NCBI RefSeq assembly: GCF_004010195.1
Contig: NC_057754.1
Location: forward strand, 1,650,823-1,714,822
DNA length: 64,000 nucleotides
Origin: Chiloscyllium plagiosum
Lineage: Eukaryota
Direction: 5' to 3'
Positions 1-64,000 of this stretch are shown piece by piece; within the stretch, counting starts at the first letter, position 1; every line of letters starts with the position of its first letter. Under the pieces are notes generated by a model, which was given only the letters and a program-made list of their open reading frames with translations, had not been told where the DNA came from and did not search any database. A program made the translations under genes and the position numbers.

Positions 1-1116
1 TCACAATTGCCAGCTCTGTTGGTGACCTGGTGGGCCATGATAATAGGCTACATGTGCCAGGTACAGGTTAAGTCTCCAAGCTCTGCTTCATCAACTGCTC
101 TGAGCCCGGGTGGTAGGTATTGGTGTCTCTAGGCTAGTGCATTGATAGATCATGCTGGATTTTCATCCCTAGCAGTGAGTTGCTGGCAGAGTATGCTATA
201 TGGAAAGTACATTATGCTCAGCCATGAATACCTCTGGAGGAATCTACTGAAACTCACAAGGTAAGATTAGGTATGAATGACCTCCATATATACCTGAGTT
301 TTGCTGGCTTCTATGAGCTTCAGCAACTATCATCATCTTCAGGAAAATGAGAAGAGAAACGAGGGAAGAACAAGATAGCAGCCTTCCAGCTTTACTGTAG
401 ACTTGTGTTTTGGTTTTCTGTAATCTTTCAATGGTAACACTGTGAGATTTCATTCTTTAAAGATTCACTGAGCTTGTTAACTGAGAATTAATGAAATTGA
501 AGAGCATGTTATGAATTAGTTGCTCACTTGGATAGGGTTAAATTGGATAGTTCTCAATTCCTATTATTCCCAATCTTCCATTACAGCGAATTAGACTCTC
601 AGGATGTTAGTGAACATTGGAATATGTGATGAAAGAAGGGTCTGACCATATAATTTGGAAATTAATCTTATTTTGAACTGGTCAGTGGTAACTTAGAAGT
701 CAACACACAATGATGAATGAGATGAGCTGTAAATGAGCTGAGCTGGTATAGCACTGTATAGCTGGTGTGGCTTTCTCTGCGGATGCAATTATATCATTTG
801 TGTAGACTTTTTCATTCATCCACAGTGTACTCAACTTACTATGTAAAGGCTGGAAATAAAATGTTGATGTATGCTTTCCTCTAAGGATGTAATGGTTAAA
901 CTTGGTCTCCAATCCATCACCTAGACGTTTTAAATTGCCAGCCAAGTCATTTTTTATGGTCTCCAGAAATGATCTTTAGGTTCAAACAGCTTTAACCTTT
1001 AGTTTGACTGGGATTGCATGTTTTGATGTTACAGCCAGAATTTCAAGAAAAGATTTAAAAATGTGAAATATTTTTTAAGTCTAAAGGACTTGTTGTGGCA
1101 CTTGCATTCTGGTAGT

Positions 1117-1403
1117 TTAGATTAGATTCCCTACAGTGTGGAAACAGGCCCTTCAGCCCAACCAGTCCACACCGACCCTCCGAAGAGTAACTCACCCAGA
1201 CCCATTTCCCTCTGACTAATGCACCTAACACTATGGGCAATTTAGCAAGGCCAATTCACCTGACCTGCACATTTTTGGACTGTGGGAGGAAACTGGAGGA
1301 AACCCATGCAGACACAGGGAGAATGTGCAAACTCCACACAGACAGTCACCCGAGGCTGGAATCAAACCTGTGATCCTGGTGCTGTGAGGCTGCAGTGCTA
1401 ACC
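1117..1403 (-). mobile_element. HE1-type tRNA-derived V-SINE
   Basis: Minus strand starts GGGCGGCATGGTGGCTTAGTGGTTAGCACTGC (A box), has a B-box-like GGTTTGATTCC, the V-domain body, and an (AATCT)n tail. Confidence 0.9.
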
Positions 1404-1727
1404 ACTAAGCCACCATGCCGCCCATTTATTTTATGGGAAAGTTAAAATTAAGTGTACATTTTTTGAACAGTTGGGGTACCGTCACAACTCAAACAGGTAT
1501 GTGGTTCCACAGACATTAGTGGTGTCCTGGTATTTCATCCACGAAGTCTTTTTTTCCTATGTGTGAAACCATACAGTAATTGTTGGCAAGTTGTTTGATT
1601 GTGAGAGGCTACCGCTGCTAATTCCAGTGACAATGCCATCCTGCTTCCATCCTGGTGAAAGATGAAAGCTCGCTCACCTCATGTTAAAATTAAAACTGGG
1701 ACTCCTCTACTTTGTTTCAACTGTCTT

Positions 1728-1817
1728 GCTTCTTGGATGCTGCGTGACCGGCTGTGCTTTTCCAGCACCAGACTTTTCGACTCTGATCTCCAGCATTGCA
1801 GTCCTCACTTTCTCCTT
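1728..1817 (+). mobile_element. Penelope-like element pLTR 3' fragment
   Basis: GGATGCTGC..GCTGTGCTTTTCCAGCACC..GATCTCCAGCA..GCAGTCCTCACTTTCTCCT matches the termini at 19470-19550 and 53095-53180. Confidence 0.75.
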
Positions 1818-3082
1818 TGCTTTATTTGGTACTACTTTGCTCAATTGATTTATTTGCTGAACCATTGCTATATCTTTGTAATTTCCTGCACCTGTGGCAG
1901 AGTGTGGGAGTGTTCACACACCAAACTGCAGTAAATAAAATGAATAAAGAGCTAGCCTTGTGCCATGAGGTATTCTATACTGACAGAATGCTGTCAGGTT
2001 CAGAAATGCGGTGCTGCCATAGTCACCAGCACCTTATAAAGAGAAAAGAAATCAAAATCTCTTTATGCTCAGGGACTGACTTTTCCACATCCCTATGTAC
2101 AGGAAGCAGCAAAAAAACAGACTCCTTCACCATTAACCTTCCTGTACTGCTGCCATCCTGATAAAGAGGGCTCGCAGCACTGGGTGGTCAGCACTCTCCC
2201 CTTGACTATCATTCCATACTGTCAATTCCGACATCAATGTAAAAGTGCCAGTTGGCCTTTCATATTCCTTCCACTGGCTGAGATGATACAAGTTCACAAA
2301 AGTATCTTGTATCTCTCAAACTCATCAATTGACCGTGCATTAAAAGGCTGTCTGTTTCACAGTGTCCTAAGACACGACTGCAAAAAAAGACAAACCTTTT
2401 GAGAATAGTCTCCGCTGTTTTGAAGATTAGCAGTCCTGTGACTGCTTTTTACCCTTGTTTTTTCTGATTGTGTTTTTCTTGTATTAGAATCTGAGAATGC
2501 AGCTAAGGAACAAATGCACTATGCTACAAAATTAACATTGCTACAAAGAAAACAGTATTACTCACAGTTTTCAGGTTGACCTCTACTGTCATTTTCTATA
2601 GGAAGCAAAGCTGTACCATTTTCTCAATTCTTGGCCCTCTCTTGGTTTTAGTGTTTTTATGCTTATTGACCAATTTCTTATTGCCTCTTTTTGTTGTGTG
2701 TCTTACTCCTGATATCTATTAAAGTCGTAACTTGCAGAATCATTTACATTCATAAAAGGAGTACTACCCAACAACTTGTGTTTCTAACATAGAGAAGAAC
2801 CCCAAGGTGCCACATCGTGACCGGTACCCTGTCTGCAGAAACTTAGGGGAATTACTATTATCAAAACTATGCTTCACTTGATAAAGGCAGCGTGGAGAAA
2901 GGAATACAGACTAGAGAATTTTAAGTTCAGCCTGAACTGAGGCTGTATTAATTGACTCTGTATTTTGGAAAGTATTGCCTTTGAACCTTGGCTTTATGCA
3001 GAGTAAAAACTGCTATACACCAGGGAAATAAATTACAGAGGGAAAATGAAAGGACAAAACGTTGAGGAGTATTTCCTTAAAC

Positions 3083-3170
3083 AAACACAGAAATGCTAGA
3101 GAAACTCTGCAGATCTGACAGCATCTAGGGAGAGAGAAACAGCGTGAATATTTTGAGTCTGACATGACTG
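3083..3170 (-). mobile_element. Older PLE-derived terminal fragment (second subfamily)
   Basis: AAACACAGAAATGCTAGAGAAACTC..CAGATCTGACAGCATCT resembles the copies at 32250-32415, 35583-35682 and 56158-56258. Confidence 0.55.
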
Positions 3171-3608
3171 AGTTTTTGAGTCTGAGTTTTCCTTTACCAA
3201 AGGTTATAAATGCATTCATTGGACGTTACACATTGACATTAACTTGCAAATTGTTGCATTAGTTTGTTTCTCAACTCAATCAAAGGCAGAATCTAGTTTA
3301 ATTTTGGATCTCTGGTGAACAGAATCATCCACTCCCATATTCAAAACATTTTATTTATTGAAAGTTTCAGCAAGAATATTCACCTTACTCAAGGAGCATT
3401 AACTGTAGATTTGAAAGAATCTTTTTTATTGAATTAGGTCAAGTATAAGTGGGTGACTTCATGAATTTGGAAGAGGAGGATGTTGTCTATATAACGGCAT
3501 TATTACCTTGCATTGCAGTTTCTTGTACTGGCTTTGACAACAAGGTTGTAAGTTGAAAGCTTTCTTTTGATGGCATTGAAATGTCCCTGTAAACGTAGTG
3601 TCCCATTA

Positions 3609-3892
3609 TGGGCAGCACGGTGGCTCAGTGGTTAGCACTGCTGCCTCACAGCACCAGGGACCTGGATTTGATTCCAACCTTGGACAACTGTCTGTGTGGA
3701 GTTTGCATGTTCTCCCCATATCTGCGGGGTTTCCTCCCACAATATTCCAGTTTCCTCCTACAATCCAAAGATGTGCAGGTTAGGTGAATGTAGGGGTAAA
3801 TGTAGGGGTATGGGTGGGTTTTGCTTCGGCGGGTCGGTGTGGACTTGTTGGGCCGAAGGGCCTGTTTCCACACTGTAATCTAATCTAATCTA
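3609..3892 (+). mobile_element. HE1-type V-SINE
   Basis: GGGCAGCACGGTGGCTCAGTGGTTAGCACTGCTGCCTCACAGC head and a (TAATC)n tail. Confidence 0.9.
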
Positions 3893-4084
3893 AAAAAATC
3901 TAACTAACCTCCATAATGTTGTTGAGCTTCTTTGTATGAGAGGACAGAATGAACAGCAGTGAAACTTAAGCATTGTGAAGCTAATATGAATTGTAATTAT
4001 GCATCTCTCCCTCTCTCCATTGATAATTAATTTGCTTTGAATGGTCTCTTTCAGGAACTCCTAAATGCCAGTACTTCCAGTGAG

Positions 4085-4262
4085 CACGTCAGTTGATAGC
4101 CTTGAGTAATATGATTGTAGGTTCAAGTTCCACTCTAGAATTGTGCGCAAAAATCAAGGTTGATACTAGAAATGTAGTAGTTAGGGAGCACTCAGTGCCA
4201 GACATACTGTTTTTGGAAGAGACATTCAAACGAGGCCCCATCTGCTCTCTCTGATGAATGTT
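4085..4262 (+). mobile_element. SacSINE1/DeuSINE-like SINE, 5' part, decayed
   Basis: tRNA-like GGTTCAAGTTCCACTC, then AGGGAGCACT..GAGACATTCAAACGAGGCCCCATCTGCTCTCTC (Deu-domain-like). Confidence 0.6.
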
Positions 4263-4531
4263 GAACAAGGATCAAAATAAATTTTCTTTTTTGAAGGCTC
4301 CTCTTGAGATTTTCTTAATTGCTATGGTCCAGGTGCTGAAAGGTGAGGTGAGAATAGATGCTATTTTTATTTTCTGACTGGTGCAGACATGGTAAGCTGA
4401 ATGGCCTCTTTCCGTGCTGTAGACTTTTCTGGTTCTAGGTTCCTATAGCTACTTTTTGAATTTCAGAGACTGTGTTTTTAGGTATGATTTTGTCATTATC
4501 CATAACTCATTTTTTAGATGATGGGGATGCT

Positions 4532-4577
4532 GACACACACACACATTCATGCACAAACACACACACACGCGCGCGCG

Positions 4578-4609
<32 letters not shown>

Positions 4610-4620
4610 GTCTCTCTCTT
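4532..4620. repeat. (CA)n/(CG)n/(CT)n compound microsatellite
   Basis: Seen directly: acacacgcgcgcgcgtgcgcgcacacacac...tctctct. Confidence 0.95.
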
Positions 4621-4690
4621 TCTCAACACATGAGGGCATCATTAATTTCCTACAAGATACCAGGCAAATGTTGACAAACACCTTTCCTCG

Positions 4691-5243
4691 AATCCTCTCT
4701 AAAGCTCCTGCCTTTCACCTAAAAGTTATGCCCTCCTTGTACCTTCTTCCTCACTGTCAACTACTTGGCCAATTTTCATATCATCTGCAAACTTACTTAC
4801 CATCCCCCTAAATTTTCTTCTATTTAGTTTCCATATATCACAAATTATTTCAGAACTCAGCACTGCCCCTTATGGTGGCCTTCAAGTTACATCACCACCA
4901 GTTGTCTCTCTCTAATGAGAGAGCAGCCCAACAGTCTGCGGGTGGCACGGTGGCTCAGTGGTTAGCACTGCTGCCACACAGTGCCAGGGACCCGGATTTG
5001 ATTCCAGCCTCAGGCGACTGTTTCTCCCTGTGTCTGCATGGGTTTCCTCCGGGTGCTCTGGTTTCCTCCCACAATCCAAAAGAATTGGCCATGCTAAATT
5101 GCCTTACATGTTAGGTGCTTTAATCAGGGGTAAACATAGGATAGGGGAATGGGTATGGGTGGGTTACTCTTTGGAGGGTCAATGTGTACCTGTTGGGCCA
5201 AAGGGCCTGTTTCAATATTGTAGAGAATCTAATCTAATCTTTA
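4691..5243 (+). repeat. Composite (CR1 fragment + tRNA-SINE fragment + HE1 SINE), duplicated in inverted orientation at 25529-26100
   Basis: AATCCTCTCTAAAGCTCCTGCC...GAGAGAGCAGCCC..GGTGGCACGGTGGCTCAG..AATCTAATCTTTAA is near-identical to the reverse complement of 25529-26100. Confidence 0.92.
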
Positions 5244-5269
5244 AGACTATGGCAACTTGACTTACCACT

Positions 5270-6715
5270 AAGCCAGTTTTGGATTCAACTTGCCAAGTTA
5301 CCCTGGATTCCCTGTGAATTTAACTTCTTTATCAGTGTCCCACGAGGGACCTTGTCAAAGACTTCACTGAAATCCATATAAATTACATCAAGTGCATGAC
5401 CCTCACCTATGCACCTGGTCACCTCCTTGAAAAATACAATTAAATTTCTTAGGCACAATTTCCTTTTGACTATCCCTGATCAAATTTTGTGCCTCCAAGT
5501 GGAAATTAATTCTTTCCATCAGAATCTTTTCCAATAGTTTCTCTACCACTGGTGGAAGAGTTATTGTTCTGTAATTCCCTTGTTTATATCTATGATCCTT
5601 CCTGAAAATTGGAACCACATTTGCTGTCCCACAGCCTTCTGGCATCACCCCTGTGACCAGAGAGGAATTAAAGATTTGGTTCAAAGCCCCTATAATTTCC
5701 ACCCTTGGCTCCCAGAGCAGCGTTGGATACAACCCATTCAGACCTGGGGAGGGGTTTGTCAACTTTTAAGCTTGCCAAAGCCTACAATTTCACAGTTCCC
5801 AGGTTCTGTACATACATCCTTCTCTAAAGTGAAGACAGATGTGAAGTACTCGTTTGACACCCTACCAGTGTCATCCAGCTCCATGCACAGATTGCCCACT
5901 TAGAATCCCTACAATGTGGAAGCAGGCCATTTGGCACATTAAATTCACAGTGACTCTCTTACCCTATCCCTGCATTTCTCTTGGCTAACCCACCTAACAT
6001 GGACACTATGAACAATTTAGCATGGCCAATCCACCTCACCTGCACATCTTTGGACTGTGAAAGGAAACTGAAGCACCTAGAGGAAACCCACACAGCCTCG
6101 GGGAGAACATACAAACTCCACACAGATATTCTCCCCAGGGTGGAATTGAACCCGGGTCCCCAGTGTTGTGAGGCAGCAATGCTGACCACTGTGTTGCCCT
6201 GTCCCGCAGGTATCAACTTCCCCTTGATATGCTTATAGAATATCTTGGGATACTCCTTAACATTACCTTCCAGTGTTTTTGCATACCCACTGTTTGCTCT
6301 CCTAATTGCTCACCCCAGCACTTTCTATATTCCACCAGGGCCTCTGTTGATTTGCTCCCTTCATATCTGTTAAACACCCCTGTTTTCATTATCCAGTTCT
6401 GAATAGTCCTGGACATCCAAGGTTCTCTGGGCTTGTCACTCCTACATTTCACCCTGAAAGGAGCATATTGGGCCTCTGCTGTCGCTAGTTCCATTTTTGA
6501 ATGCCCCTCCACCTTGATCTGCAGAAGATTTGCCCAGAAATATCTTCTTCCAGTCAACTTTGGCTAATAAAATCTGCCTTTCCCAAGTCAAAACACTTTT
6601 TTGCAAACCATCATTTTCCCTTTCCATAACAAACTTAAAACATGTGATTTTGTGATCACTATCGCTAAAATGCTGTTCCACTGCCACTCTGAGTACCTGT
6701 CTAGCTTTGTTTTTC
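5270..6715 (-). mobile_element. CR1/HER1 LINE ORF2 fragment (endonuclease-RT region), interrupted by a SINE
   Basis: Minus-strand ORFs read SDSDHKITCF and PSPGLNGLYPTLLWE..ANVVPIFRK..GNYR..VEKLLEKIL, typical of CR1 ORF2; frameshifted. Confidence 0.85.
5901..6200 (-). mobile_element. HE1-type V-SINE nested in CR1
   Basis: Reverse-complement head at about 6200 and TAGAATCCCTACA tail at about 5901. Confidence 0.85.
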
Positions 6716-6899
6716 AAAATTAGTGACCTGAATGGGTGGGTGGCTAGTCTAATCCCAGTGGCCAACCAGGTGTCAGCTGTGCTGAATTTTTAATGCAACG
6801 AGTTGCTTCCCAGAATCCACTGAGACATATTCGCAACCTTTAACCCACAAACATACTGATGCAATTTGTGCCAGATCACATCTCCTCAGTTCATTCCCC

Positions 6900-7480
6900 A
6901 TGATGCAGCTACAGCTGGAGCCCGGGCAGTGCGCATTGCCAACATAGTTGGCTTCCCCCGTGCATTGTGTTGAGAATGCCATGTCATAACACAGTTGACT
7001 TATTAACATTAAAGAGTTCTATTTTATCAATGTACAAATCATTGGAAACTACCATGATGCCTATTTCCTTGAGAACTCTCATATTCCTGCTTCATTTCAA
7101 AGGCAGGATGTCTTGCAAGGTTGTTTACTGGGAGACAAGGGTTCCCATCTGCAACCACGACTAAAGAATCAGTTACACACCCTTTTGACAGAGACCAAGC
7201 TCAGGTACAATGCAACATATTCTTTCACCAGGCTCATGGCGAAGCAGACGATGAGCCTCCTGAAGATGGGGATTCAGTGCTTAAATTGGTCAGAGTGAGG
7301 AGACGGTGGCCTTGTAGTATATAGTCCAGACACAGTGTGCTGTATGTCATGTTCTGGAACAACTCGAACAGGCAAAGTGGGAATATTATGGATGCTGAAG
7401 AACTGGGAGAAGGGCAGTAGCCTTTTGGGGAGGAAGATGAGGACATTTATCAGGAGGGACATCACCTTCACCATGTTAGA
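6900..7480 (+). pseudogene. Fossil PIF/Harbinger DDE transposase (HARBI1-like) fragment
   Basis: Translation across frameshifts: INIKEFYFINVQ..GNYHDAYFLENSHIP..LQGCLLGDKG..TETKLRYNATYSFTR..KQTMSLLKMGIQCLNWS. This follows the Harbinger motifs NRKGFHSINVQ, GSxHD, LLGDxGY, RYNxAHxxTR and ExTxGLLKxRFRCLD. Confidence 0.85.
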
Positions 7481-7857
7481 ACAGTGCAGTGTCAGGCACA
7501 ATGTGCCAGGCAGGACTTAATTGACACCCACATCCAATAGATCAGGTTTGGGTGAGGTCACCATTCAATGACTGTACGTTTGTTGTTACTCGAAAGGTAA
7601 ATAGTACCTGTTTATTCCGAGAAATAAGTACAGCTTTTCTTGTTTGGTTTTCTTCACTTTTGCTGTTTTCTGTGAAAAGTTAATGTATTCATCTGATTGA
7701 AGACTTCCCAACATGTGATACTCACACATTGCGTAATGGCAAGATGTTATTGCTCTGCTGGGCATTAGAGAATGTGTAGCACTTCTTCGACAGAATTTCA
7801 ACATGATATGGCACTAAGGACAAACAGCCTGTGTAGCTTCATTTTTATTGTTGCAGT

Positions 7858-9185
7858 TACATAGAACATAGAACAGTACAACACAGAACAGGCCCTTCAG
7901 TCCACGATGTTGTGCCGACCACTGATTCTCATGTATGCACCCTCAAATTTCTGTGATCGTATGCATGTCCAGTAGTCTCTTAAATGTCCCCAATGACCTT
8001 GCTTCCACAACTGCTGCTGGCAACGCATTCCATGCTCTCACAACTCTGTGTAAAGAACCCGCCTCTGACATCCCCTCTATACTTTCCTCCAACCAGCTTA
8101 AAACTATGACCCCTCGTGTTAGCCATTTCTGCCCTGGGAAATAGTCTCTGGCTATCGACTCTATCTATGCCTCTCATTATCTTGTATACCTCAATTAGGT
8201 CCCCTCTCCTCCTTTTCTCCAATGAACAAAGTCCGAGCTCAGTCAGTCAACCTCTCTTCATAAGATAAGCCCTCCAGTCCAGGCAGCATCCTGGTAAACC
8301 TCCTCTGAACCCTCTCCAAAGCATCCACATCTTTCCTATAATAGGCGACCAGAACTGGACGTAGTATTCCAAGTGCGTTCTAACCAAAGTTTTATAGAGC
8401 TGCAACAAGATCTCACGACTCTTAAACTCAATACCCCTGTTAATGAAAGCCAAAACACCATATGCTTTCTTAACAACCCTGTCCACTTGGGTGGCCATTT
8501 TAAGGGATCTATATACCTGCACACCAAGATTCCTCTGTTCCTCCACACTGCCAAGAATCCTATCCTTAATCCTGTACTCAGCTTTCAAATTCGACCTTCC
8601 AAAATGCATCATCTCGCATTTATCCAGGTTGAACTCCATCTGCCACCTCTCAGCCCATCTCTGCATCCTGTCAATGTCCCATTGCAGCCCTCTATACTGT
8701 CAACGACACCCCCAACCTTTGTGTCGTCTGCAAACTTGCTGACCCATCCTTCAATCCCCTCATCCAAGTCATTAATAAAAATTACAAACAGCAGAGGCCC
8801 AAGGACTGAGCCCTGTGGAACACCACTCACCACTGACTTCCAGGCAGAATATTTTCCTTCTACTACCACTCGCTGTCTTCTGTTGGCCAGCCAATTCTGT
8901 ATCCAGACAGCTAAGTTCCCCTGTATCCCATTCCTCCTGACCTTCTGAATGAGCCTACCATGGGGAACCTTATCAAATGCCTTGCTAAAGTCCATATACA
9001 CCACATCCACAGCTCGACCCTCATCAACATCCTCAAAGAACTCGATAAGGTTTGTGAGGCATGACCTGCCCCTCACAAAGCCATGTTGACTGCATTTAAT
9101 CAAGCCATGCTCTTCCAGATGGTCATAAATCCTATCCCTCAGAATCCTTTCTAACACCTTGCAGACGACAGACGTGAGACTTACA
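7858..9185 (-). mobile_element. Young 5'-truncated CR1/HER1 LINE (RT domain to 3' tail)
   Basis: ORF 8609-9157 has [31 protein letters not shown] and FADD, followed by the C-terminal domain and a (GTTCTAT)n tail at 7858. Confidence 0.95.
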
Positions 9186-10844
9186 GTGGATTAGTTGAGT
9201 GATGATATAATGTACCAATACTTTTACAAATGTCAGCATATGTTTCCAATGGGGTGACACCTATGCTTCCTATGTGCTCTCAGAAGCTGTTCATTTTCAT
9301 TTGCCTTTAATGACATGGTCTGTGAAGGACTATTTGTGGCTGGCAGCAATTTGAGATGGTGCACAGCTGGGCTTTAAATTTGGCACCAGTGGCAGGAATT
9401 CCCAAAGGTCCTGCAATGTTAAATAATTCCGCTGCTGGTGAGCATCGATAGCATGAGTGTGGCGTAATACAAGTGTGGTACATACATCATGAGACAGGAC
9501 CCTGAAATTGACACATCTTTTGAAATTCCATGAACTGAATGATAGGTGTTCAAAATGTAGCTTATTTATTTGAATCAGATTGGTTTTGTTCTGTTCCTGT
9601 AATGTGACAAGGAACAAAGTACAGTAGAAAAAAAACATAAATAATGTGGTCCTGAGAACTCTATTTTTTTGCTGCTCTTTCTCTTCTCTTCTATACCATT
9701 CTTAAACTGATTGTACTGCAGTATTCTGGAGTCGCTGTTCATGCTTGATGGGCACCATTTCCATTTAAATGATACGTCGATCATTAGGAATTAAGATATC
9801 AGATCACTGAAAGGTAATAAGAAATTTACTGCTTTCTTGTCTGTTTAACGTTGCAGTCTTAATTCTAGTATAAAGGCAAATAATCTCAAGGGTTCAGTCA
9901 AGAATGTATTTTTTACTCATAACATGAAAAGATCAGTGTAGTTCAATACTGTAGGATTACAGCTTTGCATTTAGGCTTTCTATTAGAAAGCCATGCACTC
10001 AAGTTTCAGATCACTGGACATTTCCACATTGGTCCTCCAGGGGACTTTGATTCAAATCCTACTTTCAAATCACATTTTAATTTCATCAGCAGCTTGCTGG
10101 AGACATCCTTATGAAAGCGTTTCACTCTCCAGGTAGTTTGATATAATGAAATTATTAGCACTATGCAGGTTTCAATTATTTCCAGTTTTTATTTGGTAAG
10201 ATTTTGTGTTTGTCAAGGTAAGGAGCTTAAATGAACCATTTTTCAACCTGTTGACTTGCTGTCAGGACTCACATTAAGCATTGCTGTTTGGATTGAGACA
10301 GATAGTGATGTTTTATTAACTTTCGTCTAACTATGCTCATTTTTAGAATAGTTTTTACATTATATTTTATATTACAGAGCTGTGCTAATAGTGCGAGCAG
10401 CTGGTGACACACAGGTCATGCAAAACTAATAGCAACAGTAAAGTAACAGCACCAGTTTGGTTTTTGTGGCCACTAGTTATCGCGAATCTGACAATGTGCT
10501 TCAGCCTTGCCTGTTGCAGATCTGATACCACTGCGGCAATATATTAATCCTGCTGCTTCATTGCGGCCTATTTACTTCCCACAGCATCCTTCCATCCTTG
10601 AGGTTTATCAGTGCCAAATGTTATGCAGTTTAGTATGGTGGACTTGTGCCCATGTTCATTTCAATCCACCAGAGATAGAGAGAGGGTATTTGCAAGAGTG
10701 AAGCTCGTGGCAAACACACACTTCTTTTGGTGTGGGCTGTACTTATCAACAAAAATTGTCAACCTCTCTTGTTTTGGCAGCAGTAATGTTGCACTTTCTT
10801 ATGGACCTTGTGAGTGGCAGCTGGAGTTAACAAATCACTGGTAA

Positions 10845-11557
10845 ATCTGCACTTGTTCAGTACTGATCCTTTGACAGTTCTCAGAACTGACCCTTCAACT
10901 GTATATGACTGTCTTGGTATTGACCCTCCAACAGTATGGCACTCCTTCAGTGCTGAACCTCCAAAAGTGCGATGCTCCCTCAGTACTGACCCTCTGTCAG
11001 TGTGGCACATTGCTCAGTACTGACCCTCTGACAGTGCGGCACACCGCTCAGTGCTGACCCTCTGACAGTGCGGCACTCCGCTCAGTACTGACCCTCTGAC
11101 AGTGCGGCACACCGCTCAGTACTGACCCTGTGACAGTGCGGCACACCGCTCAGTACTGACCCTCTGACAGTGCGGCACACCGCTCAGTTCTGACCCTCTG
11201 ACAGTGCGGCACACCGCTCAGTACTGACCCTCTGACAGTGCGGCACACCGCTCAGTACTGACCCTCTGACAGTGCAGCACACCGCTCAGTACTGACCCTC
11301 TGACAGTGCTGCACTCCCTCAGCACTGACCCTCTGACAGTGCGGCACACCGCTCAGTACTGACCCTCTGACAGTGCGGCACACCACTCAGTACTGACCCT
11401 CTGACAGTGTGGCACTCCGCTCAGTACTGACCCTCTGACAGTGCGGCACACCGCTCAGTACTGACCCTTTGACAGTGCGGCACTCCGCTCAGTACTGATC
11501 CTTTGACAGTGCGGCACTCCGCTCAGTACGCACCCTCATCACTGATTCCCCAACAAG
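10845..11557 (+). repeat. Minisatellite array 1, core of about 16 near-identical 34-bp units
   Basis: Unit CAGTACTGACCCTCTGACAGTGCGGCACACCGCT with starts at 10981, 11015, 11049 and onward. Confidence 0.95.
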
Positions 11558-11868
11558 CTGATGGTCCACTAATTTAGTGAAGTTCTGTTAATTTGCATGG
11601 CATCATTGGCTCAAAGTCATTCGAAACAGTGACATTCTAATCTTAGGCTCCAGGTTTCCCTGTCTGTAAAAACAAATTTGCCTTTCATAATGAGATTCCA
11701 GTTATTCCCAGTGTCAACTGCAAGTTTCACAAGTTGCCAGTACAAATTGGGCAAAGGAAACATGATGCAATACTTTTCAAACAAAATCCTCTTCACTGCT
11801 TTCAATTTCCCCCCTTGGTTTGGAAGAGCAATGCCAGAAACAGAAAAAGAAAGAACTTGTGTTTCAAC

Positions 11869-12070
11869 TGTAGTGCTTGGAATGAGGTCAACCAGGTGGA
11901 CTTCCCTGGCCCAATCAGGGAGCCCTGCTGACAGATCCAAACAGGAATATCAGAGGTTCTGTTCACTTTGAGAGCTGGCTTTGAGGGAGTTGGATCAATG
12001 TCAAGATTCTCCACATGTAAATAAAGGGTGACTTGGTGACAGGAAACCAGCCTCTGTGCAGTTATTTCCA
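11869..12070 (+). mobile_element. Probable short solo LTR
   Basis: TGTAGTG...TTTCCA termini, a CCAAT box at about 11912, AATAAA at about 12019, flanked by TCAAC/TCAAG (imperfect TSD). Confidence 0.6.
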
Positions 12071-12084
12071 TCAAGAATCAGATA

Positions 12085-12600
12085 AAAGAAAATGCATTTC
12101 AACACTGCTTTTCATTGCCTGTATGGCTCAAAACATCTTACTGAGCATTTTTATGTCACCATACTCATAATGGATCATAGGGCTGCTCTCTCATAAGAGA
12201 GAGGTGGCTAGTGGTGGTTTAACCTTCGTGTCACCATGCCTCACATGGAGAGGTTGAGAAGGAGAGTCCTTAATGGTAACTTCAGCCAGGAATTGAACCC
12301 ATACTGTTGGTGTTACTCTGCATTGCAAACCTGCTATCTAGCTAACTGATGTTTTATTTTATTTGCAGTGTAGTTACACTGTAATGCAGGAAACATGGTA
12401 GCTAATTTGCATGCAGCAAATGCACATAAATAGCAATATGATAATGTTCACAAAATCATTTTTTGAGGTGTTGATGAAAGAATAAATATTGACTGAGTTA
12501 GACTGGCTCACACCCCTCCACGTTTTTTTCACAATAATGCTATTTATGTCCATCTTCAAGAGTCACAGTTTACCTTCTCATCAGAAAGAATGCATCACTT
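12085..12600 (-). mobile_element. SacSINE1/DeuSINE-like SINE body hosting a nested SINE and leading into minisatellite array 2
   Basis: GTAGTTACACTGTAATGCAGGAAACATGGTAGCTAATTTGCATGCAGCAA..GAATAAATATTG..TCATCAGAAAGA. The 5' head resumes at about 13225-13268. Confidence 0.65.
12165..12348 (-). mobile_element. tRNA-derived SINE (third family, possibly Meta-domain type)
   Basis: CATAGGGCTGCTCTCTCAT..GTGGTGGTTTAACC..GGAATTGAACCC..AGCTAACTGA; same family as 31878-32095. Confidence 0.65.
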
Positions 12601-12602
12601 AC

Positions 12603-13222
12603 AAACCTGCACTTGTTCAGGACTGATCCTCAGACAGTTCTCAGAATTGACTCTTCAATTGTATATGACTGTCTTGGTATTGACCCTCCAACAGTATGGC
12701 ACTCCTTCAGTACTGAACCTCCGAAAGTGTGATGCTCCCTCAGTACTGACCCTCTGTCAGTGTGGCACACTGCTCAGTACTGACCCTCTGACAGTGGGGT
12801 GCACCCTCATCACTGATCCCCCAACAAATGGGGTACTCCCTCGGCACTGACTGTCCGACAGTGCAGTGCTGTCTCTGCAGTGACTCTCTGACAGTGCAGC
12901 ACATCCTTGGCACTGATCCCCCTAACAAGTGGGGCACTTGCTCAGCGCTGACGCTCTGAGAATGCAGCACTTCCTCAGTGCTGACCCTCTGACAGTGCGG
13001 TACTTCTCAGCACTGACTCTCTGACAGTGTGGTGCTCCTTCAACACTGACCTGCTGACAATGTAATGCTCCCTCAGAACTGACCCTCTGACAGTGTGGCT
13101 CTCCCTCAGCACTGACCCTCTGACAATGTAGTGTTCCCTCAGCACTGACCTTCTGACAATGTGGTGTTCCCTTAGCAATGACCTTCTGACAGTGGGGCAC
13201 TCCCTCAGCATTGACCCTCCAA
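12603..13222 (+). repeat. Minisatellite array 2, diverged mostly 33-bp units
   Basis: CAGCACTGACCCTCTGACAGTGTGGCTCTCCCT-type units; 11-aa periodicity in the overlapping ORFs. Confidence 0.92.
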
Positions 13223-13807
13223 CTGAACTGCAGATCTGAGAAGGGGAGTGTTCTGACCGACAGTCACATTGTTCGCCTTTCCCAGTCTAGCACTTCCAAC
13301 ATTAATTGTAATTACATTGCTAAAGCAATTTAATTTTTTTAAGGCATAATTGAATAAACTGTCCAGCAAAAAAAATCACAAGTACTGTTAACCTGAGTAG
13401 AAAACTAAATGTGTAACATTTTTCTAACACAGCTGGTTGATCCCTAATATTGCCATAAAATGACAGGAAATGTGGTGACACAGGATAACGAATCCCTTAA
13501 AACATCGCAGGCCTTTACCTTTATTTCCCTTGTTATAACAGTTGTTAATTAAATTACAAGATGCGATTCAGGCTATTTGTGGCTATCTACATGGATCTGA
13601 GGTTAGAAAGGTGACAATGCCAAGTGTTGGGAATAGAATACTTTCTCAGCCTGTTTTGTACATCTTTTGTAGGCAATTACTTTGTGGGAATCTTTTTCCA
13701 ATTTTCCTGAAGGTAATGACTTCAGCCGATTTCTGGTTCAGAGGGTAACAGGTGACCCCTAGCATCTTGTCCAATTTTTTGAGGCTGTTAGACTGCATTG
13801 GGCATTA

Positions 13808-13877
13808 CTGATGCTGTCCTCACCTGAAGGGCAGAGATGAACCTGCTGCTGTCCTCACCTGAAGGGCAGAGATGGAA
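13808..13877. repeat. 35-bp tandem duplication
   Basis: CTG(A/C)TGCTGTCCTCACCTGAAGGGCAGAGATG occurs twice. Confidence 0.9.
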
Positions 13878-14789
13878 TGTAACAGCCGTCCCTAAAACTG
13901 GATGAGGGAGTGAAAGAGTGAGAGAATTCCAGCTTGCAGTTTTGTTAGCAACTATGCTTTAAACATTTATGTTACCATGTGTTTGGCCTGATTTAAGATT
14001 CAGTTTTCACTTCGATGGTATATTTATTATGCTGTTAGAAATCAGTAAAAAAGAAGTTTAAGTCTGAAACAATAAGTGAATGAATCTCCACAAATATCCT
14101 CCTATTTCTCTGCGAAAAAGCCAATGGTAGGGGAAAGGAAACCCTAGAAACATACTGTAAATGCTAGCCACTAACTGATGCGCAAGAAAATCCTCAGATA
14201 GGGAAATTAAATACAGTTCTGCACCCAAATGAGGCAATGCCACAAGATACTATGAGACGATACAGCAAAGGCTCATTTAGATTTAATCCTGAATGGAAAG
14301 TTATGGTAATGTAAAAGGAGCAGACACTTTGGACAGAATTCTTTTTCTACTTGAGATTCTGAAGTAAGATTGATTCGTATGACACACCAGGACGCATGAT
14401 TACTGAAATTATTTTCTTTGAGGTAGATTATCCAACATGCCAGGTACAGAAATAAAAGCATCTTGAACAATGACGGCTCATTTTGGCTGCCTAGTAACTT
14501 GGATGACTCGACTACATCCCAGTGATACCATAATCATTCTGATCTCAATCATGGCGTTACTGGTTGATGAAAGTTATTTAAATTTGCCATAATTAGCACT
14601 TCTTCTATCTTGAAAGGAATTGAACATCATTACCAGACGTTGTTGGCCCTGAGTATTACTGCAGGGCCTGCAGGAATGAAGTCCGGCTCAGTATTTCTGA
14701 AATATAAGTGTATCTGCAAGTGCAAGTTTTAATGCCTTTTGGGAGGAAAAACAATGTAAGGGAATGCATAATGAACAGTAGGTTAGCTG

Positions 14790-15450
14790 AGAAGTCAGGA
14801 GGATCATTGGGATCTTGGAGTACATGTCCACAGATCCATAAAAGTAGCAGGGCAGGTAATTAAAGTGGTTATGAAGGCATCTCAGATGCTCCTTTAATTA
14901 GTAGAGGTAAAGAGTAAGAGCAGCAAACTTATATTACAATTTTGTAAGACTCCAGTTAGAGAACAACTAGAATACTGCAAACAGTTCTGCTCACTGTATT
15001 ACCTGCAGTTAAAATGGTAGAGAGGAGATTTCCAGAGAATGATGCATTCCAGCTGTGTGTAAATGTTAGATAACAGGATTTGTTTTTACAGAACAGTATT
15101 TAATTGAAATGTGTAAGATTATGAAGGGACTAGATGGAGAGATTAGAAAGAGACTACTTTTCACGCAATAGTCAATAATAATGTGATTTAAAATCATTGT
15201 TAGGAGGACTAAAAAGAAGTTAAGGAATATTCTTTTAACTGAGATGGTGATAGGATTGGGAACTCGCTTCCTGAAAGGGTGCAGAGGCAGAAACCCTTGC
15301 TGAATTAAAAAAAAACACTTGTCTATGCTGTTGTGATACTATAATCTGCAGGGTTCTGAGAAAGAGCTAGAGCTGGAAGGATGAATTAAATCAGATAGCT
15401 CTTCTTCTGACTAGCATGGACATGGTGGGCTAAATGATCTCCTTTTGCAC
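14790..15450 (+). mobile_element. Old CR1 LINE 3' fragment
   Basis: GGATCTTGGAGTACATGTCCACAGATCC..GGAACTCGCTTCCTGAAAGGG..GCATGGACATGGTGGGCTAAATG. Confidence 0.7.
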
Positions 15451-15509
15451 CAAAAATGTATATTGTACTTAATGAGGATTGGAAATGCAGCCGAAATAAA
15501 CTACAGCTG

Positions 15510-16218
15510 ATAAGATTCTTGGTAGTGTGGATGAGCAGAGGGATCTCGGTGTCCATGTGCATAGATCCCTGAAAGTTGCTACCCAGGTTGATATGGTTGT
15601 TAAGAAGGTGTACGGTGTGTTAGCTTTGATTGGTAGAGGGATTAAGTTTTGGATCTATGAGATCATGTTGCAGCTGTACAAAACTCTGGTGCAGCTGCAC
15701 TAGGAATATTGCATACAGTTCTGGTTGCAGCATTAAAGGAAGGATGTGGAAGCATTGGAAAGGGTGCAGAGGAGATTTACCAGGATATTGCCTGGTATGG
15801 AGGGAAGTTCTTATGAGGAAAGGCTGAGGGACTTGAGGCTGTTTTTGTTAGAAAGAGAAGAAGGTTGAGAGGTGACTTAATAGATATATACAGGACGATC
15901 AGAGGATTAGTAGGGTAGACCCTGAGAGCCTTTTTCCTTGAATAGTGATGGCTAGCATGTGGGGACACAGCTTTAAATTGAGAGGTGATAGATATATGCC
16001 AGACGTCAAAGGTAGGTTCTTTAATCAGAGTAATAAGGGTGTGGAACACCCTGCCTGCAACATTAGTAGACTCGCCAACTTTAAGGCTATTTAAATAGTC
16101 ATTGGATAAATATATGGATGATAAGGAACAATGTAGGTTAGATGGGCTTCAGACTGGTTTCACAGGTCAGCGCAACATCGAGGGCCGAAGGGCCTGTACT
16201 GCACTGTTATGTTCTGTG
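15510..16218 (+). mobile_element. CR1/HER1 LINE 3' fragment
   Basis: Homologous to 47030-47750; ends CGCAACATCGAGGGCCGAAGGGCCTGTACTGCACTG..GTTCT. Confidence 0.9.
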
Positions 16219-16809
16219 TTGGCGAGAGTTACGTTGTACTGGTTAACTGAGTTCACAGCAGCACAGATGACCCATATAGGATTATCTAGGAGCTGAACCT
16301 ACCAAAAGTGTTTTACTGTTCCTTTACATCTTTCAGCTTTTAAAAAAAGCTTTTGATGTACAGCACAGTGAACAACTCGACTTGATAGTCCTTCGGTAAT
16401 GCTATATTTCTAAATAGAATTCTATATTATTATGTAACTTTATTTAATTATTGGATGATAAAGTCTGTACGGTATTCCCCCTGCCTTTTTACATTTCACT
16501 GGGAACTAATTCCCAAAGGCATTCTTCATTCAGCTTTTTCATGGAGCTCCACAGGGAACAGATGCATGAGCCTCACTCTGAACGTGGCTTGGGAGAAACT
16601 AAAATTTATATGCACTATGATGTGCAACAAACAGAATGAGAGCAACTCTCTCTTTGTCCACTGCATTCAGCTACTAGTGCATTGTTACTGTTTCACTTAC
16701 AGTCATAGAGATATACAGCACAAAAACAGACCCTTCGGTCCAACTCATCCATGCCGACCAGATATCCTAAATTAATCTAGTCCCATTTGCCAGCACTAGG
16801 CCCATATCC

Positions 16810-17707
16810 AGGAGAAAGTGAGGACTGCAGGGAGATGCTGGAGATCAGAGTCGAAGGGTGTGGTGCTAGAAAAGCAGCATCCATGGAGCAGGAGAATCTA
16901 CATTTCGGGCATTAGCCCTTCATCAGGAATGAGGCTTGTGAGTCAAGGGGGTAGAGAGATAAATGGGAGGGGAGTGGGGCTGGGGAGGAAGGAGGCTGGG
17001 AGTGTGATAGGGAGATGGAGGTTNNNNNNNNNNNNNNNNNNNNNNNNNNNNNNNNNNNNNNNNNNNNNNNNNNNNNNNNNNNNNNNNNNNNNNNNNNNNN
17101 NNNNNNNNNNNNNNNNNNNNNNNNNNNNNNNNNNNNNNNNNNNNNNNNNNNNNNNNNNNNNNNNNNNNNNNNNNNNNNNNNNNNNNNNNNNNNNNNNNNN
17201 NNNNNNNNNNNNNNNNNNNNNNNNNNNNNNNNNNNNNNNNNNNNNNNNNNNNNNNNNNNNNNNNNNNNNNNNNNNNNNNNNNNNNNNNNNNNNNNNNNNN
17301 NNNNGTGAAAATGATAGGTCAGAGATGAGGGTGGAGCAGATAGGTGGGAAGGAAGATGGACAAGTTGGACAGTTCAAGAGGGCGATGCTGGGTTGGAAGG
17401 TTGGGACTGGGTAAGATGGGAGGAGGCGAGATTTCACCAATTTCCCCATTTCAGGTAGGAACCTGTTCATCTTCCTTCCTATCTGCTCCATCCTCCTCTC
17501 TAACAAATCACTTTCACCCCCACCTTCATCTACCTCTCGCATTCCCAGTTGTCTTCCCCCCAATCCCACCCCCCTCCCATTTATCTCTATACACCTTTGG
17601 CTCACAAGTTTCTTTCCTGAAGGGCTTATGCCCGAAATGTCGATTCTCCTGCTGCTCGGGTGCTGCCTGTCTGGTTGTACTTTTCCACCACCTCACTCTT
17701 TGACTCT
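16810..17707. mobile_element. Penelope-like element insertion with inverted pLTR arms (contains assembly gap)
   Basis: Left arm is on the minus strand (AGGAGAAAGTGAGGACTGCAG...) and the right arm on plus; flanked by GGCCCATATCC/GGCCCATCTCC; hammerhead-like motif at 16895-16930 (-). Confidence 0.85.
17024..17304. other. Assembly gap (281 N)
   Basis: Run of N. Confidence 1.
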
Positions 17708-19039
17708 GGCCCATCTCCCTCTAAACCCTTCCTCTTCATATACTCATCCAGATATCTTTTAAATGTTGTAATTGCATCAGCCTCCACTACTTCCTCTGGC
17801 AGCTCATTCCATACGTGCACCACCCTTTATGTGAAAAAGTTGCCCCTCAGGTCCCTTTTAAATCTTTCCCCTGTCACCTTAAACCTATGCCCTTTAGTTT
17901 TGGACTCACCCACCCTGTGGAAAAGACCTTGGTTATTTACCCTATCCATGTCCCTCATGATTGTATAAACATCTATAAGTCACCCCACACTCTCCGACAC
18001 TCCAGGGAAAATAGCCCCAGCCTATTCGGCCTCTCCCTGTAGTGCAAAACCTCTCGCCCCAGCCACATCCTTGTAAATCTTTTCTGAACTCTTTCAAGTT
18101 TCCCAACATAGGAGACAATCGGAACTGCAAATGCTGGATTTCACAACATTCTTCCTAAAATAGGGAGACCAAAATTGCACACAGTATTCTAATAGTGGCT
18201 TAACCAATGTCCTGTGCAGCTTTGGGATACTAACATGACTCTTGGTACTGAACCACATTTTTACAGCTGAGATTGGTTTATAACTCTTGTCTCCTGTCAT
18301 CTAACTATATCAGTACTTATATAAAACTAACAAAATGTAAATATATCTGTTGGAACTTTTTTAAAGAGAAATCAAAAACTGACATTGAAAGCTTTGGTTA
18401 TACTGATGTGTGATTTGCTTGTGCTGACTGATGAATTGGTACAGGATTGTCTGGTGACTGTCGGGAAGCTATGTGAGATCTGCTATAAGAAGATTTCTGG
18501 GAAACATAAGGTATGACATTACACTGGGAAGCAGTCTTGACCTCAGCAGTGGTAATGCATTAAATTAAAACTGAAACACTTGTAAGCTGATCCAGTGTTC
18601 ACGACACTTAGTTCATCATAATACAGTCAGAAACTCGATTCTATCACTATCACTCCTAATTGGTAATATTTAAGTTTGGGCTCAAGCGAAATGAGGATGA
18701 TTCATTTTTGAAATGAGGGAAAATTGTTTCTTCAAAATCTTTAACACTTGTGGAATTGTGTCTCCCTACCAAAGGAAGTTATTGAGGCAAACAGAATAGA
18801 TGCATTTCAAGGGAAATCTGAATGGACACATTAGGGAGAAAGGAAATAGAGTACATGTTGATGGGTGAGATAAAGGAGGGAGGGAGGAGGCTTGTGTGTA
18901 ACAGAAACACTGGCATGTGCCCCTGCTAGTAACTTAGATGGTTAATCTATAAAAATGTAGACCAATAGTAAATAACTAATCATAAATCTAATCAGATGAC
19001 TGGTTTTAGGTATCAAGTGCACAGTTTCTCAGAGAGTCT

Positions 19040-19240
19040 AGAATTGTACAGCATAGAAACTTGTCCATGATGACCAGGTTTCCAAAACTGAACTAGTCGC
19101 ATTTACCTGCTTTTGGCCCATATCCCTGTAAACCTTTCCTATCCATGTACCTGTCCAAATATCTTTTAAATGTTGTAATTGTACCTGTCTCTACTACTTC
19201 CTCTGGCAGCTTGATCCCTGTATGCATTATCCTCTCTATG
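19040..19240 (-). mobile_element. CR1/HER1 3'-end fragment
   Basis: GGCCCATATCCCTGTAAACCTTTCC..TTTTAAATGTTGTAATTGTACC; a similar fragment lies at 21510-21680. Confidence 0.8.
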
Positions 19241-19360
19241 TGATACATCCCAATAAGCATACAAGGAAAAGTTAAGGCATTCAGGGGAAGATTAGGTTCT
19301 TTGTTGAAACTTTATTGCTGGAACAGCACAGCAGGTCAGGCAGCATCCAGGGAACAGGAG

Positions 19361-19396
19361 ATTCGACGTTTCGGGCACAGGCCCTTCTTCAGGAAT
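19361..19396 (-). ncRNA. Minimal type I hammerhead ribozyme motif (antisense arm)
   Basis: Reverse complement is identical to the motif at 19420-19455. Confidence 0.8.
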
Positions 19397-19419
19397 TTGT
19401 GTCAGGAATTCAGGAATTC

Positions 19420-19455
19420 ATTCCTGAAGAAGGGCCTGTGCCCGAAACGTCGAAT
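19420..19455 (+). ncRNA. Minimal type I hammerhead ribozyme motif
   Basis: ATTC-CTGAAGA-A-GGGC-ctgt-GCCC-GAAA-CG-TC^GAAT: stem I ATTC/GAAT, CUGANGA core, stem II, GAAA, palindromic ACGT in place of stem III, and a GUC cleavage triplet. Confidence 0.8.
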
Positions 19456-20077
19456 CTCCTGTTCCCTGGATGCTGCCTGACCTGCTGTGCTGTTCCAGCA
19501 ATAAAGTTTCAACTTTGATCTCCAGCATCTGCAGACCTCACTTTCTCCTCGAAGATTAGGTTCTTCCCTACTTGGCAGGATAAAACATGCCTGATTGTTA
19601 TTCACCATCTAGTTTGCACTTACTTGGGAACAGCTTTACTAACTTGCTTTTTGCTGAAGAAATGGTAGGTTATGAATCCAAAGAGTTCTGACAAGAGGTC
19701 ATTGACTTGAAATGCAAACTTTGTTTCTGTCCCCATGGAGGTAAGTACCTCCAGCACTTTTTGTTTATATATCATGAAACCAGAGATGGGGTCAGGAATA
19801 AGAAGAATGGGGGACCAAGCACGACTGCTCTTTCAAAGAGCCAGCCAGAGGCACAATGGACTGAATTGGTAACATTTAAGTATGGGCAGATGGAGCCCTG
19901 TTCTGTTGGGTTTTTTGACTGAGTATCAGTAGGTGGTGAGATAAGCAGGACAATAAATATTCTCTTCAAGTGAAAAGAAAGAAGGAACATATACAGTACA
20001 GTAACATTCTCAGTCTCAGGATAATTCCAAAGTGTTTTACAGCCACTGAAGCATTTTAGAAATATAGCCACTGTTAT

Positions 20078-20420
20078 TTCTTTATTCTTTTATGCGATGT
20101 GGTGTTGCAGGCAAGCTCAGTGTTGATATTCACCCCTAATTGTCCTTGAGCTGAATTGCTTGCTTAGGTAATTTCAGAGGGCAGTTAAGAATCCTTCACA
20201 ATGACTTGAAATCACATACAAACCAGACCAGGTGAGGATGGCAGATTTTCTTTCCCCCCAGGACAATGACTTCATGGTTGCCATTAGACTATATTTAAAA
20301 AATCCAGATACATTAATTGAAAGTGTACCATCTGCCATGATGGGAATTGAACTCATGTCTCCAAAGTATTATCCTGGATCTCTACATTGCTAGTCCAATG
20401 ACATTACCAAATGCATCATG
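20078..20420 (-). mobile_element. tRNA-headed SINE with CR1-type 3' end (fourth family)
   Basis: CCCTAATTGTCCTTGAGCTGA..TTTCAGAGGGCAGTTAAGA..GGGAATTGAACTCATGTC..CTAGTCCAATGACATTACC. Related copies at 23300-23650, 40755-41020, 55618-56010 and 63600-63920. Confidence 0.65.
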
Positions 20421-23400
20421 TTCCCATAATGTTGGAAATGCAGCAGCTAATTTGCATGCAGTAAACTCCCAGAAACAGCTAATGAGGTTATGAGGAGATC
20501 ATCTGTTTTATGGAGGAATAAATAAAATCTGCCTGCTATTTGATGATTTTTTTAAAAACAAAAAATTATTTTGAAAATTCACTGTAGAAAATTCACATTA
20601 CAGTCAATTCTGCTTTCAGTACAAAGGTTTCTGTTTAACTAAAAGGAATGGTAGCTCAAAATGCAGTTTCCTTGAAGTAAGCTAGAAATTATAGTGTGCA
20701 AGCAACTTACTGTGAAGTATGTAATTTTATTTTTCTTTGTCATCTGAAAAGTATTATACAGTAAATATATTTCATATTTCCAAAAACATTGTGATTGTAT
20801 TCACATCATATCATAACAGAAGATTACAAACAAAGAATCAGAAAATGCAACTTACAATGGGGGATCATCAATTAATTTTAGCAAGGAATATTTTGATGTG
20901 CAATACCTTGCCCACTCCCTCCCTAATAGATTGTGACCTCAAATTCAATAATGGGTCAACATTGATGTGACATTTTCCACCCTTGATTCACCCAATAATT
21001 CTACAATTGTCTACTTCAAATGATCATATTTTCCACTTGATTGAAGGCAGCTGCCTGAATAACTTCTGTATTTGTTGTCCATAAACCACTGTTGTTGCAG
21101 AGACACTTGTCACCAGTAAAGTATAAAATGTTACTCAGAACTGCAAATACTACCGAATTATCAGTTGAAGTGTGTTAACAAGATATCCTTTTTCTGACTC
21201 TCAGTTGCATTGGCTGTCATCAAGGGATGAGGGGTTGCGTCAAGAAGGGAGATTGAGTAGATTAGGCCAATATTCCCAAGTGTTTAGAGGAATGACAGGC
21301 AAGCTCATTGAAACACACAAAACTGTTTAGGAGTTGAAGAGGGTTGATGATGGCAGGATATTTCTTCTGGCTGGGGATCCTAGAACGAGGGGTCAGAGTC
21401 TCTGGATCAGAAATTGATCATTCAGGATGGAGGTGAGAAATGTTGTATGTGGATGTTTAGAATTCTCAGCCCCACAGAGCTGTGGATACTCAGCCATTTT
21501 CTATGTTATGGCGTCATACAGCACAGAAACAGAGCCTTAGGTCCAACCTAGGTTTCCCAAACTAAACTAGTCCCATTTGCCTGGATTTGGCCCATATCCC
21601 TCGAAACTTTTCCTATGTATGTACCTATCCAAATGTCTTTTAAATGTTGTAATTGTACCTGCATCTACCACTTCCTCTGTTAAACTTCACGATGATTATC
21701 AAATTCAAAATTGCCCTCGCTACCATCCATTTGCAAGTCCAAATACAATGTATGACATTATAAAGTAGCCATTTGTAAATAGAGAAAATGTTTGTATGTC
21801 TGATCTTTAAAATGAGACCCCTATACAGGATTGCATTCATAAATGTGAGTGTTTGTAAGTCAGATGTTCATAAATCTAAGACCCCCTGTGTATATTATCC
21901 TCTGGATGTCATTTAAAAGAAAAAGTGATCTGACTGATTTGATAAACAAGATAGTAATGTCCCTTGACCAACATGTCTGGCTGGGCCATTTTAAAGGGAA
22001 GTTAAGATTGCCAGCTATATTGCTGTGCACAATTAGATACAGATTTGCATGGATTCAATTTATAGAAAAAGTGAATCCTGAACTCTCATAATCACAGAGG
22101 AAGTTGAAGACAGGGATTGTTGGATGTTTGCATTCTGACGGAATTATGTGGCATGGAGGTTGGGGCGGATTGATATTGAAGTCAAGCATAACAGGGCAGG
22201 CTTGATGGGCTGAATAACCTATTTCTTTTATTTTGCATTTTTTTACTCTAACAGATATTTCAAAATCAATCAATGTTTTGCTGGCAAGTATTAAAACTTT
22301 GTCTAAAGCTTTGTGCATCTAGGTAGAATAGCATCTGTTTTGGAAAGCAGAACATTGTTTTGAACAGTATCATGAATTTCCAGTTCAATTAATTCCAACA
22401 TGGATTGGATACAGTGTTCCTTTAGATTTGTCCAGTACGGAACCTCAGCCCCAGCTCGTGGTGGACATGTTTTTTATACCAGTGTGTCAATTTAATTAAC
22501 TATGATCACTGTTCTGGCCTCTTTAAGCAGTGCTGATGGTTTAGTGCCAATGTATGATTAGTTTTATGTGCAGATGGACTGAAGTTGATGAGATTGATTT
22601 CAGCTTTTACAAGGTCAACTATTTAAGAACGAATAGGATTTTCTTTACATCGGTATATGCTGGACTAGTTAAAAATGTTATTGGAGGGTCGCCTTCAACA
22701 CCCCTTTGGTTTGTAGACTCATCAATTTTCTGTTTTATGATACATTTTTCCAATTCTACTTTTTAATGCTTATTACTGATTGCGTCCTTAAAAATTAGTA
22801 ACAGATATCAACAAAGGGAAAAGAATAACAATCTTTGAAAGTGAAATAGATTTTTCAGCATTCCGTGAGTTAAAGAAAGAGCTGCTGTGAATGCTGAGCT
22901 CCAAATCGAACACAAAAGTCAAACATGCCCAAGTCTTTATTACTGATTCAAATCTTGTCATAAAGCTTAAAGCTCTAACTCTTGGGAGCAGTAGAAATAA
23001 CAGTGAGCACATATTTATTTTACAGAAAAATAACCCACTTTCTTCTTCCTTCCCCTTTGTTGTATAAAACACCATCTATGGCCCTGTAGGGAGGTTGGGA
23101 GTACGATTACAACAGGCCATTAACCTGAGGGATGTGTAAAATCAAAGGTGCAGCAAGAAATTCAGCTCTTCTGTGATCTGAGAAAAAGTGTTTCAGGAAA
23201 ATTTCAAATAGATATGACACGTGAAAGGGGCTTTGGGTCTATAATATGGATACAAAAGATCAGATGAGAGTTGGGAAGCCATACCAGTTTTAAAATTTCA
23301 TTCTCAGGATGTGAATATCATGGGCAGGGATGGCTTTTATTTCTTATCCCTCATTGCTATTTTGAGCCATCAAAGGTATTTATTCTTTTGTAGTTTGGTA

Positions 23401-23957
23401 CAGCTGAGTGGTTTGTTTGGCCACGTCAGGGAGCAGTTCAGATTCAGCTGTGCTGGTGTGGAACTGGAATTACACTTAGGTTCAGATTGGGTAAGCGTAT
23501 TCGGTAAAAGACAGGGCTGAATCAGTTGGTGTTTTGATGACATTATGAAGGCTTTGTAGCATTTCCTGTGTTCAGCATTTTAATTATGGGTATCTAAAAA
23601 GAAATTTACATTCTTAACTCTGTGCATAACCATAACCACTGCAATAGTGTGCCCAACACAAAATACCAGTGAAAGGAACTGATGATAGCACTATTGTTAT
23701 CAGAGAATGCTGGAGGTAGGATGTGAGTTTGGGAGGCTTACTCCAATAGAATCTTAAAACTAATCTTAAAGTTACTGGCCAAACTACCAAAATTCTATTT
23801 CTGTTTTAGAGAAAAAAGTTCTTGACTGTATTTTAATTGTTTAATACCTTTAAGCTTTCCTCTATCTTTGCTGGACATTTATATATTAGCCTGCTTCTAG
23901 GAAATTACTGTCTGAAATCCTGCACCGACTGTCCAGAGACACAGAGACCATTGAATT

Positions 23958-24290
23958 ACAGAATCTCTACAGTGTAGAAGCAGGCCATTCAGCCAATCAA
24001 GTCTACATCAACGCTCTGAAGAGCATCCCACCTAAACCCTACCCAAACCCTGTAACCCTGCATTTCCCATGGCTAATCCCGCACATCCCTGGTCACTGTG
24101 GGCAATTTAGCATTGGCAATCCATCTAACCTACACATCTTTGGACTGTGAGAGGAAACTGGAACAAACCCATGCAGACATGGGGAGAATCTGCAAATTCC
24201 ACAACGACAGTCGCCCGAGGATGGAATTGAATCCAGGACCCTGGTGCTGTGAGGCAGCAGTGCTAACCACTGAGCCTCTGTACCGCCCAT
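23958..24290 (-). mobile_element. HE1-type V-SINE
   Basis: Reverse-complement head GGGCGGTACAGAGGCTCAGTGGTTAGC and HER1-like tail. Confidence 0.88.
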
Positions 24291-24864
24291 TGAAAATGAC
24301 TGACTGAAGTTATTGTTTGCAAGGGGTGAAATGGGGACTGTCCTCCTCTTTAGCTCTGCCCATTGATGCTTTCTAAAGCTCAACCTACATTTTTTGAGTT
24401 ATGTGTTTTCATATTTTATGCTCAGAAATATGACTGCCTGTTAGATGAAGTAAGAGGTTGTCACTACAGTTTAACACACAAACTTGCTGCACTATTCTGA
24501 ACCTATGCTATTGGTACCAGCTCTTTCTCCTACTCAGCAAGTTGCTGAACTCAAAATGGGGCTGTGAGAAGGAGCATGCACTTCAAATAGAAGGAGGAAC
24601 AAAATATTTAACACTATTCTCACTATCAGAGGAATTCTAAAATTTTAGACATCTGAAAAGAAATATAATTAATGTACAAGAGTTAATTACACCAGTCACA
24701 AACCTTAAGCAAGATTAGAAGATATTTCACTGCAATATACTGGTTGTGTGGAATTGACTGTCTGGAAAGATAATTTGATACTTTGATAAATACATAGCAC
24801 CTTCCCAAGACACTTGAGAAGACACTTCTTATTAACAAACCAAGCTTCATGCAGAACTGCTTAA

Positions 24865-25075
24865 GGAGATATGGTCGGATGACCAGAGGCTTGGTCAAAG
24901 AAGCAGCTTATTCAGAGTGTCGTGAAGAGAAGAGAGGAGTTGAGATTTTGGGAAGAAACCCCAGAGTATACAACCTTGGTTTAAAGGTGTGGCTGTCAAT
25001 GGTGGATTGATTAAAAAAATTATTGGGAATGTTCAAAAGGCCAGAATTAGAGGATTGTAGCAATCCCATAGGCTT
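24865..25075 (-). mobile_element. L2-type LINE 3' fragment
   Basis: GATGACCAGAGGCTTGGTCAAAGAAG..GGCTGTCAATGGTGG resembles 62925-63130. Confidence 0.5.
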
Positions 25076-25528
25076 AGATCAATGTCTCACAAGAAAGAGA
25101 GGGAGTTTCTAATTGATTCACTTGAGGTTAAGAAGAGAGTTGCGATTTTTGGATTAGAATCTGGAGTAAGCTTGCTAGGTCATCTGAATGATTTTGACTT
25201 TGCGAAAACAGAAAAATGAGGTTCCTAATATTTTCTCCTTTTGTCTACTTCTGTTAGTCATTTGATGTTATTCAGTACACAGTGTGATCATGACCTATGG
25301 AGCAGTTACTGAGCCTCGTAGTCTGAGAAGCTAATTATAGATCAGTAAGACATACAAAATACCCAGGTTAAGATCTGGCCTTGTTAATTCAACGTACTAT
25401 TCATATTAAGTCTGCTTCTCCAAGTCAGTCTCCCCTTCCCTTCTCGCATTTTCATTGACGTTTATGACCAAGCTAAAATAGGCAAAAAATGTACAGACAA
25501 GAGTAAGAGTGTTAAATTTAGTTAGTTT

Positions 25529-26100
25529 TTAAAGATTAGATTAGATTCCCTACAGGGTGGAAACAGGCCCTTCGGCCCAACTAGTCCACACTGATCCTCT
25601 GAAGAGTAACCCACCCAGACCCATTTCCCTCTGACTAATGCACCTAACACTTTGGGAAATTTAGCATGGCCAATTCACCTGGCCCACACATCTTTGGATT
25701 GTGGGAGGAAACCGGAGCACCCGGAGGAAGCCCACACAGACACAGGAAGAATGTGCAAACTCCACACAGACAGTCACCCAAGGCTGGAATCAAACCTGGG
25801 ACCCTGGTGCTGTGAGGCAGCAGTGCTAACCACTGAGCCACCATGCCACCCAGAGACTGTAGGGCTGCTCTCTCATTAGAGAGAGACAACTGGTGGTGAT
25901 TTAACTTGAGGGCCACCATAAGGGGCAGTGCTGAGTCCTGAAATTATTTGTGATATATGGAAACTAAATAGAAGAAAATTTAGAGGGATGGTAAGTAAGT
26001 TTGCAGATGACATGAAAATTGGCCAAGTAGTTGACAGTGAGGAAGAAGGTACAAGGAGGGCATAACTTTTAGGTGAAAGGCAGGAGCTTTAGAGAGGATT
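25529..26100 (-). repeat. Inverted copy of the composite at 4691-5243, including an HE1 SINE (25533-25850)
   Basis: Both loci give the same peptide, ILSKAPAFHLKVMPSLYLLPHCQLLGQFS, and the nucleotides align directly. Confidence 0.92.
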
Positions 26101-28239
26101 GGAATGACCATGAGCTGAATTGTCCTCTCCCTGTAGATGACAAGGCAGGGAAACAATTGACAACTTTGGCCTGGAGAAACATTTATCCTCTTCTTGCCAC
26201 TCTGCAATTAAGTGCTGGTGAGAAGGTCCATGAGTCTTTCTCTTGACTAGCTAGCAATTAAGACTTTTAAAATGGCTAATTAACGAGAAGAAAAAGGAGA
26301 AACAGACCTTATTAGCAAAGGATCCTCCAAGGAGTATGCCTAAACCAGTGGACAATGGAATCCAGAAGCTGCCCCCTTCTGATCAGCTGACCGAGGTTGC
26401 CAATTCAGAAGCCTCACTTGCCTCCCAATTTTCAGTGAGCTGATTGGTGTGTGATTAGGTGAGTTGTACCATAGGTGAGTTATCACTGGCATGCTCACCC
26501 CACACTTCGTCCAAAAACAATGAAAAATTGCATCCCGTGTGTACTATTGGGTATTATATCCAACACATTTAATCCTTTCCACACAAAAAAAAAGCTTATT
26601 TCAAAAGGGCAGACTAACAGGAAAGTCAATATCTCACATACCAAATTACTTGGATGGTTAGTAATTACAGTATGTGATTTGAAAATCCTTTGAACTAATT
26701 TATTAAAGCATTATGAATGGGTCACATTTTATGCTGAATCCATACTCATCAATACTTTCATCATTCCATGGACTCAAAGCTAGCCATGTAAAGCAAACAA
26801 TTATCAGAGCTGTTTACTAGAGTGCTTCTGAGGGGTAATCAGAAAATAATTATACATAGAATTTGTTTTTTTTTGTTTAGGTAATTGTTTATAGTTGTTG
26901 GTTTTGTGCAGAGATGTATTGGCTTTGAGCTTTGCAACTCTGCTGTTTTGACAGGTTCTGCGTGTGAATCTTTCTGAGAGCACACGATCTTTTGCAAGTT
27001 TTCCCCATTTTATAGATTTGGGTGTATTTGAGCTGCAGCAGAATTTGCCTTCGAATAGATTTCAGTTGAGGTTTAGGTATTTTAATCTTTTTAAAGCATG
27101 GATTTTACAATATCAGTAGTTCCATTGCAATAGATTGTCACTTAAATTGCCTTTTATTCCATTCGTAGTGAGGTACTTTGCATGTGGGATAAGTAAAATG
27201 ACCAGGCAAAGAAATTGAATAGAAATGAATGACATACATTGATTAGGTGACTAGTTAGATGCCTAACATTGAAGTATTCCTGAGTGGGTGACCTGAATTT
27301 GAGCAATGCTGACATTTGAGATTCCTTACATCATGATTTTCTTTCTCCTTTCAGTTTTGAATTGGGTCAGTAGGTAGCTTAGGGAAAATAACTTGAGGGG
27401 GAGTATGATAGGGAGAGTATCTCTCTACACTTTGATTAAGCATACTGTCTGGTGAATCCATCAGTGGGTGGATAGGTGGTACTTGTGATTGCAAATAAAT
27501 ACATTGAAGGAGGCTATTCAGTCCCTCTTAACTCATCTATCCAAAGCAAAATGTCATTTTGGTCCAAATCACATCACCCTCTAATGGATTTCGAATTAAT
27601 CTCAGATTTCTTTACCTCCACCATCCCATCGAGAAAATCATTGAAGTATTTGTCACTTGTTGCATGACAGTGTTTCTCCTGATAACTTAGGATATACCTT
27701 TTCTCCACTTTCAGTCTATGCAGCTTTGTCTTGGCATCCTTTGAAAGAAATAATGCTATTGGTTTACTTTGTATTATTTAATACTCTATGTGCGTCGACA
27801 AAGTATATATATGTCTAGCTTTTTAAACAAGTGAAGTAGAAGAGGGGAATGGTGCACCCTTTGGAAGGATTTAGAATAAATAAATGTTTCAGTTTTGATT
27901 AACGTTGCAATGACATATTTCTAAACATATCTACATTTGTCTTGAACAATATGTTCATTTTTTTCTTGTTGCTGGGCAAAGGTCACGAAACATTGAGAAG
28001 TAGATCAGATCAAGCAAACTATTTCTGATTTTTATGTTTAATTTGGAGTAATCTGATGTAGTCTGAAGGCAATCAGATTTTTGAAGACAGACATAAATGA
28101 CTTACAATTTCTGTGTTTTTTCCCCAAGATTTCCAAATTGGCTGCTTGCCAGCTGTTGTCTGAAAATGTTATTATTGGTTGGGAGGCACCTAAAAGTATA
28201 TTAAGAGGTTGTGATTTCTTAGTTTTCTTCACTGGCATA

Positions 28240-30695
28240 TGTTGATAATAGAAGAGATTGTGGTGATGGTAATGCCATTGAACATAAGGGGAGATTTTTA
28301 GATTCTCACTTATTGGAAATGATCATTGCTTCGAACTAAAGTTTAAACCTGGATGTTTTCCATGCCTTGCTGAACCTGGACATGGACTACTCAAGTTTCT
28401 GAGGAGTGGCAAATGGTGCTGAACATTATGCAATCATCAGTAATTTTCACTTCTGACTTTATAATGGAGGCAAAGTCCCTGATGAAATATCTGATGCTGG
28501 TTGACCCCAGGACACTATCCTGTTGAACACTTGAAATGATGCCCTGAAACTGAGATGACAGACCTGCAAAATACCCAGTCGTGTTCCTTTGGCTCCAACC
28601 AGCAGATAATTTTCCTCTGATTCCCATTAGCTCTAATTTTGCTTGGGCTCCAGGATGCTGTATTTGGTCAAATGTTGCCTTGATGGCCATAGATAATCAT
28701 TGTCACCTCAACTTTGGAGTTCAACTTCTTTGTCCATATTTGGACTAAGATTTGGATGAGGTCAGGAGCTAACTGGCCCTGGCAGAACCCAAACTGAGTG
28801 ACAGTAAGGAGGTCAATCCTGAGCAATTGCCATTTGATCGTACTTTCAACAACCCCTTCTATCACTTTGTGATTGTGAATCAATTGATGGGGCAATAACT
28901 TCTGGGTTGGATATATCCTACTTTTCATGTACTGGACGTACCTGCACAATTTTCCATATTCCTGACTAGATACTAGTGTTGTCACTGTAGCTTGGCAAGA
29001 ACTAAAACTAGCACTCTGGTTTTTAGTACTATTTCAGGAATGTTGCCAGGACCTTGGCCATTGCAGTTTCCAGTCTCTTCAGCTTTTTCTTGACAGCAAT
29101 TGAATTGGAGACTAGTGTTTATGATGTTTGTTACCTCAGCAGGAGACCGAGAAAGATCATCTGCTCAGCACTTGTAACTGAAGTTGGACGCAAATACTTC
29201 AGCCTTGTTCTTTGAACTGATGTGCTGGCCTCATCCACTTTGGAGGATGGGTATATCTGTGGAGCTTCTTCCTCAGTTGTTTGATTGCTCACCACATTTA
29301 CAACTGGATATGGCAGGATTGCAAAGCTTATATTCAATCCATTGGTAATGGAATCACCTAGCCCTACCCATTGCATCCCTCTTTTGTTGTTTGACATGCA
29401 AGTGTGTTGTGGTTTCACCAGGTTGTTGACTCATTTTTAGTGGCTCGTGGCATGTCCACCTGCATTCTTTATTGAACCAAAATTTATCCTCACCTTGATG
29501 GTAATGGTAGTGGAGAAAATGCAGGCATTGAGGTTACAGAATGTCGTTGAATATAATTCTGCTGCTAAATAAAATTGTTTTGCTGCTGATGGTCCACAGT
29601 GCCTCATGAATGATTAGTTTTAAATTGCTAGATCTGTTTGAAATCTATCCTATTTAGCACAATGGTAGTGCCACATCACATGATGGAGGGTATCCTCAAT
29701 GTGAAATCGGGACTTTGTCTACACAAGGACTCTTACAAGTCATTCCTCCCAGCACTGTCATGGAAAATGCATCTGCAACAGGTATTCATGAGGTCACATA
29801 CATTTTCCCTCTGGTTAGTTTGTGTACTTCTTGTTGCAGACTTGGTTTAACAACAATGTCCTTTAGGACTGGTCAGCTTGGTCAGTATTGGTGCCACTGA
29901 GCCACTGAAATCTTCCACCTAAGTACATGTGTGTTCTTGCCACTCTTGCTGCTTCTTCCAATTCGTGTTAAACACAGAGAACCTTTGATTTATCAGGAGA
30001 GAGGAGAGGGGAGACTCTACGTGGTAATCAGCAGTAAATTTCCATACCATGTTTGACCTGATGCCACGAGACATCATGATCCTTCAGAATCAATATTGAG
30101 TACTCCCAGGGTAACCCATTTCCAATGTGCTGGTACCTCTGCATGCCTGTCCTGGAAGTGGGACAAGACGTAGCCAGAGATGGTGATGGTGGTGTCTAGA
30201 CATTGCCCATAAGATATTATTCAAGTGTTTCCATAAATATGCTGTCAGGCAGTTGCTTGACTAGTCTGTGGTGAGATCTCACAATTTTGCACAAGCCCCC
30301 AGATGTCAGTAAGGAGATCTTTGAAGGATTGTCAGAGTTGTGCGTGCCTTGGTCATTTCCTCTTCCTTGGTCAATGCTGGGTAGTCCATCTTGTTTTGCT
30401 CCTTTCTTTAGATTATGTAGCAGTTAAATACAAGTGAACGGCTTACAAGGCCGTTTCAGAGAACAGTTAAGATATTTCTGTGGATCTGGAGTCACACGTA
30501 GGTCCGATCAAGTGAGGATATTAGTGAAGCAAATGGCTTTTTACAATCAACAATGGCTATATGGTTACCATTAGACTAGCTATTAATTTCAGGTTTACTA
30601 ACTTCACTCAAACTTTACCATGGGATTTGAATCTATGTCTTCAATTGGTTCTCTGGATTACTGGTCCAGTGAAATTATCACTACTCCACCAGCAC
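28240..30695 (-). mobile_element. Old CR1-clade LINE (second lineage): tRNA-like 5' head, endonuclease and RT remnants
   Basis: Minus-strand remnants LLTDIWGLV..HRLVKQLPD (about 30320-30230), NLLLITT (about 30020-30040), TQFGFCQG, IKATFD and VQQDSVLG. Confidence 0.8.
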
Positions 30696-30764
30696 ACCTG
30701 ACACAGTTCAATATTCATTTTTAATAAAGCAACCTTTGTTGGTTTACATTAGATACATTGCATT

Positions 30765-31055
30765 ACTTATAGTGTGGAAACAGGCCCTTCGGCCCAACAA
30801 GTCCACACCGACCTGCTGAAGCGCAACCCACCCATACCCCTACATTCACCTAACACTACGGGCAATTTAGCATGGCCAATTCACCTGACCTGCACATCTT
30901 TGGACTGTGGGAGGAAACGGGAGCACCCGGAGGAAACCCACGCAGACACGGGGAGAATGTGCAACTCCACACAGACAGTCGCCTGAGGCGAGAATTGAAC
31001 CCAGGTCTCTGGCGCTGTGAGGCAGCGGTGCTAACCACTGTGCCACCGTGCTGCC
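30765..31055 (-). mobile_element. Young HE1-type V-SINE (CpG-rich)
   Basis: GGCAGCACGGTGGCACAGTGGTTAGC head with intact CpGs. Confidence 0.92.
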
Positions 31056-31877
31056 AATGAATGGTATTATGTCTTTTTGTCTTAAGGACAAATAGGAAGT
31101 GAAAAAATAGGAGTAGGTTGTACAGCCTGTTGAGCCTGAGTCTTTTGAAACCAAGAGAAAATAATGGAATCAGAAAGAAGCAATTTTGAGCTGTTTCAAC
31201 TCTGAATTATCATGCAAAGATGCCTATTTTGTGAGGTGAGACTATTAGTTCATTGTGCTTTCTAATCAATAAATCTCAGTCAAGGAACTGAGAAATGAAT
31301 TGGTAACTCTTTGAACCTTTGAGAATCTGGTGGCTGCCTGCACACCAAGCCTGTCTAGACATTGAACCTGTTGGTATTCATCTTGAGCATTTATCTGCTT
31401 GATGGAGCACTAATTAAAAGGAAAAGAAGATCATTATTGCTTTATTAAAAAAAATGTCAGTGTAACTGGACAGATGAGCCTCCTGTAGAGAACGAAGTAC
31501 TGTCTGATTTGTGGAAAAGATAATAATTGTGGTCTGGGCTGCTGTGTCTTTATCATACTTGATAGTGTATACTGGTTGTAGAGTTCCACAGCCAAAGAAT
31601 CTGAATTTTACTGTCTTTAACATAGTTGGATAAATAACCCAAAGGCAGATGAGGGGAATTCTTTTCCACTGCAAGTATTTATGCGCTGCTTGCAAGGGAG
31701 AAGATTCAGTAGTAACTTTCAAAACGGGAACTGGGTATATACCTTAAAGGTAAAACATGGGGCATTGCTTTGTTGGATGAGCAAAGGGTGGCTGGGGCTA
31801 ATTTTCTCTCAAAGAGCCAACACAATCTGATGGATGGAATGGTCTGCTGTGCTGTATCATTCTTTTAAGTAGTAGGA

Positions 31878-32095
31878 AGTCAGTTAGCTCAGTTGGTGTG
31901 TTAGCTGGCTTGTAGTGCAGAGTAATGCCAACACAATGGGTTCAATTTCCAGACTGGCTGAGGTGACTATGAGGACACTCCTTCTGAAATTTTCCTTTGC
32001 CTGAGGTTTGGAGATCCTCAGGTTAAACCATCACTGTCATCTCTCTCCCTAATGAATGAACAGCCCTGTAGCCTAGTAAAACTGTGGTCAACTGC
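31878..32095 (+). mobile_element. tRNA-derived SINE (third family)
   Basis: TAGCTCAGTTGG A box, GGGTTCAATTTCC B box, and CCTGAGGT..CCTCAGGTTAAACCA core. Confidence 0.7.
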
Positions 32096-32249
32096 CCTTC
32101 AAAAGTACATTATGGCCATGAACAAAGTCCCAACAGTTCGATAATAGTTAGAGTTCTGTAATTTTGCTTTCAATTACTAGAAGTTATATCTTTGATATCT
32201 GTGAGCTTACTAATCACCATTCTAAGCTGGGTTTTGCTGTTGAGTCTGA

Positions 32250-32415
32250 AAGCAAAATGTTGCATATGCTGGAAATCTGAAATAAAACAGAAAATGTTGG
32301 ATATGTTCAGCAGGTTCTGAAGAAGAGTCATATTGGACTGAAAATGTTCCTGCGGTTTCTCTCTACACAAATGCTGCCAGATCTGCTGAGTTTCTCCAGC
32401 ATTTTCTGTTTTTAT
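32250..32415. mobile_element. Older fold-back PLE-derived element with decayed hammerhead
   Basis: AATAAAACAGAAAATG and CATTTTCTGTTTTTATT inverted arms; central CTGAAGA-A-GAGTC..GACT-GAAA. Confidence 0.65.
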
Positions 32416-35400
32416 TGTGATGAAGTGCCCTGGTTTAGGATTTAAAGAGGGAGTACGTTTATAAGATACGTACTCTAGACAATGGGTGTTATACAGGTTA
32501 ATGCAGAGGAATTCAAATGTGGAGCAGAGTGCTTCTGCACATATTATATTCTGTCCTCTTACTTTGATTCAGTTGGCAAGAAACCTGCTGTTGACTAGTT
32601 TGGTGTTTTAACTGCCAATTTCCAGAATGATGGGAGTATTGGAAAATTTGTTGGAAATGTGGGCATTAAACCAATAGCTTTTTTTGTGAAGTTTTCTTTT
32701 AAACAAAATGTATTAACTGTTGAAACCAGAGAATGAGTTGAATTTGAACATTTCAGAAAATTAAGCTTCAGATATTCATTATGACTTACATATGCTGTCC
32801 AGCCTTGAACCAGAGATATGTGTTGGAAGCCAACAGTATCTCACCAGGATTTTAAAACAGTAGTGGAATGTTCTGCTCCCTCAATTAGTGAAAGGGGTTG
32901 CAAGGAGGGAAAATAATTGGGTGAGAAACCCATTCTCTCCTTGTCATCTTGGCAAATAAATGGTACGTGAGATGGTCCTTCAACGACTTTCTCAACTCAC
33001 CAGCATATAAGGCCCTTAATATTCAATTAATGGCCACTTATGAGCCTAAACTCTTCACTGCCTGATGATCTACCTTCACAGCGAGAAAACATGCCTGCCA
33101 ACTTTGAGGGAGTCCTCCAATTGCCCTAAGCTCTTTGCAGTTGGAACCATGGATGGCAAATATTGAGGTGGCCTCTGAAAGGTGGACTTCAGCACTCAGA
33201 TTTACCAGTCTCTGATTGGCCAGCAGCTTCTGGCCACCTAACATACCAGTGTTGAGGCACCTAATAGGGCAGGAGACTTGCCCACGTGCTGCCTGATTAG
33301 CTCTTAATGAGCTGATAGACATGTGATATACTGCGTTATTTCATTGGTCAGGGGCATTGTGTTAATTGCCACCTACCACACTTGACCCCACATTTTAACA
33401 AAAACGGGAAAATCTTAACCAATGTGCTAATTGAATGTATTAAAGATTTGCAGTTGTATGGTACCTCTGGTCCCCCAGAAATGCAGAACATCGTGATAGT
33501 GGCCAAGTCAATTTGTCATGCTGTTTTGACCGCATGTGTTTTATTGTAGCAAATATTGGGAATGTATCTGGTTAGATCATTTTGGCTTCTATATCTCTAA
33601 GTCTGAAAGGAGAATATCGTATAAAATATACTGGTCTACTTTAGATGAGAACTTTGGTTAAAGTGTGATTTTTTTTTCTAATGTGTTTTGGTGAGTGTAG
33701 CTTAATGGGAAAGAACTGATAGGACTTAGTGTTCACAAAATTCTCTGCTCCTGTGGTTTTTCTTCACTTCACTCCGCCTTCTTTTGTAGACTAATTGGTA
33801 GGAACTGATTATTGAGATCAGCCAACATCTCCATTATCATTATATTATCCAGGACAGTAGAAGGCAAACCACAGTAATTCTTGTGTTATAGATAGACTAA
33901 ACATTCCTGGTGACAACACTGTGAAAGATATTAAAGACCAAAGACAGTAGTAAGTGTCAGAAGTCGTATTAGTTCAGTTTCCTTTTGGTTTTATGCATAC
34001 ATCAGTTATTTATGAGATGCAGAACTGATTGTGGAAACACAATTTTCTCAGAATATTGCCAAATCCTTTATCTACCTAAATATGTTTACCAAAATAATGG
34101 CATGTGAAAAGGTTTTGGGTGACCAATGTCATAAGGATTACTCTTGATAGTTATTCTCTTGATAGTTAAAGCTGATGTTAGTTTACCTTACCAGTCAGGG
34201 GTACAGCATTGCACAGAAGCAAGCTGAGAAATGAGGATGATTTTAATGAAGGTTCCTATGTGAAATTAATTCTTGTGTTAAAATAATAAGAAGGGAAATT
34301 AGATCTAAACACGCTAAGCATTCATGAATTAATATCACCAGCATTCATTTCTAAGCTTTTGTCAAATCATTTTGAAGGAAATAAAGAAGTTTGATTGATA
34401 TAGCATTTTACCATGTCTTTGAGGCATGCTAGTTGCTTTACAGTGATGAATTATCTTTTTGGAACGCACACACTGTTTTGTAGGAAAATAATGATGGTCA
34501 ATTTGAGGGAAGAATGTTGGCTGAGATAATACTTTGACTAACTTTAAATTGTGCAGTCTCTTGCCTAATCTGAAAGATGACTGTACTGATAATGCAGCAT
34601 TCCTTCACTGTCATACTAGATTGCTTCAGCAGTACAATCAAAATCTATTGTAGGTTGTTGAGAACAGTGGTGATTAAAAAATACCCCAACGTATTAAATA
34701 TCACTGCATTAATAGGCTGAAGATGTGACTCTTCTATTGCATATAAATTTGTAGTGAAAATTAAAATATTCGTACTGTTAGTCTCTGCTTTGTATGATAC
34801 AGTAGGAGGAATAAGAAATTTACACTAGTTTGTAACAGCATTGCTAAATCTCCCATAAGGTCATTTGCTCCTTATTATCTATAATATGGCTGTGAGACCC
34901 AGTAACACAAATATCCTCACTGGCTAGAATAATTGGTCTGTAATGTTTCATTTTCCGTCCTGTTGGAAAGTGTTACTTACAAAGTAACCGTGAATGAAAT
35001 CAGGAACTCAGACCTGCTCAATCATTTCACAGTACAGTGTATTTCATCATTCTTGAGAATGACTGGACTAAAGCATTGGTTGAGACCATTAGCCTCAGCA
35101 AAATGTCAGTGAAAAAAGCTGCTTAATATTGGAGTCTTGTTCAGAGTAAATAATGCCATTCAACCATATTTTCCACGACATCTTTAATCTTAAACTGTGG
35201 ACCTAATTTTCACATCCTGGTGTAAATGAGATCCAAACAATTAAAACATGCTGATCCCTCCATAATGCTGAAGTACTATTAAGTGCATTCTATCCAAATG
35301 CATAATTAGTCATAGACCCATAGGCAGATGTAGCTAGGTGCAGAATGTAAATTAGTGCAACAGGTGTCTCAATATTTTCATATGTTGCCCTTGAAATGGC

Positions 35401-35582
35401 TGTGATGAGGAAGGATGAGACTGTGAATGTCCATCTCCTTCTGGAATGTACCTTTGTAAAAAAAAAAGTTTGGAAACGTGGTTTTGGTCAAGTACATCCA
35501 GAGCAGTGGCTTCGTGACTAAAGGCTCTTTGTTCTATAGGTTGTTCCCAGCAAGGCACATTAAAATAAACATCTTAGTGAGC

Positions 35583-35682
35583 TCTGGGAAGGGTCACTTG
35601 ACCCAAAACATTAACTCTGATTTCTCTCCACAGATGCTGCCAGACCTGATGAGCTTTTCAAGCTATTTCTGTTTTTATTTCT
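35583..35682 (+). mobile_element. Older PLE terminal fragment with decayed hammerhead
   Basis: CTGGGAAGGGTCACTTGACCCAAAACATTAACTC..CAGATGCTGCCAGACCTG; near match at 56158-56258. Confidence 0.65.
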
Positions 35683-36399
35683 GAGATAAGCATCAACTGA
35701 GGCTGGAAGACCAGTGCTTGGTGAAATACCCTCTTTAGTCTTCCTGATACTTGCAGGTCTTCCACTGAGCTTTTCCTGCCTGAGTGCTGCTGTCTGGCAC
35801 ATTCCAAGATCTAGGACTGCATGAATGCATTAAAGCTCGCTGTAAGAGCTACAATGAGGAAAAATTGCTGACTAAGGCGTTTCAACCATAGTATACAGAG
35901 GGGCAGGAAACTCGGGCCTTTTCGCTGATGTGGAATGTATGCAGTAAATATCATAGTCATAGAGATCTCCAGTGCAGAGAAAGGCCCTTTTGTCCATCTT
36001 GTCCAAACCAGGCAAAAACATTCACCTGATTATTCTAATCCCATTTACCAGCACTTGACCAATAGCCTTATCTTGTTGATTGTTTCGTGGCATCAATGAA
36101 TCAAACATGAAGACAGCTAAATTCTATTGCACTTTTGAAGACTGTTCCCCACAGCGTTAGCCAAATAGATGTAACACTATAAACTGGTGTCATATTGGCA
36201 GGTATAGTCAGGAATGTTTTACAGGCTGTAGTTCACACTGGCTTGACCTTCTCATGCAGTAGCATGTCAAATGTGGCATATTTAAATTGGATTTGGTCAG
36301 GCATTTACATAAATATGTGTCTCAGGACTAATACTGCAAACTACTTTTAAAGTTGAAGCCCCTGCATGCATCAATCATGCATCGCCAAAGCAATATAAT

Positions 36400-36945
36400 G
36401 AGCAGATCAGATGCTGTTGTAGTGACTCACCTTCTGACGCTTCAAAGCCAGTGCATCATCTACAAGGCATAAGCCAGGAGTGTTTAGAATGCTCATATTT
36501 GTCTGGATGGATGCAGCTCCAACAACACTAAGGAAGTTCTTCACTTTCCAACTCACATGATTGGCACCAATTTAAATATTCATTCACTTCATGACTGGTG
36601 TACAGTGGCAGCAGTGAGTACCACCCACAAAATGCAGTGCAGCAACTCATTAAACCACCTTTGACAGCACTTTCTAAACCTGTGAAATCTACCATCCAGA
36701 AGTACAAAGGCAGCAGATACATGGGAGCACCACCACCTGCAGGTTCCCCTCTGAGTCACAACTATCCTGATTTGAAAATACATCGCCGTTCCTTCAGTGT
36801 CGCTTGGTCAAAATCCTGGAACTCTCTTCCTGACAGCATTGGGGTGTTCCTACATCAAACGGATTGTAGCAGTTCCAAAAGGCAGAACAATGAGGGATAG
36901 ATAATGAGTTCTGGTTTAAGCAATTATATCCACAAATGTATAAAA
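36400..36945 (+). mobile_element. Old CR1 (second lineage) 3' fragment
   Basis: CATCTACAAGGC..GATGCAGCTCCAACAACAC..GGTCAAAATCCTGGAACTC; related fragments at 38840-39200, 53720-54310 and 63240-63595. Confidence 0.75.
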
Positions 36946-37182
36946 AAGAGAAGTAGCTCCCATGTAGGCAGAGGACTTCTCTTGCAGGCTAACCGTCTGG
37001 CAACCTTTAGATGCCGCTTTGATTTTTCCAATCATCTTAGATGGCAGAGATTACATTTTGAAAAGTATGATAGACAAATCTCAACTTATAAAAATTTTGA
37101 AGTATTCTCATTGTGTTCTCAATAATTATTGATCATTTTAAGGAAGTAACAAAGACCCTCCTCATTTGGCTTTGAATATACA

Positions 37183-37394
37183 GAGGAGAAAGTGAGGTCT
37201 GCAGATGCTGGAGATCAAAGTTGAAACTTTATTGCTGGAACAGCACAGCAGGTTAGGCAGCATCCAGGGAACAGGAGATTCGACGTTTCGGGCACAGGCC
37301 TGAAGAAGGGCCTGTGCCCGAAACGTCGAATCTCCTGTTCCCTGGATGCTGCCTAACCTGCTGTGCTGTTCCAGCAATAAAGTTTCAACTTTGA
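37183..37394 (-). mobile_element. Young fold-back PLE-derived element with 15-bp TSD
   Basis: 86-bp inverted arms at 37215-37300 and 37309-37394; TSD CTTTGAATATACAGA at 37170-37184 and 37389-37403; hammerhead core at 37300-37331 (+). Confidence 0.92.
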
Positions 37395-37417
37395 ATATAC
37401 AGATCTGTAATCCAGTT

Positions 37418-38050
37418 ATAGAGTCACAGAGTCATAGAGATGTACAGCACAGAAATAGACCCTTCGGTCCAACTCTTCCATGCTGACCATATGTCCTAAC
37501 CTAATCTAGTCTCATTTGCCAGCACTTGGCCCATATCCTTTTAAACCCTTCCTATTCCTAGACCCATCCAGATGCCTTTTAAATGTTGTAATTGTACCAG
37601 TCTCCACTACTTTCTCTGGCAGCTCATTCCATTCATGCACAACCCTCTGTGTGAAAAGGATACCCCTCAGGTCCCTTTTAAATTTTTCCCCTCTGACCCT
37701 AAACATATGTCCTCTAGTTCTGGACTCCCCTACCCCAGGAAAAAGACCTTGTCTATATACCCTATACATGCCCCTCATGTTTTTATAAATGTCTATCAGG
37801 TCACTTCTCAGCCTCCGACGCTCCAGGGTAAACAACCTGAGCCTCTTCAACCTCTTCCTATAGCTGAAATCCTCCAACCCTGGCAACATTCTTGTAAATC
37901 TTGTCTGAACTCTTTCAAATGTCACAACATCCTTCCAATAGGAAGGAGATCAGAATTGCACACAATATTCCAAAAGTGGCCTCAGCAATGTCCTGTACAG
38001 CTGCAACATGACCTCCCAACTGCTGTACTCAATACTCTGACCAATAAAGG
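37418..38050 (-). mobile_element. HER1/CR1 LINE 3' fragment
   Basis: ORF 37512-37925 reads ERVQTRFTRMLPGL..LERRRLR..WNELP; (CTATGACT)-type tail. Confidence 0.92.
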
Positions 38051-41000
38051 TTGGCCTTAGTTTATTAATTCTGGTCTTCTCTCTCTTTCTTTCTCTCAAT
38101 TGATCAGCAGTTTCACATGGGTAGACTGCAGCCGTGTCAGCTCAGCAATTCATAACTCTGTGAAGCAGCACACCATCCATTTTAACAAAACAAAAAAGAT
38201 TACAGCAATACAGCAAAAGATTGGAGGTGGGCAGTTTAAGTACTGCATTCATGAAGATGCATTAAGTGGTGCTGCAATAGTGCTGTAAATCTTAGGACTT
38301 TCAACGCCTTTTAACTTTAATTGTTGAACACTGCAAACTTGCACTTTTCTCCTTTTATTTACTTGTTCCAGCAAAAGCTCTGACTTGACTAATTTACGGT
38401 TCCCTAAGGTAGTAGCTATGTGTAGGAGTGACTAGCAGCATAAAGTAGAAATACCGTAGGGATCTAAAAGAAAGTGAAAGAATAGCATCCAGTTATACCT
38501 GTAATATTACATGTCTGTGCAGCTCCTGATAACTTATTTTCATTTCTAAAGTTTACGCCTATATTTTATAACGGCAATGTACAGGTAAACTTATCCTGCT
38601 TCAATTGCAGCCTACTTCTAGAGGAGGGAGAGCAGGAGCAGCATTGACAGCAGGGAATAATTGCAGCCTATTTACATTAAAAATACACACTTAAGAATTT
38701 ACAATGGAAAGGCAAAAGAAGAACAACACGTATGACCTAAAAATGGTGACTGATTTAAGTTTGCAAACTCCATTCTACTCAAAGAATATTTTAATGTAAA
38801 TTATGATTATTAGAGTAGCACTTTATGGGCAACTTAAGCATCCACACCCTCCACCTCCGGCACACAGTGGCAGCAATGTGCACTACTTACAAGGTGCACT
38901 GCAGTAACTAGCCCAAATCCTCCAAACCAGCAAGCTTTGCCACTTAGAAAAACAGGGGTTTTTCCAAAGCAGAAGCTTTGGGAAATCACTACTTACAAGT
39001 TCCCCTCAAAATCACATACCATTCTACACTGTCATTTGGATAAAATCCTTGAATGTCCTCTCTGAACAGCACAGTGGGTGAATCTGAGCCACGTGAATTA
39101 CAGAGGTTCAAGAAGGCAGCCCACCAACACCTTCTCAGGACAGATTGTGATTAGATAATTAATAGTGGCCTTGCTGATTATACCCACTTCCCATGGAAAC
39201 TGTAATTGCACATCCCACTTAAAAAAAAAACTGTCTTGCAGTTATGTAGGTTTGGCTAATTGATCGAAGTTTCACAGAGGTAACCACCTGCAGCTGACGT
39301 TATCTTCCATCCATCTCTGGTCTTTTTGTTTCTCTGCCTTTTTGTTATATGCCCATCCATCATGCATTCAATCTCACACTCTAACACAAATTTCAGTGCT
39401 TGTTTTTAAAGAAAAACTGTCAAAATAAAAACAAATACAGTGAAGTTTGTCATACATGGACAAAATCAGAGCGACAATGTTGCCTGCTCCGAAATTAATT
39501 TTTCTGTGAATTTGCCCATTGTTTATTTCACAAAGTAACATAGAAATATTTTGCCATCAAAGAACTATAGGATGTAAACCTGAGAGTAACAGCACTGCTC
39601 CCACCATACTTTGTCGTGGTCAGTGGCGGGGTCCTAAATTACAAAGTACAACCAAGGGTATATACCATTGTGGGCATGCTCCAGAATATATTTCCATCTA
39701 TTATTAATGAGCAATTTATCAGTGGATGAATCCAAAAATATTGAAATCTTCCATATAGTGCATAATGTAAAACATATATTGCATAAAAGTTATCTAAGAG
39801 TGTGAGCGTACCTAACCCTCATGGATGTCAGCTGTCCATGAATGCAGCTCACTACACCTTCTCGAGGGCAGTTAGGGATTGGAATTAAATACTGGCATAG
39901 CCAGCAGTGCCTACATCCTGTGAATTAATAAATTTTTAAAAAAACCTGGCTCAAATTTCCCTGAAACAGATTAAAATGTACTTTCATGTCACTGTGTTTT
40001 ATTCCATTTTTCATACACCTGTAGCATATTCTCCACAATACACCAAAGCATGAACATTTTGAATAGCAGATTCTAGAAACTGCCACGTTTTCAGAAATCT
40101 CTGTGAGATCATCTCAGCCATATCTCTGCCTTTTCTCTCTGAAAAGCATTTAACTGGTCCTTGGAATTCTTTACACTATTTACAATAATGGTCTTCCTGT
40201 TAACCGATTCTTTTGATAAGAAACTTGCAACATGATGTTGAAAATCATTTGTAAGTTGGCATGAAACTGTGCAGGTTTGGCAGCATTTTGAAAGCAGTTA
40301 GTTGGTTCTCTCTCCTTGCTCCACCCGAAACCTGCCAAGGCTGCTGCCTTTTGAAATTCTGTTGGGTAGGAGCACCGAGCTGTTTGCTGAATGAAGATTC
40401 GTTGCAAATCTCACTGAGAAATGAATGAACATGTTCATTTAAAATATGAACGGGGAAAAAAAAGTGAAATTTTAAAGGAGCAACTACTTTGTTGTTTGAC
40501 TTCTAGGTTAAAAGTGTACAAATGGTCTGCAAAAAGTGTAGGCCGTGTGTTTCAGAACTGAATAATTGACATGGCACCTCAGACAGATTTTGTTTAGGTG
40601 ATTCATAGGAGCAAGGCAGGGATGGAGGGATGATGGGTGGTCAGCATAACCAATACATAAATTACGAAGTGCTGGAAGTCACTTCTTTTGCAAAAACTCT
40701 GAAGTTGATGACACCAAGCAGAAACATTATGAACATATCTTTTCTGTAGTTTTTCTCTATTCTCTCAGGGAATGTGGTGTTGTTTGCAGGGCCAACATTT
40801 GTTCTCAATTCCAAATTGCCTCTTGAGCTGAGTGTCTCGCTCAGCCATTTGAGCAGGCAGTTAAAAAAGGCGTATCTGGAGTCAAACGTAGGCCAGACTG
40901 GATAAGGACAGTGGTCATGATCACCATTACTGACACTAGCTTTCAATTCCAGATTTATTAATCACATTTAAATTCTACTATCTGCAGTGTTGAAATTTGA

Positions 41001-43589
41001 ACGTATGTCCTCAGAACATTTTCTTGCACTTGGTAAATCAGGAGAAACATATCTTATTAATTAAAGTGAGCAGCACAGTTTTTGCAATGCTACTTTTTTG
41101 TAAGGTTGCAGAAAATTTCCTCATATTGTTTTGCATTTCCCCAACCTCCACCCCCCCCACAACCTTATTTGAAGAAAATCTTTGTGCCTAATCTGGTGAG
41201 CTGACCTGCGACACAAGCAATCTTATTATTGGAAACTAGAAATTCCCTTGAGATAGTTTTAATGAGGTGCTCTCAGCACCGCTAATGCTAAACATACCAG
41301 AAGTGAACTGTTCAAAGAGGAGCACAATACAGACTGGTTGTGTGCTGAGACAGTGTGGGTTTTCATTATTGACATTTAAGTGTTGCTCTGGTGGTTGCTG
41401 GTTGTGGTATGGTTATTTAATGTTTTAAATGCGTTGTGAATGAACATGTTATTCTGGTACAAAGCACAAAAGGGCGGTGTGTAGTCGCTCTTTGTATGCT
41501 GTGGGTTTCATGCAATTACTCTGCTGTGCGTGTGTACACTTTTTATTGACAGATCTCAAATGTTTCTTAACATCTGTATCATGATGCAGAATACTTATTG
41601 TGTTGTACAGTGAAGCATAAAAGAACTCTGTACTCCTTTTATATACTGTACAGGGAAAATGGATTTACCTACAAGGGGAGCCACTTTGGGAGTTTTCAGG
41701 CAGACTCGCTTGCCAGAAAAATTCATTGTGAAAAATGTCTGATGTTGTCACATTTACTGCTGGACAGTATTTCATTTCAAATACTGTGTGGAAAAATATT
41801 ACCCCTTTAAACCATTGTATTAGTGTGACTGCATTCTATATGGAACCCCATTTTCAGCAATACATGTCTATTCAGCCTCCCTTTCCAATGGGCCATCTAC
41901 TACAGCAAATGTTACTTCCAGTTTTAATGTGAAAGCCTTATTGTTTATTTTTCTTGTAACCTATTAAACAATGTGTGTTAACAACCGCATGAATTGATGG
42001 AAAAATAGTTTCTTGTTTATTATGTGTTATGGTTCATTTTATTAAATAGACCATTTCACAGCATTGTTGCCCTTGCTATTCATATTTTCGTTTTCATTTC
42101 TCTCTCCTTAACTACACTTTGAATGTTATAATTTTCCCAATTTTGCTGCCATTTTAAGTTTTGCCAAGCATACTCAATAGAAAATGTCCTAATTACTGAG
42201 TTTCCATTTCCCTCTCCTTCCTCAAAGCCATCTCTTTATCTAATGCGTCGTCCAGCCTAATTCCTACTCCTATTTGCTTGTTTTCCCATTTCCTGTTATG
42301 TCTCAGTAAAGTGCAGTGGTGTTGGAATGTTTGCCATGCAAAAGGAGCTATGCAGATGTAAATTTGTATTATCGTCTGAGCTAAAGCGAGCTCTTCCCAT
42401 ACCTCAATTTTTTTCTGTTTCCCTAAGACTGATGTTTTTTCCTCTAGTACTTTCTCATTTATCTTGAAAACTCTTTATAATTTTTAGGGGGCACTATTTT
42501 GACAATGGAAAAGCATATTTGATTTGTTGTGACAATTGAGCTTTGGTTCCAGAGGCTGCCTGGGAACACATGTGTCAGAAGCAGGAATAGACCAATTGGC
42601 CCTCAGCCTGCTCTATCATTCAATAAGATCATAGCCTCAACCCTTAATCTTACATATGCTTGATAAACTTTTAGTTCCTTGTTAGTTAAAAATCTATGTA
42701 CTTCAATCTTAAATAAAAGTCAATGATCCAGCCTGCGCCATTCTCTGGTGACGACTTCCTCATTTCAGTGTTTGATGAAATTCACAAGTACAAAGAGTAG
42801 TGTTTTTGTGAACTGGTGATCTTTCAGTTAATTAACTGCTTTTCATAAGATCATATACAGCAACAGGTGAAGGCCATTCAGCCCATTGAGCCCGATCATG
42901 TTAAGAAAGTCCGAGCTGATCTGATTGTGGCTTTGCCTCAACATTCCTACCCACCCCTATAACCCTTGAATCCCTTGTTGATCAAACACACTAACAATTG
43001 AAGACATGTTATTTTAGGAATTGTATTGATCAAATATTTTCAATCTTTGTTCTGTATTGGATTTTATTACATGCATAGTGTTGGCTTGGGCAAATATTCT
43101 CTTAAACTAAAGTTCACATTAGCAATTTGGGGAATGTCTTCAAATCAATAAAAAAAAATTCTGGGTAGGATCTGAAAAACATTCTGGTTCGTTGAAAGCT
43201 ATTTCGAAGGTGTGGGGGAAGAAAAAGAAGCAGTTACCAGGTTATTTTTCAAATATTTTATAAAAACAGCTACAAAAAATAACATACAATGTGTTAATCC
43301 ATAGCTGTAAGGTGTAAAAATCATTAAACAATTTTGATTGCGAATGTGCTCAATTTATTTGTCTCACCTACAAATAAGCTTAACTCCTCATCATACTTTG
43401 GTACAATTTAATGTGTTATTTCCTTTGAATGAGAAGTGTAAAACAAAATTAAACACAAGAAACTTTTTATTCCCCAAAGTCTGCAATTTGGGGAAGAAAA
43501 AGCATTTTTATATCTTCAGCTGTTTTGTGTAAAGGAAAATGACACAAACATCAGTTAACAATTAAACTATTGAACAGTTTTAATGATTT

Positions 43590-43921
43590 TGGCTGAAGAA
43601 TAACTATTGCATTGGATACTTGGTAGAATTCCCCACTGTGCTGCCAGGAGTGCCATAGGATCTTTATAAAAAAGGCATTTTTTAATCAACTTCATCAGAC
43701 ATGACTGACATACTCTGCAACAGGTGGGACTTGAGCCTCGACCTTGTGGTTCAGAGGTGGGAATATAACTATTGCATCACAAGACTCTTTTCATCTCGAC
43801 CTGAAAAGGCAGATGGGTGTTCAGATCTCATCTGAAAAATAGCACCTCTGGCAGTGCAGCACTCTCTCAGCATTGGCTCTGCAGGTTTCAAACAAGATTA
43901 TGTTTCCCAGTCTCTAGAGTG
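43590..43921 (-). mobile_element. SacSINE1/DeuSINE-like SINE interrupted by an LTR
   Basis: GTGCCATAGGATCTTT..TCATCTGAAAAATAGCACCTCTGGCAGTGCAGCACTCTCTCAG; it resumes at 44558-44592. Confidence 0.65.
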
Positions 43922-44557
43922 TGTTATGGACCAGGCCAGACCACTTAAAATACTCTCAAGCAGGCAGCCCAGACCGTAACTTTACAATTTGTTTTGGTAG
44001 GTATACAGTGAAAATTACCCGGAGTAAGTTAGCTAGGTTGACTACCAGGTATTAAAATAGACAAAAATGTATTCATAAAATTATGAAATGAAACACAAAG
44101 AACATAATATAGAGTACCCACAGAACTCAGACTATCCAAACTAGACTTAATTATGCTGTTCCGAATATACACAACAGTCCCAATAAACAAACCCCTTAAA
44201 CATAGAGTAAAACTGAAACAGAGGTTTACAGGTTGAAGTTAGAAGGGCAGAAGGAGAGAGAATCTAGTAGCCTATTTCCACACAGCCCATTGCTGAACTG
44301 ACTCAAACAAGACTTCACCTTTTAGGACTGAGCACTCCCCTTTCATTATACAGGTTACTTCTAAAACATGAAAGATGTGGCCTAAAACCTCATCTGTTTA
44401 TGTATAAACAAAAAGGCCTCCCAATATCCTTTTTATCTCTGTACCAAACTAGCCAATTCAGAACCTGGACAGTTAGCGACCCCTCTGAAAAATATCAAGG
44501 ACATAGTATTCTTGAGAAGAAGGTTCAGCTTTTAGGAAAAGGACCAGCTTTGTGTTA
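43922..44557. mobile_element. Probable solo LTR (636 bp) with 4-bp TSD
   Basis: Starts TGTTATG and ends TGTGTTA (decayed ..CA); AGTG duplicated at 43918-43921 and 44558-44561; cleanly interrupts a SINE. Confidence 0.6.
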
Positions 44558-46039
44558 AGTGGGTCTGAATATGAAATCTTCAACTCAGAGCAACAGTCAA
44601 CAAAATTAATGAAATATTGAATGACTTTGTGAGTACAGTAGATCATGGATGACATAGCAAAGTATGCAGTTCTTTGTTCAGATTGAAGCTTGAATACAGT
44701 ATCCACTTCTGAGGCATTGAAATGCTAAAGGCATTGCAGAGAAGAGTTGTGTACCAAGTGTGGATTTGTATGAAGAATAAACATTGGAATAACTTTGGAA
44801 TTTCCAACTTGGAAGGAAGGCATCAGAGGGATGAATATATAGCTGCACATAAGATAGTTACAGGAATAGAAGAGATAAATCTGAAATATTACTTGAACCT
44901 AAATTGAGAGGAGAAGGTGGGGGATACACAGGTTCAAATTAGTAAATTATGGGACTGATTAGCATTGATCAAGTATGAAATAGATATTATTATATGAACA
45001 CTTCAGGAAGAGAGGGCACTGTATTTAAACAAACACTGTGGGAAGAAAGAGTACCCATTATCCATACAAACACTGCATAATCTCTCTTTAATTATAAACA
45101 ATGTTTAATCCTGTTTAGGTCTGTGTGCAATATTAGGTTCCATAAAAGAATAAATTGAAATTTTAGAAAGAGCACAACTCAGATTCACAAGTTTACTGAT
45201 TGGTTTTAGGAAATGGAAATAATGGAGAAAGAATTGAACAATTTATTGGAAAACTGCATATTCCATGCAGATACAGCGGTAGTGTTTAAAATCATGATGA
45301 AATGATTCAGGCGTGGATGATAGTTGAGGGCATAGGGCCACAAAAACAAGATGCAGAGTGGAAGGCAGAGGAATCTATTTCACAGAGAGTTGTGAGAATG
45401 TGGAATTCACTATCAACATTAACAGTTGAGGCAGAAACTATGTCAGATTTTAAGATTGATTTGGAAATGTGGATGAAGAAATGTCAGGTTGACAGGATTT
45501 GAATCAGGATGGTTGAAATAATTTGCTTAAAGAGGGTCTAATAGCCTAGTGTTGTAACTTTCAATATGTATTCCCATATGAGCTAAGGTAAACTGGTTAT
45601 ATGGTCAAAACCAGTTTATGGGAATTATCAAGCTGTTTATGGCACAGGAGGAGGCCATTCACCCCATTGAGTCCTTTGAAAACCAATCCAGTTGGTCTCA
45701 CTCCACCACTCAAACCTTGTAGCCCATCCAATGTCCTTTCAAAATATTGCTGTTGGATTAGTGGGAAAGAAATTTTCTGCAGGATATCTGTAATTGTAAT
45801 TGTGTGAATTCTTTTTAGATAACATGGGATATCTGGCCGGCATGGATGGGTTGGACCGAAGTATCTGTTTCCATGCTGTACATCTCTATGACTCTATGAC
45901 TCTATTTTAAATGTACTATTCCACTTTTAAAGAAAGAAAGACATGTGTTTCTATAGTGCTTTTCACAATCACTGTTTCAATATGCTTCACTATCAATAAA
46001 GTACTTTTGAAGAATGGTCAAACACAAAACTAACAGTTG

Positions 46040-46282
46040 ATCTCTGGGTTTCCTGTGGGTACTCTGGTTTTCTCCCACAGTCCAAAGATGTCCACGTTAG
46101 GTGGATTGGCCAAGCTAAATTGCCCATAGTGTCCATGGATGTGCAGGCTAGGTAGATTAGCCGTGGGAAATGCAGGGTCACTGGGACAAGGTAGGGGGGT
46201 TTGGCCTGGGTGGGATGCTGTTGAGAGGGACGGTGTGGACTGATTGGGCCAAGTGGCCTACTTCCATGCTGTAGGGATTTTA
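46040..46282 (+). mobile_element. 5'-truncated HE1-type SINE
   Basis: TGGGTTTCCTGTGGGTACTCTGGTTTTCTCCCACAGTCCAAAGATGT..GCTAAATTGCCC. Confidence 0.82.
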
Positions 46283-47029
46283 TTAACAAATTCTATTCTA
46301 TCCATTCTTCACCCTCACTAAACTGTTGAACTGGAAATTGAAATATGATAAAAACAGAACTTTTTTTTGTTTTTGACTGTATGATTTAACTTTAATTTAA
46401 CAAGAACAGGTATTGTTACTGCAATTTGAAACTCAAAGAATGATTTCTCTACTTTTGGCTCTGATCTAACATTATTTGAGAAAATAGTCACACTTGATGC
46501 AAGAACTAATGTGTCACTGATAATCAAATCATACCCCTAAACAAGGCCAATGCTTGGTAGTTAGCACTGGTAATTGCCAGTAACTTCTATCTGTGTGTCA
46601 GTATACTGTACATTGTTCTTGGAAAGTGCCATATTGACATCACTCTGGTTTATTAGTAAGTAATGCATTTTGACCTAGATGGCATAGGTACGAAGATGAG
46701 ATGTAGCTCCTTGCAAAATATGCCTATGTTCTGGAAACTGTAGAGATTAAACTTGTCACTATTTTGTCTAGGCAAAAGAGACCTGTTGTGATAAGAAAGG
46801 AGAGGTGCATGTCAGAGATCGGGATGGTTGAGTGGACTGGTGCTGCCAAATATGTCTGGCAGAAGTTAGTTTTTCTTAGAAAGAGGGGTGTTGGACCTGC
46901 ATACCCGCAACTCATGGTTCCATTTATATTTTAAAAACCAGTTTGTTGCGGCTGTTAGGCACCCATTTTAAAAATACTTTCTTAAAATTGACAAGCAAAT
47001 CTTGCAGTGCAAGGCCTCAACAGATAATT

Positions 47030-48495
47030 ATAGAACATTACAGCACAGTACAGGCCCTTTGGCCCTCGATGTTGCGCCGCCCTGTGAACCAATCTGATGC
47101 CCATCTAACCTACACTATTCCATTATTGTCCATATGCCTATCCAATGACCACTTAAATGCCCGTAAGGTTGGCGAGTCTACTACTGTTGCAGGCAGTGCG
47201 TCCCACACCCCTCCTATTCTCTGAGTAAAGAAACTACCTCTGACATCTGTCCTATATCTATCATTCCTCAATTTGAAGCTATGCCCCGTTGTGCAAGCCA
47301 TCATCATCCTAGGAAAAAGGCCCTCACTGTCCACCCGATCTAGCCCTCTGATTATCTTGTATGTCTCAATTAAGTAATCTCTCAACCTACTCTCTAACCG
47401 AAACAGCCTCAAGTCTCTCAGCCTTTCCTCATAAGATTTTCCCTCCATACCAGGCAACATCCTCGTAAATCTCCTCTGAACTATTATCAAAGCTTCCACA
47501 TCCTTCCTATAATGCAGTGACCTGAACTGCACACAATACTCCCAAGTGCAGCTGCACCAGAGTTTTGTACAGCTGCAGCATGACTTCAAGGTTCCAAAAT
47601 TTGATCCCTCTACTAATAAAAGCTAACACACCGTATACCTTTTTAACAGCTCTGTCAACCTGGGTGGTAACTTTCAGATATCTATGTATATGGACACCAA
47701 GATCCCTCTGCTTATCTGCACTACCAAGAATCTTACCATTCACCCAGCACTCTGCATTCCTGTTGTTCCTTCCAAAGTGATTCACCTCACATTTTTCTGC
47801 ATTAAACTCCATTTGCCACCTCACTCCTCAGCTCTGCAGCTTATTTATGTCCCTCCGTAATCCACAACATCCTTCAGCACTGCCCACAACTGTACTGATC
47901 TTAATGTCGTCCACAATTTACTAACCCATTCTTCTGCGCCCTCATCCAGGTCATTTATAAAAATGACAAACAGCAGTGGACCCAAAACAGATCCTTGCAG
48001 TACACCACTAGTAACTGAACTCCAGGATGAACATTTTCCATCAACCACCATCCTCTGTCTTTCAGCTAGCCAATTTCTGATCCAAATTGCCCTCAATCGC
48101 ATGCCTCCGTATTTTGTGCAGTAGCCTATCATGGGGAACCTTATCAAATGCCTTACTGAAATCCATATACACCACATCAACAGCTTTACCTCACCCACCT
48201 GTTTGGTCACCCTCTCAAAGAACTCAATAAGGTTTGTGAGGCACGACCTACATTTCACAAAATCCGTGCAGAATACCCCTAATCAACTTATTCCTATCGA
48301 GATGATTATAAATCCTATCTCTGATAAGCCTTTCCAACACTTTGCCCACACCCGAAGTAAGGCTCACTGGTCTATAATTACCAGAGTTGTCTCTACTCCC
48401 CTTCTTGAACAAGGGAACAACATTTGCTATCCTCCAGTCTTCTGGCAGTATTCCTGCTGACAATGATGACATAATGATCAAAGCCAAAGGCTCAG
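47030..48495 (-). mobile_element. 5'-truncated CR1/HER1 LINE (RT to 3' tail)
   Basis: ORFs read [39 protein letters not shown] and WQMEFNAEKC; frameshifted. Confidence 0.95.
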
Positions 48496-50269
48496 AATCA
48501 ATCCCATCTAGTCTCGTAGCCTGTTTCTCAGTATTCTCCTTGACAACATTGTTTTTTAGGTTCCCTATTTGTGAATACAGAGAGAGATTTTATTTTATTA
48601 TGAGCTGTCAATATGGCAATGAGTGTGTAGTTACAAACAGCCATACTTGAGACTTAGGAGAAAATATAGGTTTAACTTTTGGGTGCTATAACCAGTTGCT
48701 GTTCTGTATCTCTTTTTGTATCGTAAACCTCTCAAGGTGCTTTGTGAAAGAGGGAGAAGACATGGAGGAGTAAGCAGTGAGTTAAGGGCGATGAAAGCAA
48801 GCATGATTAAAACATGATAGATTTTGAGGAGGCGATGAAAAGCAAAAGGTGAAGCTTTAAAACACTAGTAAGAAGTTGGGAGAGTGTTCCAGAGAAGATA
48901 ACTATAATGTCAGATGATTCTGATACCAGCGTAGGGGGCAGAGAGAAGAACCCCAGATTCAAGAGACTTAATGTTAATGGCTGCAATATGGGGCTAGAGG
49001 TCACTGCATAGTCAAGATGGGGACGGTTATGAAGAGGTTTGTAATTAAGGACAAATATTTTGCATTCAGTGTGTAGGACGGGAGGTTAGTGTGAAAAGTA
49101 TGAATGAGAAGACAACATTTATTGTGGTGAAGTATCCAGGCATTGAAATTTTGGACCAGAACCAGTGTCAGGTATCGTCTGGGAGGCTGGAAAGTAATGC
49201 ACAGAAGAGCAAAAAAAAACATTTTCCTCATATCTTCATAACCTTAGAACTTCCCAGAGCATTTTACAGCCAATAAAATGTTTTTGAATTGCTGTCACTG
49301 CTGCAGTGTGGGAAACACAGTACTGTGGCTAGTTAGTGCATGGCAAATCCCCACTAACTTCAGTTTACCTGTTTTTGTGATATTGTTTGAGTGATACATT
49401 TTGGTCAAAGGAGGTGTTCTGGCAACAGAATGATTTTTGCTCTTGTGTTTTTAAATGTAGAACAATCTTCACTCAGTCTATGGCCTATGTTGTTGCTGGT
49501 ACAGGTGCTAAATTTGGCTTATACCTTGAATGCATCTAAAGAAAACCATTCAGGGAATTAAAATGAAGTTAAAGAATCCATTCAAAATAATGATAAATAA
49601 GCATGGATTAGGATCTATAACAACTTCATGAACTGAAGAAGTATAATACAATGCTTGGTAGACATCATGCTCCTTGGAGAATTCATAACAATATATTGTG
49701 AAGTAAACATTAAAATAATTGAGCTGCAACAAATGAACCATTAAATTTGCTGATGCTTGTATGATTACAATTAGCAAGGCAACTGTGTTCATTAAGCAAG
49801 CAGAATATTTGATGATTGGTAAGGGATTTAGTATCTATGCTGCAGGGTCAGAAGTATAGAGGTTGCACATGACAACTCATAATGGATAGAAGATTAAGAT
49901 GAGTCATTGTCTTTGTCCAAAATGTTTCTACTTGAAACAATATTGCCTTTACATTGGACGGGAAAGATCTGTCAATGGATCCATTTTGGAATTCAGAATC
50001 AATGGCACAGAATTTCCATGCCAGGTTACTATTGATGCACAAATCTCTAATTTTCTAACTTGTTGAAAATGCTATTTGGTTTCATGATGTAAACACGCTG
50101 TATTTTTATAGTCAGCAAAATACAATTTAGAAATAAAATGCTTTGTGCAAAATTCCTTTTATCTCCTTTGCTTTGATGTGTTGTAATTGCATTATGTAGG
50201 CTCTCCTCCAAGGTTCAGAAGAAACACATGTACAAACATATATTGCAGCTTATGAACATACTGCAACAT

Positions 50270-51830
50270 ATCAGGGAGAGGTCAAGTTACTTGGACACTT
50301 TATTCCAGGAGGCAGTCAAGAGTCAACATGATTTTGCGGAAGGAATGTCAATATTTAATCAATTTATTAAAGTTCTTTCATGTAGTAATATGTGTGGTGG
50401 ATAAAGGAAAGCTTGTGGATTTCCTGTACTGAGATTTTCAGAAGACTTTTTATAAGGTGCACATCAAAAGTTGTTGGAGAAAACAAAAGCTCTTCGTATA
50501 GTAAATGCTCTATTAGCATGGAAAGAAGATTGGCTAGCTAACAGGAAACAGTTAAAAAGGTAATGTTCTGGTGCCAAAATCTGATGAGAGATGTGCCACA
50601 GGGTTTGTCACTGGGACCTCAACTATTTACAATTTATATAATGACTTGGATGAAAAAACTGAAGTTATGGCTGCTAAATTCCCCAATGAAACAAAGACTT
50701 ATAACAAAGTAGAATATGAAAGAAGAACATAATGATCCTACAAAGGGATATAGGTCAAATGAACTTACAAAGATCTGACAAATTGATTAGAATTTGTGAA
50801 TGTGTGAAATTATCCATTTTGGCAGAAAGAATAATAAAGACCCATGTGACTCTATGAATCTATAATCCAGATAGTGAGAAACTGTAGAACTCTGAAATAC
50901 AGAGGCATGTCTTAGTGTATGAATCACAAAAGGTTAGTTTTCACGTACAGCAAGCAACTGGGAAAGTTCATGAAATGTTCTTCTTTATTGCAAGGGGAAT
51001 TGAATGTAAACGTATGGAGGTTATGCTTCAGTCATATAAAGCATAATTTAAATGCATATGGAATACTGTGTACAATACAGGTCTCCTTATTTAAGGAAGG
51101 TTGTAAATGCATTGAAAGCACTTCAGAGATGGCTTACTAGATTAGTGTCTGCAGTGGGTGGGTTGTCTTTTGAGAAATGTTGCACAGGCTAGGCCTGTAG
51201 TTGCTGAAATTTAGAAGAGTTAGAGACATCTTGACAGGGTGCATTTCATAGACTCCCTACAGTGTGGAAGCAGGTTATTCAGAACATTGAGTTCTTATTG
51301 ATGCTCTGAAGAGCATCCCACCCATACCTACCCCTCTACCCTATCCCCATAACCCTGCATTTCTCATGGCTAATCCAGCTAACCTGCACATCCCTGGACA
51401 CAATCTGTAATTTAACACGTCCAATCCACCCAATTGCACATTTTTGGACTATGGTAGGAAACTATAGGAAACCCACGCAGACACTGGGAGAATGTGCAAA
51501 CCCTACCCAGATAGTCACCCAAAGAATTGAGCCCAGGTCCCTGGCACTGTAAGGCAGCAGTGCTAATCACTGAGTCACGGTGTCACCCATTTTGGAAGGG
51601 TGTGAGAGATTGTGAGAGAACTGAGAGGTAGTGTTCATTGTTTAATAAGGGGTTTACCCATTTACATGAGCAGAAGCGGTTTTTCTCACAGAGCATCATG
51701 GACTCTGTTCCTCAAAAAATCAAAGTGGCAGAATTCATGAATAGTTTCAACGGTCAAGTAGATAGATTCTTGCTAAGCAAGAGTGAAATGTTATTGGGGT
51801 TAGGCAGGGAAATGGACAAATCAGCTCAGC
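50270..51830 (+). mobile_element. Old CR1 LINE RT/3' region interrupted by an HE1 SINE
   Basis: AGTCAACATGATTTTG..GATTTTCAGAAGACTTTT..GTGCCACAGGG..GAATACTGTGTACA. Confidence 0.75.
51250..51590 (-). mobile_element. HE1-type V-SINE
   Basis: Reverse-complement head at about 51590 and CCCTACAGTGTGGAA tail. Confidence 0.85.
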
Positions 51831-51832
51831 CA

Positions 51833-52131
51833 TGATTAGATTAGATTACTTACATTGTGGAAACAGGCCCTTCGGCTCAACAAGTCCACACCGACCCTCC
51901 GAAGAGCAACCCACCCACATCCATTCCCCTACACCTAACACTATGGGCAATTTAGCATGGCCAATTCACCTAACCTGCACATTTTTTGGACTGTGGGAGG
52001 AAACAGGAGCAAACCCACACAAACACAGGGAGAATGTGCAAACTCCACACAGACAGTTGCCTGAGGCAGGAATTGAACCCGGGTCTCTGGCGCTGTGAAG
52101 CAGCAGTACTAACCACTGTGCCACTGTGCCC
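51833..52131 (-). mobile_element. HE1-type V-SINE
   Basis: (GATTA)n tail; head GGGCACAGTGGCACAGTGGTTAG on the minus strand. Confidence 0.9.
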
Positions 52132-52269
52132 ATGATCTTATTGAATGGTGGAGCAGGTTGAAGGGGCCATGGCCTTCACCTTCTCCTCAGTTGTATATTT
52201 GAATGCTTTGTTCAGAATGAATTGCTAAATGAATGACTTGAAATTGGCACTGTGTTAAACTTGTTTAAG

Positions 52270-53180
52270 AGTCAGGAGCAGAAAAATCAATGTTTTGGGC
52301 ATAAGCCCTTCATCTGGAATGAGGCTTGTGGGCCAAGGGGACTGAGGGATAAATGGGAAGGGGGTGGGGCTGAGGGAAAGGTAGCTGGGAATGCAATAGG
52401 TAGATGAAGGTGGAGGTGAAAATGATAGGTCGGAGAGGAGGGTGGAGCAGATAACTGGGAAGGAAGATGGGCAGGTAGGATTTTTCAAGAGGGCGGTGCC
52501 GGCTTGGAAGGTTGGGACTAGGATAAGGTGGGGGAGGGGAAATGGGGAAACTGATTAAATCCACGTTGATTCCGTTTGGTTGGAGGGTCCCAAGGCGGAA
52601 GATGAGGCGCTCTTCCTCCAGGCCTCAGGTGGTTAGGGTTTGGCGTTGGAGGAGGCCCAGGACCTACATGTCCTTGTCCCCTCCCACTCCATCAAGGACA
52701 TGCTGGTGCTGGGCGTCCTCCATTACCAAACCCTAACCACCTGACATCTGGAGGAAGAATGCCTCATCTGCCACCTTGGGACCCTCCAACCACATGGGAT
52801 CAATGTCGATTTCACCAATTTTCTTATTTCCCCTCCCCCCACCTTATCCCAGTCCCAACCTTCCAACCCAGCATTGCCCTCTTGAATGGTTCTGCCTGTC
52901 CATCTTCCTTCCCACTATCTGCTCCACCCTCCTCTCCGACCTATCACTTGCACCCCACCTTCATTTACCTATTGCATTCCCAACTACCTTTCCCCCAGCT
53001 CTACCCCATCCCATTATTTCTCAGCCTCCTTGGCCCACAAGTCTCATTCCTGATGAAGGGCTAATGCAAAAAATGACGATTCTTCTGCTCCTTGAGATGC
53101 TGCCTGACCAGCTGTGCTTTTCCAGCACCACACTCTTTGACTCTGATCTCCAGCATCTGCAGTCCTCACTTTCTCCTCTT
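52270..53180. mobile_element. Penelope-like element 3' part with inversion; GIY-YIG endonuclease C-terminus remnant plus pLTR
   Basis: Plus arm encodes VLGVLHYQTLTT*HLEEECLICHLGTLQPHGINVDF; the minus arm 52270-52670 is an inverted copy; decayed hammerhead motifs at about 52287-52320 and 53047-53081. Confidence 0.88.
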
Positions 53181-54329
53181 TGTTAAATTTGGGCAAGTTA
53201 ACTTCATTTTAATCTGCTAACTATAAACTCCTGATTTAAGTATGCAGTTTTTGGAAAGCTAAGTTGTAGGTTTTATCAGTTATGAAGTAGGTTGAGAAAT
53301 AAATACAGTCGACATGATACAATGTCACGTGAATGACTCATATCTGCAGAAAAGAGACTTCTTGTGGAGCATGACTAGGTTATTCACTGTCATGCAAAAC
53401 AAGCAGTCATGAAAATAATGACTTCTATTGCAATAAATGAACCATTATGTTTCTAATGTTTTACAGTTGCAGTCATGGGGTGATGAAAATACAGTAATGC
53501 AACAAAGAATTGTCAAAGTAATGACTGGAGAAGCAGATTCTTTAATAAGGAAGCCATAATCTTGATGGTTTACTGATGGCTGGTTTTGCTTTGTTTGCAT
53601 TGTGTATTCAGCTCAAAGTTTATTGGTTACCTCCTTCCAAATTTGAGAACTTAGTTTGATAAGTGTATTTGAACTCTATAATATTGAAGTACAGATGTAA
53701 TGGAGCTTTTTTAACAAAAAAATCATGTTGCTGGCGAAGGCACCATTTATTGCTATTCCTCATTGCCCTTGCAAAGGTGGTATTGACGTGCATTCTTGAA
53801 CGGCTGCAACATGATTGGAGTAGGTCGAACTCCAATGCTGTTTGGGAGAGAGTTTCAGGAAATTTGACTCAGTGACTCTGAAAGAGCAGTGTTGCATTTT
53901 CAAACCAAGCTTTTTTTCAAGGAGTTTGTAGACGTGATGTTCTCATCTATCTGTTACTCTGGTCCTTCAAGACGGAAGTGGTCATGGATTTGGAAGGAAA
54001 TGGTCATAGATTGGAAGGTGCTATCCAAGGAGCTGTGGTGAATTTCTGCAGAGCATCTTGTAGATAGTAGGCACTGATACTACTGAGCGTTGATAGTAGA
54101 GGAAATGGGTGTTTGTGGATGTGGTGCCAATCAATTGGGTTGATTTATTCTGAATGGCTTTTTGAGTGTTGTTGGAGCTGCACTTATCTAGGCAAGTAGG
54201 AAGTATTCCATCACACTCCTGACTTGTGATTTTAGCTGATGGACAAGCTTCAGGGAGTCAAGAGTTGAAGTTCTTGCTGCAGAATTCCCAACCTCTGACT
54301 GCTGTTGTAGCCACAATATTTATAAAGTT

Positions 54330-54730
54330 GGAGTCATACAGATATACAGCATAGAAACAGACTCTTCGGTCAAACTCGTCCATGCTGACCATATTTCCTA
54401 TATAAATCTAGTCCCATTTGTCAGCATTTGGCCCATATCCCTAAAAACCCTTCTTATTCATATACCTAGCCAGATGCTGTTTAAATGTTGTAATTGTACC
54501 AGCCTCCACCACTTCTTCTGGCAATTCATTCCATGCAGACACACATGCAGACTCTGTGTGAGAAAGTTGCCCCTTATGTCCCTTCTATATCTTTCCCCTC
54601 TCACCTAAAGCTTATACCCTCCCCCACCCCTGCAAAAAGACCTTGCCTATTTACCCTGTCCAAGCACCTCATGATTTTACAAACCTCTATACTGTCAACC
54701 CTCAACCTCTGACGTGTCAGGAAAAATAGC
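54330..54730 (-). mobile_element. HER1/CR1 3' fragment
   Basis: GAGTCATACAGATATACAGC tail, homologous to 37418-37840. Confidence 0.85.
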
Positions 54731-54756
54731 TTGATCCGATAATTCTCGTTAATATA

Positions 54757-55129
54757 CAGCAAACTTTGTTTTAACCAGTATCTAATGAACCAGCATTCTT
54801 GATAAATCAGCACTCTTGATAAACCAGCAAAAATAATATACCTGAAATGCCAGGGGTCTGCTGTATTATCGTGATCTCCACAATGTCCAAGTAGTCAACT
54901 GAGGGTATGCATGGGAAAGCTGTCTTGCATTAACTCTAATTTAAGCAAAAGTTGCAATATTATTTAAGTGATTTATGCTGTAAATAAAGTATAACAATAA
55001 TGTGTGTACCCCCGTGTTATGTTAATTTGTGTTTTTACATTGATTATGTGGACCTCTTGATCAACTGGAATATTTGATCAACCGGCACATTCCTGATTCC
55101 ATAGGCGTCGGTTAATAAAAGGTTTGCTG
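54757..55129. mobile_element. Tc1/mariner (Tigger-like) MITE
   Basis: TA|CAGCAAACTTTGTTTTAACC ... GGTTAATAAAAGGTTTGCTG imperfect TIRs; subterminal TTGAT(A/C)AACC repeats. Confidence 0.65.
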
Positions 55130-56014
55130 TTTATTGTAAACAACTGTGGCTCCAGCACTGATCCATGTGGTACTAGTTACAGGTTGCCATCCTGAAAATG
55201 CCCCATTTACTTGCTTTTCCATTTCCTCTCTGAACCTTTGATATTCCTCTTGTTTCTCAATTTAATTTTCTAGCTGACAATTGTCATAAATGCACTTTTT
55301 CTTCTTTATCTTAATCTTTATCTTAACTTCTTTAACATGCTTTGTATGCTCTGATTTTTGGGGAGCTGCACAGACCTTGGTGCTTGTTTGGGTTTCTGTG
55401 AAACCATTTCCAGTCAAAGCTAACCCATAGAATGTTGGTAATGGGGAATGTTGAATGTCAAAGGGCGATGGCTAAGTTCTCAACCGAAACTGTCTGTGGT
55501 GACAGGAACCGTTTGAACTCCTAAGTTAAAGGTCTTATGAAATGTGTTGTGATGACATTTTGTACCAACACGCTGAATTCTGCTCACTCTGACAAAATGA
55601 TATCCTAGAATAACATTTTTATTCATTCATAGGATGTGGTAGTCACTGAAGCCAGCATTTATTGTAAACTTTAATTGATTTTGAGAAGTGCTGGTGAGCC
55701 ACCTTCTTGGATAAGGTTGAGTAGTTTATTAGACCATTTAAGTCGAGAGGCTACTGCGGTGTTGCTGTAAATTTGGAGCTACATGTAAACTAGATTGGAT
55801 AAGGAGAGCAGATTTTCTTTCCTAAGCACACCACCGAACCAATGTTTAATGATAATACAAGAATTTCATGGTTACTGTTACCAATGCCGCCTTTCATTTA
55901 TGTAACTCCCCGAACTTAGAATTCTGAGCTGCCAAGATGGGATTTGCATTTCGGATTTATGGATCATTAATCCATATATCTAGATTAACAGTCCAAGAAC
56001 ATAATCACTATATC

Positions 56015-56470
56015 TGTGTAGAGTTTTGGTTTCCGTATTTAAAAAAAGGATACACTGGCATTGGAGACAGTTCAAAATAGATACACAAGGCTGATTTCCT
56101 GGATTGAATGAGTTGACTTATTAAAAATAGCTAAACAGGTTAGGCTTTTCTGAGGAGATCTGAGGAAGGGCCACTAGACCTGAAACATTAACTCTGATTT
56201 CTCTCCATAGATGCTGTAAGACCTGCTGAGTTTTTCCAGCAATTTCTGTTTTTGTTTTAGGCTTTTATTCCTTAGAGTTCAAAAGGATGAGGGGTGATCT
56301 TTTGAAACATGCAAGATTTTAAGGAGCCTTGACAAGGTGGATGCTGAGAAGATATTCCACTCGTATGAAAGAGAAGTTGCAGACTGGGAATGATCAGCCA
56401 CAATCATGTTTAATGATTGGGCAGGCTTCAGAGGTGAAATGGCCTACGTCTGCTCCCGTTTCTCATGTTT
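56015..56470 (+). mobile_element. Old CR1 3' fragment with nested PLE terminal fragment (56158-56258)
   Basis: TAGGCTTTT is repeated on both sides of the PLE fragment, and CR1 C-terminal sequence resumes after it. Confidence 0.65.
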
Positions 56471-58142
56471 TCACATTCTTATGCTCTCGTCCTGGCATAC
56501 CAATATCTGGAGAGAAATGTATATATACTAAAATAGATTAAGTAGTCCTTTGTGGCATAGTTCTGTGTATAAATTGGTTGACTCTTTTCCTAAATTACAA
56601 GAGAGAATACACTTCAAGATAATTTATTTGGCCGTACGGCACTTTTGCATCTACTGAGATAGAAAAGGCGCTATAGAAATGTAAGGTCTTTCTCATCATG
56701 CAATGATTTTTCTTCAATTTATGAAGTAACTTGAATTCTGATTTTGATACCGAAAATATATATGATAATGCATGATCTGATGGCATATCAATTCATTGTA
56801 GTAATAGGTTGTTTTGATTTTGTTGTCGTCTCAATTTGTCATCTGTTCATGATATCTCTTATTTTGTATTTTTCTTCCCAAAGCTACACTCAGTTTGATT
56901 GCCAGAGAACTTTTCTACAGAGATAATTTGTGAAAGGACGTTTTATCTTTTGCTGAATAGGAATTTTGCCCTTATAAAGTTGGCAGTCTCATGACTGGGT
57001 TGGGATATATCATTTCTCACGTGGGAAGTTGACTCATGGGCCAGATTTTCTCTTCATTCATAGTCACTTTTTGGAGGAGGCCAGACATTGCCATACCAGT
57101 AATGAGTCAAAATAATCTGTTAAATTGTCCCTCATCTGTTCCCTGCAATAAGAGTGTCGTTTCTAATGGATTTGGAACAGATCTTCTGTGTTCCCAGTCA
57201 GAGCATGGTTTATGATGAAAGGTGGTTTTAGATGAAAGGCTGAACATTTTTTAAAATGATGTTAGGCCTCACTGGGTAATGTGCTGGAAATCAAGCCCTG
57301 CTATTCCCAGAGTTGTCACAAACATGAAAGGTTTTATAAACATACGCAAAATTCCTTACTTGTCTTATAGAACAGTAAAGCATGACCCAGGTTTCTGTAC
57401 TTAACAAGAATGACTATAAAATTGTTTCTAGCTACAGGTAAATAATTTATATATCGTTGACATATAATGTCATTAGTCAAAACGCTAATTCTTTTATAGA
57501 CTCTACCTACACATACATACAGACAGACAGGAAAAGAAATATAGGTGTGGTTGGCAGCACGAAAGATTGAGAACTTCACAGTGTACACTGAGATGATCCT
57601 TTTGGCTTGTTAGTTCTTGCTGCTCCTTGATTCTTCTTCTCCAGACACTTTCTCTTGCTTGTAGAATGTACTGGTAATTGGTTGACATTTACAAAGTCTG
57701 GCTTAGTGGTTAAGAGCCACAGTTTACAGCAACTGCTGAGGAAAAAATAAACTGACTTTCTTCAGACTGGAGGTGATTAAGAGGCAGTTCCTGCCTTTGT
57801 GGAGATCCAGTAGCTTCCCTCAAACATTCATACCTCTAAGCCTGGAGGGCTTACCTTACCTTTATCTACTTGGAGGTCAATCACATAATTGTTGGCGAAC
57901 AGAAGGCTGTTATTATTGATAACTGGTCAGTAGAACTTAGATTAATCAGCCATTTGTTGCTGGACAAAGCTCATTTGTACACATTCCTTTGCTGCAGCTT
58001 GTATGCAATACAATCTTTCCCCAACCCCACCACCCCAGTTTGAACCTGAGCAAAGAGCAGTGTAATCACATTGACAAGAGTGCCAGGTTATTTTCATTTT
58101 TAAAAGTGCAGTAATCCTTCAATAACCCTTGGTTTTTAGAAT

Positions 58143-58510
58143 AATAGAATCCAGACAATGTGGAAAGAGGTCATTCAGAGTAGGACTTGGGGGTACAGTG
58201 AGAGAGGGACTCACTGAGATCTTTGTTGAGTGTGTTGCTGGAAACGCACAGCAGGTCAGGCAGCATCATTGAGTTTGTACTGACCCTCAGAAGAGCATGC
58301 CACCAAAACCCAGCCTCCTACCCAACCTGCAAATCCCTGGTCATTATGGATAAATAGCATTGCCAATCCACCTAATCTGCACATAATTGGACTGTGGGAA
58401 GAAACTGGAACACCCAGTGGAAACTCACGCAGTGAGCTGAGGGAGGAATCAAGCCGGGGTTACTTGTGTGTGATTCAGCAGTGCTAACCACTGAGCCACT
58501 GTGTCGCGCC
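58143..58510 (-). mobile_element. HE1-type SINE (diverged, with an internal insert including a PLE fragment at about 58228-58267)
   Basis: Reverse-complement head at about 58505; GCTGGAAACGCACAGCAGGTCAGGCAGCATC insert. Confidence 0.75.
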
Positions 58511-58584
58511 TAAACAGTTTTCAAACCATTTTTTTCCCATTTCAGTCCGCAGTAAAAATTACAGACAAATAAACAAGACAGGGA

Positions 58585-58925
58585 AAGCATGGTGGCTCAG
58601 TGGTTAGCACTGCTGCCTCACAGCGCTAGGGACCTGGGTACAATTCCAGCTTCAGGTGACTATCTGTGTGAAGTTTGCACATTCTCACCATGTCTGCGTG
58701 AGTATCCTCTGGGAGCTCTGGTTTCCTCCCGCAGTCCTAATATATACAGGTTAGGTCAATTGGCCATGCTAAATTGTCCACAGTGATCAGGATGTGTAAG
58801 TTAGCTGCATCAGTCAGGGGAAATGTCGAATAATAGGGTTGGGGAATGGGTCAGGGTGGGATACTTTTCAGAGGGTTGGTGTGGACCTGTTGGGCCAAAT
58901 GGCCTATTCCCACACTGTAGGGATC
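58585..58925 (+). mobile_element. HE1-type V-SINE
   Basis: GCATGGTGGCTCAGTGGTTAGCACTGCTGCCTCACAGC head and CACACTGTAGGGAT tail. Confidence 0.9.
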
Positions 58926-61900
58926 CTAGGTGGAGTAATGAACAGTTAGGAAATGAAGTCCTGGCAGTGAGTGAATTGCTAGAGGAGCATCCTTTGGGGG
59001 CCAGGAGGTGGAGTGCCAAGCGCAGGAGGGGCTGGGAGCTGAGGGCTGGGAATCAGGGGCTTCTTTGTCAAGCTGGGAGGGGAAGTCGGCAGTCTCCCAA
59101 GAGGGGGGAGCTTGAGGAGAAGTAAGGCACTGCAAGAAGGGTGGGGGAGACGGGGAGACTGCAAAGAGTTAGAGAAACAGGGGACTGCAAGATGTTGGCA
59201 GGATTTCTGTCCAGATTCTAGCTGAGGTTTCTAATTTGTTTTGATGTCAGCAGGAATAACTCAAATTGTTAAGTCCCTGGTTGAGGAGGAATGAGCTGCC
59301 TTCCATTCTTTATTCACCTGCCCCTTTGTTTGGTTGCAGCTAGATTGATTTAAAAGCAGATTCCTTCACTTGTGGATACCTTTTTCCGAGACCCAAATGA
59401 GCTTAAATTTTAAAAACAGCCAATTCAGCTAGGCTTTCTTGATATACCAAAGAGTCCGTTTATTAATTGCTAATCATAAGATTTATGATACAACAGACAT
59501 ACATACAGAATGGAAATAAGAAATAAGCTACACAGGGATGATTTGGGAATAATTGTTGACTGTGAACTTCACAGCAGAGGACAGTATAGATGGTTATCTT
59601 AGCCTGCTGGAACATGAGAATGTTCAGTTCCAATAGCACACTTCAGTAGAGTTGAAATTGGCTTTTTAATACCTGCCCTTATGTATTTTTCAAAGCGAGA
59701 AACACAAAATATTTCTGTATTTTGGGACATACTCTGCACGAGATACCTTGCTGTCGCAGAGGGATGTAATCAGACACTTGTTACCTTTGTCATCACAAGA
59801 GATCACAGTTCAGTTTGTTTGACATAAATCTCCCCCCTTTAAGGCTTGTTGTTTGAAGTTTCCTTAGCATCTTTAGGTCTGACATTCATGGGTCATTCTC
59901 TCCTGACAGCTACTTAATTAACCTCTGCAGCCACTTTTGGCTGCATCGATCCTCATTTAAAAAACACATTTTGAAATTACAAATTAAAAATGATCATAGT
60001 TTTTCAGGATATAATCATGATACAGAAGAGAGAGGGAGCTGCATGGTAGAGGGAGAGAGTAGGAGGCTGAAAGGGATTTGTGAGAGAGAGCAGCCACAAC
60101 CAGTGGGGGAGAAAGAATGAGACTGCAAGGGTGAGGAGAACAAGAGAGAGAGAGAGAGAAAACGGCAGAAGGTGAAAAGGAGGCTTCAAAGAAGAGAGAA
60201 CAGTTTAAAGCCTGTGAACAAATAAACATTGAGCTAACTATTATTTAGTAAAACCTGATATCACTGAGGCAATGAAATACTTGTAAATAAATGTGGAATC
60301 TCCATCTTAAGGCTGCAAACGTTCAGAAGCTACTCAATGGGAATAACATAGTGGGCATTATTGTTATCAATGCTGTTTGTCATAGGTTAAATTTAAATCT
60401 TTGATATCTGAGATTTGGCAAAAAGGGTAGTAACTACTTGGTTAAAAAATTCCAGCTCTGTGAATATGTGATGAGCTATGACATTAGCCATGACCGCACC
60501 AATCTGATCGGTGTATTTAAGGTGGTGGTTATTTTGAAAAAAGCTTCTTGTTCCTAACTTACACTTATTGTCCGTGCCAGTTTAAATACTGTGATAGCCT
60601 GAAACTTAATGCTTTCCTTGTATGTTTTGGCTTCATGTTTAATGGATGTTTTATAATTATTGAGGCTATTGATGAGTTCTGCTAATTCTGCATCTGTGTG
60701 CGTCCAAATACCTGACACCAACACAAATCGAGAAAATAATGTTACTATGGACAAGATGTTTCTCTCTCTGACGCAATAGGTGAAAAATATGAAGAGAATG
60801 AAAAAATCAGAATTTTGATGTTAAAAAACTTTGGTGGTTTTCCCTCCAACCCTTAAAAAGTGATTTCATAATCTCATAATTCAGCATGCTACTTCCATTG
60901 CATTTGCATTTTATTCAAGCTGCACCTCACCTTATTTGTAAACCACTTCCAGTGCTCCTGTTTTTTTCCTGAGGAACGAAATGGTGCAAATTCCCAGCAT
61001 GTAAATCAAAGTGGGTACCTCGCAGCTGTAGCTTGCGGAATGCCTATCTCAGCCATCATGTAAATGCTCATAACATTGTTCTTGCATGCTCCATGACCAT
61101 CATTCTACTCAACCCTTCAATCAGCCTCACCACACCATCATGCCTGTTCTTAGACCAATATGGAACCACTTCAACCCTTTGACACTCAACTTTGGGTCTC
61201 AGGGACAACTAGGATTTGCAAGCTTCTGCCAGGCTGCACAGTGTGCAGGAACACACACTTACTTCATGCACCTATATAGGATCCGTCTCCTATATAGCTT
61301 GTTTCTTTCATGCTCACTCACTCTGTACTTACTTGGTGGCCACGACTCTGTTAAACTTCACATTGCTTTCTTCGCATGCACTCATAGCTTCAGTCCTGAC
61401 TTACAGCTGACCGCCTCTGTATGGCTTAAATTACTTTCTTAGCATACAGGATATTTAGTGCTCAGTTACATGTTGCAGGTTCTCTGGCTTGCATTGCATC
61501 TTAGCACAGATGGAAGGATCATTAGTAGTGGAAGGATAAGATGGGTGAGAGCTGTTGAGTGGACATGATGCATGGAAGACTGAAAGTTGAAACTTTGAGC
61601 CATACCCTCCTGGAATGACATTAGTAAACACTTCTGCACATGAATGGTTGAAGGATTTTGGAACAACGTTTGCAAATGGCTAGATTAATTCATTTTATGT
61701 GGAATTGATAGCAATTAGAGCACATGTGGCAAAGACAGATGTAAGGAGTTAGATTGCTTATCAACCGCGATCTATTGAATATCAGAACAGTGTCAAGGCG
61801 CTATGGCCCTAGTCTTTAAGAACATATTCCCCCAAATAAGTGATAGTTCACAAATGAATCCAGGCTCATATTTTTAATATGACTAAGCAGTTTAATTAAA

Positions 61901-62497
61901 ACACATTTAATAGCCTGAGGAATACAGGGGTATATGACTAAGCAATTATTAAGTTGAGTCTGCACTGCCAGGATTCCGGTCGATATTAGTCACCTAGCAG
62001 TATGCTACACTCTGGTTTTTGATTGTCAGAATTAAACTGGCAGTATGCTGCCAGTATATCCTGCTGCTGTTTTAGAGGGAAACAAATTGTAAGTGCAAGT
62101 GGACAATTGGAAAGGACTTAAAAACAAATGTTTCCAAGCCCTGATTGCTTCATTCATTCCTGAAGCTAATCTGAAGTATATTATCTTTAAGGAACAGTAA
62201 TGATTGTTAAAAATTGGGATGATGAATGTCACAATATAGTTGTCAGTTTTCTTTTATCTTTATACAAAGAATGTTTCCCTTTTGAGCTTTTGCTTTTTAC
62301 TGTAGGGGGATAGGGAAATTAAAGTTTTCCCTATCTCACTGGATATCTTCCTTAGAACACCTCACTTACAGAAATCATAAGGATGGGTGGAGTGACAAAC
62401 AGGACTGTCAAACTGTTTCTGCAATCATGGTTCAGAATTTGTGATTAAGCAGTCTTATTATATATCACTCTCAACATTTTGCATTTATAGCGACTGA

Positions 62498-62900
62498 GGG
62501 AAAGTGAGGACTGCAGATGCTGGAGAATCAGAGTTGAAAAGTGTGGCGCTGGAAAAGCACAGCAGGTCAGGCAGCATCCGAGGAGCAGGAGAGTTAACAT
62601 TTTGGGCATAAGCCCTTCATCAGGCTTGACCCCTTCCCCACATCGCCCTCTTGAACCCTACCTGTCCATCTTCCTTCCCACATATCTGCTCTACCATTCT
62701 TCTGACCTATCACTATCATCCCCATCTGCAGCTACCTATCACCTTGCCAGCTACCTTGCCCCCCACCTCCACCCCGACCCTCCTACTTACCCCTCAGCCC
62801 CCTTCCCCCTGTCCCCCACATTCCAGATGAAGAGATAATGCCCAAAATGTTGACTCTCTTGCTCCTCGGATGCTGCCTGACCTACTGTGCCTTTTCAGTG
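62498..62900. mobile_element. PLE pLTR-derived insertion with inverted arms
   Basis: GGGAAAGTGAGGACTGCAGATGCTGG..CCCTTCATCAGG (-), then a C-rich pLTR and CAGATGAAG..GGATGCTGCCTGACC (+). Confidence 0.85.
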
Positions 62901-64000
62901 CCTTACTTTTTGACTTCAATTTTGCATTCGTAAAGCACTTTTATGAAGATTGTCCCAAGATGCATAGCAAATAGCCAAAATATTGAGCCAGAGGCGGAGA
63001 TATTAGGAATGTTAACTAAACTCTTGGTTAGAGGTGTGTTAAAAGGGAGTGCAAGGACATGAGGTATGGAAGTGCAAGGGTGGGCAAAATCCTGTTGAAA
63101 AAGCTTCCATGAGTTGGCTGCAGTGCATCTTATTGGTGACACACCAGTCCACAGAATATGAGTATGGCAAGGAAAGCTAACATTTATAGCCCATTCCTTG
63201 CGAAGATGATAGTCAGCTACTTTCTTGAACCTCTGTCATTCATGAGATAGAATTGCACCCTGTGTGCAATGAGCTGGTGAGTTCCCTTTGATGGTGCCTT
63301 CCAAACCTACATCCTCTACCACTGAGACAAGGGCAGAAGATGCATGGAAACACAATCCCCCTGCAAAACCTTCTCCGAGCCACACACTATCCTGATTTAG
63401 AAATATATTACTGTTCTTTTGCTGCCAACAGGTCAAAATTCTGAAACTCCCTCCCAAACTGTGGATGTATATACATCCAAAGGATCGCAGTGATTCAGGA
63501 AGCAGCTCACGACCACTTTCTCCAGGTTAATTAGGGATGGGCAATTAATACTGGTCAAGCCAGTGATGTCACACCTCTCTTGAATGAATAACAAATTGAA
63601 TAGACTTTTCTGCATGGTTTGGTACAATTGTGTGCCTCACTTAGCCATTTCAGAGGGCAATTAAGAATCAAATTCATTGCTTGGCCAGACTAAATAAGGG
63701 TGGCAGATTTTGACCCCTAAAGGACATTAGTGAATCAGGTTTTTTTAAAATGACAACTCGGTGTTCCAAGTTATCGTTACTGATGCTAACTTTTCATTCT
63801 AGATTTATTTATTTAACGACTGAATTTGAGTGCCACAGTTGCTGTTGTGGGATTTTGTGAGACCTGCTCTTTCAGCCAGATATCTGGACTGCTAGTTCAG
63901 TAAAAAAACAAATACGCTATCATAATTATGATGGAATCATTTACAATTCCAGCTAGCAAGAGAACCAGGAAGGAAAGTTAGGTGGGGAGCAATTCACTGG

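What the first reader, a model, noticed from the sequence alone, without database searches (positions are those of the whole stretch)
19287..19565. Fold-back mini-retroelement with an intact minimal hammerhead ribozyme on each strand
Seen: a 248-bp insertion between perfect 15-bp TSDs, made of two perfect 94-bp inverted arms. Each arm carries ATTC-CUGAAGA-A-GGGC(cugu)GCCC-GAAA-CG-UC^GAAU, with a full core, 4-bp stems I and II, an extra A after CUGANGA, and palindromic ACGU instead of stem III. Known: Penelope-like element pLTRs carry minimal hammerheads thought to cleave as dimers through a palindromic stem III. Inference: this is a recently mobile, ORF-less, ribozyme-bearing unit. Transcription in either direction gives one hammerhead plus its perfect antisense, so the RNA could self-cleave or be locked in a long hairpin (an ADAR/Dicer substrate).
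Basis: partly seen in the sequence, partly recalled or inferred. Interest (0 to 1): 0.8.

Follow-up and report, generated by a model that had tools for sequence, protein, structure and literature searches.

The report
Fold-back stub of a Penelope retroelement
This hairpin-shaped insert is a one-off, head-to-head pair of end pieces from a very young, very abundant Penelope-like jumping gene, a known layout, though its many sister copies suggest how the two halves are made together at each landing.

Summary
The arms are the pLTR of a young GIY-YIG Penelope-like element (8,801 exact copies of a 54-mer) in a shark-like genome. Inverted pLTR plus tail plus opposite-strand minimal hammerheads is already published, and this scan reported it elsewhere in this genome. 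The focal junction occurs once, so this copy has not propagated as a unit. Among 70 position-ordered copies, 40 are fresh fold-backs. None has two long arms, 33 short arms end at position 93-96, TSDs are 12-17 bp inside a symmetric GGG…CCC site, and the short arm often reaches further 5' than the long one. Best model: the element's dimer nicks both strands, primes two cDNAs at two internal RNA sites, and joins their ends; possibly one RNA is copied twice. Cleavage is unsupported: 5' ends show no excess at the cut site. Side finding: another fold-back of this family has been re-copied about 299 times with at least 1.1 kb of non-coding cargo.

The parts
19287..19301 (+). Left target-site duplication copy; preceded by GGG. 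Its first 7 bases also match element positions 132-138
19302..19302 (.). One extra T at the short-arm junction
19303..19396 (-). Short inverted arm: pLTR positions 1-94, outer end at the first inferred RT start site
   Evidence: 33 of 40 fresh sister fold-backs end at 93-96
19361..19396 (-). Minimal hammerhead on the minus strand (predicted cut between 19365 and 19364)
   Evidence: and the sequence
19397..19419 (.). Junction spacer, unique in the genome: two re-copies of the last 8 bases of the short arm after 5 unassigned bases, then 2 element bases (positions -1, 0)
19420..19513 (+). Direct arm: pLTR positions 1-94
19420..19455 (+). Minimal hammerhead on the plus strand, predicted cut 19451/19452
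19514..19550 (+). 37-bp PLE tail (positions 95-131), on one side only; ends at the second inferred RT start site
   Evidence: for the known tail
19551..19565 (+). Right target-site duplication copy; followed by CCC
37183..37394 (-). Independent sister fold-back of the same subfamily: different junction, 15-bp TSD, one private variant in both arms

Best explanation
The insert is a dead-end product of one integration event by a young Neptune-like Penelope-like element (PLE). Shown here: the arms are that element's pLTR; the layout is remade at each site; the two outer ends sit at two fixed positions (about 94-96 and 129-139); the duplication is 12-17 bp within a two-fold symmetric GGG…CCC site. 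Shown in vitro for another PLE (PMC11167929): the protein cuts and extends both strands and starts reverse transcription at two internal RNA sites that bound the tail; a dimer is predicted. Inferred: the dimer nicks both strands about 15 bp apart. One nick primes cDNA at about 130-138, the other at about 94. Both run to just upstream of the hammerhead, probably the RNA's start at an initiator-like TCATTC. The two cDNA ends are then joined head to head by microhomology or templated-insertion repair, which gives the unique spacer. The hammerhead is carried uncut, and in a read-through transcript it would be locked in the 94-bp hairpin.
For: Upstream sequence continuous with the arm encodes GIY-YIG above Pfam's cut-off, with relatives that carry RT plus GIY-YIG. 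Focal junction 1 copy; 1,262 head-to-head junctions with varied spacers. Of 70 position-ordered copies, 40 are fresh fold-backs: 0 of 40 have two long arms, 33 of 40 short arms end at 93-96, 36 of 40 have a TSD of 12-17 bp. G at offsets 2 and 3 left of the TSD in 18 and 17 of 35 sites, C at offsets 2 and 3 right in 19 and 17 of 35 (p 4e-5 to 6e-4). The short arm reaches further 5' than the long arm in 25 cases against 9, 6 ties (p 0.009), so it cannot be a snap-back copy of the long-arm cDNA. Older subfamilies show the same layout. Re-copied fold-backs look different: their inverted arm runs on into source flank, not into a TSD.
Against: No biochemistry on this element. The core RT of the young subfamily was not recovered, because long copies read N in the middle. 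The sample is 70 of 8,801 and all from the first 25 Mb of one contig, selected on an exact long-arm 54-mer, so short/short pairs are invisible in it (one was seen). The target preference differs from the ATT preference reported for PAc. The RNA start is inferred only from DNA ends; RNA reads showed no pile-up of ends. Trimming at the junction could blur the nesting test.
Confidence: 0.8

Rival explanations
1. This short fold-back is itself a non-autonomous, self-propagating ribozyme element.
For: Perfect arms and TSD. Fold-back RNA can serve as template: another fold-back has about 299 copies. One simple junction recurs in 20 of 50 listed cases.
Against: Focal junction occurs once. The recurrent 1-nt junction appears in several subfamilies and in both orientations relative to the long arm, so it recurs independently. 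Re-copied fold-backs carry source flank; this one does not.
Confidence: 0.04
2. Head-to-head arms arise by self-priming on an antisense transcript, as proposed for rotifer Penelope elements (PMC3846280).
For: Published interpretation of the same layout. Junctions often overlap at short palindromes. Arms share variants. Reads lie on both strands.
Against: It does not explain why both outer ends sit on fixed sites abutting the TSD. Self-priming predicts one arm nested in the other in a consistent direction; both directions occur, 25 and 9. Many junctions hold non-palindromic or templated inserts, including this one.
Confidence: 0.12
3. Copies are defined by hammerhead cleavage, retrozyme-like (cleaved or circular RNA as template).
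For: Head-to-tail 224-bp tandems with intact motifs exist (L119). Subfamily changes fall in loop II and N7 and spare the core and stem II.
Against: 5' ends within 29-33 (cut at 32/33) number 146, against 88 and 177 in neighbouring 5-base windows. 21 of the 100 listed are explained by stem-I microhomology. Most copies begin about 30 nt upstream of the cut (47 of 70 within -10..14). PAc insertion did not need cleavage.
Confidence: 0.04

Closest known systems
Insertion unit of endonuclease-positive Penelope-like elements: inverted 5'-truncated pLTR plus one-sided tail (PMC3846280; PMC8557442)
   Same: Head-to-head pLTRs, TSD, tail on one side. The rotifer Pen2a inverted pLTR is 37 bp shorter than the full one, as here (94 against 131).
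   Different: No ORF between the arms; TSD 12-17 bp against 8-10 bp in rotifers; thousands of near-identical copies allow statistics.
Minimal hammerheads of metazoan PLEs (PMC4209133)
   Same: Extra base before stem II, G10.1-C11.1 pair, palindrome in place of helix III. Dual motifs 100-700 bp apart on opposite strands are already noted there.
   Different: Stem II is 4 bp, against 7-8 bp in the Schistosoma families; activity untested here.
PAc (Poseidon of Anolis) in vitro mechanism (PMC11167929)
   Same: Two internal RT start sites bounding the tail; both strands cut and extended; predicted dimer; uncut RNA used.
   Different: That work does not explain inverted arms and saw no strand difference in start site. 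Here no fold-back of 40 has two long arms, the target is GGG…CCC rather than ATT, and the linker is Neptune-like.
Animal non-LTR retrozymes (bioRxiv 10.64898/2026.07.22.740005)
   Same: Non-coding, hammerhead-bearing, pLTR-derived.
   Different: Defined as head-to-tail tandems with a motif in each unit; this insert is head-to-head and does not begin at the cut site.
L1 twin priming
   Same: Both nicks prime cDNA, giving an inverted 5' segment inside a TSD.
   Different: L1 arms are adjacent, largely non-overlapping parts of the RNA; here both arms copy the same 94 nt.

Membership tests
EN+ Penelope-like element (derived fragment) | pLTR continuous with an ORF ending in a GIY-YIG endonuclease | tested here: met
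   L118 and L032 run from GIY-YIG (PF01541, 22.8 bits, cut-off 22.6) into the arm sequence at 97-98% identity
EN+ Penelope-like element (derived fragment) | RT domain in the same ORF | tested here: inconclusive
   Core RT of the young subfamily not recovered (N runs). Homologue P0010 has RT plus GIY-YIG; RT-region pieces match in L141 and in an older copy in L117
EN+ Penelope-like element (derived fragment) | Inverted truncated pLTR, one-sided 30-40 bp tail, partial tandems | tested here: met
   partial tandems L057, L060, L119
Neptune clade | Cysteine-rich linker between RT and EN | tested here: met
   C-x4-C-x2-C just before the GIY-YIG domain; criterion from PMC3846280
Neptune clade | RT phylogeny groups with Neptune | not tested
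   no tree built; no core RT sequence in hand
Minimal PLE hammerhead | Core, stems I and II, extra base at 9/10.1, palindrome in place of helix III | tested here: met
Minimal PLE hammerhead | Covariation in stems | tested here: not met
   Within this family stem II is constant apart from scattered point changes, and older subfamilies have a mismatch in stem I
Minimal PLE hammerhead | Self-cleavage as dimer or with protein | not testable with these tools
   needs an assay
Non-LTR retrozyme | At least two head-to-tail units, each with a motif | tested here: not met
   focal insert is head-to-head; the sister locus L119 does have such tandems
Self-propagating non-autonomous family | Multiple dispersed copies with the same internal junction | tested here: not met
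   1 copy

The most novel reading that the evidence does not exclude
The PLE dimer is asymmetric and copies ONE RNA twice. One subunit starts at about 94, the other at about 130 and trails it, displacing the first cDNA (PLE RTs lack RNase H; recalled). This single step would explain the tail on only one end (0 of 40 long/long), variants shared by both arms, the common 5' stop, and the earlier truncation of the long arm (12 against 3 by 10 nt or more). It would settle how PLE inverted structures form. In addition, such fold-backs can found new cargo-carrying families: one moves at least 1.1 kb of non-coding DNA to about 299 sites.
Probability: 0.4. Interest if true: 0.6.

Novelty: new member of a known kind. 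Interest (0 to 1): 0.3.

Why it matters
The locus itself is ordinary. The family is useful: how PLEs form inverted arms and a one-sided tail is called undefined in PMC8557442, and thousands of near-identical insertions give sharp, testable constraints (two start sites used asymmetrically, about 15-bp symmetric nicking, independent arms). The cargo lineage shows a vertebrate PLE dispersing kilobase non-coding DNA very recently. If about half of some 8,800 young copies are perfect hairpins (extrapolated from 40 of 70), the genome holds thousands of potential dsRNA sources; their editing or dicing is not shown.

Tried and rejected
Rfam: no hammerhead family at E<=5; only sub-threshold miRNA-type hairpin hits. 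Excess of 5' ends at the ribozyme cut: not found (146 against 88 and 177; the three patterns differ in letters, so the comparison is rough). Expression: no RNA holder on record was listed. Raw single-cell RNA reads laid on a sister copy (L032, not the focal locus) gave 630 reads in X19 and 0 in X20, on both strands, with no place where many molecules begin or end. A>G appeared at 12 places against T>C at 4 in X19, but 7 against 4 in the large contig set X15, with no matched DNA, so editing is inconclusive. A cap-derived G at junctions was considered and cannot be told from a templated base. Snap-back of the long-arm cDNA: rejected by the nesting test. Full-length young element: two candidate loci read N in the middle. 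Host gene context: 4 of 14 long window ORFs were scanned, with no Pfam hit, so intron or intergenic position is unknown. The 5' limit of the cargo was not determined. Literature searches found no paper on shark PLE fold-backs or on double copying of one RNA; subscription papers are not in that library.

Full report
Numbering. Element position 1 is window 19420; negative positions lie upstream in longer copies.

Observation. The insert is real. Arms 19303-19396 and 19420-19513 are 94 nt and fully complementary, inside a 15-bp direct repeat. The insert is 249 bp: one T, arm, 23-bp spacer, arm, and a 37-bp one-sided tail. The first 7 bases of the repeat match element positions 132-138, so the long end joined through a microhomology. 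Both hammerhead motifs are as described. The core pattern has 3 window hits against 0.06 by chance. The motif alone is not stably folded; the whole insert is one long hairpin.

What it belongs to. The window lies in a 3.56-Gb genome. A 54-mer of the arm and tail occurs 8,801 times exactly; a 33-mer from the ORF end occurs 689 times and a 34-mer from the presumed ORF start 343 times. Longer copies run upstream into an ORF with a cysteine linker and a GIY-YIG domain. The closest proteins are from sharks (77-78% identity; 27 hits among 161 candidates), and more distant ones carry RT plus GIY-YIG. The arm is therefore the pLTR of a young, Neptune-like PLE. The clade rests on the linker only, and the core RT of this subfamily was not recovered.

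Is the fold-back a family? The focal junction occurs once. Head-to-head junctions with both arms reaching position 1 and a spacer of at most 9 nt number 1,262. At least 15 of the 20 that I read belong to older subfamilies with the same layout. For a sample not ranked by similarity I took the first 70 of the 8,801 matches, all on one contig. The script flagged 43 fold-backs. I dropped L043 (a neighbouring old copy) and set aside L036 and L046 (re-copied, see below), leaving 40 fresh ones. Short arms end at 93-96 in 33 of 40 and none passes 101. Long arms end at 129-139, with the lower bound set by my anchor. TSDs of 12-17 bp occur in 36 of 40; lengths include microhomology. Inner ends lie within -10..14 in 47 of 70 long arms and 36 of 40 short arms. 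The 42 fold-backs show 35 junction signatures, and the repeats other than L036/L046 are simple overlaps. The focal spacer holds two re-copies of the last 8 bases of the short arm, which resembles templated-insertion end joining (recalled).

Mechanism. PMC11167929 (parts 1-2 of 4 read) shows that a PLE protein cuts and extends both strands, starts at two internal RNA sites bounding the tail, is predicted to dimerise and does not need ribozyme cleavage. The genomic data fit a two-nick, two-cDNA event. Target sites are two-fold symmetric: G-rich left and C-rich right of the TSD at offsets 1-3 in 35 sites (offset 1 is biased by microhomology). The short arm reaches further 5' in 25 cases against 9, with 6 ties (p 0.009), and 12 against 3 by 10 nt or more (p 0.035). 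It therefore cannot be a copy of the long-arm cDNA. Among 109 flagged pairs, arms share subfamily-diagnostic sites, with one 3-nt exception (L019) apart from an end artefact (L044) and the unrelated neighbours in L043. Four young pairs share a rare variant, while about 30 young pairs have variants on one arm only. Shared variants fit one source, but also gene conversion or recurrence at CpG. With 0 of 40 long/long pairs, the most economical reading is one RNA copied twice, which I rate 0.4; two RNAs from one source remain possible. The published rival, antisense self-priming (PMC3846280, passages and Discussion read), explains neither the fixed outer ends nor two-way nesting well. The common inner end sits at an initiator-like TCATTC (consensus recalled); this is inference from DNA ends only.

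The ribozyme. The motif type and opposite-strand pairs 100-700 bp apart are described in PMC4209133 (parts 1-2 of 4 read), with no monomer and low dimer activity for the motif tested there. Across subfamilies here, changes fall in loop II and N7, which fits constraint, but there is no compensatory change and stem I is imperfect in older subfamilies. 5' ends are not enriched at the cut (146 against 88 and 177). RNA reads gave no end signal and no clear editing.

A fold-back that does propagate. L036 and L046 share a flank-arm junction that occurs 299 times. All 40 scored hits, of 430 candidates, are 100% identical over 1,100 bp, on 10 contigs. Ten copies read all have different right flanks, five forms of inner junction, and outer ends at 126-138 (7) or 94-97 (3). 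Five keep at least 570 bp of cargo and five are truncated; L143 is bounded by a 14-bp TSD and has a new long inverted arm. The cargo is 34% GC, with no ORF over 62 codons wholly inside it and no Rfam match at gathering score. Whether the source is ORF-less or the leader of an autonomous copy is open. Mobilisation of host DNA by pLTRs is known from rotifers.

Comparison with what is known. The layout is canonical (PMC8557442 and PMC8969392, passages). It is not a retrozyme by the tandem definition (bioRxiv 10.64898/2026.07.22.740005, part 1 of 5 and passages). PMC6155905 (passages) added nothing on sharks. No supplements were read; Figs S1-S2 of PMC11167929 could bear on the start-site claims, and the preprint's supplements are closed. 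Earlier scan notes from the same genome reached the same verdict; they are unchecked and came after my reading. None matched the cargo by sequence.

Verdict. Real and ordinary as a locus: a new member of a known kind, interest 0.3. The value lies in the family statistics and in the cargo lineage.

Noticed in passing
L036:1-1559; L046; L140-L147 (299 sites): Very young lineage of at least 1.1 kb of non-coding cargo plus a fold-back pLTR, 100% identical in 40 of 40 scored copies. Four truncated copies are joined upstream to PLE ORF pieces (L046 and L141 by alignment, L144 and L145 by eye), which suggests template jumps.
   Followed up: partly
L119:189-1054: Head-to-tail 224-bp pLTR tandems with a repeated junction and two intact hammerheads in series: the natural substrate for a dimer cleavage test, retrozyme-like.
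   Followed up: partly
L057 and L117:2502-2880: The same partial-tandem junction (about position 235 to -65) at two unlinked sites, so internal junctions are inherited from a source copy.
   Followed up: no
L036, L046, L057, L106, L107: A second cluster of 5' ends at -65 to -71 (5 of 70), and a small one at 13-14, the base of stem II (7 of 70).
   Followed up: no
L017, L033, L064, L127; L005, L054: Two further hammerhead-bearing repeat families with different stem II sequences in the flanks.
   Followed up: no
window 1734-1816, 16807-17022, 17486-17690, 52275-53178, 58196-58267, 62496-62898: Older copies of related PLE subfamilies (67-94% identity); 52275-53178 is an old long-armed fold-back.
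   Followed up: partly
L096: Fresh fold-back with a 135-bp non-element insert between the arms, origin unknown.
   Followed up: no
window 17305-17517: A 47-nt inverted pair, 83% complementary, within an old PLE 3' region.
   Followed up: no
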